From Verrucomicrobiota bacterium (GTDB lineage Bacteria > Verrucomicrobiota > Verrucomicrobiia > Verrucomicrobiales > DEV007): DNA of 64,000 nucleotides. Every line of letters begins with the position of its first letter. Positions within the stretch are counted from its first letter, which is position 1. The stretch covers positions 1 to 64,000 of the forward strand of contig JASFYY010000030.1 in NCBI GenBank assembly GCA_045046875.1, written 5' to 3'. Below are positions 1-64,000 of the stretch, in pieces. The position numbers were made by a program, and so were the translations under genes. The notes below the pieces were generated by a model. It made no database searches. It saw only the letters and a list, made by a program, of their open reading frames with translations, and was not told the origin of the DNA.

Positions 1-2
1 CT

Positions 3-182
3 TATGGCAAAACCACCGATGACGGAGAAAAGGTCGAGGACAAGTTGGTGAAGGTGGAGGACTTTAATGCCACCATTGCTTATGCGCTGGGCATTCCGCT
101 GGATAGCGTATTGTATTCGCCTTCGAAACGCCCTTTCACCGTGTCACACAAAGGCAAGCCGGTATTGGATCTGTTTGCGTAG
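3..182 (+). CDS. C-terminal fragment of a DUF1501-family protein (runs in from the window edge)
   Basis: Manual frame-3 translation YGKTTDDGEKVEDKLVKVEDFNATIAYALGIPLD...RPFTVSHKGKPVLDLFA* resembles the DUF1501 C-terminus. Confidence 0.65.
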   Translation, partial: YGKTTDDGEKVEDKLVKVEDFNATIAYALGIPLDSVLYSPSKRPFTVSHKGKPVLDLFA

Positions 183-194
183 TAGCGATCAAGC

Positions 195-3100
195 TCAGGG
201 TTTCTCAATAAGCAAATCCGGACGTGAACCTTGCTGCCAGTTGTGTTCGGAAGTCTGGCCGTCAGGCCAGCGAACGCTGATGTTTACGCTTTTGGTTTCA
301 CCGGGGGAGCCGAGACCAAAAAAGAGTTCGCTGGAGGATTGGGACAGATAACCTGATCCGGCATAAATCTCGGCACTTTGTTTTGGTAAGTGGTCATTGC
401 TGACAGTGACTCTGGCACCAATGGCTTGGCCATTCCCTTGGGATCCGCGCAATCGAATTCGTAGAAAGCGATTGTGTGTTTGGGCGTTCAGTAACAAAGC
501 AGGGGCTGCATTATTGATTCCGAACAATAAATCCGGACGTCCATCCTGGTTGATGTCTGCAACGGTCAGGCTTTTATTGTCTCCGGGCAGCACAATGCCA
601 CTTTCTTTTGGCCATACCGGTTGAAAGCGAATGCTGTCAGGGCTGTTTTTTCCAACAGCTTGACCACGCAGTAAAAGGCTGAGGCCGCCGTCCATCGCTC
701 CGGTTTCTTTTTGCGGGGAGTAGGAATTCTGTGCGAGAACGATGTCGCTGTAACCGTCACCGTCAAAATCAGAAATCACGATACCAAAAGAAGGGGCGAT
801 CTGAGCTAATCTTGGTAGCGGTAAAAATTCAAACTGCCCCTTGCCTTGATTGAACCAGATGCCGGATTCAAGCGTATTGGCTTCGAATCGTTGCGCTTTG
901 TCCAGTGCCTTGGGACTGTAGATGTTTTCAAGGGTGGCGCTGGCAAAATTGGCGTAAGATCCGAACTTTCCTGTTAGGGATGGCATGGCTCGGGTGCTGC
1001 AGCTGTAACCCCGGTGAGGGTAACAGGTGTCGCCTTCAAAACCGGCTTCGATAATCCGGGTCTGGCCACTGTTGTCGAACTCTCCGTAATAAAGTAATTC
1101 GGGGTGACTTTTGCTGGCTGAATATTTGCTGTTGAGTCCGGTATTGGTGACCACATAGTCGATGTCTCCGTCGCCATCGAGATCCCGCCCGGCTATTCCA
1201 TTCCACCAGCCACTGCGCTCAGCCAGTCCAGACAATTGGGTGCGGTCTTCGAGCTTGCCCTTTTGATTGTGAAAATATTTCAACGGACCCCATTCGAGGG
1301 TGATGAATAAATCCAACCAGCCATCGTTGTCGGCATCGGACCAAAGGGCTCCGGTGGCCAGGCCGAGCTTCAGCAATTCAGGGGCGATGTTTTTTGTGGC
1401 ATCAGTGAATTTACCGGCACCGTCATTCAGCAATATTCGACTGCTGGCGGGCAATGGGTATTTGCCTGGAATGATGCGACCAGTGATGAATAAATCGAGA
1501 TCACCATCACGATCAAAATCTGCGCAAGCAAGGGAAGCTCCGCTGTCACGAAGGTCCGGCAAATGCTCTTCACTTGCCCGGGTGAAGTGACCTTTGCCAT
1601 CATTAAAATACAGGCGGTCTTGATAAGACGTGGCGTTGATTTTGTGTTCCACTCCACCACTGACGACATAAAGATCCTGATCGCCATCTCCATCGGCGTC
1701 AAAAAGAAGCGTGCCCATGTCCTCGGACTCCGCATCGTTTGCCAGAGTCGTGGGGTTTTGTAGTATAAAGGCGGGAGCTTGCGGCTCTTGTTTTTCATGG
1801 CTCAACAGCAAACGCCCAGGCATTTTGCGCGGGCTGCCAATGAAAAGATCAGGGGAATCATTGCGGGTGACGTCACTCAAGGAGATACCCGGACCGAGAT
1901 TGGAGTGTTTGGCAGGTAGTAGGGCTTGACGGTAGAAGTCGTTGAAAGGGATCTCCTGGACGGTGAGCGATGGTAATAACTGACTACGGTTGAACCAGCT
2001 GGGGGCGGGTTCGGGTGTTTGATCCGTTTTTTTTGAGTCAGCAACTTCGCCGGTTTCAGTGATTTGATAATGAAAGCCACTTTTCAGTTGATTGACGGTT
2101 TGCTGTTTTCCCGAGGGCCATCTGATGGTGAGGGAATAGGGCTCTCGATTCTCCCCCAGGCCGAAGTGTGCCAGTGGTTCATCAGAGCCCTGATAGCCAT
2201 TATGTGGACTGAGGGTGCGGTGAAAGGAATGTCCGGAGGAATCATGTAATTTCAGTCGAGTCCCGATACCAAAAGAGTTGCCTGTTTTACTGCGAAGGCT
2301 AACGGTTATATTGTTTTTTCCAGAACTCAGATTCTCAAGGATGAATGGAGTTTGATTGAGGTTACTGGTGATGATGTCGATATCACCATCTTGATCCAGG
2401 TCGGCGAGTGCGGCGGCATAAGACATGGAGAGCTGGTCTAGTCCCCAGGTGTTTGCATTAGTTTCAAATTGGAAGTCGGCGACATTGCGAAAGGCCAGGT
2501 TTTTTTCAGGGTGCTCGGCTTTGTTTTCAAAATAATCCCAGTAATTGTGCCCTATGCGCATAGCGGGAGAAACCAGCCGCTGACTGACAAAATCCCGCGA
2601 ATGACCCGTGGTGAAAAATAGATCCATTCGTCCGTCACTGTCGAAATCGGCACTTTTGATGCTCCATGACCAATCACTGCGCGCCACTCCGCTGAGCCAG
2701 GCCGCTTCGAACATATGCGAGGTGCCCGTATTATAGAACAGCGCGTTGACCATGTGTTGACGGGGAGTGCCCCGTCGCAGCATGTCGGCGAACTTTGCTC
2801 CCATCTCTCCCATGGTGAGTTTCTCCCGGTAATGAGTGGTCGGCATCATGTCGGCTACGATAAAGTCAGGCATGCCGTCGTTATTAAGATCCATCGTTGA
2901 AGATCCCATGGACGACCATGCGGTGTGCTGCAGCACCGAGCCAGCTATCTCGGTGAAGCTGCCGTCTTTGTTGTTGCGGTAGAGCAGATCCCGGTCGTTG
3001 AAGTCGTTGCCGACATAGAGATCGGGCCAGCCGTCCAGATTGTAATCCCACCACGCAATCGAATTGGTGTGGGCAGGATGGTTGAGAATTCCTGCTTTTG

Positions 3101-3950
3101 TCGTTTGGTTTTCAAAGGTGCCATCCCCCTTGTTTATGTATAAAAGGTTGGGACGCCCCACTTCGTCGTATTTGGGTAACCCCTTGTCGATGGAGCTGAA
3201 TTTATAATAACGATCCATCGGAGGCAGCACCTTGAAAGTCTTCCCATCTCGCTGCATGGCGACGCCTTTTTTTGGCCGCCCGCCTTTTCGGTAATAGGCA
3301 TTAACTCCCACAAACAGGTCGAGATCCCCATCGTGATCATAATCCTCGAATGAAGCGACTAGGCTGGCATCGATGATGTCCAGGCCGCGGGCATGGGCTT
3401 GTTCTTCAAAATGCAGTTGGCCGGGTTTGGACTTATTGATATACAACCGGTTGGGGGCATCGTAGCAGCAGACATAAATGTCCAAATCTCCGTCATTATC
3501 CACATCGGCAAAACTCACTCCGGTGCTCCAGAGCAAAGCCGGTTCCAGATCTGCGATACCGGAAGTATGAGTATGATCTTCGAATCGCAAATCACCCAAC
3601 TGGCGATAGAGTCGATTGGCAGAAGCACCGGAGGTGAAAAATAAATCAGTTTTTCCATCGCCATCGAGATCACCTGCAGCGACGCTTCCGCAGGCCATGG
3701 CCGAGTAGTATAACCTTTTGTCAGGGTGTTTGGAATCGATAGGGATAACAAAATCGATTCCGCTGTGCTGGGGAGATAGTTTCTTGAATAGGGAGGCGCC
3801 GACCTTTGCCGGGATCGCTGAGGAGGATGAGCGAAAAGGGGTGGAGTGGATGAATTCGGTCGAGGGGTCAATCTCGGCTTCTTGTGCTGGCATGGGAGCA
3901 GACAAGATCAAGAAAAGAAGAACAAGAGCTGCAGAAGATGTTCGTAACAT
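195..3950 (-). CDS. Secreted FG-GAP/VCBS-repeat protein with ASPIC/UnbV domains (CRTAC1-like), two tandem modules
   Basis: Signal peptide; many DxDGDGDxD repeats; two ASPIC-like segments (GYQGSDE..HFGLG..IRWPSG and GYLSQSS..FFGLG..VRWPDG). Confidence 0.85.
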   Translation of the reverse strand: MLRTSSAALVLLFLILSAPMPAQEAEIDPSTEFIHSTPFRSSSSAIPAKVGASLFKKLSPQHSGIDFVIPIDSKHPDKRLYYSAMACGSVAAGDLDGDGKTDLFFTSGASANRLYRQLGDLRFEDHTHTSGIADLEPALLWSTGVSFADVDNDGDLDIYVCCYDAPNRLYINKSKPGQLHFEEQAHARGLDIIDASLVASFEDYDHDGDLDLFVGVNAYYRKGGRPKKGVAMQRDGKTFKVLPPMDRYYKFSSIDKGLPKYDEVGRPNLLYINKGDGTFENQTTKAGILNHPAHTNSIAWWDYNLDGWPDLYVGNDFNDRDLLYRNNKDGSFTEIAGSVLQHTAWSSMGSSTMDLNNDGMPDFIVADMMPTTHYREKLTMGEMGAKFADMLRRGTPRQHMVNALFYNTGTSHMFEAAWLSGVARSDWSWSIKSADFDSDGRMDLFFTTGHSRDFVSQRLVSPAMRIGHNYWDYFENKAEHPEKNLAFRNVADFQFETNANTWGLDQLSMSYAAALADLDQDGDIDIITSNLNQTPFILENLSSGKNNITVSLRSKTGNSFGIGTRLKLHDSSGHSFHRTLSPHNGYQGSDEPLAHFGLGENREPYSLTIRWPSGKQQTVNQLKSGFHYQITETGEVADSKKTDQTPEPAPSWFNRSQLLPSLTVQEIPFNDFYRQALLPAKHSNLGPGISLSDVTRNDSPDLFIGSPRKMPGRLLLSHEKQEPQAPAFILQNPTTLANDAESEDMGTLLFDADGDGDQDLYVVSGGVEHKINATSYQDRLYFNDGKGHFTRASEEHLPDLRDSGASLACADFDRDGDLDLFITGRIIPGKYPLPASSRILLNDGAGKFTDATKNIAPELLKLGLATGALWSDADNDGWLDLFITLEWGPLKYFHNQKGKLEDRTQLSGLAERSGWWNGIAGRDLDGDGDIDYVVTNTGLNSKYSASKSHPELLYYGEFDNSGQTRIIEAGFEGDTCYPHRGYSCSTRAMPSLTGKFGSYANFASATLENIYSPKALDKAQRFEANTLESGIWFNQGKGQFEFLPLPRLAQIAPSFGIVISDFDGDGYSDIVLAQNSYSPQKETGAMDGGLSLLLRGQAVGKNSPDSIRFQPVWPKESGIVLPGDNKSLTVADINQDGRPDLLFGINNAAPALLLNAQTHNRFLRIRLRGSQGNGQAIGARVTVSNDHLPKQSAEIYAGSGYLSQSSSELFFGLGSPGETKSVNISVRWPDGQTSEHNWQQGSRPDLLIEKP

Positions 3951-4037
3951 GAAACAGAATAGGCCGCACGGTGATGTGCCGGATAAAGCTATTCCATTTG
4001 GATTCCAGCGGCAAGGGCAATCATATAGATTTGGAAG

Positions 4038-4817
4038 ATGTCAAAAAAACTTAGACAAAGAGAAAGCAGGGAATCGCTTGTTAGGGAAAGAAGAAAACAC
4101 CTTTTTACGCAAGATTTTATGCAAAACGAAGATGAAGAGTTTGAGCGGCTTGAGGAAAAATTGGGCCGATTGACCCCCAAGGGTATGGATGAAGCCTATT
4201 TGCTGCATTTGACGCAAACGGTAAGGACCCCTCAGGAAATAGCCGGGCTGCAGCAGAGTGAGCAGGCTTATCCTTCGAATGTATTATGGATGCGTTTTGC
4301 ACCTGTGGCGGCAGCGGCAGGGGTTGTGCTTTTAGGCACGTTTTTTCTTCGTTATGAGAGCCGGATGGAGGGCTTGCAAGCTCAACAGGACGAGACCGCT
4401 ACAGCTACAAAAATGATTTTGAATGACGAGGCTATCATCCCTGCCTCTGCCGTGGTTTTAAATGATGCGATCATTTCTGACAATAACACACTTGCGGTTT
4501 CAGATAATAGTACGCTTGCGGTTTTATCATCTCCTTCTGCAGAGATCTCCAAGCAATCTTCAGCGGCATGGCCTGACTTACCAGTTCCTCGTCTGGGAGT
4601 AGGGCAAGCTGCAGCGGGGAATATTCTGAATTCTTCCGGACAGGGGTTGTGGCAGACATCTGCGCAAAATTATCTGCAGACCACGGATGCTAATTTACAG
4701 GGAGACTATCAAGCAGGTGAGTCTCTTAACGCAGGACTACACTTTGCGGGTGCTTACCAGTGGCAGGGAACTACAGAGAGTCAAACTGCACAAAAAAAGG
4801 ACAAAGAGGCAAAATAA
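4038..4817 (+). CDS. Hypothetical single-pass membrane protein
   Basis: 259-aa ORF with one hydrophobic segment (FAPVAAAAGVVLLGTFFL); start uncertain. Confidence 0.55.
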   Translation: MSKKLRQRESRESLVRERRKHLFTQDFMQNEDEEFERLEEKLGRLTPKGMDEAYLLHLTQTVRTPQEIAGLQQSEQAYPSNVLWMRFAPVAAAAGVVLLGTFFLRYESRMEGLQAQQDETATATKMILNDEAIIPASAVVLNDAIISDNNTLAVSDNSTLAVLSSPSAEISKQSSAAWPDLPVPRLGVGQAAAGNILNSSGQGLWQTSAQNYLQTTDANLQGDYQAGESLNAGLHFAGAYQWQGTTESQTAQKKDKEAK

Positions 4818-4893
4818 GAGCTTCTGGGGAAGTGTGAAAAATCACCCGACGCCACGAAGGTTTTTCAAGAAAAAGTGAGGGATCTTGCTCTCC

Positions 4894-5463
4894 TTAATAA
4901 GGGCGTAGAGACCTAGGTTGATCGAGGATTTCTTTCAAGACCACCGCTTGGCGCAGGCCTCGCCCACGGGTCATGGAGCGTAGTGAATTTGAACGCCGCT
5001 TTTTCCTCTTATGAGTGCTGGTGGTTTCCCGCGACTTGAGATTGGCGAGGGCTTTTTTTTCTTCAGCTGACAACTGCGGAACCGATACCGCTTGGTGGCC
5101 AGGGGTAGCGAGAGGAGGAGGGGAGTTGGCGATGCGGGTGGGAGACCTTTGCAGTGGTGGCGGACTGGTTTGAACCGGCTTGGGATCGGGTTCAGGCAGG
5201 AAGGATTCGGCTTCTTCTTCAGCTACTCCACCAATCGACTCAAAAAGCTTGCGCAGAGCCTCCGAAGCATCATCGGATCCCGCTTCACGCTGAGCCTGAC
5301 GTTGTAAGTGGCGTTTACGGTTTTCCTGGACTTCGGCCAGGGTGCGCTGGGGCGGCTCTTCATCTTCTTCCCCCTCGGTGGAGCCTTTGATCTTTTTAAA
5401 CAACCAGGAAATGAAATAGATGGCTATCGCCGCCGCGTAGAACCATACTTTTTCGTTATTCAT
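4894..5463 (-). CDS. Hypothetical membrane-anchored protein downstream of floA (YqfB-like position)
   Basis: N-terminal TM, Pro-rich linker, C-terminal LRQAVVLKEILDQPRSLR motif typical of floA-neighbour proteins. Confidence 0.65.
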   Translation of the reverse strand: MNNEKVWFYAAAIAIYFISWLFKKIKGSTEGEEDEEPPQRTLAEVQENRKRHLQRQAQREAGSDDASEALRKLFESIGGVAEEEAESFLPEPDPKPVQTSPPPLQRSPTRIANSPPPLATPGHQAVSVPQLSAEEKKALANLKSRETTSTHKRKKRRSNSLRSMTRGRGLRQAVVLKEILDQPRSLRPY

Positions 5464-5528
5464 CGGTTTGTGGTCTTGAAGAGGAGAGGATCACTCGCGA
5501 CATTTGCCACGAGCGATTCTAGATTCTA

Positions 5529-6542
5529 TTAATGACCGCCTTTGTCCGTAGTGTTGTGTCCGTCCTCTTTATCCTCGGAGATGGTCTGACGCATGTCTGT
5601 ATCAGCAACGATGTTCTGATAACGGGCGTAGTCCATAATTCCTAGATTGCCGTTGCGGAAAGCTTCGGCCATGGCCAGTGGGATCTGAGCTTCGTTCTCG
5701 ACCACTTTGGCTCGCATCTCCTGAGTGCGGGCGGCCATTTCATGCTCGGTGGCAACCGCAGCTGCGCGGCGAACTTCGGCTTTGGCCTGGGCGACTTGTT
5801 TGTCGGCTTCGGCTTGCTCGGTCTGCAGGGCGGCATTGATATTCGATCCGACATCAACATCGGCGATGTCAATGGAGAGGATCTCAAAAGCGGTATTGGC
5901 ATCGAGCCCTTTGCTCAATACATGTTTGGAAATACGGTCTGGATTTTCCAGCACATCTTTGTAGGAGGTTGCAGAACCGATCGAAGTCACAATGCCTTCC
6001 CCGACACGGGCAATAATGGTTTCTTCGGTAGCTCCACCGACAAAACGCTCAAGGTTGGTGCGCACGGTGACCCGGGCGCGGGCGCGGACTTGAATGCCGT
6101 CGCGGGCAACCGCATCTATTTTTCCAGTAACAGGGCAATCAATCACTGCTGGATTGATGCTGGTGCGAACCGCTTCGAGCACGGTTTTCCCGGTTCCTTT
6201 CACCGCCAGGTCGATGGCGCAGGCGCGGTCATAAATAAGTGGAATTTCTGCTTTGTCGGCTGCGATCAGGGACAAAACCACATGGTCTACACTGCCGCCG
6301 GCCAGGTAGTGGGCTTCGAGCTGGTCGGTGTTGAGTTCGATTCCGGCTTTTACTGCGGTGATGCGGGAATCAACGATCAAGGCCGGGGGAACTTTTCTGA
6401 GCCACATGGCAATCAGAGTCAAGAATCCAACGGGAGCGTTGGCAACCCGTGCGCGGACGTAGATTCCAATAAACCTGCTGAGAATCAAAACGATGAACAG
6501 GAGGATGATGACGATGACGGCGATGACGGCGGTTTGCCACAT
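5529..6542 (-). CDS. floA: Flotillin-like protein FloA (YqfA/UPF0365)
   Basis: [49 protein letters not shown] motifs. Confidence 0.92.
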
Positions 6543-6623
6543 AATGATAAATAGTTAAGTTTAAATTGAGTGTTAAGTGAAACTGTCAGTAAATTACGGA
6601 GAAAGGCAAGTTTTAAAGTAGGC

Positions 6624-7208
6624 TCATAACAAGCTGGGCACATTGCGAATAGGAAAAGCCTCCAAGTCAGAAGGAACTCCGGGGAAATTTTCATCGACAA
6701 AACGATCCCAGCTTTCGCGGGTTTTTTTCGATACCAGTTCGCTCATTTCCTCCATGCAAAGTCCGCAGATCTTGTTAGCTTCGACGATGGATTCTCCCAG
6801 GCAGATGCCAACCAGTCCGTAATCCATGATTTGGGAATATTCTTCCACCCGATCGCACAAGGCGCATTCATCAAAACCTGCCACCTGACGGATACGGCTC
6901 ATTTGAAATTCATACAGACGTTGGCGGGATTCTTCGGAGGATTCCTCCATCATGTTCTGAAGACATGGAACGCAAAGGGCGTATTCAAAGATGACTTCAT
7001 CGCCTTTGTAAACTTTGGAAACGCGGTAACCATTTTTAAAATCAAACAGTCCTTCGCCACACCGGGTGCAGCTGCGAAAGGGGCGGTCTTCATAAAAGGA
7101 ATACAACTCCGACGGAATGGGTCCGGTGGGTTTCAGTTTAAATCGAGGCGATTCATTATCATGCTCATCGTCGTTATGATCGCTGTCAGGCGTGTTCTCT
7201 TCGCTCAT
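6624..7208 (-). CDS. Hypothetical protein with four CxxC pairs
   Basis: CTRC, CVPC, CALC, CGLC in a 194-aa ORF. Confidence 0.6.
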   Translation of the reverse strand: MSEENTPDSDHNDDEHDNESPRFKLKPTGPIPSELYSFYEDRPFRSCTRCGEGLFDFKNGYRVSKVYKGDEVIFEYALCVPCLQNMMEESSEESRQRLYEFQMSRIRQVAGFDECALCDRVEEYSQIMDYGLVGICLGESIVEANKICGLCMEEMSELVSKKTRESWDRFVDENFPGVPSDLEAFPIRNVPSLL

Positions 7209-7385
7209 GGTATTTGTCTTGCCTCAGAGTAACGCATGAAGTGGTGATTTTCCAAGTCTGAAAATGGCTAGCTTGAGTATTATTTCACATTCCAAAAAAC
7301 AGTTGGTTTGTTGTTCAATAAAAGGTAATTGTATACTTATGAGTCTAAAAGAGACTCGTTTGTCTGAAACCCGAAAATTGTTATT

Positions 7386-7880
7386 ATGAAATCTGCCTCT
7401 ATCTACTCAATAGCCTGTGTCGCTGCTTTTTCTTTGAGCTCGTGTACCGAAGCCCCTCAATCCTCCGGTGATGATCACGGCTCTCATTCGGCTGCGCCTC
7501 AATTGCCTTCCGGAAAAACTTCCCGCCCTGCGGATGCCAAGCTGTATATTGTATCTCCTGCGGATGGCGCTGAGGTGAGTTCTCCTTTTGTGGTGAATTT
7601 TGGATTAAAGGGGATGGGCGTGGCTCCTGCTGGATTGTATCTCGCAGAAGATAAACCTACCGGCCATCATCATCTGTTGATCGATGTGGACAAGTTGCCC
7701 GTTCTCACCATGCCGATTCCTAAAGACGAAAAACATGTGCATTTTGGTGGGGGTCAGACTGAAGGGTCCGTGACCTTGCCTCCGGGTAAACATACTTTGC
7801 AGTTGGTATTGGGGAACCACACTCACATCCCGCACGATCCGCCGCTGACCTCTGAAAAAATCACCATCACGGTGAAATGA
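7386..7880 (+). CDS. DUF4399-family lipoprotein
   Basis: Lipobox LSSC; GHHHLLID, HFGGGQTE, LPPGKHTLQL motifs. Confidence 0.85.
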   Translation: MKSASIYSIACVAAFSLSSCTEAPQSSGDDHGSHSAAPQLPSGKTSRPADAKLYIVSPADGAEVSSPFVVNFGLKGMGVAPAGLYLAEDKPTGHHHLLIDVDKLPVLTMPIPKDEKHVHFGGGQTEGSVTLPPGKHTLQLVLGNHTHIPHDPPLTSEKITITVK

Positions 7881-7900
7881 GTTGTTAGAAATTGATTTTG

Positions 7901-7931
7901 AAAGCCGGTGCGGGAACGCATCGGCTTTTTT
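7901..7931 (+). terminator. Rho-independent terminator
   Basis: AAAGCCGGTGCG-GGAA-CGCATCGGCTTT hairpin running into a T tract after the DUF4399 gene. Confidence 0.8.
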
Positions 7932-8051
7932 GTGATTTGGAGAAAGGCTAACCGCTTATGAATTAATAAATCGAATGGAAGATATGGAAACCACTGATTT
8001 CACAGCCGACTGAAGGGAGGCCTCCGTAAATTATTACCTGAAGGCAAATTA

Positions 8052-9785
8052 TCACTGATAAGAGAGCTTAATATTCTCTACTTTTAATGTTCGTAGGCGG
8101 TTTAGGGCGGCGGCGAGTTCGTGGCGGCGGAAGATTGCTAGATCGCCTCGGTGTCCATGCGAGAGGATGTCCAGACCTCTATTGAGGTCTGGTTCGATCA
8201 GATCCAGAATCTGAGCAATGTTTCGTGTGCCATCGATGATGTTTTTTTCACGGGCATACACCAAGGCGGCTGCGATGGCCCGGGTTTGGGAAGAGCTGAT
8301 GATTTGGGTGAGGGCACTCAGGTCGATATCGTGTTCGCCGAATTGGATGTGATGGGTGCTGCGGGATTTGACTGAGACGTCCCGGCGTCCTTTGCGGGGA
8401 TCAATGGAAGCGGGCTGGGGGCTGCGCTCTGAGATTGATCCGAAGGCAGGGCTTTCATTCACTTCGATCGAAGAATGGTTGGCTGCAATTCGCTTGGCTT
8501 CTTTAGTTAGGTTGTGAGGCAGGTATTGATCCATGCCGATCACCAGGTCGGCGACGGGAAAATAATCCCCGGATCCACCCATGACGAGAATGGAGGATAC
8601 TCGGTGATCGTTGTATAAAGAGCGCACTTTATTGATGAAAGGCGTGATGGGCTCTTTGTCCGCTGCGATGAGTTCTTGCATGCGTTGGTCGCGGATCATG
8701 AAATTGGTCGCGGCGATGTCTTCGTCGATCAGCAGGGTGTCAGCGCCTGATTCCAAGGCTTCGATGATGTTGGCTGCTTGAGAAGTTGAGCCGGAGGCGT
8801 TCTCGGTGGAGAAGACGGTGGTATCTGCCTGGTTGGGAAGGTTGTTGATAAAGGGTGAAATATCGACGCCGGAAACGCTGCGTCCATCCTCGGCACGGAT
8901 TTTGACTGCATCCGGACAGGTCACTAGAAACTCTCTCCCGTCTTGTGGGCGGTGATTGTATATGCCTCGTTCGATGGCATTGAGCAGGGTCGATTTGCCA
9001 TGAAAGCCTCCGCCGACGATGAGGGTGATGCCTACAGGGATACCCAGGCCGCTGACTGCTCCACGATTAGGAGTGGTCAGCGTGACTTCGAGATCGGCCG
9101 GACTTTGAAACGCAATGGCATCGTTTGATTCCAAGGGGCGTTGATCAATACCTGATCGGCGCGGCAGGACGGAGCCGTTGGCGACAAAGGCGAGCAAGTG
9201 ATTGCCTTTTAATTGACTGCGAAGCGCGTCGGCGTCTTCATTGGTTTCGACTGCTGCCTGTATTTTGTCAGCATCGAGTTCACTGAAGCGTAGACAATCG
9301 TCAGCCAGTTGAGGCAAACAGTCGCAGAGCATTTGTGCGGCTTCGCGTCCAGCGATACGACGCCCGCGGGCGGGTAGACCGAGGCTGAGGCGAACTTCAA
9401 TCGCGTCCTCGAGGTAGAGCAAGGCGGTGCGGGCGATCACTTCCTGACCGGGGGCATCGATGTCCAGCAGACCTGATTTCCCCGATCCGGCGCGGGAGGA
9501 GAATTTTCCACACGCGGCGGAAACGATATGCGCGAGGTGGTTTTCGAGGCCGATACGCCGGGACGGGTTAGAATGAGTCCATTCGGGGAAACCTGCGACT
9601 GAATGCGCCAGACGGATACGCACATGAGAGGGGGCGGCAAAAGGATCCCCTTGGATATGATCTAGACGGACTTCGAAGGTGGCGTCGTTGGAGCGGAAGC
9701 AGCAGCCACGCAGATCTTTGTAGGCAGGGTAACCGCGGCCGTCTATCCGGCGTAATTCATTGCGAAGGTCTTCGATGGTGGGCAT
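8052..9785 (-). CDS. ABC-class ATPase (ABC_ATPase family)
   Basis: GGGFHGKST Walker A; HIQGDPFAAPS, ASGSTSQAA, LLIDED..ATNFMIRD motifs. Confidence 0.85.
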   Translation of the reverse strand: MPTIEDLRNELRRIDGRGYPAYKDLRGCCFRSNDATFEVRLDHIQGDPFAAPSHVRIRLAHSVAGFPEWTHSNPSRRIGLENHLAHIVSAACGKFSSRAGSGKSGLLDIDAPGQEVIARTALLYLEDAIEVRLSLGLPARGRRIAGREAAQMLCDCLPQLADDCLRFSELDADKIQAAVETNEDADALRSQLKGNHLLAFVANGSVLPRRSGIDQRPLESNDAIAFQSPADLEVTLTTPNRGAVSGLGIPVGITLIVGGGFHGKSTLLNAIERGIYNHRPQDGREFLVTCPDAVKIRAEDGRSVSGVDISPFINNLPNQADTTVFSTENASGSTSQAANIIEALESGADTLLIDEDIAATNFMIRDQRMQELIAADKEPITPFINKVRSLYNDHRVSSILVMGGSGDYFPVADLVIGMDQYLPHNLTKEAKRIAANHSSIEVNESPAFGSISERSPQPASIDPRKGRRDVSVKSRSTHHIQFGEHDIDLSALTQIISSSQTRAIAAALVYAREKNIIDGTRNIAQILDLIEPDLNRGLDILSHGHRGDLAIFRRHELAAALNRLRTLKVENIKLSYQ

Positions 9786-9933
9786 GGGTGGGGAAGGAGC
9801 TGGAAGTTAGGAGAAAGGAGTTAGAATTACCAAATTCTTGGAAATGTGACAAGTTCTTGCGTTGTGGGTAATATATGTTTACTGAAATTTGACTACTTAA
9901 TCCTGTATTCCAAATCCTATCTTCTAACTCCTT

Positions 9934-10347
9934 ATGCCTACTTATTCGACTTTTGAAAGTGAACTTCAGGTGCGCCCTGATGATATCGATATGAACGGTC
10001 ATGTCCACAACTCCAAATATTTGGATTATGTGCTGGCTGCGCGATTTGACCAGATGCAGCGCTGTTATGGCATGTCGATGGATGAGTTCTTGAAACGGGG
10101 CTTGAGCTGGTATGTGCGAGCCGCCTATATCCAACACAAACGCCCGTTGTTCTTGGGAGATAGTGTCCGGATTCGAACCGGCGTTACTGAAGTTCGCTCG
10201 CGGGGGGTGAAGGTGGAGTATGAGATTATTAATCAATCTGATGACAAATTGAGCGCCAAAGGCTACTTCGACTACGTGATGGTGAACAGCAAGACGGGGA
10301 AGGCTCAAGTTATTGAACCGGATATTGTCGAAATGTATTCAGTTTGA
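9934..10347 (+). CDS. Acyl-CoA thioesterase (4HBT/YbgC hotdog family)
   Basis: VRPDDIDMNGHVHNSKY motif. Confidence 0.85.
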   Translation: MPTYSTFESELQVRPDDIDMNGHVHNSKYLDYVLAARFDQMQRCYGMSMDEFLKRGLSWYVRAAYIQHKRPLFLGDSVRIRTGVTEVRSRGVKVEYEIINQSDDKLSAKGYFDYVMVNSKTGKAQVIEPDIVEMYSV

Positions 10348-10502
10348 ACGGTTGATTTTCGGACTTGTGTTTTCAGTTTTTGCCGCTAGCTTGCCGCGCT
10401 TTTCATCCAAACTGCAGGCGTCCCGCGGGGTTTGGATTTTATGTCGGGACAATATCGGAAGGCTAATTAACTAAACAAACCTAACTCAACCTTAATTATA
10501 TT

Positions 10503-12242
10503 ATGGCTAAAATTGCCAGTAACAACCCAGAACTATCGGAATTGATCTCAAGTCATTTCCGCATGTATCGTGAGAACTCCATTATTATGGGCCGTGTTCT
10601 CGAAATCAAAAACCAGTTTGTCACTATCGACATTGGTTACAAGTCCGAAGGGGTAGTGCCGCTATCCGAATTTGGAGATGAAGAATTTGCAGCAGGAGAC
10701 GACGTCGAAGTCCTGCTCGAGCGCCTCGAAAATGACGAGGGCATGGTGGTTCTTTCTAAAGAGAAAGCCGCACACAAGCAGAACTGGGACAAAATCGTCA
10801 AAGTTTACCACGACGGAGGCCTGGTCAAAGGCAAGGTCAAATCTGTGGTCAAAGGCGGCTTGATCGTCAATGTCGGAGTAGAGGCTTTCTTGCCTGGCTC
10901 ACAAATCGACATCATTCCTCCACGTGATCTGACGGAATACGTGGGTAATGTTTACGAGTTCAAGATCGTCAAAGTGAACGATGACCGCAAAAACGTGGTG
11001 CTGAGTCGCCGCGAGGTGATCGAAGCTGAGCGTGCTGAGCAGCGTGCTGAATTCCTCAAAACGGTCAAAACCGGCGACGAAGTCACGGGTCAGATCAAAA
11101 ACATCACCGATTTCGGTGCTTTTGTGGACTTGCAGGGCATGGACGGATTGTTGCATATCACCGATATGAGCTGGGGCCGTATCAATCACCCAAGCGAAAT
11201 GCTGGTGATTGGCCAATCAGTCGACGTATTGATTTTGGATGTGGATCGCGAGAAAGAGCGTGTGTCTTTGGGCATGAAGCAGCTTCAGTCCAATCCTTGG
11301 GAAAAGATCGAAGAAAAATTCCCAGTGGCCACCACGGTCAAAGGAAAGATCACCAAATTGCTTCCTTACGGAGCTTTTGTGGAAATCGAACAAGGCGTCG
11401 AAGGCCTTATCCACGTTTCCGAGCTGTCATGGACCAAACGTATCACTCGTCCGAGCGATGTGTTGGAACTCGATCAGGTAGTAGAAGCGGTGGTGCTGGC
11501 TATCAGCATCGACGAGCAGAAAATCTCACTCGGTGTGCGTCAATTGGAGCCAAATCCATGGGACGAAGTCGAAGCGCGTTACGCGATCGGCAGTACGATC
11601 AAAGGCGAGATCCGCAACCTCACTGCTTACGGTGCTTTTGTGGAATTGGAAGAAGGCATCGACGGAATGATTCACGTTTCCGACTTGAGCTGGACTCGCA
11701 AGATCAATCACCCGAGCGAAATCCTCAAAAAAGGTCAGGAAATCGAAGCTCAGGTTATCGATATCGACAAAACCAATCAACGCATCAGTCTTGGTATCAA
11801 GCAGCTTGATTCTGATCCATGGGAAGCCATCGACAGCCGCTTCAAGGTTGGCGATCTGGTCAAGGGAACGGTTGCGAAAATCGCCAGCTTCGGTGCTTTT
11901 GTGCAACTTCAGGACGACATCGACGGATTGGTACACATTTCGCAATTGAGCGAAAACCACGTCAGCAAGGTCAAGGATGTGCTCAACGTTGGCGACGACG
12001 TCGAAGCCCGCGTGATCAAAGTGGACAAAGTCGAGCGCCGGATAGGTCTCTCGGTGAAAGCCGCTGAATACAGTGAAGAAGAGCTTAAGAAAGAAACCGC
12101 TGCCTTTGACGCCCTGCGTCCGAGTGCTGACTTGGTTGGTCTGGAGCAAGCCTTCAACCTGGCTACTGAAGACTGGAGCCCAAGTGGTGACAGTGAAGAG
12201 CCGGCCGCTGAAAAAGAGGCTGAAGAAAAAGCCGAGGATTAA
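10503..12242 (+). CDS. rpsA: 30S ribosomal protein S1
   Basis: Six S1 repeats (e.g. FGAFVDL..DGLLHITDMSW); IDIGYKSEG. Confidence 0.97.
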   Translation: MAKIASNNPELSELISSHFRMYRENSIIMGRVLEIKNQFVTIDIGYKSEGVVPLSEFGDEEFAAGDDVEVLLERLENDEGMVVLSKEKAAHKQNWDKIVKVYHDGGLVKGKVKSVVKGGLIVNVGVEAFLPGSQIDIIPPRDLTEYVGNVYEFKIVKVNDDRKNVVLSRREVIEAERAEQRAEFLKTVKTGDEVTGQIKNITDFGAFVDLQGMDGLLHITDMSWGRINHPSEMLVIGQSVDVLILDVDREKERVSLGMKQLQSNPWEKIEEKFPVATTVKGKITKLLPYGAFVEIEQGVEGLIHVSELSWTKRITRPSDVLELDQVVEAVVLAISIDEQKISLGVRQLEPNPWDEVEARYAIGSTIKGEIRNLTAYGAFVELEEGIDGMIHVSDLSWTRKINHPSEILKKGQEIEAQVIDIDKTNQRISLGIKQLDSDPWEAIDSRFKVGDLVKGTVAKIASFGAFVQLQDDIDGLVHISQLSENHVSKVKDVLNVGDDVEARVIKVDKVERRIGLSVKAAEYSEEELKKETAAFDALRPSADLVGLEQAFNLATEDWSPSGDSEEPAAEKEAEEKAED

Positions 12243-12270
12243 TTTCCTCGACAAAGACATTTACCCCAAC

Positions 12271-12301
12271 CTGCTTCTTTCCTGTCACGGGAAAGAAGTA
12301 G
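12271..12301 (+). terminator. Hairpin downstream of rpsA (possible terminator or stabiliser)
   Basis: CTGCTTCTTTCCTG-TCA-CGGGAAAGAAGTAG; no clear U tract. Confidence 0.45.
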
Positions 12302-12416
12302 GAGAAAAGGGGACTGAATGCGTTGACCTATCTCCCTTTTCGGGAGATATTTCATGTACTGCTGTGGGGGTTTGTTTGTTTTACAGATCCCCTTAAAATC
12401 TAATTATCTAAATATT

Positions 12417-12782
12417 ATGTCTGAAGAAAAATTGAATGTTGTTGCTTACTTGAAAACCCAGTGTGGATGGAGTGGCGGAGTGCGGGCGATCCTGGCCAAA
12501 TATAATCTGGAATACACTGAAAAGGATATCATCCAGAATCCTGCTTTCCGCTGGGAGATGGAACAGAAGAGCGGTCAACCCCTGTCTCCCTGTGTGGAAG
12601 TCAATGGAGTGATGCTGCCGGATGTCAGCGGGGAAGAGATCGAAAATTATCTGATCGAAAACCGCCTGGTCAACCAAGATGCGAGTGAGGTCGATGTGTC
12701 GATCAATTCATCCTGCACCGACGCTCAGCACGCACAGATGGAAAGAGATGCGGCGGCTGGGGGTGGAATCAGTTTCACCTAA
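12417..12782 (+). CDS. Monothiol glutaredoxin-like protein
   Basis: CGWS active-site motif; start moved to ATG 12417 (MSEEK). Confidence 0.8.
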   Translation: MSEEKLNVVAYLKTQCGWSGGVRAILAKYNLEYTEKDIIQNPAFRWEMEQKSGQPLSPCVEVNGVMLPDVSGEEIENYLIENRLVNQDASEVDVSINSSCTDAQHAQMERDAAAGGGISFT

Positions 12783-12816
12783 TTTTGAGAAACTGTCTAT
12801 TAGTGACAATTTTTAA

Positions 12817-13908
12817 ATGAATCCATCAAATAAAGCAAATCCGTGGCTGGAGAATCTGGTCGCTTATGATCCAGGGAAGCCCATTGAAGAAACAGCTAGA
12901 GAGCTGGGGTTGGAACCCGGGGATATCATCAAACTCGCTTCGAATGAAAACCCGCTAGGGCCTTCGCCCAAGGCGGTCGAAGCGATGAAACTGGCGCTGG
13001 AAAAGGCGCATCTCTATCCGGACGGCGGGGGTTATGCCCTGCGCACAGCGATTGCTGAAAAGTTTGATTTGCAACGGGAGAATGTGATTCTCGGCAACGG
13101 CTCGAACGAGATCATCGAGTTGGTGGGGCATGGTTTTTTGCAACCGGGAGACGATATCATTGCCGCTGAGCACGCTTTTGTGGTCTATAAATTGATGGCG
13201 ACCTTGTTCGGAGCCAATACCATCGAGGTGCCCGATCCCGGATTTGTGCATGATCTGGATGCGATGGCGGCAGCGATCACTCCTAAGACGCGGGAGTTGT
13301 TCATCGCCAATCCTAATAACCCAACAGGCACTCTGGTGGACGAAAAAACGATTGACCGTTTCATGGATAAAGTTCCAGAGCATGTGATTGTCATTTTTGA
13401 CGAAGCTTATTATGAGTTTTTGAGCGAGGCTCCCGATACTCTAAAATATGTAAGAGAGGGGCGTAACGTCATTGTTATGCGAACTTTCTCTAAGATTCAG
13501 GGGCTGGCCAGTTTGCGTATTGGTTATGGTTTGGGGCCTACCCATTTGTTGGGAGTCTTGCAAAAATGTCGCCAGCCTTTTAATGCCAACGCTATTGCCC
13601 AGGCCGGGGCTTTGGCGGGTTTGTTGGATGATGAACACCAGCAAAAGACCAAGTCGATGACGGACGAAGGTCGGGATTATTTGGAGAAATCGTTTGGCGA
13701 TATGGGATTGGAGTATGTGCCGAGTGAAGCTAATTTCGTTCTAGTTAAAGTGGGTGATGGTGATGCGGTGTTTCAGGCGATGTTACAAAAGGGCTTGATT
13801 GTGCGGGCGATGCGCAGCTACAAACTGCCGGATTGGATCCGTATTTCTGTCGGCACGATGGAACAGAATCGACGCTGTATCGAAGTGCTGGGTGAAGTTC
13901 TAGCATAA
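12817..13908 (+). CDS. hisC: Histidinol-phosphate aminotransferase
   Basis: KLASNENPLG, NPNNPTG, DEAY, RTFSK..GLA..RIGY. Confidence 0.92.
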   Translation: MNPSNKANPWLENLVAYDPGKPIEETARELGLEPGDIIKLASNENPLGPSPKAVEAMKLALEKAHLYPDGGGYALRTAIAEKFDLQRENVILGNGSNEIIELVGHGFLQPGDDIIAAEHAFVVYKLMATLFGANTIEVPDPGFVHDLDAMAAAITPKTRELFIANPNNPTGTLVDEKTIDRFMDKVPEHVIVIFDEAYYEFLSEAPDTLKYVREGRNVIVMRTFSKIQGLASLRIGYGLGPTHLLGVLQKCRQPFNANAIAQAGALAGLLDDEHQQKTKSMTDEGRDYLEKSFGDMGLEYVPSEANFVLVKVGDGDAVFQAMLQKGLIVRAMRSYKLPDWIRISVGTMEQNRRCIEVLGEVLA

Positions 13909-13926
13909 CTATAAGCATAACTTCTT

Positions 13927-15321
13927 ATGGATGACTCCATAGTAGCCCAAGGAGGGACAGACGATGTGATTGCCGCTATCGCTACGCCAGTGGGACAGGG
14001 GGCTATTTCCCTGATCCGGCTTAGCGGGATGGGGGCTTTGGATGTGCTGTCGCAGGTATTTACCCCTACGGGTAAAAGGGGGAAGCAAAAAAGGGAGCTG
14101 GAGGATCGTAAGGCGGTGTTGGGGCACTTGCATGATTTACGGGCAGAAAAAATCGATGAAGTCTTGGTCACGGTGTTTAGAGGGCCTCGCAGTTACACCG
14201 GGGAGGATGTGGCAGAGATCAGTTGTCATGGCGGCATTTTAGTGACGCGTAAAGTCCTCGAAGCCTTATTGGAAGCGGGTGCTCGAGCAGCGGGGCCGGG
14301 GGAATTCAGCCAGCGGGCTTTCCTTAATGGTAAGATGGACTTGACCCAGGCCGAAGCGGTGATGGATTTGATTTCTGCGCAGACCGACCTTGCGCTGAAA
14401 GCGGCAGGGGAACAATTGGCAGGGCGTTTGGGAGAGCAGTTGATGGAACTACGGGCAGAGCTGTTGTCTTTGGTGGCGCAGGTCGAGGCCTATATTGATT
14501 TTCCCGATGAGGACATTGATCCTGAAACCGGAAATTTGATGGTGAAGCGTATCTCTACTAGCAAACAAACCGTGCTGGCTTTGTTGGCGACGGCAGATCA
14601 GGGGAGAATTCTTCGAGAGGGTGCAAGGGTGGTGATCTATGGGGCGCCGAATGTGGGCAAGTCGAGTTTGTTGAATCTGCTGTTGGGCTTCGATCGGGCT
14701 ATAGTCAGTGATGTGGCCGGTACAACGAGGGACACTTTGGAGGAGGTTATTAATTTGCGTGGTATTCCGCTGCGCTTGATCGATACCGCAGGAGTGCACC
14801 GATCGTCGGATGAAATCGAAAAACAAGGGATTGAGCGAACCAAACAACAGGTAGAGAATGCCGATTTGGTGCTACAGGTGGTGAATGGTAGTGAAGCTCG
14901 GCCGGAAGTGGCTTTAGCGGGGGAAGTGGGGAATGGTCGTCATCTGCTGATATTAAATAAAGCGGATCTTGTTATTCATCCTGATTGGCAAGCACTCAAA
15001 GGGGTGAGAATATCCTGCACGGAAAACCAAGGGATTGACGATCTGGAAAACGCCATAGTTGAGGTATTGGAAGCGGACGGCGAAGCGTGGGGTAACAATC
15101 TGGTGGCGATCAACGCCCGCCATAAGGATTGCCTCAAACGGGCCAAGGTGGACTTGCAGGCCGCTGAAGAGGGCCTCAGACAAAGTGGAGGAACGCTTAT
15201 GCCGGAAATCACCGCAATGGATTTGCGCTCAGCTTTGGATCATGTTGGTGAAATTGTGGGGCAGGTGGATGCCGAGGAAGTGCTGGGTGAAATATTTTCC
15301 AGTTTCTGCATTGGGAAATAG
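13927..15321 (+). CDS. mnmE: tRNA modification GTPase MnmE
   Basis: SYTGED, GAPNVGKSS, GTTRD, DTAG, NKAD, C-terminal FCIGK. Confidence 0.96.
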   Translation: MDDSIVAQGGTDDVIAAIATPVGQGAISLIRLSGMGALDVLSQVFTPTGKRGKQKRELEDRKAVLGHLHDLRAEKIDEVLVTVFRGPRSYTGEDVAEISCHGGILVTRKVLEALLEAGARAAGPGEFSQRAFLNGKMDLTQAEAVMDLISAQTDLALKAAGEQLAGRLGEQLMELRAELLSLVAQVEAYIDFPDEDIDPETGNLMVKRISTSKQTVLALLATADQGRILREGARVVIYGAPNVGKSSLLNLLLGFDRAIVSDVAGTTRDTLEEVINLRGIPLRLIDTAGVHRSSDEIEKQGIERTKQQVENADLVLQVVNGSEARPEVALAGEVGNGRHLLILNKADLVIHPDWQALKGVRISCTENQGIDDLENAIVEVLEADGEAWGNNLVAINARHKDCLKRAKVDLQAAEEGLRQSGGTLMPEITAMDLRSALDHVGEIVGQVDAEEVLGEIFSSFCIGK

Positions 15322-15386
15322 GGGAAGGATTCAGGAGCGAGAATTCAGGATTTAGTAGAATTTATGCCGCAGCTTTATTTTTAGAT

Positions 15387-16520
15387 ATGCCTGAACCCTT
15401 TAAAAATCTATTCAGCCGGAAGGTGATTGACCACATGGGGGAGCATTTTTTGCGTGTGGATAAGAAATTTCCCCGCAAACGTTTTGTGAAGCTTGCTAGT
15501 GAAGGTTTGGAGGAATTGGAGTTAAAACAACGCTCCGAGCAGATCATGCAAGCGATGATCATTTGTCTTCCCGACGATTTTGCCGAAGCGGGCAGGATTA
15601 TGATGGAGGCTTTGGCTCCCGAAAATTATATCAGAATAAAACAAGAGAGCATTTGTGCTGAGGGGATCTCTGGTTGGGCCATTATGCCGATGACTCACTA
15701 TGTGGGTTTGCAGGGGCAGCAGCATTTTGATCAGGCGATGGAGCTGATGAAAGAAATGACCAAACGTTTCACCTCGGAATTTGGCATCCGTTTTCTCATC
15801 ATAGCTGAAACCAACCGCTCTCTGGTTTTGTTCAAGAAGTGGGTGGAAGATCCCAATGAACATGTGCGCCGTTTGGTGTCCGAAGGCACCCGTCCCAGGT
15901 TGCCATGGGCGATGCAATTAACCGAATTTGTGGCCGATCCGGCACCTTGTTTGCCTCTGCTCGAAGCACTCAAGGATGACGAGTCCGAATACGTGCGCCG
16001 GTCAGTAGCTAATCACCTCAACGATATAGCTAAGGATCACCCCGATTTGGTAGCTGCGATAGCACAGCAATGGCTGGAAGGCGAAGTTTCTAACGATCGG
16101 CGGCGTTTGGTGTGTCACGCTTGTCGTTCGTTGATCAAGCAGGGGCACCGGCCAACACTCAAGGCTCTGGGCTATAAAAATGCCAAGGTTCGTGTGGACC
16201 GTTTGCTCATCACCAAACCCGTGGTGAAGCTGGGAGGTTATCTTGAATTTGAACTATCCCTGATATCAACGTTAAAAAAAGACCAGCCTCTGATCATTGA
16301 TTATGCGGTGCATCACCAGAAGGCGAACGGTAAATTAACAGCGAAGGTATTTAAATGGAAAAAACTGATACTGGCTGGTGAAGACTCGTTTATAGCAAAT
16401 CGGCGCCATTCTATGCGGGTAATTTCCACTCGTAAATATTACCCGGGACTTCACCGCCTTGAGATTCTGGTTAATGGGCAATCCGTAGCTCTGAGTGATT
16501 TTGAGCTGAAAGTTTCCTAG
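15387..16520 (+). CDS. DNA alkylation repair protein (HEAT-repeat family)
   Basis: HVRRLVSEGTRPRLPW, YVRRSVANHLNDIAKDHP, TRKYYPG. Confidence 0.8.
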   Translation: MPEPFKNLFSRKVIDHMGEHFLRVDKKFPRKRFVKLASEGLEELELKQRSEQIMQAMIICLPDDFAEAGRIMMEALAPENYIRIKQESICAEGISGWAIMPMTHYVGLQGQQHFDQAMELMKEMTKRFTSEFGIRFLIIAETNRSLVLFKKWVEDPNEHVRRLVSEGTRPRLPWAMQLTEFVADPAPCLPLLEALKDDESEYVRRSVANHLNDIAKDHPDLVAAIAQQWLEGEVSNDRRRLVCHACRSLIKQGHRPTLKALGYKNAKVRVDRLLITKPVVKLGGYLEFELSLISTLKKDQPLIIDYAVHHQKANGKLTAKVFKWKKLILAGEDSFIANRRHSMRVISTRKYYPGLHRLEILVNGQSVALSDFELKVS

Positions 16521-16598
16521 TGCCGCGATCCTAGTATTTTATTCTCAGCTGGCTTGACGGAATCGCACTAATTGTCTAAAAGAATAGCCTTTAATCCT

Positions 16599-17408
16599 AT
16601 GAATATATATTTAGCCGAATTGCTGGGAACGATGATTTTGATCCTTTTTGGAGGTGGCACGAATGCCGCAGCCTCTCTAAAGGGGACTTACTCCAATGGT
16701 GGGGGATGGTTGATGATTTCAGCCGGCTGGGGTTTGGCTGTGGCGATGGCCGTTTATATGGTTGGTTCTTTTAGCGGAGCACACATTAACCCTGCCGTTA
16801 CTCTTGGCCTGGCTGCCGCAGGTGAGTTTGAGTGGGATAAGGTTCCTGGTTATATTGCCGCGCAAATGATCGGCGCTTTCCTCGGAGCGGTGTTGGTATT
16901 TTTCCAATACCTGCCTCATTGGAAAAAAACCGATGACCCTGGAACCAAACTGGGGGTATTTTCAACCGGACCGGCTATTTCGAACACTTCGGCTAATGTG
17001 GTGAGTGAAATGATCGGAACCTTCATCCTGGTTCTGGGGCTGATGGCTCTAGGAGTGAACGAGTTCACCGAGGGTTTGAAACCATTGATTGTTGGACTTC
17101 TGATCGTAGTGATTGGCATTGCCCTGGGTGGCACAACAGGATACGCGATCAACCCTGCGCGGGATCTCGGACCTCGTCTGGCTCATGCTATATTACCTAT
17201 TCACGGCAAAGGATCTTCCAATTGGGCCTACGCCTGGATTCCGGTGGTCGCACCTATCCTGGGTGGAGTGTATGCCGCGCTGTTTTATCAAGCCATCTTT
17301 GTTGGCCAGATGGGAGTGGTGTTTTACTCGATGAGCATCGTAGTCGCGGGAGTGTTTGCCTGGGGTTTGCTTGAGCGAGATTTATCAGTCGACTTGGAAA
17401 ATGAGTGA
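16599..17408 (+). CDS. glpF: MIP-family aquaglyceroporin
   Basis: SGAHINPAVT and GYAINPARD (NPA boxes, glycerol-channel D). Confidence 0.88.
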   Translation: MNIYLAELLGTMILILFGGGTNAAASLKGTYSNGGGWLMISAGWGLAVAMAVYMVGSFSGAHINPAVTLGLAAAGEFEWDKVPGYIAAQMIGAFLGAVLVFFQYLPHWKKTDDPGTKLGVFSTGPAISNTSANVVSEMIGTFILVLGLMALGVNEFTEGLKPLIVGLLIVVIGIALGGTTGYAINPARDLGPRLAHAILPIHGKGSSNWAYAWIPVVAPILGGVYAALFYQAIFVGQMGVVFYSMSIVVAGVFAWGLLERDLSVDLENE

Positions 17409-17426
17409 CGGATAAAACCCGGCACC

Positions 17427-17765
17427 TCACTCACTGATCCACAGTTTGGCATCTTCCAATTCCGCAATAGGGAATACCCGGATTTCGCAAGGGATCAAAA
17501 AAGAAAAAGATTTGATCTTGGAGGCTACTGCCGCGCTATCCGTGACCAAAGTGATCCTCTCAAATTGGGCGAACTCCTTGAGACCCACCTTGCTGTTGTC
17601 ACTCGGTTCCGAGTCCATCTGATAGAGCAGGCGGATTTTTTCATGTTTTTGCTGCGCTTGTTCTACCGCAGGCACAAAAATATTCTCGAAGTCATCAACA
17701 TTATCTTCACCTGATTTACGTAGGGCTACAATATGGTCTGGCAGATTTGGAATGATTTCAATCAT
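17427..17765 (-). CDS. SpoIIAA-like (STAS/SEC14) protein
   Basis: KIRLLY, ITLVTD, EIRVFP..ELEDAKLWI pattern. Confidence 0.7.
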   Translation of the reverse strand: MIEIIPNLPDHIVALRKSGEDNVDDFENIFVPAVEQAQQKHEKIRLLYQMDSEPSDNSKVGLKEFAQFERITLVTDSAAVASKIKSFSFLIPCEIRVFPIAELEDAKLWISE

Positions 17766-17939
17766 AGGGAAAATAAACGGTATATCCTAAAATGGGGTCA
17801 GGCAACAATTCTTGACAAATGACCTGATTTTATTCTGCGGCCTTAAGGACGGGCGCAGGTAGTATCGAATGATTTGCCTTTGATGAAGATCGGATATTCC
17901 GAGGTTGACCGGAGTGATATGGACGGGGAGAGTTAAACC

Positions 17940-18634
17940 ATGAAAGTGCGATTTATAAAAATGTTAATGCTGGGTTTTTTATTCACAGGAATAATGGTTG
18001 TCTGCGCTGAGTCTAAAGATACAGCCATTTTTGATGGGACAAGCTTAAAAGGTTGGAAAGCTCCGGACATGAGTTTCTGGTCAGTAAGAGATGGCACGAT
18101 CACAGCGGAATCCACGGAGGAAAAACCGTGCAAAGAAAATCAGTTTCTGGTTTGGCATGAAGAGGTGGGCGATTTTGAGTTGACCTTGAAATTCAAACTG
18201 GTGGGAGGCCCCCAAGCAAACTCCGGAGTTCAGGTAAGAAGCCTGGTGCAATCCGATGGCCACGTAAAAGGCTACCAATGTGACATCAGCCAACCCGATG
18301 TTCAGTATCTTGGAGCGGTTTATGATGAAAGAGGGCGCAAGATGTTAGCTCTGCGGGGAAAAAAACGGTGATCCAAGCTGATGGCAAAAAAGTATCCACG
18401 CCATTAGCGGAAGCTGAATCTATTTTGGCCGACTACAAAGCAGGGCAGTGGAATGAATACAAAATCACTTTTAAAGGTGATACGCTGACCGTTCAAATCA
18501 ATGGTAAGACCAGCTCGATCGTGATCGATCAGCAAGAGAGTGAGCGTGAAATGAAAGGTGTGCTGGCCTTGCAAATGCACTCAGGACCTCCGATGAAGGT
18601 GCAGTTTAAAGATTTGAACTTGAAAAAACTTTAA
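17940..18634 (+). pseudogene. DUF1080 (3-keto-glycoside hydrolase/hydratase family) gene split by a frameshift at a G4A7 run
   Basis: N-half (FDGTSLKGW, DFEL, NSGVQVRS, GYQCD) ends at 18371; C-half (WNEYKI, INGK, GVLALQMH, VQFKDL) is in the -1 frame; one extra A at 18359-18365 restores the frame. Confidence 0.8.
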
Positions 18635-18692
18635 CCTCGGTAAAGTCATCAAAAATATTTCTTCCAATCGAAAGAACGGTTTCCTGATAAAT

Positions 18693-18726
18693 AAAAAAGC
18701 CTGTCAGATAACTGACAGGCTTTTTT
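18693..18726. terminator. Bidirectional rho-independent terminator
   Basis: AAAAAAGCCTGTCAG-ATAA-CTGACAGGCTTTTTT between convergent genes. Confidence 0.9.
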
Positions 18727-18749
18727 CACATCTTGAAACTTAAAGTCTT

Positions 18750-19076
18750 TTATTTGGCTTTTTTGTCTCCCTTGCCTTTCCCTTTCATGCTGGAAAGTTC
18801 GCTTTTATCGAGTTGGCCGTCTTTGTTTTTGTCGAAGCGGGTGAAAAACTTCCCTACCGCTTCAGCACCGCGTTTTTCGGTCATTTTTTTGCCCATTTTG
18901 GAGTTGGTTAGCTCTTCCTTGGAAACCGTTCCATTACCGTCTTTGTCGGCACCTTTGATGATCATTTCTGCACGTTTGGCAGGATCAGCAGGCTTCTTGG
19001 CTTTTTTATCTCCTTCAGCGGCAAAAGCAAGTCCGGTGAGCGAAGTGATAGCGATGATAAGTAGTTTTGATTTCAT
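18750..19076 (-). CDS. Secreted EF-hand protein
   Basis: Signal peptide; DKDGNGTVSKEE and DKNKDGQLDKSE loops. Confidence 0.8.
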   Translation of the reverse strand: MKSKLLIIAITSLTGLAFAAEGDKKAKKPADPAKRAEMIIKGADKDGNGTVSKEELTNSKMGKKMTEKRGAEAVGKFFTRFDKNKDGQLDKSELSSMKGKGKGDKKAK

Positions 19077-19144
19077 ATTTTCAGTAGGTCAATTTGATTA
19101 ACTGAGTATACAACAAGATAGATGGGAAAAAGTTCCTCAAAAAA

Positions 19145-21010
19145 TCACTTTTTTTCTGCTAACGCTGATTTCATCAAATCGAAGCCGCGGTTGATCAAGG
19201 ATGTGCGGTCATCGAGTAAGCCAGATGCCAACAGGGAAGTGTCCAGCACTTGAGCAGCTACCAACTTGGCCAGCTCAGGGTTGGATTCCTGAGCCTTGGA
19301 TAACTGATGAATCAGTTCATGACGAGGGTTGATCTGTAGATTGACCTTCACTGGCGGTGCGGGCTCATCAGGATTGAGAGCCTGCATCATGCGACGCATC
19401 TGAGCGCTCATTTGATCGCCGGGATCAAAGGTCGCTGCCGGACTGTCGATCAAGCGGTCGCTGGCTTCGACTTTCTCAACTTGTTCGCCAAGTTCCTCTG
19501 TGATGAATTTGCACAGTGACTCCAGCGCTTCATCGCCAAGACGTTCACCTTTTTCTTCCAGTTCACTGTCGTCCAGTTCGATGTCGGCGCGGTCGGCGGA
19601 GATCAAATCCTTGTCCTTGTATTTAGCCAGTCGACTGACCACGTAGTCGTCGATAGGTTCGAGGAAGTAGATCACTTCAATGCCCCGGGATTTGAACGCT
19701 TCCAAATAAGGGCCGGCCTCGATGGCTTTGCGATCATCGGCGATCAGGTAGTAGATCTGTTTTTGATCGTCTTTGGCCCGGTCGAGGTATTGCTCGAAGG
19801 AAGTCAGCTCACCGTTTTCTGTCATCGATGATTGAAACCGCAACAGTTCAGCCAAGCCTTCCTGATGGTCGGGATCGGAGGCGACTCCCTCTTTGAGGAA
19901 ACGATTGAATTTTTTGTAGAACTCAATGTAGCTGTCCGGCGAGGATTTGGCCTCTTTGCCAAGAAACTTCAGAAAACGACGGGTCACCACTCGATTGAGT
20001 TTCTGGATCAGGGCGCTGTCCTGCATCGATTCGCGGGAAATATTGAGTGGCAGATCACTGCTGTCGATCACGCCTTTGAGGAAGCGCAGCCAATCGGGTA
20101 ATAACCCTTTGGGTTTGTCATCGATCAGCACGTTTTTGCAATAAAGGGAAACGCCGGGTTCCATCTGGCCCATGCCCCAAAGTTCCTGATTCTCTGAAGG
20201 GGTGAAAAGCAGTGCATTAATTTCGATCGGAGCATCCGCACTGAAGTGCATGCGATAACGAGGTTCGTCAAAAGCACCTGCTGTGAAATGGTAAAACTCC
20301 TTATATTCTTCGTCGCTGATTTCCGATTTGTTTTTCCTCCACAGGGCTTCGACTTTATTGATGCGTTCACCATCAAGTTGAATAGGAAAGGGGACAAAGT
20401 TCGAATAGGTTTCGAGCACCTTTTGCACCGTCGCTTTTTTGCTGAAGTCTTTTTGATCGTCACGCAAGTGGATGACGATACGTGTGCCACGGTCTTGATC
20501 TTCGACCTGCTCGATGGTGTAGCCGGTTTTGCCGTCACTTTTCCAGCATAGGGACTCGCCGTCATTTTTCCATGAACGGGAGAAAACTTCGACATCGTCG
20601 GAAACCATGAAAGAGCTGTAAAATCCAACCCCAAACTGACCGATCAGGTTGGATTCCTTTTGACCTGATTCGGATAGAGACTGAAGGAATTTTTTGGAAC
20701 CTGAATGAGCGATGGTGCCAAGATTTTCAATCAACTCTTCACGGGTCATTCCCAGTCCGGAATCTGCGATCGTGATGGTGCCCGCTTCTTCGTCGAGGGC
20801 GATCTTGATTTCGAGTTCTTTGTCGGCTTCAAAAATATCACTTTTTTTCAACTGGAGGTGGTGCAGTTTTTCGAGCGCATCCGCGGCATTGGAGACCAGC
20901 TCACGAATAAAAATCTCTTTATCGGTGTAAAGAGAGTGGATCACGATGTCCAAAAGTTGTTGAACTTCAGCTTGGAATGTTTGTTTTTCGGATTGGGCCT
21001 CTTTTGTCAT
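19145..21010 (-). CDS. htpG: Chaperone HtpG (Hsp90)
   Basis: FIRELVSNAADA, LGTIAHSG, IGQFGVGFYS, LPLNISRE; start moved to MTKEAQ. Confidence 0.96.
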   Translation of the reverse strand: MTKEAQSEKQTFQAEVQQLLDIVIHSLYTDKEIFIRELVSNAADALEKLHHLQLKKSDIFEADKELEIKIALDEEAGTITIADSGLGMTREELIENLGTIAHSGSKKFLQSLSESGQKESNLIGQFGVGFYSSFMVSDDVEVFSRSWKNDGESLCWKSDGKTGYTIEQVEDQDRGTRIVIHLRDDQKDFSKKATVQKVLETYSNFVPFPIQLDGERINKVEALWRKNKSEISDEEYKEFYHFTAGAFDEPRYRMHFSADAPIEINALLFTPSENQELWGMGQMEPGVSLYCKNVLIDDKPKGLLPDWLRFLKGVIDSSDLPLNISRESMQDSALIQKLNRVVTRRFLKFLGKEAKSSPDSYIEFYKKFNRFLKEGVASDPDHQEGLAELLRFQSSMTENGELTSFEQYLDRAKDDQKQIYYLIADDRKAIEAGPYLEAFKSRGIEVIYFLEPIDDYVVSRLAKYKDKDLISADRADIELDDSELEEKGERLGDEALESLCKFITEELGEQVEKVEASDRLIDSPAATFDPGDQMSAQMRRMMQALNPDEPAPPVKVNLQINPRHELIHQLSKAQESNPELAKLVAAQVLDTSLLASGLLDDRTSLINRGFDLMKSALAEKK

Positions 21011-21133
21011 GGCTTGGTAGATAGCGAGTAAGGGCCTTTTGTCAAGCGCTGGAGAGTAGTAAATGGTTGTAGGATTGCGTGAAAGTAGCCTTTTTGAGGT
21101 TGCCAATGGGCAGAGTCGGGGTGAAAAAGAGGT

Positions 21134-21880
21134 ATGAGTGATTTTACGGATAAAACAATCGTGGTGACAGGTGCAGGCAGGGGGATCGGCAAAGCGATCG
21201 CCGCGGGTTTTGTAGCAGGAGGAGCAAAAGTGGCGGTTCTCAGTCGGACTGAAGCCAATTCACAAAGTGCTGCCGCTGAAATGAATGCCACTGGCCCTGG
21301 CAGCGCCAAAGCTTACGCCGTGGATATCTCGGATTTTGACTCGGTCGCCGAGGTGGGTAAGCAAATCATCGAGGATCTGGGCCCTGTCAGTATTCTGGTG
21401 AACAACGCGGGCGTGACTCGCGATGGCCTGGCACTGAGAATGAAAGAGGAGGATTGGGACATCGTGATGGATACCAATTTGAAGGGCGCTTTTAATACGG
21501 TGAAAGCTTTTCAGCGCAATCTATTAAAACAACAAGGGGCACGAATCATTAACATCAGTTCGGTCATCGGACTGATTGGCAATGCAGGACAAGCCAATTA
21601 CGCAGCGAGTAAAGCAGGGTTGATAGGTTTGACCAAAGCGCTTGCCAAGGAGTTTGCCGGCAGAGCGGTCACGGTTAATGCGATCGCGCCAGGTTTTATC
21701 GAAACCGATATGACCAATGAAATGAATGAAAAAATGCAGCAGGGAATTTTGCAACAGATTCCGCTTAAGTCATTTGGCACGGTTGATGACATTGCTGCTA
21801 GCGTGATGTTTTTGGCTGGCTCAGGAGCACGTTACATCACTGGGCAGGTTTTGACTGTCGATGGTGGTATGGTGATGTGA
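21134..21880 (+). CDS. fabG: 3-oxoacyl-ACP reductase
   Basis: TGAGRGIG, NNAGVTRD, GNAGQANYAASK, PGFIETDMT, VDGGMVM. Confidence 0.9.
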   Translation: MSDFTDKTIVVTGAGRGIGKAIAAGFVAGGAKVAVLSRTEANSQSAAAEMNATGPGSAKAYAVDISDFDSVAEVGKQIIEDLGPVSILVNNAGVTRDGLALRMKEEDWDIVMDTNLKGAFNTVKAFQRNLLKQQGARIINISSVIGLIGNAGQANYAASKAGLIGLTKALAKEFAGRAVTVNAIAPGFIETDMTNEMNEKMQQGILQQIPLKSFGTVDDIAASVMFLAGSGARYITGQVLTVDGGMVM

Positions 21881-21936
21881 GGTGAGGTGGGGAAGGAGTC
21901 AGGAAATAGAATTTAGGAGGTAGAATAAAGAAGATT

Positions 21937-22620
21937 ATGGCGGAGGTGATTGAAACTTTGGATTTTGCGAGTGAAGCGGCGGAACTTATTGCGGCGAAGA
22001 TTTTGAGGAAACAAGCTGATGGGGGGATGTTCAGTCTCAGTCTGTGTGGGGGGAGCACTCCGGCGCCCATATACAAGGCGCTTGCTGCACACCCTGATAT
22101 TGATTGGAAGAGGGTGACCGTCACCTTTGGGGATGAACGCTGTGTGGGACCTGAGGATGAACAGAGCAATTATCGCATGTCCAAGGCCGCTTTGTTGGAT
22201 CCGGCAGGGGTGCCGGACAAAAATGTGGTGAGAATAGAAGGTGAGCTTGACCCAACTGCAGCAGCAGAAAAATGTGAGCAACGATTGCTGGAAATGGCTC
22301 AAGTCACTGGTGATAAAATCTTTAAGCATGATTTGGTTCTGCTCGGTATGGGTGAGGATGGGCATACGGCCTCTCTGTTTCCCGGATCAGCTGCTTTGCA
22401 GGAAAATCAACGCTGGGTGAGCGAGAATTTTGTCGCGTCGCAGGACACTTGGCGTTTGACCATGACATACCCTCTGATCAATGCGGCAGACGAAATTATG
22501 TTTTTGATCACCGGTGAAAAAAAGAAAAAAATAATGAGAGGAATCCTGACAGGTGATGCAGATTACCCTGCCGCTGCGATAAAACCTACCAGTAATCGAC
22601 TCACTTGGGTCACTGGGTGA
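21937..22620 (+). CDS. pgl: 6-phosphogluconolactonase
   Basis: GGSTP, FGDERCV, SNY, LLGMGEDGHTASLFP. Confidence 0.92.
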   Translation: MAEVIETLDFASEAAELIAAKILRKQADGGMFSLSLCGGSTPAPIYKALAAHPDIDWKRVTVTFGDERCVGPEDEQSNYRMSKAALLDPAGVPDKNVVRIEGELDPTAAAEKCEQRLLEMAQVTGDKIFKHDLVLLGMGEDGHTASLFPGSAALQENQRWVSENFVASQDTWRLTMTYPLINAADEIMFLITGEKKKKIMRGILTGDADYPAAAIKPTSNRLTWVTG

Positions 22621-22663
22621 TTCCTGTCCTGTCCTGTGATTTGATTTATTTAAACAAAACCCC

Positions 22664-24247
22664 ATGAAGCTAACTCAATTATTATCACTTATACCCGCCG
22701 TCGCATTTTTATTTGCAGGTGGCAGCTACATCATCAGAGCCGCTGAAAAAGAAAACGGCGCTGAATGGACTCAGTGGGGTCACGATGGCAGCAAAAACAT
22801 GGTTTCCCCCGAGAAGAACATTCCCTCGGATATCTCAGCAGGGGATGAACTGGATAACGGTGATATTGATGTCAAAACGGCCACTAATGCCAAGTGGATT
22901 GTTAAGTTGGGAGATCAGTCTTATGGCACTCCGACGATTTCCGGAGGACGGGTTTTTGTTGGAACCAATAACAACAATCCACGTAATCCCAAGATCGAAG
23001 GCGACCGCGGAGTGGTGATGTGTTTTGACGAGAAATCGGGCAAATTTCTGTGGCAACTCACGGTGCCCAAATTACCTACAGGCAAGGTGAATGACTGGGA
23101 GTATCTGGGAATTTGTTCATCTCCGACCATTGCCGGCAAGTATGGTTATGTGATTACCAATCGAGCCGAAGTGATCAAATTTGATACAGCGGGCATGAGC
23201 GACGGCAACGACGGGCCGTTTAAAGACGAGGGCAAATACATGGCAGGAGGGCTCGACGGCATCGCCAAGGGCACGGCAGAAGCGGTGGAAACCGGTGAAA
23301 CGGATGCCGATATTATTTGGGGACTCGACATGATTGATGAAGTGGGCGCTTTCCCACACAATATCGCCAGCAGCTCGGTGGTGCTGGGCGACGGCAAAGT
23401 TTTCGCCAGTACTTCCAACGGTATGGATTGGTCGCACTTGAATATCCAACAACCGCTCTCTCCGACCTTGATCGCTCTGGATATAGAGTCAGGAAAATTG
23501 ATGGGAGAGGAAGCTGCTGGAATCAGTGAACGAACCTATCATTGCAACTGGTCTTCGCCAGCCTACGGCGAGATCGCAGGAAAAAAGACTTTGGTTTTTG
23601 GTGGAGGTGATGGCTGGTGTTACGGTTTTGGAACCGAAGGGAAGAAAGATAAGGACGGCTTTAATGTTTTGCCGGTATTGTGGAAAGTGGATTGCAATTT
23701 GAAAGAATACCGCATTGATGAAAAAGGTAAAAAAATCAAATACGCTACCTACCCTGGCCCGAGTGAGATCATTTCTTCACCGGTGGTATATAATAACAAA
23801 ATCTATACCACTATAGGCCAGGATCCCGAAAATGGTGAAGGTGTGGGTCTATTGACTTGCATTGACCCAAGCAAGGGACAGGGGGAGAAATCCATTGTAT
23901 GGCAGTTTAAAGATCTGGGACGCAGCCTTTCCAGTCCTTCGGTTGCAGATGGTTTGGTTTACATCGCTGATTACTCCGGTCGGGTTTTCTGTCTCGACGC
24001 AGAGAGCGGTGAAGTGGTATGGGATCACGATACTCTCAGTCACATCTGGGCATCCACCCTGGTGGTGGATGGCAAGGTTTACATAGGCACGGAAGACGGC
24101 GAATTGATCATCCTCAAAGCCGGGAAAGAAAAAGAGGAAATCGCAATCGTAGATTTCCCCAATCCGATTTATTCAACACCGGTGGTGGCTAATGAAACTC
24201 TGTATATCATGACCCAGTCCCATTTGTATGCTTACGCGAAGAAGTAG
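22664..24247 (+). CDS. Secreted PQQ-like beta-propeller repeat protein
   Basis: Signal peptide; repeated SSP.V.DG.VY....G...CLDA.SG..W blades. Confidence 0.8.
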   Translation: MKLTQLLSLIPAVAFLFAGGSYIIRAAEKENGAEWTQWGHDGSKNMVSPEKNIPSDISAGDELDNGDIDVKTATNAKWIVKLGDQSYGTPTISGGRVFVGTNNNNPRNPKIEGDRGVVMCFDEKSGKFLWQLTVPKLPTGKVNDWEYLGICSSPTIAGKYGYVITNRAEVIKFDTAGMSDGNDGPFKDEGKYMAGGLDGIAKGTAEAVETGETDADIIWGLDMIDEVGAFPHNIASSSVVLGDGKVFASTSNGMDWSHLNIQQPLSPTLIALDIESGKLMGEEAAGISERTYHCNWSSPAYGEIAGKKTLVFGGGDGWCYGFGTEGKKDKDGFNVLPVLWKVDCNLKEYRIDEKGKKIKYATYPGPSEIISSPVVYNNKIYTTIGQDPENGEGVGLLTCIDPSKGQGEKSIVWQFKDLGRSLSSPSVADGLVYIADYSGRVFCLDAESGEVVWDHDTLSHIWASTLVVDGKVYIGTEDGELIILKAGKEKEEIAIVDFPNPIYSTPVVANETLYIMTQSHLYAYAKK

Positions 24248-24364
24248 CGAGGGGAGTGAAACCGAAGATGGACGCTAATAGGGAAAACGGGATTAGGTTA
24301 GAGGAGGGGGTGAGCCACATGTAAGAAGGATGGAGCTGGGTCAAATTATTATGAGATTGATTGT

Positions 24365-24733
24365 ATGAAGTTTGCCGCAACTGCATTGGCATGTTTTATA
24401 TTGGTCGGATGTGGTCCGATGTTTGATTGTGATGATACTTTTGTCCGAACCGTTGATGATCCGCTTAAGGTGAGGTCGGTATCGATTGTTATTCGCGATT
24501 GTGGAGCTACGACAGATTACACCACGCTGGTGATTTTACACGCTAGTTCATTAGCGCCTGACCCTGATTTGGATCCGAGGATTTTGGTGATCAAGGGGAA
24601 ACAATCTGTGGTGTTGACTTGGGAAGATTCTAGCCATTTGACTATAACCACTCAAATAGATAGTATTTTCTCTCGTGATGTTCCTGAAGGGTTTTTTCTC
24701 ACGGTCAAGGATTCTGAGGTAGGTGAGAACTGA
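24365..24733 (+). CDS. Hypothetical lipoprotein
   Basis: Lipobox LVGC; RDCGATT motif. Confidence 0.6.
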   Translation: MKFAATALACFILVGCGPMFDCDDTFVRTVDDPLKVRSVSIVIRDCGATTDYTTLVILHASSLAPDPDLDPRILVIKGKQSVVLTWEDSSHLTITTQIDSIFSRDVPEGFFLTVKDSEVGEN

Positions 24734-24738
24734 ATTTC

Positions 24739-24919
24739 TCATTCAGCCCTTTCAGGGCTGAGGTGTTTTGGGAGCTTACCCGGCGCTTCGCACCGGGCTA
24801 TCTCATTATGCACCTTTGGTGCAAAAACGAACTGTCCCGTAGGGATGAAAATGAGATAGTCCAGAGTGAAACTCTGGAATTGGATCGTTTTTATTATCAG
24901 CACTAGAAGGGCGAAATGA
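24739..24919. repeat. REP/REPIN-like composite palindromic element (two degenerate units in inverted orientation)
   Basis: Short palindromes AGCCCTTTCAGGGCT, CCCGGCGCTTCGCACCGGG, GCACCTTTGGTGC, CCAGAGTGAAACTCTGG; inverted pair CTATCTCATT/AATGAGATAG; degenerate inverted ends. Confidence 0.6.
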
Positions 24920-24942
24920 TGTTGATGGGTGGTAAAGGAACC

Positions 24943-25566
24943 TCATTTCCCATTCTCCTTCAACATCGCCTGGCTTTCTTCTGACAGGTTAGCGATGGGG
25001 TAGCGGTAAATGCGTCCGCCACGCAGGCGCAGCACGGCGACATCGTCCTCTATCTTTAATAAAGTGGCCATGATGGTTTTGCCTGCTTTATTTTTCCATG
25101 CTTGCTCCTTGGGCAGGGCACGCGGCAGGTCGGGGGAATCCATCACGTCTCCCTCAGGCATTTTGCCGCGTTTGCCGCGATCACCATTGATCGGGGCGCC
25201 TTCAGTGATCCATTTTTGCACGGTGCGGATTTCTTCTTTTGACAGAGAATCGCCCTTACCTTTGGGCGGCATGGCATCATCGGAATCCTGAGGACGGGTG
25301 ATGGTGATGAACAGCAGGCTGGCATCCCAGTCACCGGGCAGAACGGTGTCGTTCTTGGGCATGCGTTTTTGGAAGCTATTTGGATCATCAAAACGCAGGC
25401 CTGCTTTGACTTTCTTAGCATCCGCGCTATGGCAGTCGGCACACTTCTCGACAAAAATAGGCATGATGTCGCGTTTGTAATCCAAAGCATGGGCTACCTG
25501 GGATGCTGATCCTAACAGAGCTATGGTTAGATAAAAATAGCCTGCTTTAAAAAGTTTGGTGTTCAT
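24943..25566 (-). CDS. Planctomycete-type cytochrome c domain protein with C-terminal SHD1-like domain
   Basis: Signal peptide, CADCH heme motif, MPPKG, WITEGA; C-terminal WKNKAGKTI...IANLSEESQ. Confidence 0.8.
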   Translation of the reverse strand: MNTKLFKAGYFYLTIALLGSASQVAHALDYKRDIMPIFVEKCADCHSADAKKVKAGLRFDDPNSFQKRMPKNDTVLPGDWDASLLFITITRPQDSDDAMPPKGKGDSLSKEEIRTVQKWITEGAPINGDRGKRGKMPEGDVMDSPDLPRALPKEQAWKNKAGKTIMATLLKIEDDVAVLRLRGGRIYRYPIANLSEESQAMLKENGK

Positions 25567-25603
25567 TGTGATGGTGAAGCAGGGGGCAAGCGGGGCGCTC
25601 GCC

Positions 25604-26956
25604 CTACAACACTTCTTTAATTTCCCAGCCTTTGCGGTATTTCCTTGTGAGATAGGGATTGGCTTCTTTTTTGTTGGTGATTTTGAGATTTTTGGCATCC
25701 CACTTGAGTTCTTCACCAGGGAAATGCACGGCGACATTGCCGAGCTGAACTGTTTCGGTCAGGTTGCCGCCATATTCAAAGCCGTCGCTGGGTTGTTTGC
25801 CTGACAGGCAACCGTCGATCCAGCCGTGATAATGGTTCAAACCTTCTACTGGCTCGATCTTGTATTCGGTTTTGGAATCGATGAAGTTCAGAGCGGGCAT
25901 GCCGACGTGAGGCAGCACCATGGAACCCTTTTCTCCAACAAAAATGGAGCCTGAACGAGGCAGGCCTTCGCCTTTAGGCAGGTGTGCCAGCTGCTCCTTG
26001 GGTTTGCGACCGCCATCATACCAGGTGATGTTCAGAGATTTGTCAGCAGTGAATTCGGTGCCGGGGAAATTATAATACAAGGTTTCTTGCGATGGCCAGA
26101 TTTCATTATTCATTCCCGAGTGCTCAGCTTTGATGCTATTGGGGCCGCCATTGATCTTCAAAGCGGTGAAAACAGGGTCCAGCAGGTGGCAGCCAAAGTC
26201 ACCAATTGCTCCTGAACCGAAATCTTGCCAATCGCGCCAAGTGTAGGGATGATAAACTCGATCGCCGCCATAAGGGCGCATCGGAGCGACTCCTACCCAA
26301 AGATCCCAATTGATCGTGGTGGGCACTTCCGGCGGATTCTCTGGGCGATCAATCAAACCTGAGCGCCCGTGACCGGTGGTCGCAACCCAAGAGTGCACTT
26401 CCTTGATTTTTCCGATTGCACCACTTTGGATCAGTTTCACCCCGGTGCGGTAAGCCGTGTGAGAGTGAATTTGATTCCCCATACGGGTAATAACATTTTT
26501 ATCCTTGGCCGCTTGTTTGCGCACTTGACGTGCTTCCCACACGGTTCGGGTCAGCGGCTTCTGGCAGTAAACGTGTTTGCCTCGTCGCATCACATCGAGG
26601 GAGATATAGGCGTGCATGTGATCCGGAGTGGACACGGTGACGGCTTCAATCTTATCACCCATGTCATCCAACATTTTGCGATAGTCTTGATAGAGTCGGG
26701 CATCGGGTGCCAGACGTTTGACCTTGTCCATGCGGGTCAGATCAATATCGGTGAATGCAACCGGTGCGAGGCGTGGGTGGGTGGCCATCTCTTTGATGTC
26801 CGACCAGCCTTTTCCGTTAGCTCCAATGCCTGCATATTGCAGCTTGGAGTTAAGGTTTTTGCCACGCAGCAGGGCAGGTACTCCAAAAACGGTGCCGGCG
26901 GCACTGATGGCTCCAGCGTTTTTAAGGAAATTGCGACGATTCAAGGGTTCACTCAT
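25604..26956 (-). CDS. Tat-exported Gfo/Idh/MocA oxidoreductase
   Basis: NRRNFLK Tat motif; STPDHMH, HVYCQKPL, GDFGCH. Confidence 0.9.
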   Translation of the reverse strand: MSEPLNRRNFLKNAGAISAAGTVFGVPALLRGKNLNSKLQYAGIGANGKGWSDIKEMATHPRLAPVAFTDIDLTRMDKVKRLAPDARLYQDYRKMLDDMGDKIEAVTVSTPDHMHAYISLDVMRRGKHVYCQKPLTRTVWEARQVRKQAAKDKNVITRMGNQIHSHTAYRTGVKLIQSGAIGKIKEVHSWVATTGHGRSGLIDRPENPPEVPTTINWDLWVGVAPMRPYGGDRVYHPYTWRDWQDFGSGAIGDFGCHLLDPVFTALKINGGPNSIKAEHSGMNNEIWPSQETLYYNFPGTEFTADKSLNITWYDGGRKPKEQLAHLPKGEGLPRSGSIFVGEKGSMVLPHVGMPALNFIDSKTEYKIEPVEGLNHYHGWIDGCLSGKQPSDGFEYGGNLTETVQLGNVAVHFPGEELKWDAKNLKITNKKEANPYLTRKYRKGWEIKEVL

Positions 26957-26983
26957 GTATTCAGGGGGTAGGGGGATAAACAA

Positions 26984-28333
26984 TTAGCTGACAGGTTTGA
27001 TTTCCCAGCCTTCACGGTATTCACGGGTCAACAAAGGATTGGCTTTTGCATTATTGGTGATCTTAAATTTTTCTGAATCCCATTGCAGTTCTTCGTTAGG
27101 GAAATGAGCCGCCACATTGCCAAGCTGAACTGCTTCGGTGAGGTTGCCGCCGTATTCAAAACCGTCACTGGGCTGCTTGCCCGACAGACAGCCATCGACC
27201 CAGCCGTGGTAGTGATTGAGGCTCTCTGCAGGTTCCACCTTGTAATCGGCGTATTGCTTAAGCGGATTTAAAGTGGGGGATGAATAATGAGGTAAGACCA
27301 TCGAACCTTTTTCACCTACCAAAATAGACCCGGAGCGCGGCAATCTTTGTTCTCCCGTGAGCTTTGCCAGTTTAGGACTAGGGCGTCGACCACCGTCATA
27401 CCAAGTGATTTTCAAAGTATCGCCGGCAGTGTATTTGGTGCCGGGAAAAAGATAGTTGATCGTTTGTGACGCTGGCCAAACTTCGTCATTCATTCCTGTA
27501 TTTGAATTCTTGATCGTCTTGGGACCACTGTTGATGTCGAGTGCCGTGAAAACCGGGTCGAGTAAATGACAGCCAAAATCGCCAAGCGCACCAGAACCGA
27601 AATCCTGCCAATCACGCCAGGTGAAAGGGCAATAAACGCGGTCGCCGCCGTAGGGGCGCATCGGAGCCACACCCACCCACAAGTCCCAGTTGAGCGAAGG
27701 CGGCACCGGAACGGATTCTATTGGACGATTCAGATGGCCTGAGAGCCCATGTCCAGTTGTAGATACCCAAGAGTGCACTTCCTTGACCTTGCCAATCGCT
27801 CCGGCTTGGATCAGTTTAGCGGCGGTGCGGTAAGCGGTATGGGAATGGATCTGGTTGCCCATACGGGTGATGACCTTGCTCTTTTTAGCTTGCAGACGCA
27901 TCTGGCGAGCTTCCCACACGGTGCGGGCGAGGGGTTTCTGACAGTAGACATGTTTGCCCTGACGCATCGCATCGAGCGAGATGTAAGCGTGCATGTGATC
28001 CGGTGTGGATACGGTGACGGCATCAATTTTATCACCCAATTCGTCGAACATCTTGCGGTAATCCTGAAACAAAGGTGCTTCCGGTGCGAGACGTTTGACT
28101 TTGTCAGTGCGAGAAAGATCTACGTCAGCAAATGCCACAATCTGCACTGCGGGATGACCTGCCATTTCTTTGATGTCAGACCAACCTTTGCCGTTGGTGC
28201 CAATGCCGGCAAATTGCAGTTTGGAGTTGAGGTTTTTTCCTCGAACCAGGGCAGGCACGCCTGCGATGGCTGCAACGGCGCTGGCCGATCCTGCGGTTTT
28301 GAGAAAATGGCGTCGATTGATAGGAGTTGTCAT
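26984..28333 (-). CDS. Tat-exported Gfo/Idh/MocA oxidoreductase (close paralog of its neighbour)
   Basis: NRRHFLK Tat motif; same motifs and long identical blocks shared with 25604-26956. Confidence 0.9.
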   Translation of the reverse strand: MTTPINRRHFLKTAGSASAVAAIAGVPALVRGKNLNSKLQFAGIGTNGKGWSDIKEMAGHPAVQIVAFADVDLSRTDKVKRLAPEAPLFQDYRKMFDELGDKIDAVTVSTPDHMHAYISLDAMRQGKHVYCQKPLARTVWEARQMRLQAKKSKVITRMGNQIHSHTAYRTAAKLIQAGAIGKVKEVHSWVSTTGHGLSGHLNRPIESVPVPPSLNWDLWVGVAPMRPYGGDRVYCPFTWRDWQDFGSGALGDFGCHLLDPVFTALDINSGPKTIKNSNTGMNDEVWPASQTINYLFPGTKYTAGDTLKITWYDGGRRPSPKLAKLTGEQRLPRSGSILVGEKGSMVLPHYSSPTLNPLKQYADYKVEPAESLNHYHGWVDGCLSGKQPSDGFEYGGNLTEAVQLGNVAAHFPNEELQWDSEKFKITNNAKANPLLTREYREGWEIKPVS

Positions 28334-28361
28334 TGTTTTATAAATTGGAAAGTTGAAAAGA

Positions 28362-28389
28362 GGAAGGCCACACAATTGTGAGGCCTTCC
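28362..28389 (-). terminator. Probable terminator after the cytochrome c/LRR gene
   Basis: GGAAGGCC...GGCCTTCC stem followed on the minus strand by TCTTTTC. Confidence 0.55.
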
Positions 28390-28419
28390 AAGTTGATTGG
28401 GAAAAAGCAGATGAAAGCT

Positions 28420-29898
28420 TTAAGCTTGTTTGGGGGCTGCTTTCTTTGGGGTTGCCGGTTTAGCTGCTGGTTTTTTCGCAGCTGGAGCAGCAGCCTTTTT
28501 CGGAGCTGGTTTAGCTGCCGGTTTTTTGACCGGTGGCGGGGTGGCTTTTTTCGCCGGAGCAGGAGTCGCTTTTTTTGCTGCTGCGGGTTTGGCCGCAGGC
28601 TTAGCAGCAGGTTTTTTAGCTACTGCCGGTTTAGCCGGTGGTTTGGGTGGCGTGCTAGCTTTCTTCAGTGCTTCCAGCGCCGCTTCTGCTTGTTTGACCA
28701 CTTGTTGCGCGGTATTGGCTGCATTCATGGCGTCAGCTGCTGCTTTAGAAGCAGAGTCTGCTGCCCGTTTTGCTGAGGCCAGAGCTTTGCCCAGTGCCAC
28801 TTGAGGGGTCATTGGTGCAGCCGGTTTAGCCGCTGTTTTTTTCGGTTTAGCTGGAGCCGCTGGTTTTTTGACCACCGCTACCACAGGTTTCACCACTGCC
28901 GCTTTAAATCCAGTATTAGCATCCAAACCGGGAATTTTAGCGACCAATAGTTTGGATCCTTTTTCCGTCACTTTGGTCTGCCAGAGGAAAACCTTTTTCA
29001 GTTTTTTCAAACCGGCCAACTTCATCACTCCAGCGTCCGTAACCTGGGTGCCATAAAGGTTGAGGTATTCCAGCTTACTAAGCTTGGCAATGCTGGCGAG
29101 TCCGGCATCAGTGATTTTGGTATTTTCCAAGTGCAGGCGAGTGAGATTCTTCATCGCGGCCACATCAACCAACGCTTTATCAGTGACCTGGGTGCGAGCC
29201 AGATCCAACCACAGAATTTGATCGTTCACTGGAGCCAGCACCTTCAGTCCGTCATCCTTGAACTTCTTGGCAACATTCAAAGCGCTGAAACGCAACTCCG
29301 GAGTGTCCTGAGCGATGGCCATCAGTGAAGCTCCTGACTTTTCAACTTTAGGCATCACGCTGGCAAGCGCTTTGGCGCGTGCCGCCGCCACTTTAGGATC
29401 CACTTTAGGTTTGCTGGCCTTTTTGGCTTTGATCTTCGGTGGGTGAGCCACCACAAATTTGATCGCTTCTGCATCGGTTCCCGCCGGCTTGGCTTGGGAC
29501 ACCTTCATGTCCTTTTTAGCGCCTGACTTGATCCAGAACTCCAGCACTTGGATTTCTTGTTTGGTCAATTGATCCTTGTCTTCAGGGGGCATGTGATCGT
29601 CATCGTCCAGCGGATAATGGACACGGATCATGGAAAGGCTGTCTTTGGGTTTGCCGGGGATGATATTATCTCCCTCACTGCCACCTTTCATCACCGCATC
29701 AAAAGTATCGAGCCGCAGTTTGCCTTTGGATTTTTCTTCACCGTGACAGGACACACATTTGGCTTGAAGGATGGGGTTGACCAAATCCTTGTAAATAACA
29801 GGATCCTTGGCATCAGCAGCGTTAGCTGAAGCAAAACCGAGGGCTGAAATACCAACGATGGTGCAGGCTTTTAATATGGAGTGAGCACTTGTTTTCAT
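28420..29898 (-). CDS. Secreted cytochrome c (planctomycete type) + leucine-rich repeats + Lys/Pro/Ala-rich tail
   Basis: Signal peptide, CVSCH, LxxLxLxxTxITDxGL repeats, KPAA/KKPAAK repeats. Confidence 0.82.
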   Translation of the reverse strand: MKTSAHSILKACTIVGISALGFASANAADAKDPVIYKDLVNPILQAKCVSCHGEEKSKGKLRLDTFDAVMKGGSEGDNIIPGKPKDSLSMIRVHYPLDDDDHMPPEDKDQLTKQEIQVLEFWIKSGAKKDMKVSQAKPAGTDAEAIKFVVAHPPKIKAKKASKPKVDPKVAAARAKALASVMPKVEKSGASLMAIAQDTPELRFSALNVAKKFKDDGLKVLAPVNDQILWLDLARTQVTDKALVDVAAMKNLTRLHLENTKITDAGLASIAKLSKLEYLNLYGTQVTDAGVMKLAGLKKLKKVFLWQTKVTEKGSKLLVAKIPGLDANTGFKAAVVKPVVAVVKKPAAPAKPKKTAAKPAAPMTPQVALGKALASAKRAADSASKAAADAMNAANTAQQVVKQAEAALEALKKASTPPKPPAKPAVAKKPAAKPAAKPAAAKKATPAPAKKATPPPVKKPAAKPAPKKAAAPAAKKPAAKPATPKKAAPKQA

Positions 29899-30034
29899 AA
29901 GTTTTATTTTAAGTAATATGGGGAAGTTTGGCTAACAGGCAAGAGGAATGCTAGGCGCAAATAGGGGATGTAAGATGCTTGGGTGTCTATGCTTTGAAAT
30001 GTCGGAACTGAAGATGTTCAAATTTTCATAAAAA

Positions 30035-31306
30035 TCAGACCACTTCTTCGACCTCCCAGCCTTTGCGGTATTCTTTGGTCAAAAAGGCGTTTGCCTCGGG
30101 GATATTAGTAACTTTGAGCTTGGCGGCGTCCCATTTGAGGGTTTTGCCGGGGAAATGAGCCGCAACATTGCCCAACTGAACCGCTTCGGTCAGCGGTCCG
30201 GCGTAAGCAAAGTCGTCGGAGATGGACTCTCCTGACAGACAGCCATCGACCCAATCGTGCCAGTGATTGCGTTTGCCGACGTCAGGCAGCTTGTAATCAG
30301 CGAAGTCTTCTTCAGGGTAAAGTTTGGGTGTGCCCCAATGTGGCACCAACAAATTGCCCTTTTCGCCGATGATCAATGAAGCCGGAGTGATCATGTCATG
30401 CGCGGAAGGGGTTCCGGGCAATTTGAAGTTGGGTCGTCGACCACCATCATACCAAGTGATACGCACTTTATCCTGAGCGGTGTATTGGGTGCCAGGAAAA
30501 GTATAGATGATCGTTTCCTGGGCTGGCCAGACCTCTTTGTTCAATCCTGTGTGGTTATTGGTGATAGAGATCGGATTGGTCAAATCAAGGGCAGTGTAGA
30601 GCGGATCCAGCAAGTGACAGCCGTTGTCGCCAATGGAGCCCGAGCCGAAAGTTTGCCAATCACGCCATGATCTAGGGTGATAAATTCCGTCGCCGCCATA
30701 AGGCCGCATCGGAGCGGCTCCAATCCAGTTGTCCCAGGAAATGTTGGCTGGTGCCTCGATCGGTTTGTCTGGAGCGGAAAGCACCCCGGCACGTCCATGC
30801 CCGGCAGAAACGATCCAAGTGTGGATTTCCTTAACCTTACCGATGACTCCGTCCTGGATCATCACCTTGGTGGCGCGGTATTGCGGCTCGGAATGGATTT
30901 GGTTCCCCAACCGTGTGGTGACTCCCATCTTTTTTGCCATTTTGGCAATTTGGCGAGCCTCCCAAACCGTATGGGTAAGGGGTTTTTCGCAATAAACATG
31001 TTTGCCCCGGCGCAGAGCTTCCATCGTGATCGGCGCGTGCATGTGATCGGGAGTGGATACATTGACCGCATCGATCTCATCACCCATTTTGTCGAACATC
31101 TCACGGTAATCCGCGAACATCGGTTTGCCCGGCCAAGCTTTAGCGACGTTCTTGAAATTGCGGGTATCCACGTCACAATAAGCAACCACATTGACCTTGT
31201 CATGGGTGCCGATGCTTTTGACATCGCGCCAGCCTTGGTTGTTACAACCGATGCCGGCAAAATTGAGGGTGGAGTTGGGGGATTTGGTCTTGGTGATATT
31301 AGCCAT
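30035..31306 (-). CDS. Gfo/Idh/MocA oxidoreductase (no Tat signal)
   Basis: STPDHMH, HVYCEKPL, GDNGCH; third paralog. Confidence 0.88.
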   Translation of the reverse strand: MANITKTKSPNSTLNFAGIGCNNQGWRDVKSIGTHDKVNVVAYCDVDTRNFKNVAKAWPGKPMFADYREMFDKMGDEIDAVNVSTPDHMHAPITMEALRRGKHVYCEKPLTHTVWEARQIAKMAKKMGVTTRLGNQIHSEPQYRATKVMIQDGVIGKVKEIHTWIVSAGHGRAGVLSAPDKPIEAPANISWDNWIGAAPMRPYGGDGIYHPRSWRDWQTFGSGSIGDNGCHLLDPLYTALDLTNPISITNNHTGLNKEVWPAQETIIYTFPGTQYTAQDKVRITWYDGGRRPNFKLPGTPSAHDMITPASLIIGEKGNLLVPHWGTPKLYPEEDFADYKLPDVGKRNHWHDWVDGCLSGESISDDFAYAGPLTEAVQLGNVAAHFPGKTLKWDAAKLKVTNIPEANAFLTKEYRKGWEVEEVV

Positions 31307-31412
31307 GAATAAAAAGGGGTTTGTCCAAGTAGTAACGATGGAACAAAAAATTAAAGTCTCAACTTTTTATGTCTGTTGCCAGTCCAGATATTCTGGCACA
31401 AGGTGGAGCAAG

Positions 31413-32540
31413 ATGAATACCCTGTCTCTAAAACCCCTCAAAACCCTAAGCCTGGCTATTGCCGCCTTGGCTCTCATCGCTCCCGGCAAGCTGAGTCTGG
31501 CAAAGGAAACCAAGCCAGGTTTGGCTGCTGACCACCAGCATTTGGATTATTATCTGGATGACAAGGGGAAAGCGCAAACTATAAAAAACCAGGCAGACTG
31601 GCAAAAACGACGCGAGCAGATATTATCAGGTTTTCAGGAAGTGACAGGCGAGTTGCCTGATCGGAAAAACCTGCCTGCACTGGATATTCGCATCAAAAAC
31701 AGCGATGAGCGGGAAAAACACGTGCGCCAGACCATCGACTTCGTTTCAGAAAAGGGTGACCGCACACCGTGTCATTTATATATACCCAAGGGGATAGCCA
31801 AAGGCGAAAAACGTCCCGCCATCGTAGCGCTGCACCCCACCAATGCCATCGGTAAGGACGTGGTCGATGGATTGAGCAAACTGCCGAACCGGGCTTATGC
31901 CAGGGAATTGGCTGATCGGGGATATATCGTGATCGCTCCGGATTACCTGTCCTTTGGCGAGTATTCAGATTATGATTTTAAAAAGGACCGTTATTCGTCC
32001 GGCACGATGAAGGCAATTTGGAATCACATGCGTTGTGTGGATTTGTTGCAAACCCGTGCGGATGTGGATGGAGAAAGGATCGGCACGATTGGCCATTCCC
32101 TCGGCGGACACAACGCCATCTTTCTGGGATTGATGGATCAACGGATTAAAGTGATCGTATCCAGTTGCGGCTGGACACCTTTTCACGATTACAAAGGAGG
32201 GGATATCACAGGATGGACCAGTGATCGTTATATGCCCGACTTACGGGATGTTTACAAATTGAATGTGGACAAAATGCCCTTTGATTTTTACGAGTTGATT
32301 GCCGCTTTAGCTCCAAGAGCTTTTTTCTCTAACTCTCCCTTGTATGATTCTAATTTTGATTACCGGGGAGTAGAAAAAGCAGCACCCGAAATGCGGAAGA
32401 TTTACAACCTTTATGCCGTGCCTGATAACTTACGTATTGCTTATCCTTACTCAGAGCATGATTTCCCGACAGCGGTAAGAGAAGAGTCATATCGTTTCCT
32501 GGATACTCATCTAAAAGCTGAAACCAAGCAGAAGAAATAA
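31413..32540 (+). CDS. Secreted alpha/beta hydrolase (dienelactone hydrolase/esterase-like)
   Basis: GHSLGG nucleophile elbow, HDF; signal peptide from MNTLSLK. Confidence 0.8.
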   Translation: MNTLSLKPLKTLSLAIAALALIAPGKLSLAKETKPGLAADHQHLDYYLDDKGKAQTIKNQADWQKRREQILSGFQEVTGELPDRKNLPALDIRIKNSDEREKHVRQTIDFVSEKGDRTPCHLYIPKGIAKGEKRPAIVALHPTNAIGKDVVDGLSKLPNRAYARELADRGYIVIAPDYLSFGEYSDYDFKKDRYSSGTMKAIWNHMRCVDLLQTRADVDGERIGTIGHSLGGHNAIFLGLMDQRIKVIVSSCGWTPFHDYKGGDITGWTSDRYMPDLRDVYKLNVDKMPFDFYELIAALAPRAFFSNSPLYDSNFDYRGVEKAAPEMRKIYNLYAVPDNLRIAYPYSEHDFPTAVREESYRFLDTHLKAETKQKK

Positions 32541-32546
32541 AGCGAA

Positions 32547-33509
32547 ATGTCAAAACCCAAAGACTTGAGCAAAAACTTGCTGCGTAGTGTATCGCGCTCC
32601 TTTTACCTTTCGATGAAGGTATTGCCGTTGGAGATGCGCCAGCCTGTCAGTCTGGCTTATTTGTTAGCCCGCGCGACGGATACCATTGCGGACACCGCCC
32701 AGGCTTCAGATGAACTGCGTTTGCAGTTGCTGAATACCATCCGCAAAAGAGTCTTTGATAAGGGGCTGGAATCCCCTGACTTTTTCGAGCTTTTGAAAAA
32801 AGAATTTATTCCCCAGCAACAACACGAGGGGGAAAAACTGCTGCTGCAAAGCTTGGCAAATTGTTATCATTGGCTGAATGAAATGGAGCGTGCGGATCAG
32901 TTTTTTGTAACGACAGTATTGGGGCATATAACCAATGGCCAGTTGTGGGATGTCGGGAAATTTGCTTCCAGCCAGGATTCAGCACTGAACTTTGTTGAAA
33001 ACAGCGCCGAACTGGAACAATACACTTATTGGGTCGCCGGCAGTGTGGGAGAGTTCTGGACGGATGTGGGTTTTGCCAATGGCGGACGGCATTTTTCCGA
33101 TGAAGAAAGCGTGCAAATGAAAGAACTGGGAAGACAGTTTGGCAAAGGCTTGCAATTGGTGAATGTGCTGCGCGATGTCGGAGAAGACCTGCGTAACGGC
33201 AGGTGTTATCTGCCTAAAGACGAACTACTCAGTGCGGGTTGGGATGGGGCAGGAAAGCCAGGAGAGAAGGCCCTGCTGGCAGTTCACGGAGAGTGGTTGT
33301 GCAAAAGTCGCGAGTGGATCGGCGCAGGGAAAGACTATGCCAAAAGGGTGAAATCACGTAGGGTTCGCTATGCTACGATTCTTCCGCAACTGATCGCAGA
33401 AAAAACCTTGGATTTGATAGAGAATAGCGGAGGTGAGGTTTTAGAGGAAAAGGTGAAAATCTCTCGTTGGCAGGTCCGCAAGCTGATGCTGAAAGCCTTG
33501 TTTAGTTAA
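32547..33509 (+). CDS. Squalene/phytoene synthase family protein
   Basis: SRSFYLS, YLLARATDTIAD, YTYWVAGSVG, LQLVNVLRD..EDL..GRCYLP. Confidence 0.88.
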   Translation: MSKPKDLSKNLLRSVSRSFYLSMKVLPLEMRQPVSLAYLLARATDTIADTAQASDELRLQLLNTIRKRVFDKGLESPDFFELLKKEFIPQQQHEGEKLLLQSLANCYHWLNEMERADQFFVTTVLGHITNGQLWDVGKFASSQDSALNFVENSAELEQYTYWVAGSVGEFWTDVGFANGGRHFSDEESVQMKELGRQFGKGLQLVNVLRDVGEDLRNGRCYLPKDELLSAGWDGAGKPGEKALLAVHGEWLCKSREWIGAGKDYAKRVKSRRVRYATILPQLIAEKTLDLIENSGGEVLEEKVKISRWQVRKLMLKALFS

Positions 33510-33897
33510 ACTTCCTATGCGTATAATTATCATAGTTAGTCAAAACTGAATTTCAGCTAACCCCCAGCGAGCAAGGAAATTTGTCTCACTCCCGCATCCT
33601 GCTTCACCAAGGCTACGGCGAGGCAAGCCGCAAATAACCGCTAAGGAGCAATGGAAAAGACATCAACGGCATCATAAATGTTGCAATCTCACCCTATCGA
33701 GCCTTACCTTCATGGTGTGCTGCGCGTGATGCTCACCCTTAATCGTTAATGCAAAAATCAAAATAAATCCTCCTAATCCTATTAGTTTACTTGTTGATTC
33801 AATACGATCATCCTGCAATTAGAATTCACTAAACTTATCGATGTTTTTTACGGATTTAAACTGGCTGAAAAAGGGAGTTCTGAACTAGGATTAGAAA

Positions 33898-34263
33898 ATG
33901 TTAGCACAAATTTTTAAGAGCAAATATTTTCAATTTGATTTTCCCGTGGCGATGATTATGCCTTTGAGCTTAAGCTTAAAAGGAGAATTTGGAATTGGTG
34001 TAATATTGTTGGCTCAAATATTTTTTATTTCCCCCAAATTCATTGAACATGAATTTTCTTTTATCGACTCAAAATATATAGAAATATTAAAAATAAAAAA
34101 AATAGGTTTTGTGTTCTGCTGGGTGTATTCGGGGGCGCTTATTGTAATGTTTGTTTTTCTCCACAAAAACATCATCTTCTTCCTGAGTATTGCGTCTGTT
34201 GGAATTCCTATGCTTTTTAGATTTTTATCGAGGAAGAGAGTCAAAATAGATGACAATCAATAG
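33898..34263 (+). CDS. Hypothetical membrane protein in an AT-rich patch
   Basis: 121-aa hydrophobic ORF; start uncertain. Confidence 0.45.
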   Translation: MLAQIFKSKYFQFDFPVAMIMPLSLSLKGEFGIGVILLAQIFFISPKFIEHEFSFIDSKYIEILKIKKIGFVFCWVYSGALIVMFVFLHKNIIFFLSIASVGIPMLFRFLSRKRVKIDDNQ

Positions 34264-34426
34264 CAATCAACGGGACTTACCCGTAGTGTCGAAATGATAT
34301 ATTCTCTCGCAATTAGCTCAATTTGAAAAGGTTTTATAAGTTGTGTCCCATGGCACTGATTCGTTTAGGTCTAGCATGATAGAAACGATGTGAGTAAGAG
34401 TTTGGCTTATCTTTGAAAGACATAAA

Positions 34427-34705
34427 ATGGAAAATGAAATTACTAAACGGCGGACAAAGTGGAAGTATGTTTTTGGAATTTCAGTGTTATTTCAGTGCGG
34501 CTTACTGCTTGGATTATATGGCATTTATTTAGGAGGCCAGGTTAGCTTATCGGGGCTTACTCCTACTACTTCTGATGAAGGAAAAGAAATGATCAAAGGC
34601 GGAATGGATATTGCCTTGCAGTCTCTGCTAGCAGGTATAACATCCTTCTCAGCAGGAAGTTTCCTTATGATATTATCAAGACATAAGTTAGAGGAAACCA
34701 AATAA
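34427..34705 (+). CDS. Hypothetical two-TM membrane protein
   Basis: 92 aa, two hydrophobic helices. Confidence 0.55.
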   Translation: MENEITKRRTKWKYVFGISVLFQCGLLLGLYGIYLGGQVSLSGLTPTTSDEGKEMIKGGMDIALQSLLAGITSFSAGSFLMILSRHKLEETK

Positions 34706-34849
34706 ACTAATCCCAATGCGTAGTTGTTACCACTCGATTTGACACCAAAACCCGCATTGTGTCCTGAAAATACGTCCACACATAACACTTGGTGTAAACC
34801 TTCATCCTCTTATTGTAAGATCATTGAATGAAATTTAGCAGGAGTATAT

Positions 34850-35728
34850 TTATTTTTTCTTTTCGACCTCGACCGGTTTGGCTTTTAATCCTCCGATGGG
34901 GGTTGCATAAACCCCTAAAAGGTTGCCGACAAAACGCTCCCGCCCATCGGCAGGGTAGTTGAGCAAGCGGTAGCCACCTCTGCCATCATCCATAGCCAGA
35001 GTGGATGAGCCTCCGCCATCCAGATTGCAGCCTTGCCAGGCGCCAAAACGAATCAGCCACAAAGCGGTATGATACAGATTCGCGCCTTTGCTGCGGAAGA
35101 GGCTTCTGCCGTCAATAACCACAAAAATAAGATAACGGCCGTCTTTTGAAAATCCGGCTGCGGTGCGGGGTTCCTTTTTTTCGTCGGGCTTGCGCGTGGG
35201 TTTCCCGTTTTCCAACAGAGTATTACCGGCAAAAGCAAATTGCAGGGAGTTGACCGCTTTTGGTGCGCGGTCAACGAAATAAGGACGGTTGTCCTTTGAA
35301 ACAGCGAGTCCTACGGGTCGGGTAGCGGACCAGGGCGACACTAATTCCCCCTGCGCCACCGCCAGGCCGGACAAGTCTTTGCCTTCACCTCCAGGACCAA
35401 AACAACAGGGATCAAAAAAAGATGTATTCACCACCAATTGTAATTGGTGTTTTTTTAGGAAATCACCAGCACGGGTAGAAGCCGTTTCTTTTGCTTTAGC
35501 CCCATTCGATGGGGTGGCAAAAAAATGAACCCCCGACGCTTGCAGGTCAATACGCACCGCAACCGTTTTCTGTAAATCGCGCTCATTCCTCAGACTTCCA
35601 CGGGAAATCTCTATTCCTTGAAAAATAGGCGACCATTCCGGCGCATCAGCACCATCCAAAGTGATCGGCTTTTGCGCATGCAAAGCCGAAGTGAACAATA
35701 GAATCAGACTTGTGAGATAATATCGCAT
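34850..35728 (-). CDS. Phosphodiester glycosidase (NAGPA) family protein
   Basis: PRTAAG, VVIDGR, NLDGGGSS. Confidence 0.85.
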   Translation of the reverse strand: MRYYLTSLILLFTSALHAQKPITLDGADAPEWSPIFQGIEISRGSLRNERDLQKTVAVRIDLQASGVHFFATPSNGAKAKETASTRAGDFLKKHQLQLVVNTSFFDPCCFGPGGEGKDLSGLAVAQGELVSPWSATRPVGLAVSKDNRPYFVDRAPKAVNSLQFAFAGNTLLENGKPTRKPDEKKEPRTAAGFSKDGRYLIFVVIDGRSLFRSKGANLYHTALWLIRFGAWQGCNLDGGGSSTLAMDDGRGGYRLLNYPADGRERFVGNLLGVYATPIGGLKAKPVEVEKKK

Positions 35729-35773
35729 GGGGGAACTGTATATAGGACGTAAGGGGCACCGCAAAAGTTTTTT

Positions 35774-36655
35774 TTAACGACGGTCGGATACCCTTTTCCC
35801 TGGAGCAAGTTTAGATTTGATGATACCTCCACTCGCGGTGCGTTCCCCCTCAGTGAACCAGGTGGCAATGTCCTGTTTGACGGCAAAGGCGCTTCTGTAT
35901 TGCCCATTCACAGCACTGTCTGAAATCACTTTGCCGGCACGGTCGATCAAAACAAGGCTAGGGGTTCCCCTGGGCGCATATTTTTTCACCAACCTCTCTC
36001 GATTCGAATCCGAATAACTGATGGCAGGCCAGGGCATTTTTGATTTAATCATGTAATTTTCCATTTCAGCTTTACTGTTGTCCCGGCTAATAAATACAAT
36101 CTCAAACTTAGGTTTGGCGAAGTCAATGTTGAGACGATAGTATTCCCTCAGACGAGGGGTGAACTGGGCACATGCGTGACACCATGATGCGGCAAAATAC
36201 AAAGCATAATAATCAGGAGCCTTTTCTGTTTTGTGTTTTTGCACACGCGGGCCATTAACCATCACTAATTTTGAGCTTAAGCTCGAAATAATAGCGATGG
36301 CATTGCCCGAAGGAGGTGGCAAATTGTCTTTTTTGGGCTCATTTTTCAGGGCCTCTTTTGTTGCTGGCTTTTTCCCCGTGGCCCGGTTGCTCAGATCTGA
36401 AAACTTAAGAAAATGTTGGTCGGATGGAGAAAACCGGGAAAGGGGAATTTCGTGGAGCTTACCCGTGCGTTTCAAGCGTAAAACTACCGTTTTATTATTA
36501 CCTGAAGTTTTCATATCTACAAAATCCCCCTCGACCCTTACCCCTTGAATAGTTTCAAATACCCGGGCGTAAGATGAGCTGGAAGCTGTCCAGAACAGCA
36601 GTTGCAGTAAGAATATTACATTGAAGATACGAGTCATGCTTATCAACATGAGCAA
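35774..36655 (-). CDS. Secreted thioredoxin-like (nucleoredoxin-type) protein with N-terminal SHD1-like domain
   Basis: LYFAASWCHACAQFTP, FEIVFIS.D, MPWPAI, GTPSLVL. Confidence 0.8.
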   Translation of the reverse strand: MLMLISMTRIFNVIFLLQLLFWTASSSSYARVFETIQGVRVEGDFVDMKTSGNNKTVVLRLKRTGKLHEIPLSRFSPSDQHFLKFSDLSNRATGKKPATKEALKNEPKKDNLPPPSGNAIAIISSLSSKLVMVNGPRVQKHKTEKAPDYYALYFAASWCHACAQFTPRLREYYRLNIDFAKPKFEIVFISRDNSKAEMENYMIKSKMPWPAISYSDSNRERLVKKYAPRGTPSLVLIDRAGKVISDSAVNGQYRSAFAVKQDIATWFTEGERTASGGIIKSKLAPGKRVSDRR

Positions 36656-36669
36656 AATTTACCGGCTCG

Positions 36670-37449
36670 TCAAGCTCGATCAAGGTGAACATATCCGCCA
36701 TCCACATGGATCAACTGCCCGGTGGTGTGGCTGCTGCGGTTTGATAATAAAAACACGGCGCTATCAGCTATTTCCTGCACTTCGGTCATGCGCTGACCAA
36801 GAGGGATGCGTGCCTCTATTTTTTCCTTGGCCTGAGCAGAATCATCCTGGGCGTTCAACCAATCATCATACATGTCCGTCCAGACTTCGGCGGGCATTAT
36901 GGAATTAACTCTGATATGGTCTTTAGCTAAATCCAGTGCCCATTCACGGGTGAGTGCGGCCAGGCCTCCTTTAGCTGCTGCGTATCCAGAAGTGCCGCCT
37001 TGTCCGGTGAGAGCAACTTTGGAGCCCATATTCACAACCGCGCTTCCATGGTTTTTTTTCAAATAAGGCAAGCTGTAATGGAGCAGGGAAAAAGCGTGCA
37101 CCAAGTTGCTTTCCAAAGAAAGTCGGAACTCTGCAGGGGAAGCGTCGATGCCCACTCGGTCATTCACCCCGGCATTGTTAACAATGCCGTCAATCCTATC
37201 AAAACAGGCGTAGGTGGTATCCACCGCTTTGCGAACCAGCTGTTCGTCCGTGATGTCTATTTCGAAATATAGATCGTTTTTATGTTCAATGGCGAGTTCA
37301 TCCATCAGCTCGCTACAGTCGGCAAAAGGTTTGCGATCCAGGATCACAGGGATCGCTCCTTCGATGGCGAGGGTTCGCACGATGGCTTCACCGATTCCGC
37401 TAGCGCCACCGCTGACGATGATCACTTTCCCTTGCAATCCTAAGTCCAT
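36670..37449 (-). CDS. SDR oxidoreductase, L-fucose dehydrogenase-like
   Basis: GGASGIG, NNAGVND, GGTSGYAAAKG, LTREWA, DGGYVHLDRA. Confidence 0.75.
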   Translation of the reverse strand: MDLGLQGKVIIVSGGASGIGEAIVRTLAIEGAIPVILDRKPFADCSELMDELAIEHKNDLYFEIDITDEQLVRKAVDTTYACFDRIDGIVNNAGVNDRVGIDASPAEFRLSLESNLVHAFSLLHYSLPYLKKNHGSAVVNMGSKVALTGQGGTSGYAAAKGGLAALTREWALDLAKDHIRVNSIMPAEVWTDMYDDWLNAQDDSAQAKEKIEARIPLGQRMTEVQEIADSAVFLLSNRSSHTTGQLIHVDGGYVHLDRA

Positions 37450-37475
37450 ATTTCCGAAATTTTTTTACCCTTTGT

Positions 37476-38270
37476 TCAGCTGATACCCAGCACCAGATCC
37501 ATTCTTTGCACCACTTCTTTTAAGCGTTTCAGGTCTCCTCCTTGCACCTCCGCAGTTGCCCATCCATGAAAACCAATCTCGTTGAGCGCTTTACGCACAT
37601 CCGGCCAATCCACATTGCCCTCGGTTAAATTGCAGTTTTTGCTTTTGGCGTGATCCCTATCTTTGATGTCAATTTTAGAAATACGCGTATTCAAAGCCCG
37701 TATCCATACGGCAGCGCCGCCTTCTTTTTGATCGAAGTTGCCAATATCAAAAAAAGCTCCTACCAGCGGGCTGTTAAATTGATCAATGAATTTTTTCCAC
37801 AAATCGATGGTTTCAGCAAAACCGTTTTTGACATTTTCACACTGAATGCGAACGCCCAAACGCCCTGCTGTAGGTAAGGCTTTTTGTATTTGCTCCGTGG
37901 AGCGTTGCCACATTTGCTGGTGATTTTCCGTTTTGGGGTCCGTCACCTTGCCCACCACCGAAAGCACGGTGGAGGCCCCCACATCACTGGCAAATTCCAT
38001 CGCCCCGGTTAAATTTTTCAATGCGGCTTCACGCACCGCGGGGTCAGCGTCTGAGAGTCTAACCTTCCAGTGATCCCATACATTGACATTATGGACAGGG
38101 AGCCCCGTTTTATCCTGGGCTGCCCAGACTTCTTTGGTCGGAAATTGACCCGGACCAAACAAACTGATGCCGTCAAAACCAGCATCGATACTCATCTTGA
38201 ATTTATCCATCACCGAAAGATCTTTCGGCTGGATCATGGTCACTTTAACGGCTTTGAGGATTTGTGGCAT
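37476..38270 (-). CDS. Sugar phosphate isomerase/epimerase (AP endonuclease 2 TIM barrel)
   Basis: ENV, FDIGN, IKD, TAE metal-ligand pattern. Confidence 0.78.
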   Translation of the reverse strand: MPQILKAVKVTMIQPKDLSVMDKFKMSIDAGFDGISLFGPGQFPTKEVWAAQDKTGLPVHNVNVWDHWKVRLSDADPAVREAALKNLTGAMEFASDVGASTVLSVVGKVTDPKTENHQQMWQRSTEQIQKALPTAGRLGVRIQCENVKNGFAETIDLWKKFIDQFNSPLVGAFFDIGNFDQKEGGAAVWIRALNTRISKIDIKDRDHAKSKNCNLTEGNVDWPDVRKALNEIGFHGWATAEVQGGDLKRLKEVVQRMDLVLGIS

Positions 38271-38379
38271 AAAGGGGTGGGGACTGGTATTTTAGCATTT
38301 TAAGCTACGCGTTTAAAAATTAACCGAGAATTGCGCTGATAGCACGGATAATTTTTTAAATAGCTTTTTAGCCGCACGG

Positions 38380-39546
38380 CTAAGATTGGATTTCCAGATT
38401 CAAGGCCCATTTGAGCAAGTTATGCGAGCTTTTCCAGATGTAAGTACTAGAGCTGCCAATGATCACTACGATGCGATCCTGGCCATCCTTGTGCGCGCTG
38501 GAAATCAGGCATTTACCGCTGGCCCGGGTGTAGCCGGTTTTCATGCCATTGCAGAGGGGAAAATCACGCAATACACGGTTGGTATTAATAAGCGTGCGCT
38601 TTTTGCCATTGCTGAAATTAAAATCACAGCTTTTGATTTTGACCAAGTCTCGGATCACCGGTTCGTGATAGGCTTCGAAAGCGAGCAGCGCCATGTCGTG
38701 CGCGGTGGAATATTGCCTCTTGTCGGGCAAGCCGTGCGGATTGGTGAAATGGGAATTGGTCATACCCAAGAGCAGCGCAAACTCATTCATTTTAACGCTG
38801 AAAGCATCCACACTACCCGCCTGGTCGATCGCCAGACATTCGGCGATGTCGTTGCCGCTACGAACCAGCAGACCTTTTAATAACTCCCGCCGGGTGTAAT
38901 GCTGGCCAGGTTTGATGCCAATAACGGTGGGCTCGACTTTGGCGATCTCGGGAGTCACCAGAACTTTTTTATCCAAATCTCCATTGCGGATCACCAACAG
39001 AGCGGTCAAAAGTTTTTGCGTACTGGCAACCGGTGTTTTTTTGTCAGCGTTTTTCAAATGATAAAATTGCCCGGTTTTGCCATCGATAATGGCCACGTAT
39101 TTGCCCTTCACACTCGGCGTTTTGGGACCATTCCAGGCGTGGGGTGGGGGAAGCTTCTCACGGCGCTTGATATAGTTTTCGCGAGATTCAAGAATGGACT
39201 CTCGATCCAGCAGGGCTTTTTCACGCTCGCTGATTGCCTTTTCCCGTTCGGCCAGGGCTTTTTCACGCTTGAGAACAGCCTGGGTGCGTGCTGATAAATT
39301 ATCAGCAATACGCTCCAGCATATCCTTCTGCTCTTTTTTGGGATCAACAGGATCGTCACTGATAACCACTTGCGCAGATTTGGGTCGTGCAGTCGCCGGC
39401 AGATCAATCGGAGCCTTTTTTCCCGCTGGGGTCGCCGACGCGTTGGTTTGCGCCCAAATACCGGAAGTTTGCAAACAGATCACAACGGAAAGGGCCAGCA
39501 ACCAGCTGGAAAAAAAACATCGTTGTGTTGTGTTATTGGAAATCAT
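38380..39546 (-). CDS. D-Ala-D-Ala carboxypeptidase (peptidase S11) with N-terminal coiled coil
   Basis: ASTQK (SxxK), SGND (SxN), KTG; REKAL heptad-like repeats. Confidence 0.88.
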   Translation of the reverse strand: MISNNTTQRCFFSSWLLALSVVICLQTSGIWAQTNASATPAGKKAPIDLPATARPKSAQVVISDDPVDPKKEQKDMLERIADNLSARTQAVLKREKALAEREKAISEREKALLDRESILESRENYIKRREKLPPPHAWNGPKTPSVKGKYVAIIDGKTGQFYHLKNADKKTPVASTQKLLTALLVIRNGDLDKKVLVTPEIAKVEPTVIGIKPGQHYTRRELLKGLLVRSGNDIAECLAIDQAGSVDAFSVKMNEFALLLGMTNSHFTNPHGLPDKRQYSTAHDMALLAFEAYHEPVIRDLVKIKSCDFNFSNGKKRTLINTNRVLRDFPLCNGMKTGYTRASGKCLISSAHKDGQDRIVVIIGSSSTYIWKSSHNLLKWALNLEIQS

Positions 39547-39702
39547 TGATTTGAAAAATCCACCCTTCGAATCTTTTAGGATGAAAGATTACGATGACAT
39601 CATAGCCTCGGATCAGGCATTCGTCACCACAAGATATCGGTGCAAAATAAGATCCCGTGATCGTGTATTTGACGATTCATTCGGCGGGTATTCTATTGCA
39701 AC

Positions 39703-41304
39703 ATGTCTCGCACATCATATAGCTATTTGATTCTGGCGGTTTTTTTTCTGGTTGGTTTTTTCTTACCAGGAATGGTTTTCTCAAAAAACAAACCGCCCAA
39801 TATTCTCGTTATTCTGACGGATGACCATCGCTGGGACGCATTGGGATTTTTGGGACACCCTTTTCTTAAAACTCCCAATCTTGACCGCATCGCAAAGGAG
39901 GGCATTCATTTTTCCAATGCTTTTGTCACCACGTCACTGTGCTCACCCAGCCGCGCATCGATCTTCACAGGGCGTTACGCTCACAACCACCGGGTGGTTG
40001 ATAATTACAATCCACTGCCAAAAGGGCTGATCTACTTTCCCCAGTATCTGCAAAAAGCAGGTTACGAAACCGCGTTCATCGGCAAGTGGCATATGGGCGG
40101 TGAAGTGGATGATCCGCAGCCTGGCTTTGATCATTGGATCAGTTTCAAAGGGCAGGGGGTGTATTTTGATGATCCGGAGCAGGCCAAAGTGAAGGGGCGT
40201 TATGTGCCGCAGGCGGTCAATGATGGTTATAATGTTGATGGCAAACGCAGGCCACAAAAAAAATACATCACTGATGAGCTCACCCGTTTTGCGCTCGATT
40301 GGTTGAAAGAGCGACCACCTGGCGAAGACAATCCGCCGTGGCTGTTATATTTGTCCCATAAAGCCGTGCACGCTGATTTCATCCCCGCCAATCGCCATGC
40401 CTTCCAGTATGAAAAACAAGAGTGGACGGCACCGCAATCGTGGTTTGATAATCCCTCAGCTTTTCGTGATGTGCCTATGTGGGTACAAAATCAGCGCAAC
40501 AGCAGGCATGGGGTTCAGTTTGCTTATTATGGCGACCTCGATCTCGCCACTTACTACCGTAGATATTGTGAAACCTTACTGGCGGTGGATGAAACAACAG
40601 GAACTCTGATGGATACCTTGCGACAACGTGGTGAGCTTGATGATACTGTTATTTTGTATCTCGGTGACAATGGATTTTTATTCGGCGAGCACGGACTGAT
40701 CGATAAACGTTGCGCTTATGAGGATTCGATTCGCATCCCGATGCTGATGCGCGCCCCGATGTTCAGCAAGGGCGGACGCACGATCGAACAAGTGGTCGCC
40801 AACATCGACATCGCGCCCACTTTACTCGACGTGGCGGGCATCAAAACTCCAGAACAAATGGACGGCCGTAGCTTTTTGCCGCTGGTGAAAGGGGAGCCAA
40901 GCGAATGGCGGGATTATCTGTTATACGAATATTACTGGGAGCGGAACTACCCCCAGACCCCGACGATGCACGCGCTGCGTGGGGACCGCTTCAAGTATGT
41001 GCGTTATCATGGCATCTGGGATGTGGATGAACTTTACGATCTCATCGCCGACCCGAAAGAGAGCACCAATCTGATCAATGACCCTGAATACGCTGACACA
41101 GTGAAACAACTTAATCACCGCCTGTTTGAAATTCTTGAAGAGACCGGAGGCAAATCCATGCCGGTATTAAATGATCACGGCACCAAATTCCTCCACCGTA
41201 AAAAAGGAGGCACGCCAGCCGCTGAGTTTCCTAATTGGTTCGAACGTCAGCCGGATTCGCCGCGAGGTAAAAAAACTAAAGACGTAAAAAAAACGGCAAA
41301 TTAA
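39703..41304 (+). CDS. Formylglycine-dependent sulfatase (S1)
   Basis: NILVILTDD, CSPSRAS, GKWHMG, DNG. Confidence 0.93.
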   Translation: MSRTSYSYLILAVFFLVGFFLPGMVFSKNKPPNILVILTDDHRWDALGFLGHPFLKTPNLDRIAKEGIHFSNAFVTTSLCSPSRASIFTGRYAHNHRVVDNYNPLPKGLIYFPQYLQKAGYETAFIGKWHMGGEVDDPQPGFDHWISFKGQGVYFDDPEQAKVKGRYVPQAVNDGYNVDGKRRPQKKYITDELTRFALDWLKERPPGEDNPPWLLYLSHKAVHADFIPANRHAFQYEKQEWTAPQSWFDNPSAFRDVPMWVQNQRNSRHGVQFAYYGDLDLATYYRRYCETLLAVDETTGTLMDTLRQRGELDDTVILYLGDNGFLFGEHGLIDKRCAYEDSIRIPMLMRAPMFSKGGRTIEQVVANIDIAPTLLDVAGIKTPEQMDGRSFLPLVKGEPSEWRDYLLYEYYWERNYPQTPTMHALRGDRFKYVRYHGIWDVDELYDLIADPKESTNLINDPEYADTVKQLNHRLFEILEETGGKSMPVLNDHGTKFLHRKKGGTPAAEFPNWFERQPDSPRGKKTKDVKKTAN

Positions 41305-41343
41305 TTCAATCAGGAATTTGCACAAAACTTTCCAATCGCTTTA

Positions 41344-42069
41344 TCAGACTTCGCAAGCAGGGGAATTCTGGATCGTTTTGTCGTGCTTGATTTTGCCCAA
41401 TTCCAAACGGTTGATGGTGAAACTGTATAACTTAAGCGGTACAAAAAACAGGATGAAGAGCGTAATAATAGACAAAAATACTCTCCAATCACCGAATTCT
41501 AGGAGGTTACCGTTTTCACTTTCAAAAAGGTGATCCGACATGAGGCCGTAGTAGTCAAACAGGGCAGCAATCAATACGAACAACTGAAGCGCCATGATAG
41601 CAAAGGGCCATCGGCCGATCACATTCTTAAAACTATCGACAGAAAGTCCTTCGCGTCGGAGAAAAAACGATACCAGTGACATGTATAGCGGAAGGCCGAT
41701 CAACATGACAAAAAGCATGCTGATTGGAGATTTGAAGTCGGGCATGAAACTGTCAAGAAACAGTGAAACTCGGCCAACCGACATCACCATGGCAAAAAAG
41801 GTAAAGATGCCAATCAGTCGTCGAAAGTTAGCTTCCGTTTTTTTACGCAAAAGCTGATAGCCATAATGAAAAGCCAAAATTCCGGGGCTGAGTTTCAGAA
41901 TGAAAGAAGAGAACACAGTTAGATAACTCCAGAGCCCGTATCTAGGCGAATAATAATCGGAGCTCAATTCCGCTGCCGCTAGAGTCCAAACAGCGCAATA
42001 CCAAACTCCGAAAATCATCGCCGCAAGAGCAAGCAGATTGCTGAATTTGATGCCTTTGAGGTATTTCAT
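41344..42069 (-). CDS. Hypothetical multi-TM membrane protein
   Basis: 241 aa, about six hydrophobic segments; ATGA overlap with the upstream ORF. Confidence 0.6.
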   Translation of the reverse strand: MKYLKGIKFSNLLALAAMIFGVWYCAVWTLAAAELSSDYYSPRYGLWSYLTVFSSFILKLSPGILAFHYGYQLLRKKTEANFRRLIGIFTFFAMVMSVGRVSLFLDSFMPDFKSPISMLFVMLIGLPLYMSLVSFFLRREGLSVDSFKNVIGRWPFAIMALQLFVLIAALFDYYGLMSDHLFESENGNLLEFGDWRVFLSIITLFILFFVPLKLYSFTINRLELGKIKHDKTIQNSPACEV

Positions 42070-42425
42070 TGCTTCAAGGGAGCTTGAGTGAGAGTCTCGG
42101 TTGAATCCGCAAATTTAAGCTCATTTTCAGCAAGTGAAAAATCATCACCGCAGTATGGGCATTGATTGATCGAGTGAGCAAGTTCAGGGATTTGCAAATG
42201 ACCTTCACTGGGCAGCATCGAGATGCATTGGTCACAACTTGGGCAGCGATCACGTTTTTCGAACACTCGGAAAATAAATCCAAAACCTATTAAGTAAATG
42301 AGGAAAGGGAATCTCTCGTAGTGATTGATCAACCACCAGGAGGAGAGAACCACAAAAACAAGCAGGGCAACTTGCCTGAAAGCAATCGTTTTACGCCGAG
42401 CATTAATTTTATCACGCGAAGTCAT
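42066..42425 (-). CDS. Hypothetical membrane protein with a Zn-ribbon-like motif
   Basis: Two TMs, CPSC...CPYC. Confidence 0.6.
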   Translation of the reverse strand: MTSRDKINARRKTIAFRQVALLVFVVLSSWWLINHYERFPFLIYLIGFGFIFRVFEKRDRCPSCDQCISMLPSEGHLQIPELAHSINQCPYCGDDFSLAENELKFADSTETLTQAPLKQ

Positions 42426-42508
42426 GAGGCCTGCATTTATCTAAGCAAATTTAGCATAGCGAAATATCTAAGGGAGAACCAGCCTTATTCCCTCCCTCCG
42501 TATATTCG

Positions 42509-42536
42509 ATTTCACATTACATGTAGTGTGCGATAC
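42509..42536 (-). other. attL: dif-like hybrid site with a degenerate XerC-type arm
   Basis: ATTTCACATTA-CATGTA-GTGTGCGATAC; 42507-42533 matches 50912-50938 at 26/27. Confidence 0.85.
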
Positions 42537-42550
42537 AAGGAAGTAACATG

Positions 42551-42796
42551 TTAGTTAACAGTATGCAAATCCTTAAGATATGCAAGCCTTGCTGAGCGGT
42601 AAAACTTGTATTCTCGCAAGCTTTTTATTCCATAATAACGCCGCCCAGAACAGCGTATAAACTTTACTTCTCCCTTAACCGCTAATTGGTTAAGACGAGG
42701 GCGGCTAACATCAAGCATAGTCATAGCAAGCGTAGGCGGAAAAATTCCATCTTGCTCACGTTGAAAGCTAAGAAACCTTGAATGACCACTAGCCAT
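42551..42796 (-). CDS. Prophage Xis/MerR-type HTH DNA-binding protein
   Basis: AMTMLDVSRPRLNQLAVKGEV...GRRYY resembles excisionase-type winged HTH. Confidence 0.6.
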   Translation of the reverse strand: MASGHSRFLSFQREQDGIFPPTLAMTMLDVSRPRLNQLAVKGEVKFIRCSGRRYYGIKSLREYKFYRSARLAYLKDLHTVN

Positions 42797-42829
42797 GATG
42801 AAGCGTCAGACTAGACGCGGTGAACGGAG

Positions 42830-43105
42830 TTTTAAGAGATAAAACAGCCAATTTTGTTTTATGGAAATTAGAATATAAGGACAAAAAAAATTTCATTTTA
42901 ATTATTTAATCTTACTAAATTTAAAGTAAACCGAACTAAAGAGCAAGCGAAAGCGCCCACATGGGCGTTGACTCTGCAAATTAAGAAGGGGTTTGCCACC
43001 CCAAACCCCGCTAAACTGATGCAGTTTAATCCAATATTGCCTGCCGGCGGCTTACCCCCTCCGCCCCCTAAAGGGGGAACGGGAGAAGTCGTTTAAGAGA
43101 TAAAA
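42830..43105. promoter_or_regulatory. Prophage intergenic region with clustered hairpins (candidate origin/packaging signal)
   Basis: Hairpins at 42954-42967, 42988-43009, 43012-43028, 43064-43077; located after the secretin gene like the Ff intergenic region. Confidence 0.55.
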
Positions 43106-43339
43106 ACTAAATTCCATTCCAGCAATATTCATAACAACCTTAAAATAAGACAGTTAAAAGGCCATTGAAAAACAGTTTCCCAGGCAAAAGACAATATCCA
43201 AAAAACAAAAGCTTAAGGATGGTTGCCAAGACGACGAAAAGACAAAAGGAAGCCTAGGGCGGCAACCCTTTCTAATTTTTTATTAGTGCTTCGCAGAAAA
43301 AAAGGACATTCATTTTTAATAAGTTCCAAATAATCGCGC

Positions 43340-44587
43340 TTATTTATGCCTCCTAGATGAAAGAAAAGACTTCTTTAAAGTTTTTTTACTCGATGAAAAA
43401 GGCAGTTTGAAGCGTGAAAACAGCTTTTTACGGGGTTTTACAGGCTCAACGGGCAGTTGCATAGGGTCAAAAGTGGCAAGGGCAGGGGAAACAGATTCTG
43501 CAATCGCTGGGACAACTCGAAGCAATAACGCAATCTCACGCCGTGCATTTGATTCATCCTTTTTAAAACCAATCCCAAACAAACCCTTTTGTTTAAATTT
43601 ACGCACCTCCTGACCCTTTAACCCTCCAACGGCATACCATTTGCCCAAAACCGGACGAAAACGACTCTCCCAGACCTGTGAAGCTATTTCCGGTATCAAA
43701 TTGCCGTCAATCTCAGTTTCCCCGGCTACATCCTCAGATATTTGATTCACATTGATTTCAACGCCTGATCCCAATTGCACCAAATCAACAGTAAGAGTAA
43801 GAGCAACGCGCCGAAACTCGATGGAGTTCCGGACATTACCATTACCTTGTTGATCAGAGATAGGAACGGCAATTTCCCGCCCAGATGAAATTTTACCAGT
43901 TTCGCCACTAGAAAGAATAATTGAAGGCCTAGCGACCACATCGAGCCTACCGGAATCCTGTAAACGATCAATTGCTAGCGTGAGCCAATCCGTTTTTAAA
44001 TCCAATCTGCCCGGAGAACTTAAAATTGAATGATTATCAAAACTAAGGCGATCACCTTCCGAATATTTCAGAACCCAATCAAGTGAAAACTTTTCGCCAT
44101 TAGAAATATTAGCAAAACCGATAACAGCCTCAACTCGATACTGATCACCAGCAATATCAATAGCGCCTAACATAGCTTCAATCATTGGAGCCTGGTCCTC
44201 ATCCAATCTGACAATCACTTGATTGCCTACTGGATTAATCATCCAATCAATTCGCGTATTGGTTCCAGAGTTTTGACGGAAAAACTCAATATTAGGAACA
44301 GCCCTATTAACGAATTTGCGAACAATAACAACTTGTTCAGATTTCTCTGATGGGTCAGAAACAGGGGCAGGGGAGGGGAGCAAAGGTTTTTCAACCATTA
44401 AAGGCTGTGGAGCTTTTTCTTGCTCATCATCCAAACCAGTTTTTTCTTTTTCAGAATCATTTTCAGACTCTGCGCGGGCATCCATGGAAGCGCCTATAGC
44501 ACCAAACAAACCGCGACCGCTAGAAAGCCTATTTTTAACACCCCAACCGATGCCAACCAGCAACAACACTACTATTAATAATTTCAT
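43340..44587 (-). CDS. Phage secretin (pIV-like)
   Basis: ARPSII..SGETGKISSGREIAVP...IEFRRVALTLTV...VGGL...REIALLL secretin pattern; AAGGAG RBS; follows pI. Confidence 0.85.
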   Translation of the reverse strand: MKLLIVVLLLVGIGWGVKNRLSSGRGLFGAIGASMDARAESENDSEKEKTGLDDEQEKAPQPLMVEKPLLPSPAPVSDPSEKSEQVVIVRKFVNRAVPNIEFFRQNSGTNTRIDWMINPVGNQVIVRLDEDQAPMIEAMLGAIDIAGDQYRVEAVIGFANISNGEKFSLDWVLKYSEGDRLSFDNHSILSSPGRLDLKTDWLTLAIDRLQDSGRLDVVARPSIILSSGETGKISSGREIAVPISDQQGNGNVRNSIEFRRVALTLTVDLVQLGSGVEINVNQISEDVAGETEIDGNLIPEIASQVWESRFRPVLGKWYAVGGLKGQEVRKFKQKGLFGIGFKKDESNARREIALLLRVVPAIAESVSPALATFDPMQLPVEPVKPRKKLFSRFKLPFSSSKKTLKKSFLSSRRHK

Positions 44588-45341
44588 TTTGTGACTCCTT
44601 TTTTACTCTCATTTTAACCAAGATAGGAAATTCAAGCTCGAGCAAAGCTATAATCCTTTTTAAAACACTAACCTTTTTAACTTGCCGTCTTTTAATTCGG
44701 GCACGCTGATTTTGTGCCATGCCTTGCATAAGTGAATCTAGCATAGCCTCCGTTTTGTAGCAGCGACCAACGGACATAGTGAACCGCGCAAACTTACGCC
44801 GCATAATCAAACCCGATTTAGCATCTCGACAAACCCAAACAAATATTTGACCGAACATTTTACCAATCAAAGGAAGAGTAATATGTTTTAAATTCACTGC
44901 CGACCAAATCACTTGAGACTGTTTTCTGAATTGTGAATTCATCGTGGTTTTGTCCTGGGTAATGAAAATAACATCAACCCCCGCTTTACGACTTTGAGTT
45001 AAGAAAGAAAGCATATCACCATCTTTTGATTGCGTCTCTTTCCACTTATGCGCGTTATACCAAAGATGCCCCTCGTCAATCGTAACGAGAACAGGACATT
45101 CAAGAGAGCCCCAGTCTACAAGTTTCCACCAATCTGTTAAACCATCAGCAACAGGCAAACTTTTTAATTGTTTCGAATCAAATTCAACCCCATAGCGCGC
45201 CGCTAAATAACGAGTCACATGATCATGGTCAAATTCAATATTGGTAAAAGCCGTACCGCCAGCAGCTAAATGCTCAATCGTATTGACTACAGCCAAATAA
45301 GTTTTACCACCCCCGATTTTCCCCTCAATTATAGAAATCAT
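44535..45341 (-). CDS. Phage morphogenesis ATPase pI (Zot family)
   Basis: GKIGGGKT Walker A, VTIDEGH Walker B, SRKAGVDVIFITQ motif. Confidence 0.92.
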   Translation of the reverse strand: MISIIEGKIGGGKTYLAVVNTIEHLAAGGTAFTNIEFDHDHVTRYLAARYGVEFDSKQLKSLPVADGLTDWWKLVDWGSLECPVLVTIDEGHLWYNAHKWKETQSKDGDMLSFLTQSRKAGVDVIFITQDKTTMNSQFRKQSQVIWSAVNLKHITLPLIGKMFGQIFVWVCRDAKSGLIMRRKFARFTMSVGRCYKTEAMLDSLMQGMAQNQRARIKRRQVKKVSVLKRIIALLELEFPILVKMRVKKESQNEIINSSVVAGWHRLGC

Positions 45342-45346
45342 TTTTA

Positions 45347-45670
45347 TTAATTAGCGACTGTTGGAATAAAGCTTTTGATCCAACGAAACAAAAGCAACGC
45401 TGAAAACATGGTGAAATACGCAAGGCTCATTGCGAGAGTTTCAGACAAGGCAAAAAAATGATTCACTAAACCCGAAACCTCAGCAACAGCGCTGAAATTC
45501 AGATTAGAAAACATCATTTGCGACGAGAGAAAAGAAGCAAAATTTACAAGCAAATCTGCAAGCATACCAGTAACCGATTCAATCACGGCAACCACTGGCA
45601 AAACGAAAAGACTAAGTTTAGCTAACATTTTAGCCATAAACTCAGCAATCCTAACTAATAACAAGGCCAT
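45347..45670 (-). CDS. Minor coat protein pVI-like
   Basis: 107-aa hydrophobic ORF between pIII and pI, ending RWIKSFIPT. Confidence 0.7.
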   Translation of the reverse strand: MALLLVRIAEFMAKMLAKLSLFVLPVVAVIESVTGMLADLLVNFASFLSSQMMFSNLNFSAVAEVSGLVNHFFALSETLAMSLAYFTMFSALLLFRWIKSFIPTVAN

Positions 45671-45673
45671 GTT

Positions 45674-47440
45674 TTATATTTTTAAAGTTTTATAGGACAA
45701 CGTGAGAAAACCGACACTCATAAAAATGAGAGTGCAAAGCCGAACCATGCCCCAAACCGAACTTGTGAAATCCAGCTTTAAAGGAAAATTTGCACCTAGA
45801 AGAGTAAAACTTTTATCAATCATAGCCACGTCACCCGAAAAGGCCGGAATCGTAGGCAATGACATAAATTTACCATTATCAGAAAGACTATCTTTCAAAA
45901 TTTCCAAATCATTAAATGAATCAGTTAAAGCTGTAGCAGATTCTACACCCGACAAATCTCCCGATTCCATATCGAGATTATTAGCATAACCCAAAGCCTC
46001 AGCGTCAATACGCCGTATTTCACCAGCAACATCACCATCACCCGTAATTTTTACACTTGATGAATTATCAATCTCTGTAATTTCTGGTGGAAGGGGAATA
46101 GAACCCGTAAAACCATTAGTGTTTGAAACCGTAGTTGAAGTAGTCCCGTCTGGATTTGTTGTAGTGACGACCTGACTAGCCGTGGTTGAGCCGTCCGAGC
46201 CAATCACAGAAGAACCCGATGTTGTGACCGTTCCAGACCCGCCAACAATTGCACCACGTAAATTGAGCTCAGAAACACTAAGAGTTCCACCGCCGATTTG
46301 CTCAACCGGCGTACCTGATTGAGTCGTGACAGTTAATCCAGAAGCCGACTCTAGCGCATAATTCCTATCAACAGTCGTCTGACCATTGCCAACAGCAATC
46401 GTTTCAACTGGCCTTTCACCGTCTTGGATAACTATAATTTGTGGAGCTCCAGATTGATTGTCAACATTAAGCCGCACAGTAAAATCATCAGCAGGGTTAA
46501 AAGTCAAATTCCCCGCCGATTGAGTACGCGTAGATGCACCAACCACAAAAGAAGGATCAAAAGAAGGATCAAGAGCACCAGTAGGAACAACAAAAATCTG
46601 AGTGCCAGGCGGCAAATCTTGCGAACCGGAAATCTGCAAAGTTTGCCCAGGAGCGATATCAATAGCTCCATTTGTTAAACTAATTTGCTGCCCATCAGGA
46701 GTCAAAGCAAAGACCTCCAAAGACCGTGTGGTATCGTCATTATTAGTGACCTGATAATCAAAATCAAGACCCTCAATTTCCGGGGGAGCGGCAGTAGAAA
46801 CACCTGGCCGACCAGTTGCCGGAACCTCAATAGAATAAAGATTAATACCCTCAACAGGAAAAGAAATCGAACTAGAAGTAACAGACCCCAAAGAAATAGA
46901 AAGGCCAACGGTTACACTGCCAGAAAGTAACAATTCAAAGGAAACACTGTCCAGAATAGTCTCTGAATTATAATCGAGCAATTGAAACGTACCAAAAATA
47001 GAACCCTCAGCAATAACATTAATAGGCGGGTCAGTTGTCTGAGGATAAAGCCTGCCATCATCTGACCCCGCTGTACCATAACTTTTAAAACCTCTAACAG
47101 TATTAAAATTATGAGTTAAAGCGCGAATGCTCTCAGCAGGAACGCTAGTGGCGATTTTATCAACACTCAGCGCATAAATTGCATGTTGACCAGAGTCTAA
47201 AAGAATTCGAACTTTAAAATGCTTTTGAGTCAACGCCTGATTGTGCACATTAAAGGGAATATTAGCACTCTTAAAACTAAAAATTGCCGCACCAGAAACA
47301 ACCGTTCCATCATTAAAAGTTAGATTTTCGCCTCCCAAATATTTACGAGAACCCGTAAAATCAGTCGTTATTTTATAGCCCTGAGCGGCTAACTCACTTG
47401 ATAAACCAAGAATTAATACCGTAAATACTAACAAGCGCAA
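45674..47440 (-). CDS. Receptor-binding minor coat protein pIII-like
   Basis: Probable TTG start at 47440 (MRLLVFTVLILGLSSELAAQ signal peptide, GGGGGG upstream); beta-rich body, G/S/T linker, C-terminal TM; syntenic position. Confidence 0.75.
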   Translation of the reverse strand: MRLLVFTVLILGLSSELAAQGYKITTDFTGSRKYLGGENLTFNDGTVVSGAAIFSFKSANIPFNVHNQALTQKHFKVRILLDSGQHAIYALSVDKIATSVPAESIRALTHNFNTVRGFKSYGTAGSDDGRLYPQTTDPPINVIAEGSIFGTFQLLDYNSETILDSVSFELLLSGSVTVGLSISLGSVTSSSISFPVEGINLYSIEVPATGRPGVSTAAPPEIEGLDFDYQVTNNDDTTRSLEVFALTPDGQQISLTNGAIDIAPGQTLQISGSQDLPPGTQIFVVPTGALDPSFDPSFVVGASTRTQSAGNLTFNPADDFTVRLNVDNQSGAPQIIVIQDGERPVETIAVGNGQTTVDRNYALESASGLTVTTQSGTPVEQIGGGTLSVSELNLRGAIVGGSGTVTTSGSSVIGSDGSTTASQVVTTTNPDGTTSTTVSNTNGFTGSIPLPPEITEIDNSSSVKITGDGDVAGEIRRIDAEALGYANNLDMESGDLSGVESATALTDSFNDLEILKDSLSDNGKFMSLPTIPAFSGDVAMIDKSFTLLGANFPLKLDFTSSVWGMVRLCTLIFMSVGFLTLSYKTLKI

Positions 47441-47558
47441 TAAACCCCCCAAGAATTGTCGAAATACCCTCGTTGAAAATCGCAATAAAACCCGTTGCAG
47501 GCTCATTGATTTTTTGAAGCTCTGCCAAAATTTGAGTAAGTAATTCATTATCAGTCAT
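47394..47558 (-). CDS. Small single-TM phage protein (minor coat pVII/pIX-like candidate), 54 aa
   Basis: MTDNELLTQ...ISTILGGFIALVSIYGINSWFIK; overlaps the pIII start. Confidence 0.55.
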   Translation of the reverse strand: MTDNELLTQILAELQKINEPATGFIAIFNEGISTILGGFIALVSIYGINSWFIK

Positions 47559-47569
47559 TACGTAAAGGG

Positions 47570-47944
47570 CTAAGACCAATCAGCGTCGTCTGGATGCGAG
47601 TCTCTCAGAAACTCTTGATATGCCGCCTCATTTTCCTCTGCGGTCATTTCGTTTCCACTCGCATCATAAAAAGTTTGAGGTTCAGCACTCAGTAAATCAC
47701 CATCATCATTGTAAGAATATTCAACGCCATTCTCAACATATTGATTAGGATGAGCAGATTCATTCATACCGTGTAAATCCCAATCCTCCATTTGTTCTTG
47801 TAAATAATCATCATCACCATTAACTAAAATTTTAAAAGTGCTGATGACTTTCTCAACTACAAAAAGAGTAATCACAGCAATCAAGCCACCCAATAAAAAA
47901 AGTTTTATTTCAGAATCCGCGTAATCAAAAAGAGTATCAAACAT
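47570..47944 (-). CDS. Phage protein with N-terminal TM and highly acidic C-terminal domain
   Basis: LFLLGGLIAVITLFVV followed by a D/E-rich tail. Confidence 0.65.
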   Translation of the reverse strand: MFDTLFDYADSEIKLFLLGGLIAVITLFVVEKVISTFKILVNGDDDYLQEQMEDWDLHGMNESAHPNQYVENGVEYSYNDDGDLLSAEPQTFYDASGNEMTAEENEAAYQEFLRDSHPDDADWS

Positions 47945-47969
47945 AAGAATAAATAGATTAAATTAAATA

Positions 47970-48007
47970 GTTTTAAGAGGGGATGAATAAACACCCCCCC
48001 TTAAAAC
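47970..48007 (-). terminator. Hairpin after the major coat gene
   Basis: Minus strand GTTTTAAGGGGGGGTG-TTTATT-CATCCCCTCTTAAAAC; position equals the Ff post-gene-VIII terminator. Confidence 0.65.
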
Positions 48008-48015
48008 GATCAACC

Positions 48016-48231
48016 CTAGCTGATGATGCGTTTAGCAGCACGCAGCACGAACACGGCACCAATCACGATACCGACCACAGCAACAGCGGCAGGAATCACC
48101 AAGCCAAGTTCAGTGGAAATGTCACCAGTAGCAGTGACAAGATCAGCACCAACACCAGCCTGAGCTGATCCAGAAGCCAACAACGATGCACCCGCAAGAG
48201 CGCCCAACAGCATGTTTTTATTTTTTTTCAT
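48016..48231 (-). CDS. Major coat protein (pVIII-like)
   Basis: 25-aa signal peptide ending AQA; 46-aa mature protein with acidic N-part, TM and basic RAAKR end. Confidence 0.88.
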   Translation of the reverse strand: MKKNKNMLLGALAGASLLASGSAQAGVGADLVTATGDISTELGLVIPAAVAVVGIVIGAVFVLRAAKRIIS

Positions 48232-48251
48232 GTTTTTCTTATTTTGTCTAA

Positions 48252-48356
48252 TTAACCGCCGACAGCATCAAAAACCAGCCTAACCCCAGATATAACTACG
48301 CCAACAGCTCGCAAACCGAACCAAAGCAAAATTAAACTGGAAGCTGTCAATACCAT
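48252..48356 (-). CDS. Small hydrophobic ORF (34 aa), pIX/pVII-like; not in the ORF track
   Basis: Manual translation MVLTASSLILLWFGLRAVGVVISGVRLVFDAVGG*, immediately upstream of the coat gene. Confidence 0.6.
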   Translation of the reverse strand: MVLTASSLILLWFGLRAVGVVISGVRLVFDAVGG

Positions 48357-48372
48357 CTATAAACGATTAAAT

Positions 48373-48552
48373 CTATAATGCCGCTCCCCGTGCTACCTCG
48401 GCAGGAGTCACCAACCGAGAGCCCGCAGTCATAGGGAGAAGCAAAGTTTCACTAGCTTTCAAATCTTTTAAAATTCGATAAGCTAAAATTCTCAATTCCT
48501 TACTTTTTTGGATACTCTGAAAACAGAGTTTTTTAATTTCGTTATTGTTCAT
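48373..48552 (-). CDS. Small phage protein (59 aa); not in the ORF track
   Basis: MNNNEIKKLCFQ...EVARGAAL*; ATGA overlap with the upstream 65-aa ORF. Confidence 0.55.
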   Translation of the reverse strand: MNNNEIKKLCFQSIQKSKELRILAYRILKDLKASETLLLPMTAGSRLVTPAEVARGAAL

Positions 48553-48746
48553 CCTTCAAGGAATTTAGTGGGAACATCTTTGAAGAAATCAATGTGGACT
48601 GATTGCAATTCCGCATTTTTCTTTTCCTTCACATGATCAGTTGTATGATTTAAATACTTTTTTAAAAAATCATCATCAGAAGCACCGAGCGCATAACATT
48701 CAAACTGTCTACCATCGGCATCTAAACAAATAAATTTAACTCTCAT
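48549..48746 (-). CDS. Small phage hypothetical protein (65 aa)
   Basis: Co-oriented ORF within the prophage gene run. Confidence 0.55.
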   Translation of the reverse strand: MRVKFICLDADGRQFECYALGASDDDFLKKYLNHTTDHVKEKKNAELQSVHIDFFKDVPTKFLEG

Positions 48747-48842
48747 GTCAATTAAGTTTTATTTTAACAAGGAAAGGAAACCCGCTTTCCTCGGTGTGCT
48801 CTCGCAAGCTCGGCACAGTCGAGGTAAGCGGGTAATCCTTAT

Positions 48843-49217
48843 TTAAACTATCTTGATGTCTCCCATCAATTCAGGATTAGACCCTTGGTTAGTATTCGCA
48901 CTAGTGACATTGATTTCAACTGCCGCGAATTGGGGCAGGGGAACCAATGAACCAGGCGAACCCTCTTTTGCCTCTGCCATCTGTAGATGTGAAAACGAGC
49001 CTTTGCCGTCTGAAATCTCAGTGGTGACACGCTCCCAACATTTGCCTGACTTTGCCATCTTAGGCGGTGTATGGACTGACGTGACAACTAAGCCACAAGC
49101 TATCAAGCCGGTACGGTCACTGAATTTATCTTGGAGAATTCCAGCGAACATTTTAACCATTGGGCTTTCATCCGATTTATTCCCTGCCTGTCTTTCGATA
49201 ATAAGTTTTTCTGCCAT
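48843..49217 (-). CDS. Probable ssDNA-binding protein (pV-like)
   Basis: 124 aa, beta-rich, directly after Rep; assigned mainly by synteny. Confidence 0.55.
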   Translation of the reverse strand: MAEKLIIERQAGNKSDESPMVKMFAGILQDKFSDRTGLIACGLVVTSVHTPPKMAKSGKCWERVTTEISDGKGSFSHLQMAEAKEGSPGSLVPLPQFAAVEINVTSANTNQGSNPELMGDIKIV

Positions 49218-50044
49218 GATTCTATGTGTTTTTCAATGTTTTTTGCCGCTGTGTAGTATTGTTTGTTATACGGCAGCGACGCTTTACCGATAAAAACCAG
49301 ATTGTTTAAATCTGTAAAAAATGTTGATTTGAGGGATTTTAATCTTGTGACCTGTGAGCCTAAATACCTGTCCTGTGAGTCTCTAGCAATCAGCACTACA
49401 CAACACGCCCAACGGTCTAATTTTGCGCGCACTGTCCATGGTAAAAGACAGCTTTTCGGTTCGAGCTTTTTTTTTAGCTCAGTATCAATATTGCCAGTGT
49501 AAAAATGTGGGGACGTTTGCCAGAATCGCGCACGGTCGAACGTTTTTCCATCGTCGCCCTGATAATCAGCGAACCAATCAGGGATGGTGGAATTTGAACC
49601 ATCGGGATTTTTGAAAAGGTATTTGAACATATAGTCCAACGTTGCGCCCTCGATGCGTTTGATATTGACGCGACCCAATCCCCAAAACTCGCTGACCATC
49701 TGCATCTCAAACACGGTTAGTTTGCGAGTTATAGACATAGCCATGTGCCAATGTACCCAGCCATGATTCAAACCATTGCCGCCGTGAAATTCCATCTTCC
49801 AACAATGTTTAATCTCGAAATGGTCACCAAATTGCATTTTCATCATCGCGTTAAATCTACGCAAGCGGTCTAACCCTTTGAAATAACCGTCTACCTCATC
49901 CACAAATAGATCAGGATTGAGAGTTAGGGTGATGAAACGCCAATTTGTCATATCTGGCACACCCTTAGCAAGTATCTTGTTGCGCATCATCCGCACACCT
50001 TCGGGAGTAAACCAGTTTGGAAATTTGTAGTCTCTGATTTCCAT
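49103..50044 (-). CDS. HUH-superfamily rolling-circle replication initiator
   Basis: Motif I FITLT, motif II WVHWHM, motif III YMFKY. Confidence 0.88.
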   Translation of the reverse strand: MEIRDYKFPNWFTPEGVRMMRNKILAKGVPDMTNWRFITLTLNPDLFVDEVDGYFKGLDRLRRFNAMMKMQFGDHFEIKHCWKMEFHGGNGLNHGWVHWHMAMSITRKLTVFEMQMVSEFWGLGRVNIKRIEGATLDYMFKYLFKNPDGSNSTIPDWFADYQGDDGKTFDRARFWQTSPHFYTGNIDTELKKKLEPKSCLLPWTVRAKLDRWACCVVLIARDSQDRYLGSQVTRLKSLKSTFFTDLNNLVFIGKASLPYNKQYYTAAKNIEKHIESWQKNLLSKDRQGINRMKAQWLKCSLEFSKINSVTVPA

Positions 50045-50045
50045 A

Positions 50046-50378
50046 TTATCCGAGTTGTAAGTTTTCCTGTGTTTCCACGGGACCCAATAAATCCAAAATC
50101 AAGCCACGCAGGAAAATAACTACGGCATAACGGAAACGCCCCATATGACAAAAAAATCGGCGTCCATCATCCATCAAAATTAACCACTCCCCGAGCCCTA
50201 AATATACGGCGACGCATTTGCGGTGTGAAATCGTCTCGTTACGATAACAAAGCTCGAATAATAGAGCGGGGGGAGCGGTTGGCAAAACCTCGAATTGAGG
50301 TTTGCATTTCTGGCGAGAAAAATCCCGCGGGTCGGAAGAGATCAAATCAATGATCCCAATTTCTGGCTGGTCTGCCAT
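50046..50378 (-). CDS. Phage hypothetical protein
   Basis: 110 aa, abuts the Rep start. Confidence 0.5.
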   Translation of the reverse strand: MADQPEIGIIDLISSDPRDFSRQKCKPQFEVLPTAPPALLFELCYRNETISHRKCVAVYLGLGEWLILMDDGRRFFCHMGRFRYAVVIFLRGLILDLLGPVETQENLQLG

Positions 50379-50528
50379 ATCTTATTTTGTCTAGTAAAAA
50401 CGGGATTACTTAAGTCCCGTTGTCCGAATCAATCGAACGACACCAGAAAACACCAAATAAAAGAAAATGTCAAAATAAAAAAAACAGAGCAGCGAAACCG
50501 AAAGACAAATCGAGCCTCTAAAAAAGAA

Positions 50529-50681
50529 TCAAATAATGAAATTCAGCAAAGATTTCTCCAAAGCGCCAAAGATTAAATACCTAACCGCAAAGTAAAGAAT
50601 AACCAAAATAGGAATAGTTAGGATGGCAGATAAGCAACTACCCAAACAGCTTTTTTTACCAGCTTCCCAATTCAATTTCAT
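50529..50681 (-). CDS. Small single-TM phage protein (50 aa); not in the ORF track
   Basis: MKLNWEAGKKSCLGSCLSAILTIPILVILYFAVRYLIFGALEKSLLNFII*. Confidence 0.4.
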   Translation of the reverse strand: MKLNWEAGKKSCLGSCLSAILTIPILVILYFAVRYLIFGALEKSLLNFII

Positions 50682-50740
50682 AATTCAAAAATATAATTAA
50701 AAACAAAACCCGAAAAGAAAATCAAACCGGAAAGAGCATT

Positions 50741-50776
50741 AAAAAAGCCTTCTGGGATTAAGTAGTCCCAGAAGGC
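50741..50776 (-). terminator. Rho-independent terminator-like hairpin just inside attR
   Basis: GCCTTCTGGGA/TCCCAGAAGGC 11-bp stem with T6 on the minus strand. Confidence 0.7.
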
Positions 50777-50913
50777 GTATGAAGGTAACTAGCCTTCTTC
50801 GCGCCCAAAAGACTAGACAGGGATAAGAAACCCTTGGAAAACCCTTGTGCGCTTATAGACACCATAAACGCACAAAGCCTGATAGAGCAAGGGGAATTAG
50901 AACAAAAAACCCG

Positions 50914-50941
50914 ATTTCACATTACATGTATTGTGCGAAGT
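50914..50941 (-). other. attR = reconstituted chromosomal dif site
   Basis: Minus strand ACTTCGCACAA-TACATG-TAATGTGAAAT; 11-6-11 layout resembling E. coli dif GGTGCGCATAA-TGTATA-TTATGTTAAAT. Confidence 0.85.
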
Positions 50942-51007
50942 TATAGATAGGGCTGATATACGACCGTAATGCTGATATATTGGGCTTTTACCCTATTTTG
51001 GTCAAAA

Positions 51008-54000
51008 TTACACATCCAGTATTTCGCGCAGATCATCCGTATTCAAGCCTCTCATCATCGGACTGTTGTCGTCGATAGCTGCATCGAACACGTCACGCTT
51101 CTGCTGTTGCAGCTTGAGAATCTTTTCTTCCACCGTGTCGCGTGCGATGAATTTGTAACTGGTGACGATCTTGCTTTGACCAATCCGGTGCGCACGATCA
51201 GTGGCCTGGGCTTCCACTGCAGGATTCCACCATGGATCAAAATGCATCACCGTGTCGGCTGCGGTCAGATTCAGCCCGTAACCGCCCGCTTTCAGGCTGA
51301 TCAGGAAAACCTTCACATTTTCATCAGTCTGAAATCTCTCCACCTGCGCTGCTCTGTCCTGACTGGATCCATCCAAATATGCGATTTCGCCGTCATAAAA
51401 ATCCGCCTGCTCCAATTCTTCCCTGATCAACTTCAGCATGCTCACAAATTGGCTGAAAATCAGCATCCGGTGTCCACCAGCCAGCGCCTCCTGTAACATT
51501 TCACGCAAAAGCTGCAATTTGGCCGAATCCTCAGACTTTCGCGGTTTGATCGACGAAGTTTCCGAGCCTTGTGATGGATCTTTATCAGCAGATTTCAATA
51601 ACCTCGAATCGCAGCAGATCTGACGAAGCCTGAGCAATGCCGTGAGCATATTCATTCTTGCCGCGCGCTCATCACCACTCGAAAAAGCTTGGTTTATTTT
51701 ATTACGTGATTCACGTAATATACCGGCATAAAGTTCTTTTTGTGTGCTGGTTAATTGACAATAAACAATCTCTTCCATCTTCTCTGGTAGATCGGTAGCC
51801 ACCTTTTGTTTGGTGCGCCGCAGAATCATAGGTTCGAGGCGCCTGCGGAAGCGTTGATGCAGCGGAACGGACGCTTTGCCAGAATTAATGGGCTTTTCGT
51901 AGAGCTCTTTGAACTCCTCACGCGAACCTAAATATCCCGGGCGGACAAAATCGCTGATCGACCAGATGTCGAGCACCGAGTTCTCCACCGGAGTGCCGGT
52001 CAGAGCCAATCTCGAATCTGCGTTCAGCTTCTTGGCACTGCGTGCATTGTGGGTACTTGGATTGCGAATGTAACTGGCTTCATCAAGCACCACCAAACGG
52101 AAATACTGTTGTTGGTATTGTTCGATATCACGGATCAATAGCGCGTAGCTGGTGATGACCACATCGGCAAAACGCATGTTTTTAAAATGACCGCCGCGCT
52201 TGGGTCCGCGCATCAGCAAACAACTGTATTCCGGAGTGAACTTTTCAATCTCCTGATCCCAGTTGTCGATCAGCGACGTAGGGCAAACAACCAGCATAGG
52301 GCCTGATACTTTTTTGCCCCGTGCCTCCGTCTGCGCTTTCAGCAGCCTGGAAGTCGCCAAGGTTTGCAAGGTTTTGCCCAAGCCCATTTCGTCAGCTAGA
52401 ATGGCCCCGCCGCCGTGCTCCGGCAGCAGTTTGTGATACAGCCAGGCGATGCCGTCACGTTGATACGGTCTCAAAATATCGTTCAACTCCGCCAAAGTCT
52501 GACAGAACTGATCATCGTCTGTTTGCAGTTTTAATTCCTGCTCGGCAGATTGGCTGTTTTGGTAACAGGCGATACTGGATTCGATGTAATCCCGCTGCTG
52601 CGTTGCTATCCGGAAACGGCCGTCCTGCTGAGTCAGGTCACAATCCCTCAATACTTCCAGCCAGTCTTCGCAAGCATCTCTATCGAGTACCGCGAGCGTT
52701 CCGTCACCGCTTTTCCGGATCTGGTTCTGCCCGGTCGCTAGAAATCGTCTGATTTCATGCTCACTGATGGATGAATGACCTTGCGCGCCCTCCATTTCGA
52801 ATTCACAGCTGAACCAATCCTGCCCCTGGGAGCTGGCCTCGAAAGTCACGCTTGGTCGAATCGCTCGAACGTGTGAGGTTGCCGCGCCGTATTTAGCGCC
52901 AGCCTTCACCAGCCTCCATTTTTTCCGCAGGCGAGGAACCACGCTGACATGAAAATGCAGCACTTCATTCTGCCCGCGCAGATGCAAGCAGCCTTGCTGG
53001 TCAACCGAAGAGAATCCACTCGCAGTCAGTTCCCGCAGCGCCGTCATCTCGGCTTGCAGGTTACGGGTGAAATAGCGTGTGCGCCCCCCCGTGGAGCTGT
53101 CGGAGGTTTGACCCACATAAGGGAAATGAGATTCATTGGCATCCTCTGAATCACGCCCCAGTATCAGTTCATAATCTGCGTAAAAAACATGGATACTCGC
53201 CGTCACATGAATGAGCGAGCCATCTATGTGCAGCTCGAATGCCGGCCGGCCCGGAGCAAGCGACGGGGGCTGAAAACCTACTGCCGTTTCAATCTCAAAA
53301 ACATCCGACCATTCTTCTATGACAGTAGCCAACCAAGCTTCATCAAAATTCTGCCCCTGTTCTCCTGCCGCCAGTAGCTCTAGCGCGGTTGCCCTGGAAG
53401 ACGAATTTTCCGGCCATCTCACTGGCCACAGCTGTTGACGCTGATCATTATAAACCCAGGGGCTATCGTCACCATCCTCGTTTTTCAATAAAACCTGATT
53501 GCCATCGCTAAAACCTGACAATTGCAGCTTAACCTTTGCTTGATCTTGTCCGCTTAGATGGATTTTCAAGCGAATCGCCTGCTCATTGATAGATAAAGGC
53601 TGTTCTTTTTTATCAACTGAGAAACAAGGATAGGTGGCGCAAAGCCTGAGCAACTCACCGCCTTGCTTACGGTTCAAAATCAAAAAAGGAGGCAACGCTT
53701 TTTGAGCGGACGGCCCTAATGAATGCAGCCATTGTCGAATTTGGTTGGATTGCTCAAGCACCCGTTCTTCAACAGGATTGTCCGGCGCACGCACAGCGAG
53801 GCGAATCGGAAATTTATCTTTTTCCCATAATCGCGTAAAAACAGACTCTAATTTTATTATTATAAGCTGTTCAGAGGTAATTTTATCGGCAGGTTTAAAT
53901 CCTTCACCGATTAACACCTTCGCATCTTTACCCTCTTTCAACTCACTCTGCAATTCATCGGCAGCGAGCGCAACCGCAACGGAATGGGCGCAAATCAGCC

Positions 54001-54241
54001 CGTCGCGCAGTGATTCCCGGCAGCGGCACAGGTTATCCACCTCGGTCGACGAATGAATGTTAAGTCCGGCAATTTGAACTTTACGCCCTATCTTCACCTT
54101 CCCTTTTACCAAGGTTCCCCGGATATTTGCATCAGACACCCCTCCTCCGGCATAAATGAGCCCCCCATCCTTTACCGCCTTCCATCCAGCCGTCTCCATT
54201 AGCCAAGATTTACTTAGGTCCATAAATAGAATTGCAATCAA
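51008..54241 (-). CDS. SNF2-family helicase with N-terminal SWIM zinc finger
   Basis: CRC...CAH; ILADEMGLGKT, LDEA, LTGTPVEN, QATDRAHRIGQ. Confidence 0.92.
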   Translation of the reverse strand: MIAILFMDLSKSWLMETAGWKAVKDGGLIYAGGGVSDANIRGTLVKGKVKIGRKVQIAGLNIHSSTEVDNLCRCRESLRDGLICAHSVAVALAADELQSELKEGKDAKVLIGEGFKPADKITSEQLIIIKLESVFTRLWEKDKFPIRLAVRAPDNPVEERVLEQSNQIRQWLHSLGPSAQKALPPFLILNRKQGGELLRLCATYPCFSVDKKEQPLSINEQAIRLKIHLSGQDQAKVKLQLSGFSDGNQVLLKNEDGDDSPWVYNDQRQQLWPVRWPENSSSRATALELLAAGEQGQNFDEAWLATVIEEWSDVFEIETAVGFQPPSLAPGRPAFELHIDGSLIHVTASIHVFYADYELILGRDSEDANESHFPYVGQTSDSSTGGRTRYFTRNLQAEMTALRELTASGFSSVDQQGCLHLRGQNEVLHFHVSVVPRLRKKWRLVKAGAKYGAATSHVRAIRPSVTFEASSQGQDWFSCEFEMEGAQGHSSISEHEIRRFLATGQNQIRKSGDGTLAVLDRDACEDWLEVLRDCDLTQQDGRFRIATQQRDYIESSIACYQNSQSAEQELKLQTDDDQFCQTLAELNDILRPYQRDGIAWLYHKLLPEHGGGAILADEMGLGKTLQTLATSRLLKAQTEARGKKVSGPMLVVCPTSLIDNWDQEIEKFTPEYSCLLMRGPKRGGHFKNMRFADVVITSYALLIRDIEQYQQQYFRLVVLDEASYIRNPSTHNARSAKKLNADSRLALTGTPVENSVLDIWSISDFVRPGYLGSREEFKELYEKPINSGKASVPLHQRFRRRLEPMILRRTKQKVATDLPEKMEEIVYCQLTSTQKELYAGILRESRNKINQAFSSGDERAARMNMLTALLRLRQICCDSRLLKSADKDPSQGSETSSIKPRKSEDSAKLQLLREMLQEALAGGHRMLIFSQFVSMLKLIREELEQADFYDGEIAYLDGSSQDRAAQVERFQTDENVKVFLISLKAGGYGLNLTAADTVMHFDPWWNPAVEAQATDRAHRIGQSKIVTSYKFIARDTVEEKILKLQQQKRDVFDAAIDDNSPMMRGLNTDDLREILDV

Positions 54242-54464
54242 TGTTCAGTTCTTGCGAATATCTCAATTTAGAGCTTCGCCAATGACTCTTAAACGGCCAA
54301 TCTCGCCTTTGCGTCAAAAAACTGCAAAGTTTCTCACTAATCGCTTGAAGTCTTACGTAATTCTAATTAGTTAATAGATTCGAACAAAATCACCACTGTT
54401 ATTTTTTGCTGTTATTAATTCAGGCAAAAGCACTGGTGGCAACCATAAATCTGAAACTCGCATA

Positions 54465-55637
54465 ATGACATCTTTGAGCCCACATTCTTCGCGTGCCCGC
54501 TATGTGATCGCGCTGGCGACAACAGCCCTGTTATTGATGGGGAATCCCGGTTCCGCAGATGCTATTTGGGGCTTTGGTAAAAAGAAAAAGTCTGCCAAGG
54601 TGCCTTCTGCAGGTGAACTAGCCAGCCAGGATGCCATTGCCAATCAGCTTTATGCTGAGGCTCAAGCTTCTTCCAGTAACGGAAAGGCGAGCAAAATTTA
54701 CAAAAGCATTGTGAAAAAATACCCGCTGACGGCGGCGGCGGCAGAGAGCCAGTTTAAACTTGGTGTCTTGCGGGAGGAAGATAACAAACCCAAAAAAGCT
54801 TTCGAAGAATACCAGAAATTTATCGATTCCTACAAAGACAACGCCCATTTTAAAGAGGCCATCCAAAGGCAATACCACATCGCCACCTATTACCTTGAAA
54901 ACCAAAAAAACGGATTCCTTGGTTTCGGCACTAATATCCAGCCTAGCAATTTGATCGAATTTTTCATTCAAATCAGCAGTAATGCCCCTTACAGCGAAGA
55001 AGCGCCCAAGTCTCTTTTTAATGTTGGCCAAGTTAATGCACGGTCAGGCAAAATAGAAGAAGCGCTGCTTTCTTATGCCGTGGTGGTTGAAAGATACCCC
55101 GGCACCCCCATTGCCGCAGAGTCTCAATATGAAATTGTGCAACTTCTGGGCAAAACCAGTGATAAATCCTATAACCCTGCAAATTCCCGTCAGCACCGTG
55201 AGGCTGCGGAGGATTTCCTCAATCAATACGGGGGCAACGCGCTGGCTTCGGATGTGAAAGCAGAGTTAGGCAAACTCGAAGACCGGGACCTTGAAAAAGC
55301 CTTTAATATTGGTCGTTTTTATGAAAAACAAGGAACCTTGCGCTCTGCGGCCGTTTATTACCGCGAAGTATTGGCGCATCCGGGTGGCAAGTATTACGCC
55401 GATGCAAAAGCACGCCTTTCCCGCCTGGAAGAGCTTGACCCGACCTTGGTGCGTAGCACAGGAACCCCACGCCGGGTCGAAACCCCGCCCGACCTGAATA
55501 AACGAAAAGATTACCTCGGCCCCCCGCCACCGAAACTGGACGCATCCACACCCCGCATGAGAACTTCTCCAGCGGATGTGACTCCTATTTCCCCCACGAC
55601 CGCTCCGCTTAAACCTGCCGCAAAAACAGACAACTAA
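54465..55637 (+). CDS. BamD-like TPR outer-membrane assembly protein
   Basis: Signal peptide, TPR helices, IGRFYEK...AAVYY; upstream of lptE. Confidence 0.7.
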   Translation: MTSLSPHSSRARYVIALATTALLLMGNPGSADAIWGFGKKKKSAKVPSAGELASQDAIANQLYAEAQASSSNGKASKIYKSIVKKYPLTAAAAESQFKLGVLREEDNKPKKAFEEYQKFIDSYKDNAHFKEAIQRQYHIATYYLENQKNGFLGFGTNIQPSNLIEFFIQISSNAPYSEEAPKSLFNVGQVNARSGKIEEALLSYAVVVERYPGTPIAAESQYEIVQLLGKTSDKSYNPANSRQHREAAEDFLNQYGGNALASDVKAELGKLEDRDLEKAFNIGRFYEKQGTLRSAAVYYREVLAHPGGKYYADAKARLSRLEELDPTLVRSTGTPRRVETPPDLNKRKDYLGPPPPKLDASTPRMRTSPADVTPISPTTAPLKPAAKTDN

Positions 55638-55869
55638 AGCTTGTTTCCATCTTATAAAGGCGAAACCTCTTCGAAATAGGACCTGAAAATACGGAATGAC
55701 GACCATTGCCCGCTTCAATATAAATGCTGTTCCTGCACAGCCTGAGCTTGATTTTTCATAAGCTTTCGGTTACAAACGGTCGACACCAAGGCAAAAACAC
55801 CACCCGGTGCTAGAGTCTCACAAGCTGACAAATATAACTTTCCAACTTTATTTCCCAAAATACATAACT

Positions 55870-56457
55870 ATGAAAACGGTATCCCGTATCTGTTTGTTGG
55901 CATTCCTGACCACTGCCGCCATTTTTTCGAATGGTTGTGCCGGTTACAAATTAGGTTCTGTCAAACCTTCGATCTATAACAGCATCGACAAAATTTATGT
56001 TCCCACTTTCGAGAACGCTACGCTCGAGCCCCGGATCGCTGTCTTGACCACCAACGCGGTCATTAAAAGTTTGCAAGCAGACGGGACCTATCAAATCACC
56101 GATCAAAGTAATTCGGATGCGGTTTTGCGAGGTAAAATCACCCGGATTGAAAGACGTCAGTTGAGAGCTACCAGAAGAGATACCTTGAGAACCCGCGAGA
56201 TGCTGATTTTCATGATCGTCGAATGGTCACTACATGATCCTGTCACTGGCAACAAACTCGACTACCGCGAAAACAGAAGCATTGATGAAGCCAATAGGGA
56301 CTCTTCCACTAGCTTGAGAATCCGTCCTGGCCGGGTGATCGGACAGACCCAGATCTTTCTCGACGAAAACTTCCAGTTAACCGAGCGTAATGCCTTGCCA
56401 CTGGCCGCACAAGACGCAGCCAAGGTATTGACCGGACAATTGACCGAAGGTTGGTAA
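55870..56457 (+). CDS. lptE: LPS assembly lipoprotein LptE family
   Basis: Lipobox GCAGY, IYVPTFEN, DAVLRGKI. Confidence 0.72.
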   Translation: MKTVSRICLLAFLTTAAIFSNGCAGYKLGSVKPSIYNSIDKIYVPTFENATLEPRIAVLTTNAVIKSLQADGTYQITDQSNSDAVLRGKITRIERRQLRATRRDTLRTREMLIFMIVEWSLHDPVTGNKLDYRENRSIDEANRDSSTSLRIRPGRVIGQTQIFLDENFQLTERNALPLAAQDAAKVLTGQLTEGW

Positions 56458-56610
56458 AAACCCTCCCTTCTATATCTTGTCGCTGTGAGGCCACAAGGAA
56501 TTAACAGGCATTTCCCTGAGACGATCTATAATTTGGATCGTGCTATCTCATTGTAGGACAAATTTCCATGTTTGTCCGTGTAGTTCCCGCCACCCGTCAA
56601 CACCCTTCAA

Positions 56611-57357
56611 ATGACTACAGAAGATAACCATCAGGGGCGCATCATTTTCATAGCTACTCCGATTGGCAATCTTGGTGATATCACCCTACGCAGCATCGAG
56701 GCGCTCAAAGAGGCCGATCTCATCGCTTGCGAAGATACCCGCAGGTCGTCTAAACTGCTCAACCGTTTGGAAATCAAAAAACCGCTGATCAGTTTTCATG
56801 AACACAACGAGAGGCATCGCGGCCAACACTTGCTCGACGAAGTGAAAGCCGGTAAAATAATCGCCTGCCTGACCGATGCCGGCATGCCTGGCATTTCCGA
56901 TCCTGGTTACCGTTTGGTTCAGGACTGCCTTGCAGATACAGTTCCCTTTGAGATTCTGCCCGGCCCCTCTGCGGTATTAATGGCTTTGTTAGGCTCCGGC
57001 CTGCCTACGGATTCATTTTATTTTGGTGGTTTTCTGCCTCACAAAAAAGGAAAGCGTAAAAGCGAGCTGGAAGAAGCCATCCAGCGTGACTGCACTTCGG
57101 TGTATTTTGAATCTCCCCATCGCATCATTGCCAGCCTGGAAATATTAAAGGATTTTGCCCCGCAGCATCCCCTGTGCGTGGCCCGGGAATTGACAAAAAA
57201 ATTTGAAAGCTGGTATCGCGGCACAGTTACTGAAGTGATTCCCACGCTCGGCACGGGTAAAGTCAAAGGCGAGATCACCTTGCTGATCGGCGGCAAACAA
57301 AAAACGAAAAAAGCAAAAGGTGGCAGAAACTTAACGCCCGCTTCAATTGAACCTTGA
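56611..57357 (+). CDS. rsmI: 16S rRNA C1402 2'-O-methyltransferase
   Basis: ATPIGNLGDIT, ACEDTR, DAGMPGISDPG, ESPHR, RELTK. Confidence 0.94.
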   Translation: MTTEDNHQGRIIFIATPIGNLGDITLRSIEALKEADLIACEDTRRSSKLLNRLEIKKPLISFHEHNERHRGQHLLDEVKAGKIIACLTDAGMPGISDPGYRLVQDCLADTVPFEILPGPSAVLMALLGSGLPTDSFYFGGFLPHKKGKRKSELEEAIQRDCTSVYFESPHRIIASLEILKDFAPQHPLCVARELTKKFESWYRGTVTEVIPTLGTGKVKGEITLLIGGKQKTKKAKGGRNLTPASIEP

Positions 57358-57419
57358 CCGGGCCTTTGTTAATAATCTTAACCGACCTCCCGCGCTCTAT
57401 CATTTAAACTTGCCGCATT

Positions 57420-58346
57420 ATGTTGTCACTATCCACTCACTGGAACAGTCACCGCCATGATGAAGATGGCATGCACATGGTTTACGAGGCGATCTTGCTA
57501 GGTTTTAATAACATTGCCTTTGATCAATCATTATCGCCAGCCCTCATGCCTGGTTTTGAAAAAGCATTCAAACAAAATGTGGAGGCCAAAAAACCCTTTA
57601 TCAACTTTTCAAACCTGTATAATTATGGGGACCCTATAGATGCAACAGCGGAGTCTGAATGTTACAGCTTCACTTCTCCAAAAAAGGAGCTACGTCGTCA
57701 GGCGATTGATTCGAGCAAAAAATCCATCGACCGCGCTGCTGATTTTGGTGGTATCGATCTGGTAATGAGACTCGGTCACGCTGCGATGAAAAACTACAGT
57801 GACAAATTGATCGAACTGCTTTCTTCAGGCGAACTCTACAGCAAATCTTACGCCGCGCTGAAATTGGAAATGGTGCAGGCAAGGGAACAACCAGACAGCA
57901 CCCAGCTTGATGCGGTGAGAGCCGCATTGGATGAGCTGTTGCCCTACGCGCAAGAAAAAAGTGTGCGACTCGCTTTGGAGAGCGGCTCCCGCTATGAACA
58001 AATTCCCAATGAACGGGAAATGGACACCCTTCTGAGCGAATACGACAGCCCCGGGCTGGTCTACTGGCACGACTTGGGTCACATCCAGCTCAAAGCAAAT
58101 ATGGGCTTGCTCAACCCCCAGCAATATCTGGAAAAAATGCTGCCTCGACTGGCCGGTTGCAATCTCCATGATGTGGTCTGGCCAGTAGAAGATCAGTCAA
58201 TTCCTTTTCAAGGAACGATTGACTTTGACCAGCTAATCCCTCTAGTGCCAAAAAATATCCCCATGGTATGGATGATGAACCCACGCCGCAAATCCAACGA
58301 TATCAAAGAAGCACTCGCAACCTGGAAAGAAAAATACGGTGATTAA
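57420..58346 (+). CDS. Xylose-isomerase-like TIM barrel protein
   Basis: LALE, YWHDLGH, NLHD, GTIDF. Confidence 0.7.
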   Translation: MLSLSTHWNSHRHDEDGMHMVYEAILLGFNNIAFDQSLSPALMPGFEKAFKQNVEAKKPFINFSNLYNYGDPIDATAESECYSFTSPKKELRRQAIDSSKKSIDRAADFGGIDLVMRLGHAAMKNYSDKLIELLSSGELYSKSYAALKLEMVQAREQPDSTQLDAVRAALDELLPYAQEKSVRLALESGSRYEQIPNEREMDTLLSEYDSPGLVYWHDLGHIQLKANMGLLNPQQYLEKMLPRLAGCNLHDVVWPVEDQSIPFQGTIDFDQLIPLVPKNIPMVWMMNPRRKSNDIKEALATWKEKYGD

Positions 58347-58869
58347 AAGAAGCAAACAGGCCATCAACTTTGTCAAAGAGAACGACAAAAAAACAGTCGT
58401 GAAACATGTGTTATCCCACGACGCGCACCCGCTCATCCAGTTTGGCAAATACGGATTCTGCGGTGCATTGGCAGTGATGATTCACCTGTCTGTGGTTTAC
58501 GCTTTGGGGCTGACGATTTTTCCTGCCATTGGCGAAAATCTACCGATTGAGCTTAAACAGCACAATGGTACGCTTAATAACATCATTGCCTTTTTCATAT
58601 CAGGCAGCGTGGTTTACTGGTTAAATATCAAATTTGTTTTCAAGTCAGGGCGTCACAGCGCTCTTGTTGAAATCATTTTGTTTTTTGCCGTATCAGCAAT
58701 TCCCTTGGCGGCAGCCTCCGGCGTGAATTGGCTGATTTATCACAACTCTGAAATGTTAAGTGAGTTCCACATGCAAAAACACGTCGAACACATCGCCAAT
58801 TTTGGCTTCATCTTAACTTCGGCCCTTGTGAACTTTGTCGCCCGCAAGTTCATCATCTTCAAAGGCTGA
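58339..58869 (+). CDS. GtrA-family membrane protein
   Basis: QFGKYG..G, LNIKFVF, NFVARKFIIF. Confidence 0.78.
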   Translation: MIKRSKQAINFVKENDKKTVVKHVLSHDAHPLIQFGKYGFCGALAVMIHLSVVYALGLTIFPAIGENLPIELKQHNGTLNNIIAFFISGSVVYWLNIKFVFKSGRHSALVEIILFFAVSAIPLAAASGVNWLIYHNSEMLSEFHMQKHVEHIANFGFILTSALVNFVARKFIIFKG

Positions 58870-58890
58870 CCCCCTAGTCAGCATAGGTTT

Positions 58891-58914
58891 GTAGGGCGAG
58901 CGCTCCGCTTGCCC
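58891..58914 (+). repeat. GTAG-type REP-like palindrome
   Basis: GTAG-led palindrome GGGCGAGCG-CTC-CGCTTGCCC between convergent genes. Confidence 0.45.
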
Positions 58915-58963
58915 AGTAGTAAAAACCAGACTTCATCAGACAAAAACGTGCCGATCCCCCACC

Positions 58964-59740
58964 CTACCACGGAGGAAGAGGGCCGGTGCCGCCATCCAGC
59001 ACGATGATTGTGCCATTGATGTAGGAAGCCGCATCGCTCATCAAAAAAGCCGCGGTTTGCGCGATATCTTCAGGTTGACCCAGTCGTCGTGCCGGGATTT
59101 TTTTTGCCACTTCATCATAAAGTTCCTCAATCGGGCGATCCCATCCGTCACAGGTTGCTGCCAACATCGGGGTTTCAATAGTTCCGGGAGAAATCCCCAC
59201 CGAACGGATTTTACCCGGATGGTCCACCGCCAGAGAACGCACCAAAGCCTCAAGAGCAGCTTTTGACGCGCAGTAGAGAGCATGGGCAGGAAATGCAATT
59301 TGCGCCGCCACTGAAGTGGTGGTGAGAAAAACCCCTCCCCTTTCATTTTTTTCCATAACTGGAATACTGTGCTTTGCCAGCCACAGCGCCCCTTTCACGT
59401 TCACTCCCATCACCTTGTTCCAGATGCGGTCATCAAAATCAGTCACCAGGCCCTTAGCCCAAACTCCGGCATTACAGAACACCCCGTCGATGCGACCATA
59501 GGTCTCGACGGTCTCTGCGATCATTCGCTTGACGCTTTCCTCATCAGAGACATCGGCATAGATAAACTTGCCCTTTTTCCCACTCTGCTTGATTTTTTCT
59601 TCCAAGGCAACGCCCTCTACCCGCTGGATTGAAGCGGCAACTACACTCGCTCCCAATTCGGCAAAATGCAGACTGCTGGCGGCTCCCATGCCCGAAGTCC
59701 CTCCGGTCACGATGATAACTTTATCTTTTAATTCACTCAT
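58964..59740 (-). CDS. SDR oxidoreductase
   Basis: TGGTSGMG, NAG, YCASK, PGTIETP. Confidence 0.88.
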   Translation of the reverse strand: MSELKDKVIIVTGGTSGMGAASSLHFAELGASVVAASIQRVEGVALEEKIKQSGKKGKFIYADVSDEESVKRMIAETVETYGRIDGVFCNAGVWAKGLVTDFDDRIWNKVMGVNVKGALWLAKHSIPVMEKNERGGVFLTTTSVAAQIAFPAHALYCASKAALEALVRSLAVDHPGKIRSVGISPGTIETPMLAATCDGWDRPIEELYDEVAKKIPARRLGQPEDIAQTAAFLMSDAASYINGTIIVLDGGTGPLPPW

Positions 59741-59808
59741 AAATTTTTATTAGAAAAATGACAGACGTTTCCTCCGCAGAAAATGATAATTTAATCCAAG
59801 CGGCATGC

Positions 59809-60153
59809 TTAATCGAGGTCGCTGAACTCACTGGCTCCTTCACGGAACTGCATATACTCGAACACCGCGCCGTCTTTCATAAAAAAAGCAACCTGCAAGC
59901 CTTCCATCGGAGTGAAAGGCTCGAGAATCACGTCCTCTCCTTCCAAGGCCGCGTGAATGTCATCCACCCGGAATCCCACATGCGGCATATCACGCAAAGG
60001 GCCGGTCACCGGTGAATCCTTCTCAAAGCGTAAATATTCAACCCGCATAGGATGATTCTCCGGCCGGGTGACCCACACCTTGGTATCAGCGACATAAGTT
60101 TCGCCTGGTTGAACCTCGTCTGTGGGCATTCCTATATGGTGAAAAATTTTCAT
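59809..60153 (-). CDS. VOC/glyoxalase-like protein
   Basis: HHIG, HVGFRVDDI, FEYMQ. Confidence 0.7.
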   Translation of the reverse strand: MKIFHHIGMPTDEVQPGETYVADTKVWVTRPENHPMRVEYLRFEKDSPVTGPLRDMPHVGFRVDDIHAALEGEDVILEPFTPMEGLQVAFFMKDGAVFEYMQFREGASEFSDLD

Positions 60154-60215
60154 GGTGACAAATGCCTACACCCTTCTTTTCCCGCTGTCATCTATTGGAA
60201 GCTGATAAGCGCCAT

Positions 60216-61331
60216 TTATAAATGTTTGGCAAAGCTCTGACGAGTTCGCTGCCACATTTCAGGCGAGAGCACATGACCCGCTCCTGGCTCTATATAGTGC
60301 GTAAACTGATCCGGCACCCCTACTCGTTGATAGGCCGCGGCAATTCGGCTCACTCCCTTTTTAGCTTCTTCGATCGGACTGCCTCCATCCAACTCTCCTA
60401 AATTCAAATGCAGCGCCCGAGGTGCGATCAACGATGCGATCTCCGGGGTATCACCATACTGCAACCAACCGGGGACAAAATTGGGAAAACAGTGCAGCAG
60501 TTCGTGTTTGCGAATCGCTTCATAGGTCGGCAGACAGCAATTTCCAACCACACACTTGATGCGCGGTTCCCATGGACCCACCAACCAGGCATGGGTTGAT
60601 CCCATCGAGTGACCATAACAGCCGATGCGTTGATCATCGACTTCGGCGCGGCTGCAGAGGTAGTCGATCGCCCGGCGCATATCGAGAATACTTTTCCATG
60701 CCAGGGATTGTCCCTTGAGCACATATTCGAGAAACATGAAACGTTCGTAGTTGCCTTTTTTCAACTTTCCACCTGGATCCTGGCGTTCCTCGAAACACAA
60801 AGCATCAGGACACAAAACCACATAACCCTCTTTGACCAAAGCCACTCCGGTATGATGCATCGGATTGCCTTCGAGGCCCGCCGGTTCGCTTTTGCCCAGA
60901 TGATACTGACCCGCATGCTGGTGCCACACCGCAACAGCCGGTGCCGGGTGCTTCGCATCCACTCCGTCGGGGATCAAGAGCATCGCGGGCACAGCGTCCC
61001 CCGCTTCGACTTCGTAGGTCAGGGATTCAATTCGATAACCATCCTTTTGAATGGTTTTTCTTAATTGGGGTTTCAAATCACCCGGCTGCGGCCAGGCACC
61101 TCCCAAACATTCCCCCAATGCTTTTAACATTTGCTCAGGTTTCATTTTATCAATAAGGGGTTCCCCCCTTGGCTCGGATGGCTCGGATGGCTCGGCAGCA
61201 TTGGTTGACGAAGTCTGAAAAACCAGATTGCCTGCGCACAAAGAGGCCGCTCCCTTGAGCGTAGTAGACTTCAAAAACTGACGCCGATCAACAGCGTCAG
61301 AAGTGGAATTGCAGTCGTTCTGCTTCGGCAT
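60216..61331 (-). CDS. Tat-exported dienelactone-hydrolase-like alpha/beta hydrolase
   Basis: DRRQFLK; GHSMG. Confidence 0.8.
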   Translation of the reverse strand: MPKQNDCNSTSDAVDRRQFLKSTTLKGAASLCAGNLVFQTSSTNAAEPSEPSEPRGEPLIDKMKPEQMLKALGECLGGAWPQPGDLKPQLRKTIQKDGYRIESLTYEVEAGDAVPAMLLIPDGVDAKHPAPAVAVWHQHAGQYHLGKSEPAGLEGNPMHHTGVALVKEGYVVLCPDALCFEERQDPGGKLKKGNYERFMFLEYVLKGQSLAWKSILDMRRAIDYLCSRAEVDDQRIGCYGHSMGSTHAWLVGPWEPRIKCVVGNCCLPTYEAIRKHELLHCFPNFVPGWLQYGDTPEIASLIAPRALHLNLGELDGGSPIEEAKKGVSRIAAAYQRVGVPDQFTHYIEPGAGHVLSPEMWQRTRQSFAKHL

Positions 61332-61405
61332 GAATCAGCATTTGAAAGAATTGTCAAACAATAGGCGTTTCACAACATAAGAGAAAGGGGCGAGATCACA
61401 TCCCC

Positions 61406-62614
61406 CTACTTGCCCTTGTTCCAGATAATGTGTGTGCCGGATTTCCCTGGCACCACCACCTCTTTCCAACCATCACCATCCATGTCGATCACGCGAATCT
61501 GCAAACCAATGCCAGGCGCTTTCCCCGATTCTCCCTGGGCAATTTTTTTGGGCTTGGACCAAGTTTGCGCTTCGCCATCCCAATCATAATAATGCACCGT
61601 GGCTTTGTCCCCCGATCCTGGATCACTTCCTGAGTGGGCAAAATAACGTTTACCGGTGATCAACTCGGGCTGACCATCATTGTCGATATCCTCCCACGCC
61701 AGCGCATGCGCTTGGGAGAATTTTTTATCGATCTCATGGATCCTCCAAGTGGTTTGACCATTCTTTTGTGTGTCCTGCTGTTCCATCCAGTAAACGCCGT
61801 AGTTGTGGCCGTCGGCCCAGATGATGTCATTTTTGCCGTCTTTGTTAAGATCGACAACCAACGAAGGGCAACTGCCGTGAGGCATGGTGAAATCATTGTG
61901 GTATTTCCACGCAGAGGCAGTCGGACCCGCCGCCGGTTGTTCATACCAGCCATCTTTATACAGAATATCTTGTTTGCCGTCGCCGTTGATATCGCCAAAA
62001 CCCATACCGTGTCCATTGCCGCTGGCGGAAATAGTGTGTTTTTTCAACACCGGCTTGCCTTCGCCGTCTTTGGCAAAAGTCCACATATCCATCGGACTGT
62101 CATCCTTCCAACTGTTCTCAAAATACTCAGGTTTGCCGTCACCGTCGATATCGTGCAAATAACTGATCTCGTTGTGGGATGTTCCGGTATCCGCTAACAA
62201 ATGACCTTTCCAGCCCTCCCCCTCATATTTGCCTTTGCCCGGATTTTCATACCAAAAAACCTCGCTGACCGTAAATCCACCAGCCACCACATCCAAATCG
62301 CCGTCACCATCCACATCCAGCAGGTGGTCCGAATTGTTCATCATGTAGTCCTTGCCAAAAGTTTCCAGAGTGCGGATTTTCAGACCTTTGAAATCCGGTG
62401 CCGCATACCAGTATTCTCCAGCGACCACATCCAATTTGCCATCACCGTTGATATCCCCCACGGCCACGCCTTCATTGTTATCCATCCGCAACTGCTGCAC
62501 CTTGAACTTCAAACCTGCCGGTTTTTTACCTTTTACCGCTTTAGGAGCCGCGATCAATGTTCCAGCAGACAACAGGGCGATCGATAACATTGGGATTATT
62601 TTCTTCATCTTCAT
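61406..62614 (-). CDS. Secreted FG-GAP/VCBS-repeat protein
   Basis: Signal peptide; about seven DxNGDGxxD repeats. Confidence 0.82.
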   Translation of the reverse strand: MKMKKIIPMLSIALLSAGTLIAAPKAVKGKKPAGLKFKVQQLRMDNNEGVAVGDINGDGKLDVVAGEYWYAAPDFKGLKIRTLETFGKDYMMNNSDHLLDVDGDGDLDVVAGGFTVSEVFWYENPGKGKYEGEGWKGHLLADTGTSHNEISYLHDIDGDGKPEYFENSWKDDSPMDMWTFAKDGEGKPVLKKHTISASGNGHGMGFGDINGDGKQDILYKDGWYEQPAAGPTASAWKYHNDFTMPHGSCPSLVVDLNKDGKNDIIWADGHNYGVYWMEQQDTQKNGQTTWRIHEIDKKFSQAHALAWEDIDNDGQPELITGKRYFAHSGSDPGSGDKATVHYYDWDGEAQTWSKPKKIAQGESGKAPGIGLQIRVIDMDGDGWKEVVVPGKSGTHIIWNKGK

Positions 62615-62740
62615 GGGGAATACTAGAGCACAAATCATCCGGCATTCCTAATGGCTAATTATTAATTCCAATTGTTCAGCCACCCTGCTTGCCTTTTGTG
62701 GCAATCGAAAGCATACTGGAACGGCTATAGCCTTCATTTT

Positions 62741-63961
62741 ATGAGCGAAAATCCAACCGCCAAAACACCTTTCAGTCCGATCGAAGAAGTCATCGCCGAC
62801 ATCGCAGCCGGACGCATGGTGGTCGTCACCGATGATGCCGATCGCGAGAACGAAGGCGACCTGATTGCCGCCGCAGATAAGATCACTCCGGAAATGATCA
62901 ATTTCATGATCACCCATGGGCGCGGACTGATCTGCGCACCGCTGATGCCCGATGCGGTGCAACGCCTCGACCTGCCGCCGATGGCTCGCCGCAATACAGA
63001 GAAATACGGCACCGCCTTCACGGTTGCCGTGGATGCGCGCGAAGGCATCAGCACTGGTATCAGTGCTCCTGACCGGGCCCGCACCATTCAGATTTTAGCC
63101 GATCCCAATTCGGCTCCCGACGATCTGGTTCAACCCGGCCATATCCTACCATTGCAAGCCCGTCCCGGCGGCGTTTTGCGCAGAGCCGGTCACACCGAGG
63201 CCGCCGTCGATCTTGCCCGCTTGGCCGGTTGCCAGCCTGCAGGAGTTATCTGCGAAATCCTCAATGACAGCGGCACCATGGCGAGGCTGCCGGACTTGGT
63301 TATTTTTGCAAAAAAACACGGCTTGAAAATCTGCTCAATCGAAGCCCTGATCGACTACCGGCGCAGCCGCGAAAAACTGGTGGAACGCCTCGAGACGATC
63401 AACATGCCAACGGACTATGGCGATTTCAAGCTCAACCTCTATCGCTCCGTTTACGATGAAGGCGATAACCATCTGGCGCTGGTCAAAGGAAACATCGATG
63501 CCGATACTCCCGTTTTGGTTCGTGTTCACAGCGAATGCCTCACCGGCGATGTTTTTGGCTCGCGGCGCTGTGATTGCGGAGGGCAGTTGCATGCCGCCAT
63601 GCGCTCCATCGAAAAAGCAGAATCCGGCGTATTGGTTTACCTCAAACAAGAAGGTCGCGGCATCGGCCTGGCCAACAAAATCCACGCTTACAAACTTCAG
63701 GAAGAAGGATTCGACACCGTCGAAGCTAATGAAAAACTCGGGTTCCCGATGGACTTAAGAGACTACGGCCTGGGTGCTCAAATCCTCTACGATCTCGGAG
63801 TGCGCAAGATGCGACTGATGACCAACAACCCACGCAAAATCATCGGCCTCGAAGGGCATCACCTCACCATCGTCGAGCAAGTGCCGGTCGTCATCGACCC
63901 CAATGAGCACAATCAAAAATACCTGCAAACCAAAAAAGAAAAAATGGGCCACCTGCTCTAA
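62741..63961 (+). CDS. ribBA: Bifunctional DHBP synthase / GTP cyclohydrolase II
   Basis: [38 protein letters not shown]. Confidence 0.96.
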
Positions 63962-64000
63962 GCCTAAACTCCTGAATCCTCCTTCCAATGAGCGACCAAG

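Follow-up and report, generated by a model that had tools for sequence, protein, structure and literature searches.

A probable case of integrase-less inovirus integration at dif in the Verrucomicrobiales

How might an inovirus that encodes no recombinase have entered the chromosome of a member of the Verrucomicrobiales? The window (the whole 64,000-nucleotide stretch that was analysed) contains, between two near-identical repeats, an element that its genes for Rep, coat protein, pI/Zot and pIV confirm to be an inovirus prophage (Table 1). The genomic marks of Tubulavirales are present: a pI/Zot ATPase, a small coat protein, a rolling-circle Rep, a size within 5-15 kb and an Ff-like gene order. 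As had been claimed in the original prediction, the element lacks a recombinase: the only ORFs of at least 150 aa between the repeats encode pIV, pI, the pIII-like protein and Rep, no recombinase family was found by Pfam or PHROGs among the 12 main prophage ORFs (the others being shorter than 150 aa), and PF00589 had no match on contig C30 and eight on other contigs. From the evidence set out below, it seems very probable that the element was inserted into the host's dif, the site at which chromosome dimers are resolved, by the host's own XerC and XerD, and so is an IMEX.

Table 1. Features of the prophage and its borders (positions in the window; an empty strand cell means that no strand applies)
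Feature	Position	Strand	Remarks
Half-degraded site	42509..42536	-	Phage XerC-side arm GTATCGCACAC, same core, host XerD arm
81-aa excisionase/MerR-like winged HTH protein	42551..42796	-	Ends 14 bp ahead of half-site
AT-rich intergenic region	42797..43339		Several short hairpins in predicted fold; possibly an origin or packaging region
pIV-like secretin	43340..44587	-	PF00263 3.5e-11; phrog_1012 1.8e-23
pI/Zot-family assembly ATPase	44535..45341	-	Inovirus marker; PF05707 2.5e-14; phrog_197, phrog_1675
pVI-like hydrophobic protein	45347..45670	-	From position; homologues upstream of pI in related prophages; no family match
pIII-like adsorption protein	45674..47548	-	From size and position; no Pfam or PHROG match; true start may be further downstream
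124-aa ORF	47570..47944	-	No Pfam or PHROG match
Major coat protein, pVIII-like	48016..48231	-	Signal peptide and hydrophobic helix; phrog_1646 E 0.0045
Two small ORFs (59 and 65 aa)	48373..48746	-	No Pfam or PHROG match
Putative ssDNA-binding protein	48843..49217	-	From position after Rep; weak L027 homologue, E 8e-4; no family match
Rolling-circle replication initiator (Rep)	49103..50044	-	PF23343 2.8e-9; homologues in related prophages
110-aa ORF	50046..50378	-	No Pfam or PHROG match, no usable Atlas match
Two strong hairpins	50747-50776, 50845-50875		Predicted fold; just inside intact site
Intact dif-like site	50914..50941	-	Host XerC arm, 6-bp core, phage-side XerD arm
Host SNF2-family helicase gene	51008..54241	-	dif-side landmark in congeners and at seven other prophage loci

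The two ends of the prophage

The near-identical 27-mers reported at 42507-42533 and 50912-50938 do indeed agree at 26 of 27 positions. The right-hand copy, read on the minus strand from 50941 to 50914, is ACTTCGCACAA-TACATG-TAATGTGAAAT, and so has the predicted 11-6-11 layout, with arms that are palindromic at 7 of 11 positions; this 28-bp site is the functional unit and refines the 27-mer repeat. The left-hand copy, which corresponds to the attP 28-mer deduced for the phage, has the same core and XerD arm, but differs at 4 of the 11 positions of the XerC arm, one of them adjoining the core. The spacing of the two sites (8,377 bp) makes this an 8.4-kb prophage. The host flank of the left site matches the empty site of a close congener (G005) at 15 of 18 bases.

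When the whole genome (5.59 Mb in 163 contigs) was scanned with the right-hand 28-mer, allowing up to seven mismatches, only the site itself and the left copy (four mismatches) were recovered, the next matches having eight. Scoring by a degenerate dif consensus gave the right copy 24 out of 24 and its nearest competitors, the left copy and a single site of contig C20, 21. The site is thus single-copy by both approaches, and the consensus scan brought to light no better candidate for dif. It probably represents the working chromosomal dif, as judged from its sequence. It had been described as a variant dif peculiar to this host; its identification as dif stands, but not its novelty, since it closely resembles sites predicted for Verrucomicrobia in 2011 (Kono 2011; PMC3025954 supplement). 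Its XerC arm is identical to that predicted for Methylacidiphilum, and its XerD arm begins with TAATG, as in the prediction for Akkermansia. Those sites, so far predictions only, gain independent support from the prophage.

Host recombinases, the empty site and the terminus

The host has both an XerC-like and an XerD-like gene, with best matches to TIGR02224 and TIGR02225 that fall just below the cut-offs (305 against 335 bits and 325 against 330 bits, respectively). The XerD-like protein exceeds the PRK00283 cut-off and its neighbours are named XerD. An FtsK-gamma-like gene is also present, as are six further PF00589 matches. Four of five congeners carry the site once, adjoining the SNF2 gene and identical to the right-hand site at 27 of 28 positions; in G005 the site is empty and its flanks are about 97% identical to those of the window element. 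The expectation of a single empty site beside SNF2 in relatives was therefore borne out in four of the five, except that the core in all four is TATATG rather than the predicted TACATG.

With the phage removed from the contig, leading-strand octamers change polarity somewhere from 40.2 to 44 kb, and the site lies at 42.5 kb, in keeping with its proposed position near a strand switch. Plain GC skew on C30 peaks at 34.6 kb, 8 kb away from the site, and contig C83 has a second strong switch from plus to minus skew with no dif-like site, a caveat on the assignment of the terminus. Support from relatives is mixed, whether from short-flank GC skew (uninformative, with left exceeding right in 14 of 25), the skew of 18 sampled blocks or the distance from dnaA. 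In two genomes of the class with a single contig, or nearly so, 174 and 168 degrees separate the site from dnaA; in three closed genomes of the Verrucomicrobiales the separation is only 40-78 degrees. Flanking skew agrees with a terminus at the site in G638 and to some extent in G596, though not in G564.

Two features of an IMEX were thus found: insertion at chromosomal dif (a unique 11-6-11 site, empty in a congener, at a polarity switch and matching published predictions, subject to the caveat of C83), and a dif-like attP of which one junction regenerates dif. None of the five findings that the original prediction had named as contrary to it (a multicopy motif, a site far from the terminus, relatives without the site, another dif, or a host lacking XerC/XerD) was made. 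Its main proposal, integrase-less integration at dif in a distant phylum, is supported, and we infer dependence on XerCD.

Inoviruses and dif across the order

A search of 134 genomes of the family gave 66 with a match, 65 of them with one site per genome; the reversed-pattern control gave none. Among other Zot-positive genomes of the order, 20 of 22 had a dif-like site at the prophage, and in 16 both ends were of the window type. The usual landing site of inoviruses in the Verrucomicrobiales is dif, commonly with a XerC-degraded partner site, although the counts are not independent, because the elements are related (the Zot tree was a quick version that gave long-branch warnings). In a set of 23 pairs, the XerC-arm base that abuts the core is A in all 23 intact sites and in 5 of the 23 partner sites, and the three XerD-side core bases are the same in 23 of 23; this conservation of core and D arm is partly by construction, since the pairs were chosen on identity in those parts. 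An XerD-based profile, which did detect two integrase-bearing Zot loci outside the order, revealed no tyrosine recombinase inside the paired elements scanned.

The published IMEXs compared here are proteobacterial, so this case extends dif integration to an order of the PVC superphylum. A supplement to Roux 2019 (PMC6813254) catalogues four species of Verrucomicrobia inoviruses, but neither that work nor Kono 2011 drew the link between dif and inoviruses in this phylum: XerC and XerD are not mentioned in the Roux supplements that were searched, nor XerC or 'dif site' in the main text. Matches to pI among GenBank phages were weak and of Ff type only. Viral contigs yielded no match to a single-sequence Zot search; a 17-nt arm-plus-core scan gave 13 matches, one of them a full dif-like site (L019), and none of the 13 had a tblastn match to the window phage proteins.

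Routes of integration and the neighbouring winged-helix gene

The Vibrio phages CTXphi and VGJphi, like XacF1, phiRSS, Ypfphi and UPphi, are inoviruses that use dif through host XerCD (PMC4471427, PMC7307601), all of them in Proteobacteria, unlike the present host. The parallel originally drawn with CTXphi, VGJphi and TLCphi holds for integrase-less use of dif, but each of the three breaks down at a feature that defines it, since the degraded arm in the present case is that of XerC. The attP of CTX is folded ssDNA and the VGJ core is heterologous on the XerD side; neither trait is seen in the window element. The element comes closest to TLCphi and the gonococcal genetic island (GGI), which carry no integrase (PMC5357621, PMC9226527, PMC6744903). 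Their attP resembles dif, agrees with the host dif in its core and is degraded in one arm; a small gene with an HTH adjoins it, and they form arrays at dif, all points shared with elements of the window type. The TLCphi-type pattern of conserved XerC arm and core with a degenerate XerD arm, found also in the GGI, is nevertheless reversed here, as in a mirror image, and for this reason the rebuilt dif lies at the opposite end. Gammaproteobacterial tailless phages are likewise integrase-less, with a terminal gene pair flanking att and P15/XafT; the 17-mer printed as their attP reads, to us, as XerD arm plus core only, and resembles the window attP, but these are dsDNA phages. The XerC-arm-degraded attP falls outside the three textbook IMEX routes.

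We suppose that the double-stranded replicative form would bear an attP with intact XerD arm and core and a degraded XerC arm, that XerD would bind it and recruit XerC, and that two strand exchanges would complete the crossover with dif; within this scheme the most likely order, to which we incline, has XerD exchanging its strand first. After integration, a working dif would be rebuilt from the host C arm, the core and the phage D arm, and the other junction, made up of the phage C arm, the core and the host D arm, would be crippled. Because the crippled site would be a poor partner for FtsK-driven resolution, the prophage would not be excised at each division.

Alternatively, as with VGJphi, basal XerC might make a single strand exchange on double-stranded attP, with replication resolving the junction and the winged-helix protein acting as an XafV-like helper of XerC. 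In G564 the core and D arm of the intact site differ from those of the partner, which equals the dif of three congeners; in this one case exchange therefore took place on the XerC side of the core, a point in favour of the scheme above, and the phage core in the intact site would also be expected from an XerC-first exchange followed by replication. In G075, moreover, a homologous winged-helix gene (40% identity to the window protein) adjoins an end that retains the XerC arm alone. However, the arm degraded in the window element is that of XerC, the base at the scissile position included; the XerD-side core bases, constant in the 23 selected pairs, are where attP-VGJ differs (PMC5357621); and the similarity to XafV (ORF136) is not significant (hhalign probability 0.45%, E 0.13, in the N-terminal HTH only), leaving the two proteins as positional analogues. 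This route appears unlikely. Much less credible is a process independent of Xer, in which an integrase in trans or short-homology recombination used the 17-bp identity and hit dif by chance, the Xis-like gene beside att being a relic directionality factor of a lost integrase: the six other PF00589 matches would fit, as would the occurrence in G664 and G710 of gene plus half-site at places other than dif, but the sequence shared across divergent hosts with different dif and integrase sets is core plus XerD arm. A CTX-type hairpin attP, folded from two inverted dif-like sites in ssDNA, was rejected as scarcely credible: the production of ssDNA by inoviruses and the presence of hairpins close to the intact site would suit it, but the joined site of the window element has no inverted arm (up to two mismatches) within 300 nt and distal pairing at only 1 of its 28 bases in the predicted fold, and a weak inverted arm of this kind was seen in only 6 of 28 elements.

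What might the winged-helix gene contribute? Its product is assigned to HTH_17 by Atlas features (0.93; Pfam E 0.016, under the cut-off), and its AF2 model (pLDDT 89) gives weak fold matches to BldC and Pukovnik Xis (E 0.03-0.06). TLCphi-type elements have instead an XRE HTH neighbour with DUF3653 (XafT), a domain absent here; PF12375 was above cut-off nowhere in the genome and absent from C30, so the protein is not a XafT homologue. No match was found among GenBank phages. In 20 of 21 strong copies, one of them in a non-phage unit of 1.8 kb, the gene ends 2-96 bp ahead of the half-site; a search for it in 28 paired elements drew a blank in 14, so that it would be dispensable for some elements of the same type. 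A predicted complex with the catalytic domain of XerD scored 0.00 and carries no weight either way. The protein may be put forward as an accessory or directionality factor for Xer recombination, one that might, we suggest tentatively, bind near attP and tune integration or excision. With similar reserve, one may imagine gene and XerC-degraded half-dif as a portable cassette, the protein representing a new class of Xer accessory (an excisionase fold controlling a host recombinase, unrelated to FtsK-gamma or XafT) that would let inoviruses and cargo units of about 2 kb form dif arrays across the Verrucomicrobiales by a route mirroring that of TLCphi. A 28-bp site with one small gene could, by our inference, become an integration tool for genetically recalcitrant Verrucomicrobiota.

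The elements form a natural series, with at least four core variants, more than 20 junction pairs and one named isolate with an array, through which the sequence of strand exchanges, and what the innermost base of the XerC arm does, can be put directly to the test. Finally, a motif overlapping the degraded arm, found post hoc, absent from the window element and given no weight here, occurs at 5 of 28 junctions, compared with 15 of 4547 background windows.

The prophage and its two sites

The 8.4-kb inovirus prophage works like an IMEX, that is, an element integrating at dif through the host XerC and XerD: every IMEX feature that can be checked from sequence was found, and the original prediction of integrase-less integration at dif is upheld, with dependence on XerCD as something that we infer. 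As defined, the CTX, VGJ and TLC types do not include it. The claimed repeat is real (26/27 identity between 42507-42533 and 50912-50938). The two sites have an 11-6-11 layout (XerC arm, core, XerD arm) and share core and right arm, with mismatches at four of the 11 left-arm bases; the left copy is a half-site. No further site was found at up to seven mismatches in the 5.59-Mb assembly (94.7% complete).

GC content is 41% across the 8,377 bp between the sites and 49% in the remaining window. The genes there run along the minus strand and follow the inovirus order; in line with the claim, none has a match to a recombinase family, and of eight PF00589 matches genome-wide none is on the prophage contig, C30. 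The pI protein matched nine GenBank phage records, each weakly (27-33% identity).

Features at the prophage and its borders in the window; prophage genes in their order, Rep first and the 81-aa ORF last
Feature	Position	Strand	Sequence or basis
Right site, intact	50941-50914	-	ACTTCGCACAA-TACATG-TAATGTGAAAT
Core of right site	50925-50930		TACATG
Rep		-	PF23343
Putative ssb		-	
Major coat		-	phrog_1646, weak
pIII-sized ORF		-	size
pVI-like		-	
pI/Zot		-	PF05707
pIV secretin		-	PF00263
81-aa ORF (wHTH gene)	42551-42796	-	
Left site, degraded XerC arm	42536-42509	-	GTATCGCACAC-TACATG-TAATGTGAAAT
Core of left site	42520-42525		TACATG
Two small host-side ORFs adjoining the site, variable	41344-42425		

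The site as the host dif

The recombinase genes expected of the host were located, XerD-like on C25 and XerC-like on C77 (for each the expected TIGRFAM was the best match, scoring slightly below its cut-off), and FtsK-gamma is encoded on C33; those homologues of the host's XerD that are named come from Verrucomicrobiota. The expectation of an empty site in relatives held in part: a single-copy site lies beside the same SNF2 gene in four of five congeners, but with the core TATATG. One close congener (G005) has the empty allele, with flanks about 97% identical: its left flank agrees at 15/18 positions with window sequence to the left of the left copy, and its right flank at 51/60 with that to the right of the right copy, against 17/60 in crossed comparisons. 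Of the two host-side ORFs, one (119 aa) has 72% identity in G005, against 98-99% for other flanking genes, and the other (241 aa) is absent from it.

A degenerate dif pattern matched 66 of 134 family genomes, including this host, once in each except G052, with two matches, both at contig ends; its control matched none of the 134. The notion of a host-specific 'variant dif' was not borne out, as the site nearly matches the 2011 predictions for Verrucomicrobia: that for Methylacidiphilum has the same XerC arm and the core TATATG, and that for Akkermansia has an XerD arm beginning TAATG (Kono et al., 2011; PMC3025954), so this is the ordinary dif of the phylum. TATATG is the core in all four congeners with the site and in 59/67 family sites; TACATG, found at both junctions here, may have arisen by drift in the host, or may be a phage core that became fixed through excision and re-integration.

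The predicted proximity to a skew switch was also found. On C30 the GC skew changes from positive to negative, with a plateau that spans 34.6 to about 42 kb. The 60 octamers with the strongest strand bias (trained on 91 other contigs; prophage removed) flip at 40.2-44 kb, bracketing the site. A contrary case is C83, with a switch of equal strength but no dif-like site. Among relatives, the distance between dnaA and the site is 174 and 168 degrees for two genomes but 40-78 degrees for another three, and flanking skew is weak and mixed; dnaA may fail as an oriC marker in this order. The host genome has this second terminus-like switch on C83 (40 kb), an origin-like switch on C2 (54 kb), and dnaA on C15, where there is no clear switch, a pattern possibly due to an inversion or mis-join.

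Related prophages and a proposed mechanism

The dif-sited prophage with a half-site is a recurring pattern in the order, beyond this single case. Within the order, a profile built from 29 pI homologues matched 22 of 400 other genomes. In 16 of these, the upstream site is an intact dif and the downstream partner keeps core plus XerD arm (13 partners with at most three mismatches over 17 nt; three with four, a level that shuffles also reach). G075 pairs a dif at one end with no more than an XerC arm at the opposite end. In three more genomes a single end is seen, the contig being cut, and for the remaining two the contigs are too short for a call. In a phylum sample the profile matched 13 of 400 other genomes, five at a dif-like site, two with a tyrosine integrase nearby, and six lacking a site or on short contigs. 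Among seven named loci (Haloferula luteola, Luteolibacter, Akkermansiaceae and Chthoniobacter records), five have both ends and one a half-site on a cut contig; no site was found on the seventh, a 7-kb contig labelled Bdellovibrionales. Across the whole genome, five of these named examples have the core-plus-arm pattern only two to three times each; four have it at the ends of the element, and the fifth on two contigs.

Over all anchored loci, 23 of 31 have a downstream partner with at most three mismatches (20 shuffles per locus gave minima of 3-5). In these 23 pairs core identity by position is 23, 23, 22, 23, 23 and 23 of 23 (partly by selection), and XerC-arm identity 2-17 of 23. The core-adjacent XerC-arm base is A in all 23 intact sites, and C (15), A (5), T (2) or G (1) in partners, a change worth noting because the XerD arm's first and fifth innermost bases were found to be crucial (PMC9226527). 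When XerC arm plus core was searched for instead, only L151 and G075 gave a partner. In a quick tree the half-site type is spread across several branches and hosts, with kin non-independent.

How might such an arrangement arise? Crossover in the core would give one junction with the host XerC arm and phage XerD arm, which must still resolve chromosome dimers; as it must work as dif, the phage would have to preserve both the core and the XerD arm. The second junction would receive the phage XerC arm, whose degradation should shield the prophage from routine excision, a protection that we infer by analogy with the described escape of TLC and GGI from FtsK (PMC9226527). Since the cores match, a complete crossover in two steps is favoured over the CTX/VGJ routes, in which a single exchange takes place (PMC5357621). 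A CTX-type attP was rejected, no inverted site of that kind being present. In G564, the intact junction has the phage-type core and the partner matches three other genomes (G562, G619 and G517), which argues against an XerD-only exchange and is compatible with either strand-exchange order.

Integration of inoviruses at dif is well documented for Proteobacteria (PMC4471427, PMC7307601, PMC9765430), and PM2 and Vibrio double-jelly-roll prophages have been described with an attP of 17 bp that has one arm (PMC12715192). Roux et al. listed inovirus prophages of Verrucomicrobia, in passages without Xer terms (PMC6813254), and an Akkermansia genomics paper speculated on phage integration through XerCD/dif (PMC9241678). 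Across the open literature searched, titles and abstract openings yielded no description of a verrucomicrobial IMEX or Xis-like Xer factor.

Other arrangements were seen. The G075 Zot prophage (L215:4686-17243) adjoins dif on its XerC side; at the far end a perfect XerC arm has been kept, beyond which the sequence is unrelated. In G396, Zot elements flank one dif on both sides (L151/L152), one ending in XerC-arm-plus-core (TLC-like) and the other in a core-plus-XerD-arm site, with an XerD-like gene about 14 kb from the dif site. Three half-sites form an array after the prophage in L101:13162-15570 and L040:11066-12255 (0.3-1.3 kb spacing), one unit having an ankyrin-like ORF (by eye), like IMEX-array cargo. 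A lone perfect XerC arm lies within the element at L169:14234 and L170:14372, 1.5-1.9 kb upstream of the half-site.

The wHTH gene beside the half-site

The 81-aa ORF has a predicted winged-HTH fold (pLDDT 89) weakly resembling Xis/MerR/BldC-type domains, with eight BLAST homologues among the first loci and 91 cluster representatives matching its profile at E <=0.001. Of 21 distinct copies in fetched loci (E <=1e-10), all but the one in G075 terminate 2-96 bp ahead of a site made of core plus XerD arm (score at least 13/15 for 17 of these 20, and 12 for three); none of 16 weak generic HTH matches in those loci has such a site (<=12/15). A non-phage unit of 1.8 kb at dif (L216) has the gene too. 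It was not detected in 14 of 28 paired elements, and is therefore not essential for the half-site type. The protein may serve as an Xer accessory factor, or alternatively as a simple regulator or in excision. The accessory factors XafT and XafV likewise adjoin attP (bioRxiv 10.64898/2026.06.12.731946), but XafT works via DUF3653 (PMC6744903), absent here, and comparison with XafV was not significant.

In G075 the gene (40% identity to the window's) is directly beside the XerC-arm end: the same gene, at the opposite site type. Non-phage units of about 1.8-2 kb at dif (L216:4051-5869 in G068, L219:9236-7401 in G672, L038:15105-17203), bounded by an intact site and a half-site or by two half-sites, are candidate mini-IMEXs or phage remnants; the gene is intact in the first and apparently decayed in the others. 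In L217 (G664, about 347 kb from dif) and L218 (G710 contig C12, two copies), gene and half-site have no intact dif partner nearby, and are possibly rearranged or ectopic.

Follow-up and report, generated by a model that had tools for sequence, protein, structure and literature searches.

The window analysed here, a stretch of 64,000 nucleotides from contig JASFYY010000030.1 of a Verrucomicrobiota bacterium, contains an inovirus prophage unit of 8,405 bp (within 42509..50941) encoding an HUH Rep, a coat protein, pIII, pVI, a pI ATPase and a secretin (Table 1). Judged by its sequence, the element is inserted at the chromosomal dif site with regeneration of dif. The best explanation, which we regard as likely, is a temperate filamentous phage that acts as an IMEX, entering the dif of its host by means of host XerC/XerD. 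The prophage att is a single 28-bp site in which the centre and the XerD arm of dif are reproduced but the XerC arm is degenerate.

Table 1. Predicted features of the prophage and its flanking sites, in window coordinates.
Feature	Position	Strand	Remarks
Chromosomal dif, regenerated: XerC arm from host, 6-bp centre, XerD arm from phage	50914..50941	-	Rep end of prophage
50-aa ORF, single hydrophobic segment	50529..50681	-	Single weak match, to viral contig L024 (E 1e-5)
110-aa ORF, doubtful gene	50046..50378	-	No family match or convincing homologue; little codon bias
Rolling-circle Rep, HUH endonuclease	49103..50044	-	PF23343, E 2.8e-9, above Pfam cut-off
pV-like ssDNA-binding protein, by position	48843..49217	-	31% over 89 aa to syntenic L021 gene
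65-aa small ORF, unassigned	48549-48746	-	
59-aa small ORF, unassigned	48373-48552	-	
Major coat protein pVIII, 71 aa	48016..48231	-	PHROG coat families only at E 0.005-0.008
124-aa membrane ORF, acidic tail, candidate minor coat	47570-47944	-	Position and hydropathy only
61-aa membrane ORF, candidate minor coat	47394-47579	-	Position and hydropathy only
pIII-like adsorption protein, 624 aa	45674..47548	-	Hydrophobic C-terminus resembles long syntenic ORF of relatives
pVI-like minor coat protein	45347..45670	-	25-50% local identity to the gene that precedes pI in relatives
pI assembly ATPase, short form, no periplasmic domain	44535..45341	-	PF05707, E 2.5e-14; phrog_1675
pIV secretin	43340..44587	-	PF00263, E 3.5e-11
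Intergenic region, 543 bp, several hairpins	42797..43339	-	Candidate origin or packaging signal
Excisionase/MerR-type winged-helix protein (HTH), 81 aa	42551..42796	-	Ends 15 bp from crippled site
Crippled copy of dif: XerC arm from phage, centre identical, XerD arm from host	42509..42536	-	
Four GGGNAGGG octamers	43480, 44365, 44370, 48933	+	All point to intact dif; none on other strand

Fourteen ORFs form a single minus-strand run from 50681 to 42551, covering 84.7% of the 8,405-bp unit, and none is visibly broken. The Pfam matches of Rep, pI and pIV all exceeded the Pfam cut-offs, and the profile search of pI and secretin that had been proposed as a check matched the M13 pI (E 1.9e-12) and M13 pIV (E 1.8e-23) families of PHROGs. 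The lengths of these three proteins were close to those of relatives when over-long ORF calls in the latter are allowed for. The motifs TLT, HWH and YxxKYxxK, which we take to be those of HUH endonucleases, were invariant in all ten aligned Reps, and no solved structural relative of Rep was found. pVIII consists of a signal peptide followed by a mature protein of approximately 46 aa with one hydrophobic segment and a basic tail (hydropathy 2.8-2.9 from residue 44). A pI morphogenesis ATPase, a rolling-circle initiator and a short coat protein with one membrane segment are thus all encoded; the available text of PMC6813254 gives 30-90 aa and one membrane segment for inovirus coat proteins. The size of 8.4 kb also fits an inovirus genome. 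pV, pIII and pVI had no family matches in Pfam or PHROGs and were assigned by position, hydropathy and syntenic similarity, and no fold could be assigned to the pIII-like protein. An earlier note on this DNA had considered all proteins other than Rep, pI and pIV recognisable only by synteny and hydropathy.

The prophage boundaries are marked by a 27-nt direct repeat, 96% identical between copies, with a spacing of 8,405 bp. Searching the whole 5.59-Mb assembly with the right-hand site at up to 8 mismatches returned only two copies, both of them the boundary repeats. The boundaries are real because a congener (G094) has an empty site that joins the same two flanks, both 97% identical. The G+C content of the prophage is 41.2% against 51.0% for the genome, and T makes up 33.2% of the coding strand. 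At third codon positions T amounts to 43-51% in pVIII, pIII, pVI, pI, pIV and HTH, compared with 22-32% in four genes of the host; the bias is missing from Rep and pV (26-28%). ORFs at 41344-42425 were considered as phage cargo and rejected: their position is beyond the left site, and the empty site of G094 has a homologue of the 119-aa ORF. The host assembly (G000) yielded neither a second inovirus nor a spacer-like match. Only at the level of its sequence can the prophage be called intact. The earlier note's reading of an inovirus prophage with one run of unbroken minus-strand ORFs is confirmed by the ORF map and the Pfam and PHROG matches, as are its exact boundaries (by the repeat and the empty site) and its AT-richer composition with a T-rich coding strand. 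It placed the boundary repeats correctly but missed their identity as chromosomal dif; its gene list left out the 81-aa HTH gene between secretin and left boundary; and it overlooked the half-site layout, the position of that gene beside att and the unusual build of pI and secretin.

That the element is an island encoding a secretion system, or a product of chimeric assembly, is very improbable. The structural model of the secretin, itself weak (pLDDT 60.6), did find its best fold matches among T3SS, T4P and T2SS secretins, with f1 pIV behind them, but the HUH Rep, the coat protein, the pVI-pI gene order and the M13 pI and pIV matches, together with dif-flanked ends, the G094 empty site and a gene order shared with named genomes, argue for a phage and largely refute both of these objections, which the earlier note had named.

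The intact right site differs at one position (centre TACATG versus TATATG) from the single dif of four of the five congeners. It shares its XerC-side arm with the predicted Methylacidiphilum dif, in which the opposite, XerD arm is near-canonical (10/11). Both sites in G000 carry TACATG and the four congeners TATATG, which fits a centre overwritten by the phage. In the crippled copy the XerC arm is changed at 4 of 11 positions, the innermost (A to C) among them. The polarity of GGGNAGGG flips across the element, from 3 plus and 0 minus on the left to 0 plus and 7 minus on the right, and so does that of 25 polar octamers (32/3 left, 1/47 right). The cumulative GC-skew peak, at 34,613, lies some 8 kb left of the element, a point against the main reading. 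Eight tyrosine recombinase matches were found in the host genome, none of them on the prophage contig. The prophage has no integrase or recombinase of its own and therefore host XerC/XerD most likely insert it. Two host proteins (L004 and L005) have XerD and XerC, respectively, as their best profiles, with XerC (305 of 335) and XerD (325 of 330) scoring below the NCBIfam cut-offs, and an ftsK candidate is present.

Host RpsA was 78% identical to that of Haloferula luteola, 81% to an Akkermansiaceae MAG, 69% to Chthoniobacter and 48% to a Bdellovibrionales MAG, and the host dif is close to published predictions for Akkermansia and Methylacidiphilum. The host is probably a member of the Verrucomicrobiales, in support of the phylum proposed earlier. 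Isolated phages gave no blastn match and no Rep match, and pI was 25-33% identical across no more than 56% of its length among the 40 matches listed; these results support the divergent lineage claimed by the earlier note and, by blastn, reveal none of the near-identical described phages that could have removed its novelty. The host novelty claimed by that note was overstated. Although no characterised filamentous phage isolate of Verrucomicrobiales was found in the literature searched, four Verrucomicrobia inovirus species of 5.7-11.9 kb, from the same phylum as the host here, were predicted by Roux et al. 2019, three of them in the proposed Vespertilinoviridae Sf_20 (PMC6813254, available text). 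XerC, a dif site and fused genes are not mentioned in the main text and the parts of the supplements examined of that study (PMC6813254). The cultured PVC strain Lentisphaerae WC36 is reported, in the available text of PMC11361711, to release filamentous particles and to share its inovirus with strain zth2. One relative of the element (L063) resides in the cultured, named species Haloferula luteola.

The half-site layout recurs in 21 related elements for which both ends could be inspected and whose att pairs were found by an XerD-half matrix or the best match to host dif, a procedure that favours this layout; some are akin, L221 and L223 sharing 2.65 kb at 84.5%. The XerD arm had at most 2 mismatches in all 21 and the 6-bp centre was identical in 19, with 3 centre changes in L021. 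XerC-arm mismatches numbered 2-9 (median 7). The innermost XerC-arm base was changed in 20 of the 21 (to C in 16) and retained in L226, and arm positions 4 and 10 were mostly kept. L114 has the opposite layout, and in L117 and L122 tRNA-like repeats replace the dif-like sites at the flanks. In contig L080, HTH, att and Rep are contiguous, an arrangement that a circle or a tandem copy would give.

By homology the degenerate arm is very probably that of XerC. Were the arms reversed in Verrucomicrobiales, the degenerate arm would be XerD's, the site therefore an ordinary one of the TLC/GGI type and the HTH a new activator, which we consider distinctly unlikely. Published Vibrio motifs fit the flipped site almost equally (scores of 18 unflipped against 17 flipped for the right site, and 15 either way for the left), and xafT and xafV adjoin attP as the HTH gene does (bioRxiv 10.64898/2026.06.12.731946, available text). 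Against this stand the Methylacidiphilum dif, with its shared XerC-side arm and near-canonical XerD arm, and the Xis/MerR fold of the HTH, XafT being described as XRE-HTH plus DUF3653 (PMC6744903, available text); no Pfam match to DUF3653 was found among the 14 ORFs.

If the degenerate arm is XerC's, XerD alone might make one exchange, with the junction resolved by replication in a mirror image of VGJ/CTX and XerC cleavage disabled by the innermost base change. This is doubtful. The near-universal change of that base, the difference of some XerC arms at 8-9 of 11 positions and the presence of centre and XerD arm with no recognisable XerC arm in the viral contigs L023, L078, L079, L083 and L085 all speak for it. 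An identical centre, however, fits two reciprocal strand exchanges, since a single exchange needs only homology at the XerD cut, by analogy with the available text of PMC4246890; nor does it give the same centre variant at both ends or account for the retention of arm positions 4 and 10.

KOPS-like octamers inside 19 elements were directed toward the XerD side 61 times and away 10 times, an excess reached in 0 of 200 synonymous-codon resamplings (30:15). The look-alikes GGGNTGGG (9:15) and GGGNCGGG (23:33) were not tilted this way inside elements, GGGNGGGG was (36:22), and KOPS-like octamers in distant viral contigs stood at 16:21. GGGNAGGG is a candidate verrucomicrobial KOPS; its skew in the host genome is 885:57, nearly equalled by look-alike octamers (876:119 and 728:99). 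This polarity hints at FtsK-driven integration and is equally predicted by post-integration selection for host segregation. Nothing on KOPS-guided phage integration or a degenerate-XerC class was found in the literature, subscription journals being mostly out of reach, as, for the latter, were bioRxiv supplements.

The HTH protein is predicted to adopt an Excisionase/MerR-type winged-helix fold and is thus excisionase-like, and fold searches gave nothing at E 0.001 or better. Such a gene adjoins att in 15 of the 21 related elements, the other 6 being without it; its length of 81 aa compares with ORF calls of 105-162 aa in relatives. In a scan that took in 21 of 26 loci, a half-site lay 23-286 bp downstream of the HTH gene in 11 of 14 strong matches and none of 7 weak ones. 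HTH-att units of 1.8-2.2 kb were considered as satellites and rejected, unrelated cargo and damaged HTH copies making decayed remnants likelier. Such remnants in relatives lend something to the view that the prophage is itself trapped and inactive, its degenerate arm and short pI products of decay or drift and its KOPS polarity one of host selection after insertion. This too is unlikely, given the unbroken ORFs, a composition far from the host's, the absence of the element from a 97%-identical congener and the occurrence of short pI and degenerate arm in divergent elements and circular-looking contigs.

The export genes depart from the Ff arrangement. Walker A and B are conserved in pI (29-sequence alignment), whose C-terminal hydropathy of 1.79 is borderline for a membrane anchor. 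Where the secretin is a protein of its own, pI is 234-290 aa long in all 16 cases; a hydrophobic C-terminal segment is absent in 9 and present as a hydrophobic tail in 4. pIV comprises an N-terminal hydrophobic helix, a disordered linker, an N3-like domain and the secretin domain, with no N0. Family-sized secretin matches had a hydrophobic N-terminus in 67 of 76 cases, 7 of these with AxA and 2 with a lipobox by a motif heuristic, and the secretin probably starts with a membrane anchor. A profile of these N-termini scored 17.5 bits against the membrane segment of a long pI; host control ORFs stayed at or below 10.7 bits, apart from a single ORF at 22.0 that is probably the pIV of the element itself. 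pI-anchor-secretin fusions occur (P0191, P0248). A frameshift fusing pI to pIV was rejected because the frame offset differs among relatives. A single-sequence pI scan of viral contigs gave no matches and an alignment scan found 40. In a pI tree made by a quick method (66 rows, 8 truncated rows dropped), the phylogeny that the earlier note had advised, the element fell inside an 18-row short-pI clade, with an SH-aLRT of 86 that is not strong; the fusions L037, L047 and L053 lay in a distant clade, making them parallels rather than shown ancestors.

To our knowledge, the three mechanistically studied IMEX classes all come from Vibrio and avoid FtsK, and none has a degenerate XerC arm. CTXphi-type phages are likewise integrase-less inoviruses at dif but need a hairpin of two inverted sites, and no such hairpin or partner dif-like site was found in the element. 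Pf phages possess their own integrase, unlike the element. By description, its HTH may be likened to XisF4/XisF5 of Pf4/Pf5, small filamentous-prophage excisionases that promote excision and replication (PMC7379572, available text). VGJphi-type phages share a single dif-like attP and a small HTH gene beside att, but the VGJ site is of 29 bp with good arms and a centre mismatched on the XerD side, and uses XerC only (PMC4246890, available text); ORF136/XafV does not align with the HTH (probability 0.3%). Like the element, TLCphi/GGI have a single double-stranded att with a near-identical centre and one degenerate arm (PMC4246890 and PMC5357621, available text), but there the XerC arm is good and the XerD arm degenerate, the converse of the arms assigned here by homology, and TLC encodes XafT whereas the element has, by domain, no DUF3653 protein. 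The working dif lies on the host-XerC-arm side in the element and on the other side in Vibrio. Enterobacterial gokushovirus att sites were rejected as a precedent, their variation lying in spacer and XerD arm (PMC7062461, available text). The same half-site layout is found in phiRSS0 (Restivirus, JQ408219; XerD motif 10/11, XerC motif 4/11), in which ORF13 contains the site and, over its C-terminal 105 aa, gives no match to the HTH profile; this phage has no annotated secretin and a betaproteobacterial host, and the likeness is one of layout, not taxonomic membership. Novelty is thus limited by phiRSS0 and by the earlier prediction of Verrucomicrobia inoviruses. The Ff phages (M13, f1, IKe) also carry a pI ATPase followed by a phage-encoded secretin, but in f1 the pI/pXI proteins cross the inner membrane and attach to the N0 domain of pIV (bioRxiv 2021.07.20.453082, available text), whereas the pI of the element has no periplasmic domain and its pIV has a hydrophobic helix and linker instead of N0.

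In the mechanism we propose, att of the double-stranded replicative circle would pair with dif, XerD would carry out the first exchange and XerC, cooperatively bound to its weak arm, the second, an order of events we are slightly inclined to accept. FtsK might switch on XerD, steered by the phage KOPS octamers onto the XerD side of att, a step that we doubt somewhat more than we credit. Integration would produce a functional dif next to Rep and leave the opposite end with a crippled copy, and the changed base beside the XerC cut site would slow accidental excision. The Xis-like protein beside att has an even chance of being an excision or replication switch. We marginally favour the view that the inner-membrane anchor of M13-type pI/pXI sits on the secretin, with the envelope spanned by the flexible linker that replaces N0. 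Only tentatively can all this be raised to a fourth Xer-exploiting class, using the XerD half only, with XerC cleavage tuned down by a conserved base, integration driven by oriented KOPS and FtsK, an excisionase-like protein setting direction and the pXI role moved to an inner-membrane-anchored pIV.

The element is a variant, in a little-studied phage group, of the known borrowing of host enzymes by phages, copying only one half of dif. How an element enters dif yet resists excision by dimer resolution is an old question that can now be tested, since this lineage offers 21 natural att pairs marked by a specific, conserved substitution together with KOPS-like octamers that are oriented. The Haloferula luteola relative could yield a characterised filamentous phage of Verrucomicrobiales, and a secretin with its own inner-membrane anchor would, if true, amount to a simplified machine for assembly across the envelope, one that merits structural study.

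The inovirus prophage with exact boundaries described in the earlier note was borne out by Pfam and PHROGs matches, by an unbroken minus-strand run of 14 ORFs and by the 27 nt direct repeat that forms its ends at a spacing of 8,405 bp. Pfam cut-offs were exceeded by Rep, pI and the secretin pIV; pI and pIV also matched the M13 families of PHROGs, and a 71 amino acid ORF weakly matched coat families. The AT-richer composition and T-rich coding strand likewise held, with a G+C content of 41.2% against 51.0% for the genome and a T content of 33.2%. Searches of 50,697 records, by blastn and by tblastn with Rep, found no isolated phage close to the element, and pI shared 25-33% identity over part of its length with records of isolated phages (best 40 of 49 records), in keeping with the proposed divergent lineage lacking a near-identical described phage. 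The closest metagenomic relative of pI was 56% identical (29 matches, including itself, among 495 candidates). Judged on its sequence, the element is a genuine, intact inovirus IMEX, that is, an element exploiting host Xer, and its insertion was probably recent.

Coordinates of the element, its sites and related features
Feature	Location	Strand
Element (window)	42509..50941	-
Run of 14 ORFs (window)	50681 to 42551	-
Intact dif, Rep end (window)	50914..50941	
Crippled site, HTH end (window)	42509..42536	
HTH gene, 81 aa (window)	42551..42796	-
pIV secretin (window)	43340..44587	-
pI (window)	44535..45341	-
Two AT-rich membrane ORFs (window)	41344-42425	
GC-skew switch on another contig of the host genome (G000)	C83, near 40,170	
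Integron integrase fragment (L006)	G000:C117:19633-20235	
Two inoviruses flanking one dif (L114/L115, G384)	around L114:13374	
Crippled-site array, Haloferula luteola	L063:3987-17204	
Crippled-site array	L065:11066-11424	
Crippled-site array	L086:13162-15570	
Relative with long pI (G113)	L021:4509-13146	
Small unit at or near dif	L225:1868-4041	
Small unit at or near dif	L227:4051-5870	
Small unit at or near dif	L228:5400-7236	

RpsA encoded in the window was 78% identical to that of Haloferula luteola, 81% (partial) to that of an Akkermansiaceae MAG, 69% to that of Chthoniobacter and 48% to that of a Bdellovibrionales MAG. These identities place the host in Verrucomicrobiota, agreeing with the PVC/Verrucomicrobiota host for which an rpsA classification had been suggested, and its order is probably Verrucomicrobiales. 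Six of the seven genome loci found with the pI alignment are titled Verrucomicrobiota; the seventh (L064), a 7.1 kb contig of a Bdellovibrionales MAG, is a member of the short-pI clade in a bin that is not verrucomicrobial, through either mis-binning or a host jump. Relatives are uncommon: of 133 further genomes in the family 2 carry one, and of 400 sampled across the phylum 13 do. The host phylum has precedent, four Verrucomicrobia inovirus species having been predicted by Roux et al. in 2019 (PMC6813254). A literature search found no isolate from Verrucomicrobiales; for the wider PVC group, the novelty suggested in the earlier note is weakened by the filamentous particles described as released by Lentisphaerae strain WC36 (PMC11361711).

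The pI of the element comprises 268 amino acids, and all 16 compared pI proteins accompanied by a separate secretin range from 234 to 290; a hydrophobic tail is absent from nine of these and present in four, that of the element being borderline. The model of its secretin, whose fold matches are secretins, predicts a helix (residues 2-20), disorder (18-82), an N3-like domain and a barrel. The model shows no N0, whereas in phage f1 pIV possesses this domain, which binds pI/pXI (bioRxiv 2021.07.20.453082). Among the best 150 secretin matches, 67 of 76 of family size begin with a hydrophobic helix, few with a cleavage motif. A profile of these N-termini matches, above host background, the membrane segment of a long pI from the neighbouring secretin-less group, and some proteins are complete fusions of pI, anchor and secretin. 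Most simply, these observations would mean that the inner-membrane anchor has become part of the secretin, although the N-terminal helix may be a cleavable signal peptide. A putative giant secretin family, including P0158, P0161, P0162 and P0164, was also observed: many proteins of 2,000-5,500 amino acids in which the match is repeated over 10-30 stretches and the C-terminus resembles a secretin.

The ends of the element coincide with chromosomal dif. The host assembly contains the site just twice, and four of five congeners carry a single copy differing at one central base; in a congener with an empty site (G094), this copy is flanked by the sulfatase and SNF2 genes that border the element in the window, each flank being 97% identical. 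Strand-polar octamers switch orientation across the element, although the GC-skew peak lies approximately 8 kb to its left. The dif sites predicted by Kono et al. for Methylacidiphilum and Akkermansia are closely similar and in the same orientation (PMC3025954). Because its ends are dif, no recombinase gene was found within it and the host possesses FtsK and tyrosine recombinases best matching XerD and XerC (each scoring below cut-off), the element is a Xer-exploiting integrative element; by analogy with Vibrio, we infer that integration depends on XerC/XerD. Between the sulfatase gene and dif lie two AT-rich membrane ORFs, one of 119 amino acids that is 56% identical in G094, against 97% for the flanking DNA, and one of 241 with no match at that locus; the comparison marks this as a variable spot adjoining dif. 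Elsewhere in the host genome, another GC-skew switch of the peak type, where KOPS (the polar octamers steering FtsK) are of mixed polarity and a dif-like site is absent, is possibly an inversion or misjoin, and an integron integrase fragment scored above the TIGR02249 cut-off.

The Rep-end site is a full dif. The crippled site matches it in the centre and XerD arm but departs from it at four XerC-arm positions, one of them the base beside the cut (position taken from PMC4246890); a CTX-type hairpin was not found in the element. Among 21 elements for which both ends could be compared, collected by a search that favoured the XerD-half layout, the centre was identical in 19, the XerD arm had at most two changes in all, and the XerC arm mismatched at 2-9 positions. 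The innermost XerC-arm base was altered in 20, to C in 16. Degeneration of the arm was non-random, T being kept at position 4 in 16 elements and A at position 10 in 14. Its assignment as the XerC arm is by homology; Vibrio motifs alone do not decide. The layout is the mirror image of that of TLCphi and GGI and the same as that in the phiRSS0 record (10/11 of the XerD arm, 4/11 of the XerC arm), a precedent by which it is not new in kind. The opposite layout occurs at one locus, L114, which adjoins L115 back to back, so that a single dif is flanked by two inoviruses, of which one copies its XerC half and the other its XerD half. The ends are tRNA-like repeats rather than dif at L117 and L122 and an unclassified repeat at L119; paired end sites were not found at L113, L116, L120 and L121. 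At three loci several crippled sites are arrayed on one side of an intact dif, which suggests successive insertions with growth from the dif side. An 11 bp XerC-arm word with a palindromic core, perhaps a regulator site, occurs isolated at L220-L223, both inside the prophages and, in reverse-strand orientation, some 1.2-1.4 kb beyond dif. One relative (L021), whose pI is long and membrane-anchored, whose centre has three changes and in which no secretin or HTH match was found, may be VGJ-like.

The HTH gene ends 15 bp short of the crippled site. Its profile gave 72 matches among 1,347 candidates, and in the 21 of 26 HTH loci scanned a half-site lay within 286 bp of 11 of 14 strong matches and of none of seven weak ones. 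The structure model (pLDDT 91.7) is a MerR/Xis-type winged helix; top fold matches included BldC and mycobacteriophage Xis, none significant by E-value, and comparison with Atlas HTH_17 gave 0.93. Both xafT and xafV adjoin attP (bioRxiv 10.64898/2026.06.12.731946); homology of the HTH protein to XafV was rejected, no alignment being obtained. The gene is absent from 6 of the 21 elements and is likelier a switch for excision or replication, in analogy to XisF4 (PMC7379572). Units of 1.8-2.2 kb at or near dif, with HTH, half-site and unrelated cargo and in which neither Rep nor pI was found, are probably decayed prophages.

Integration could proceed through two reciprocal exchanges between att, the phage copy of dif, and dif itself, XerD acting first and XerC second, a route that fits because the 6 bp centre is identical. 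XerD requires an activator (PMC6744903), and no XafT-like domain was found in the element. The central base is C at both sites of the host and T in four congeners, which fits overwriting of the host centre by the phage via repeated cycles or repair; the C may instead have arisen by host drift.

Inside 19 elements, GGGNAGGG octamers point toward the intact dif in a ratio of 61:10 (4:0 in the element of the window), and in ten partial or circular-looking members in a ratio of 12:1. On the free circle this direction is that of the XerD side of att, the side from which FtsK must come. Synonymous-codon resampling gave 30:15, the observed excess being attained in 0 of 200 trials. Two look-alike octamers lean the opposite way and a third leans the same way less (36:22); 30 distant viral contigs exhibit no such lean of GGGNAGGG. 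The polarity fits two readings, recruitment of FtsK by the phage and survival of those insertions that respect host polarity. One review states that no reported IMEX relies on FtsK (PMC4246890), and another describes GGI insertion as FtsK-activated (PMC5357621). The literature searched yielded no description of this polarity, the conserved cut-site substitution, an att-linked excisionase-like gene or an anchored secretin. Under the first of the two readings, the phage would recruit FtsK to integrate by means of its own oriented KOPS-like octamers, and GGGNAGGG is a candidate KOPS in this phylum.
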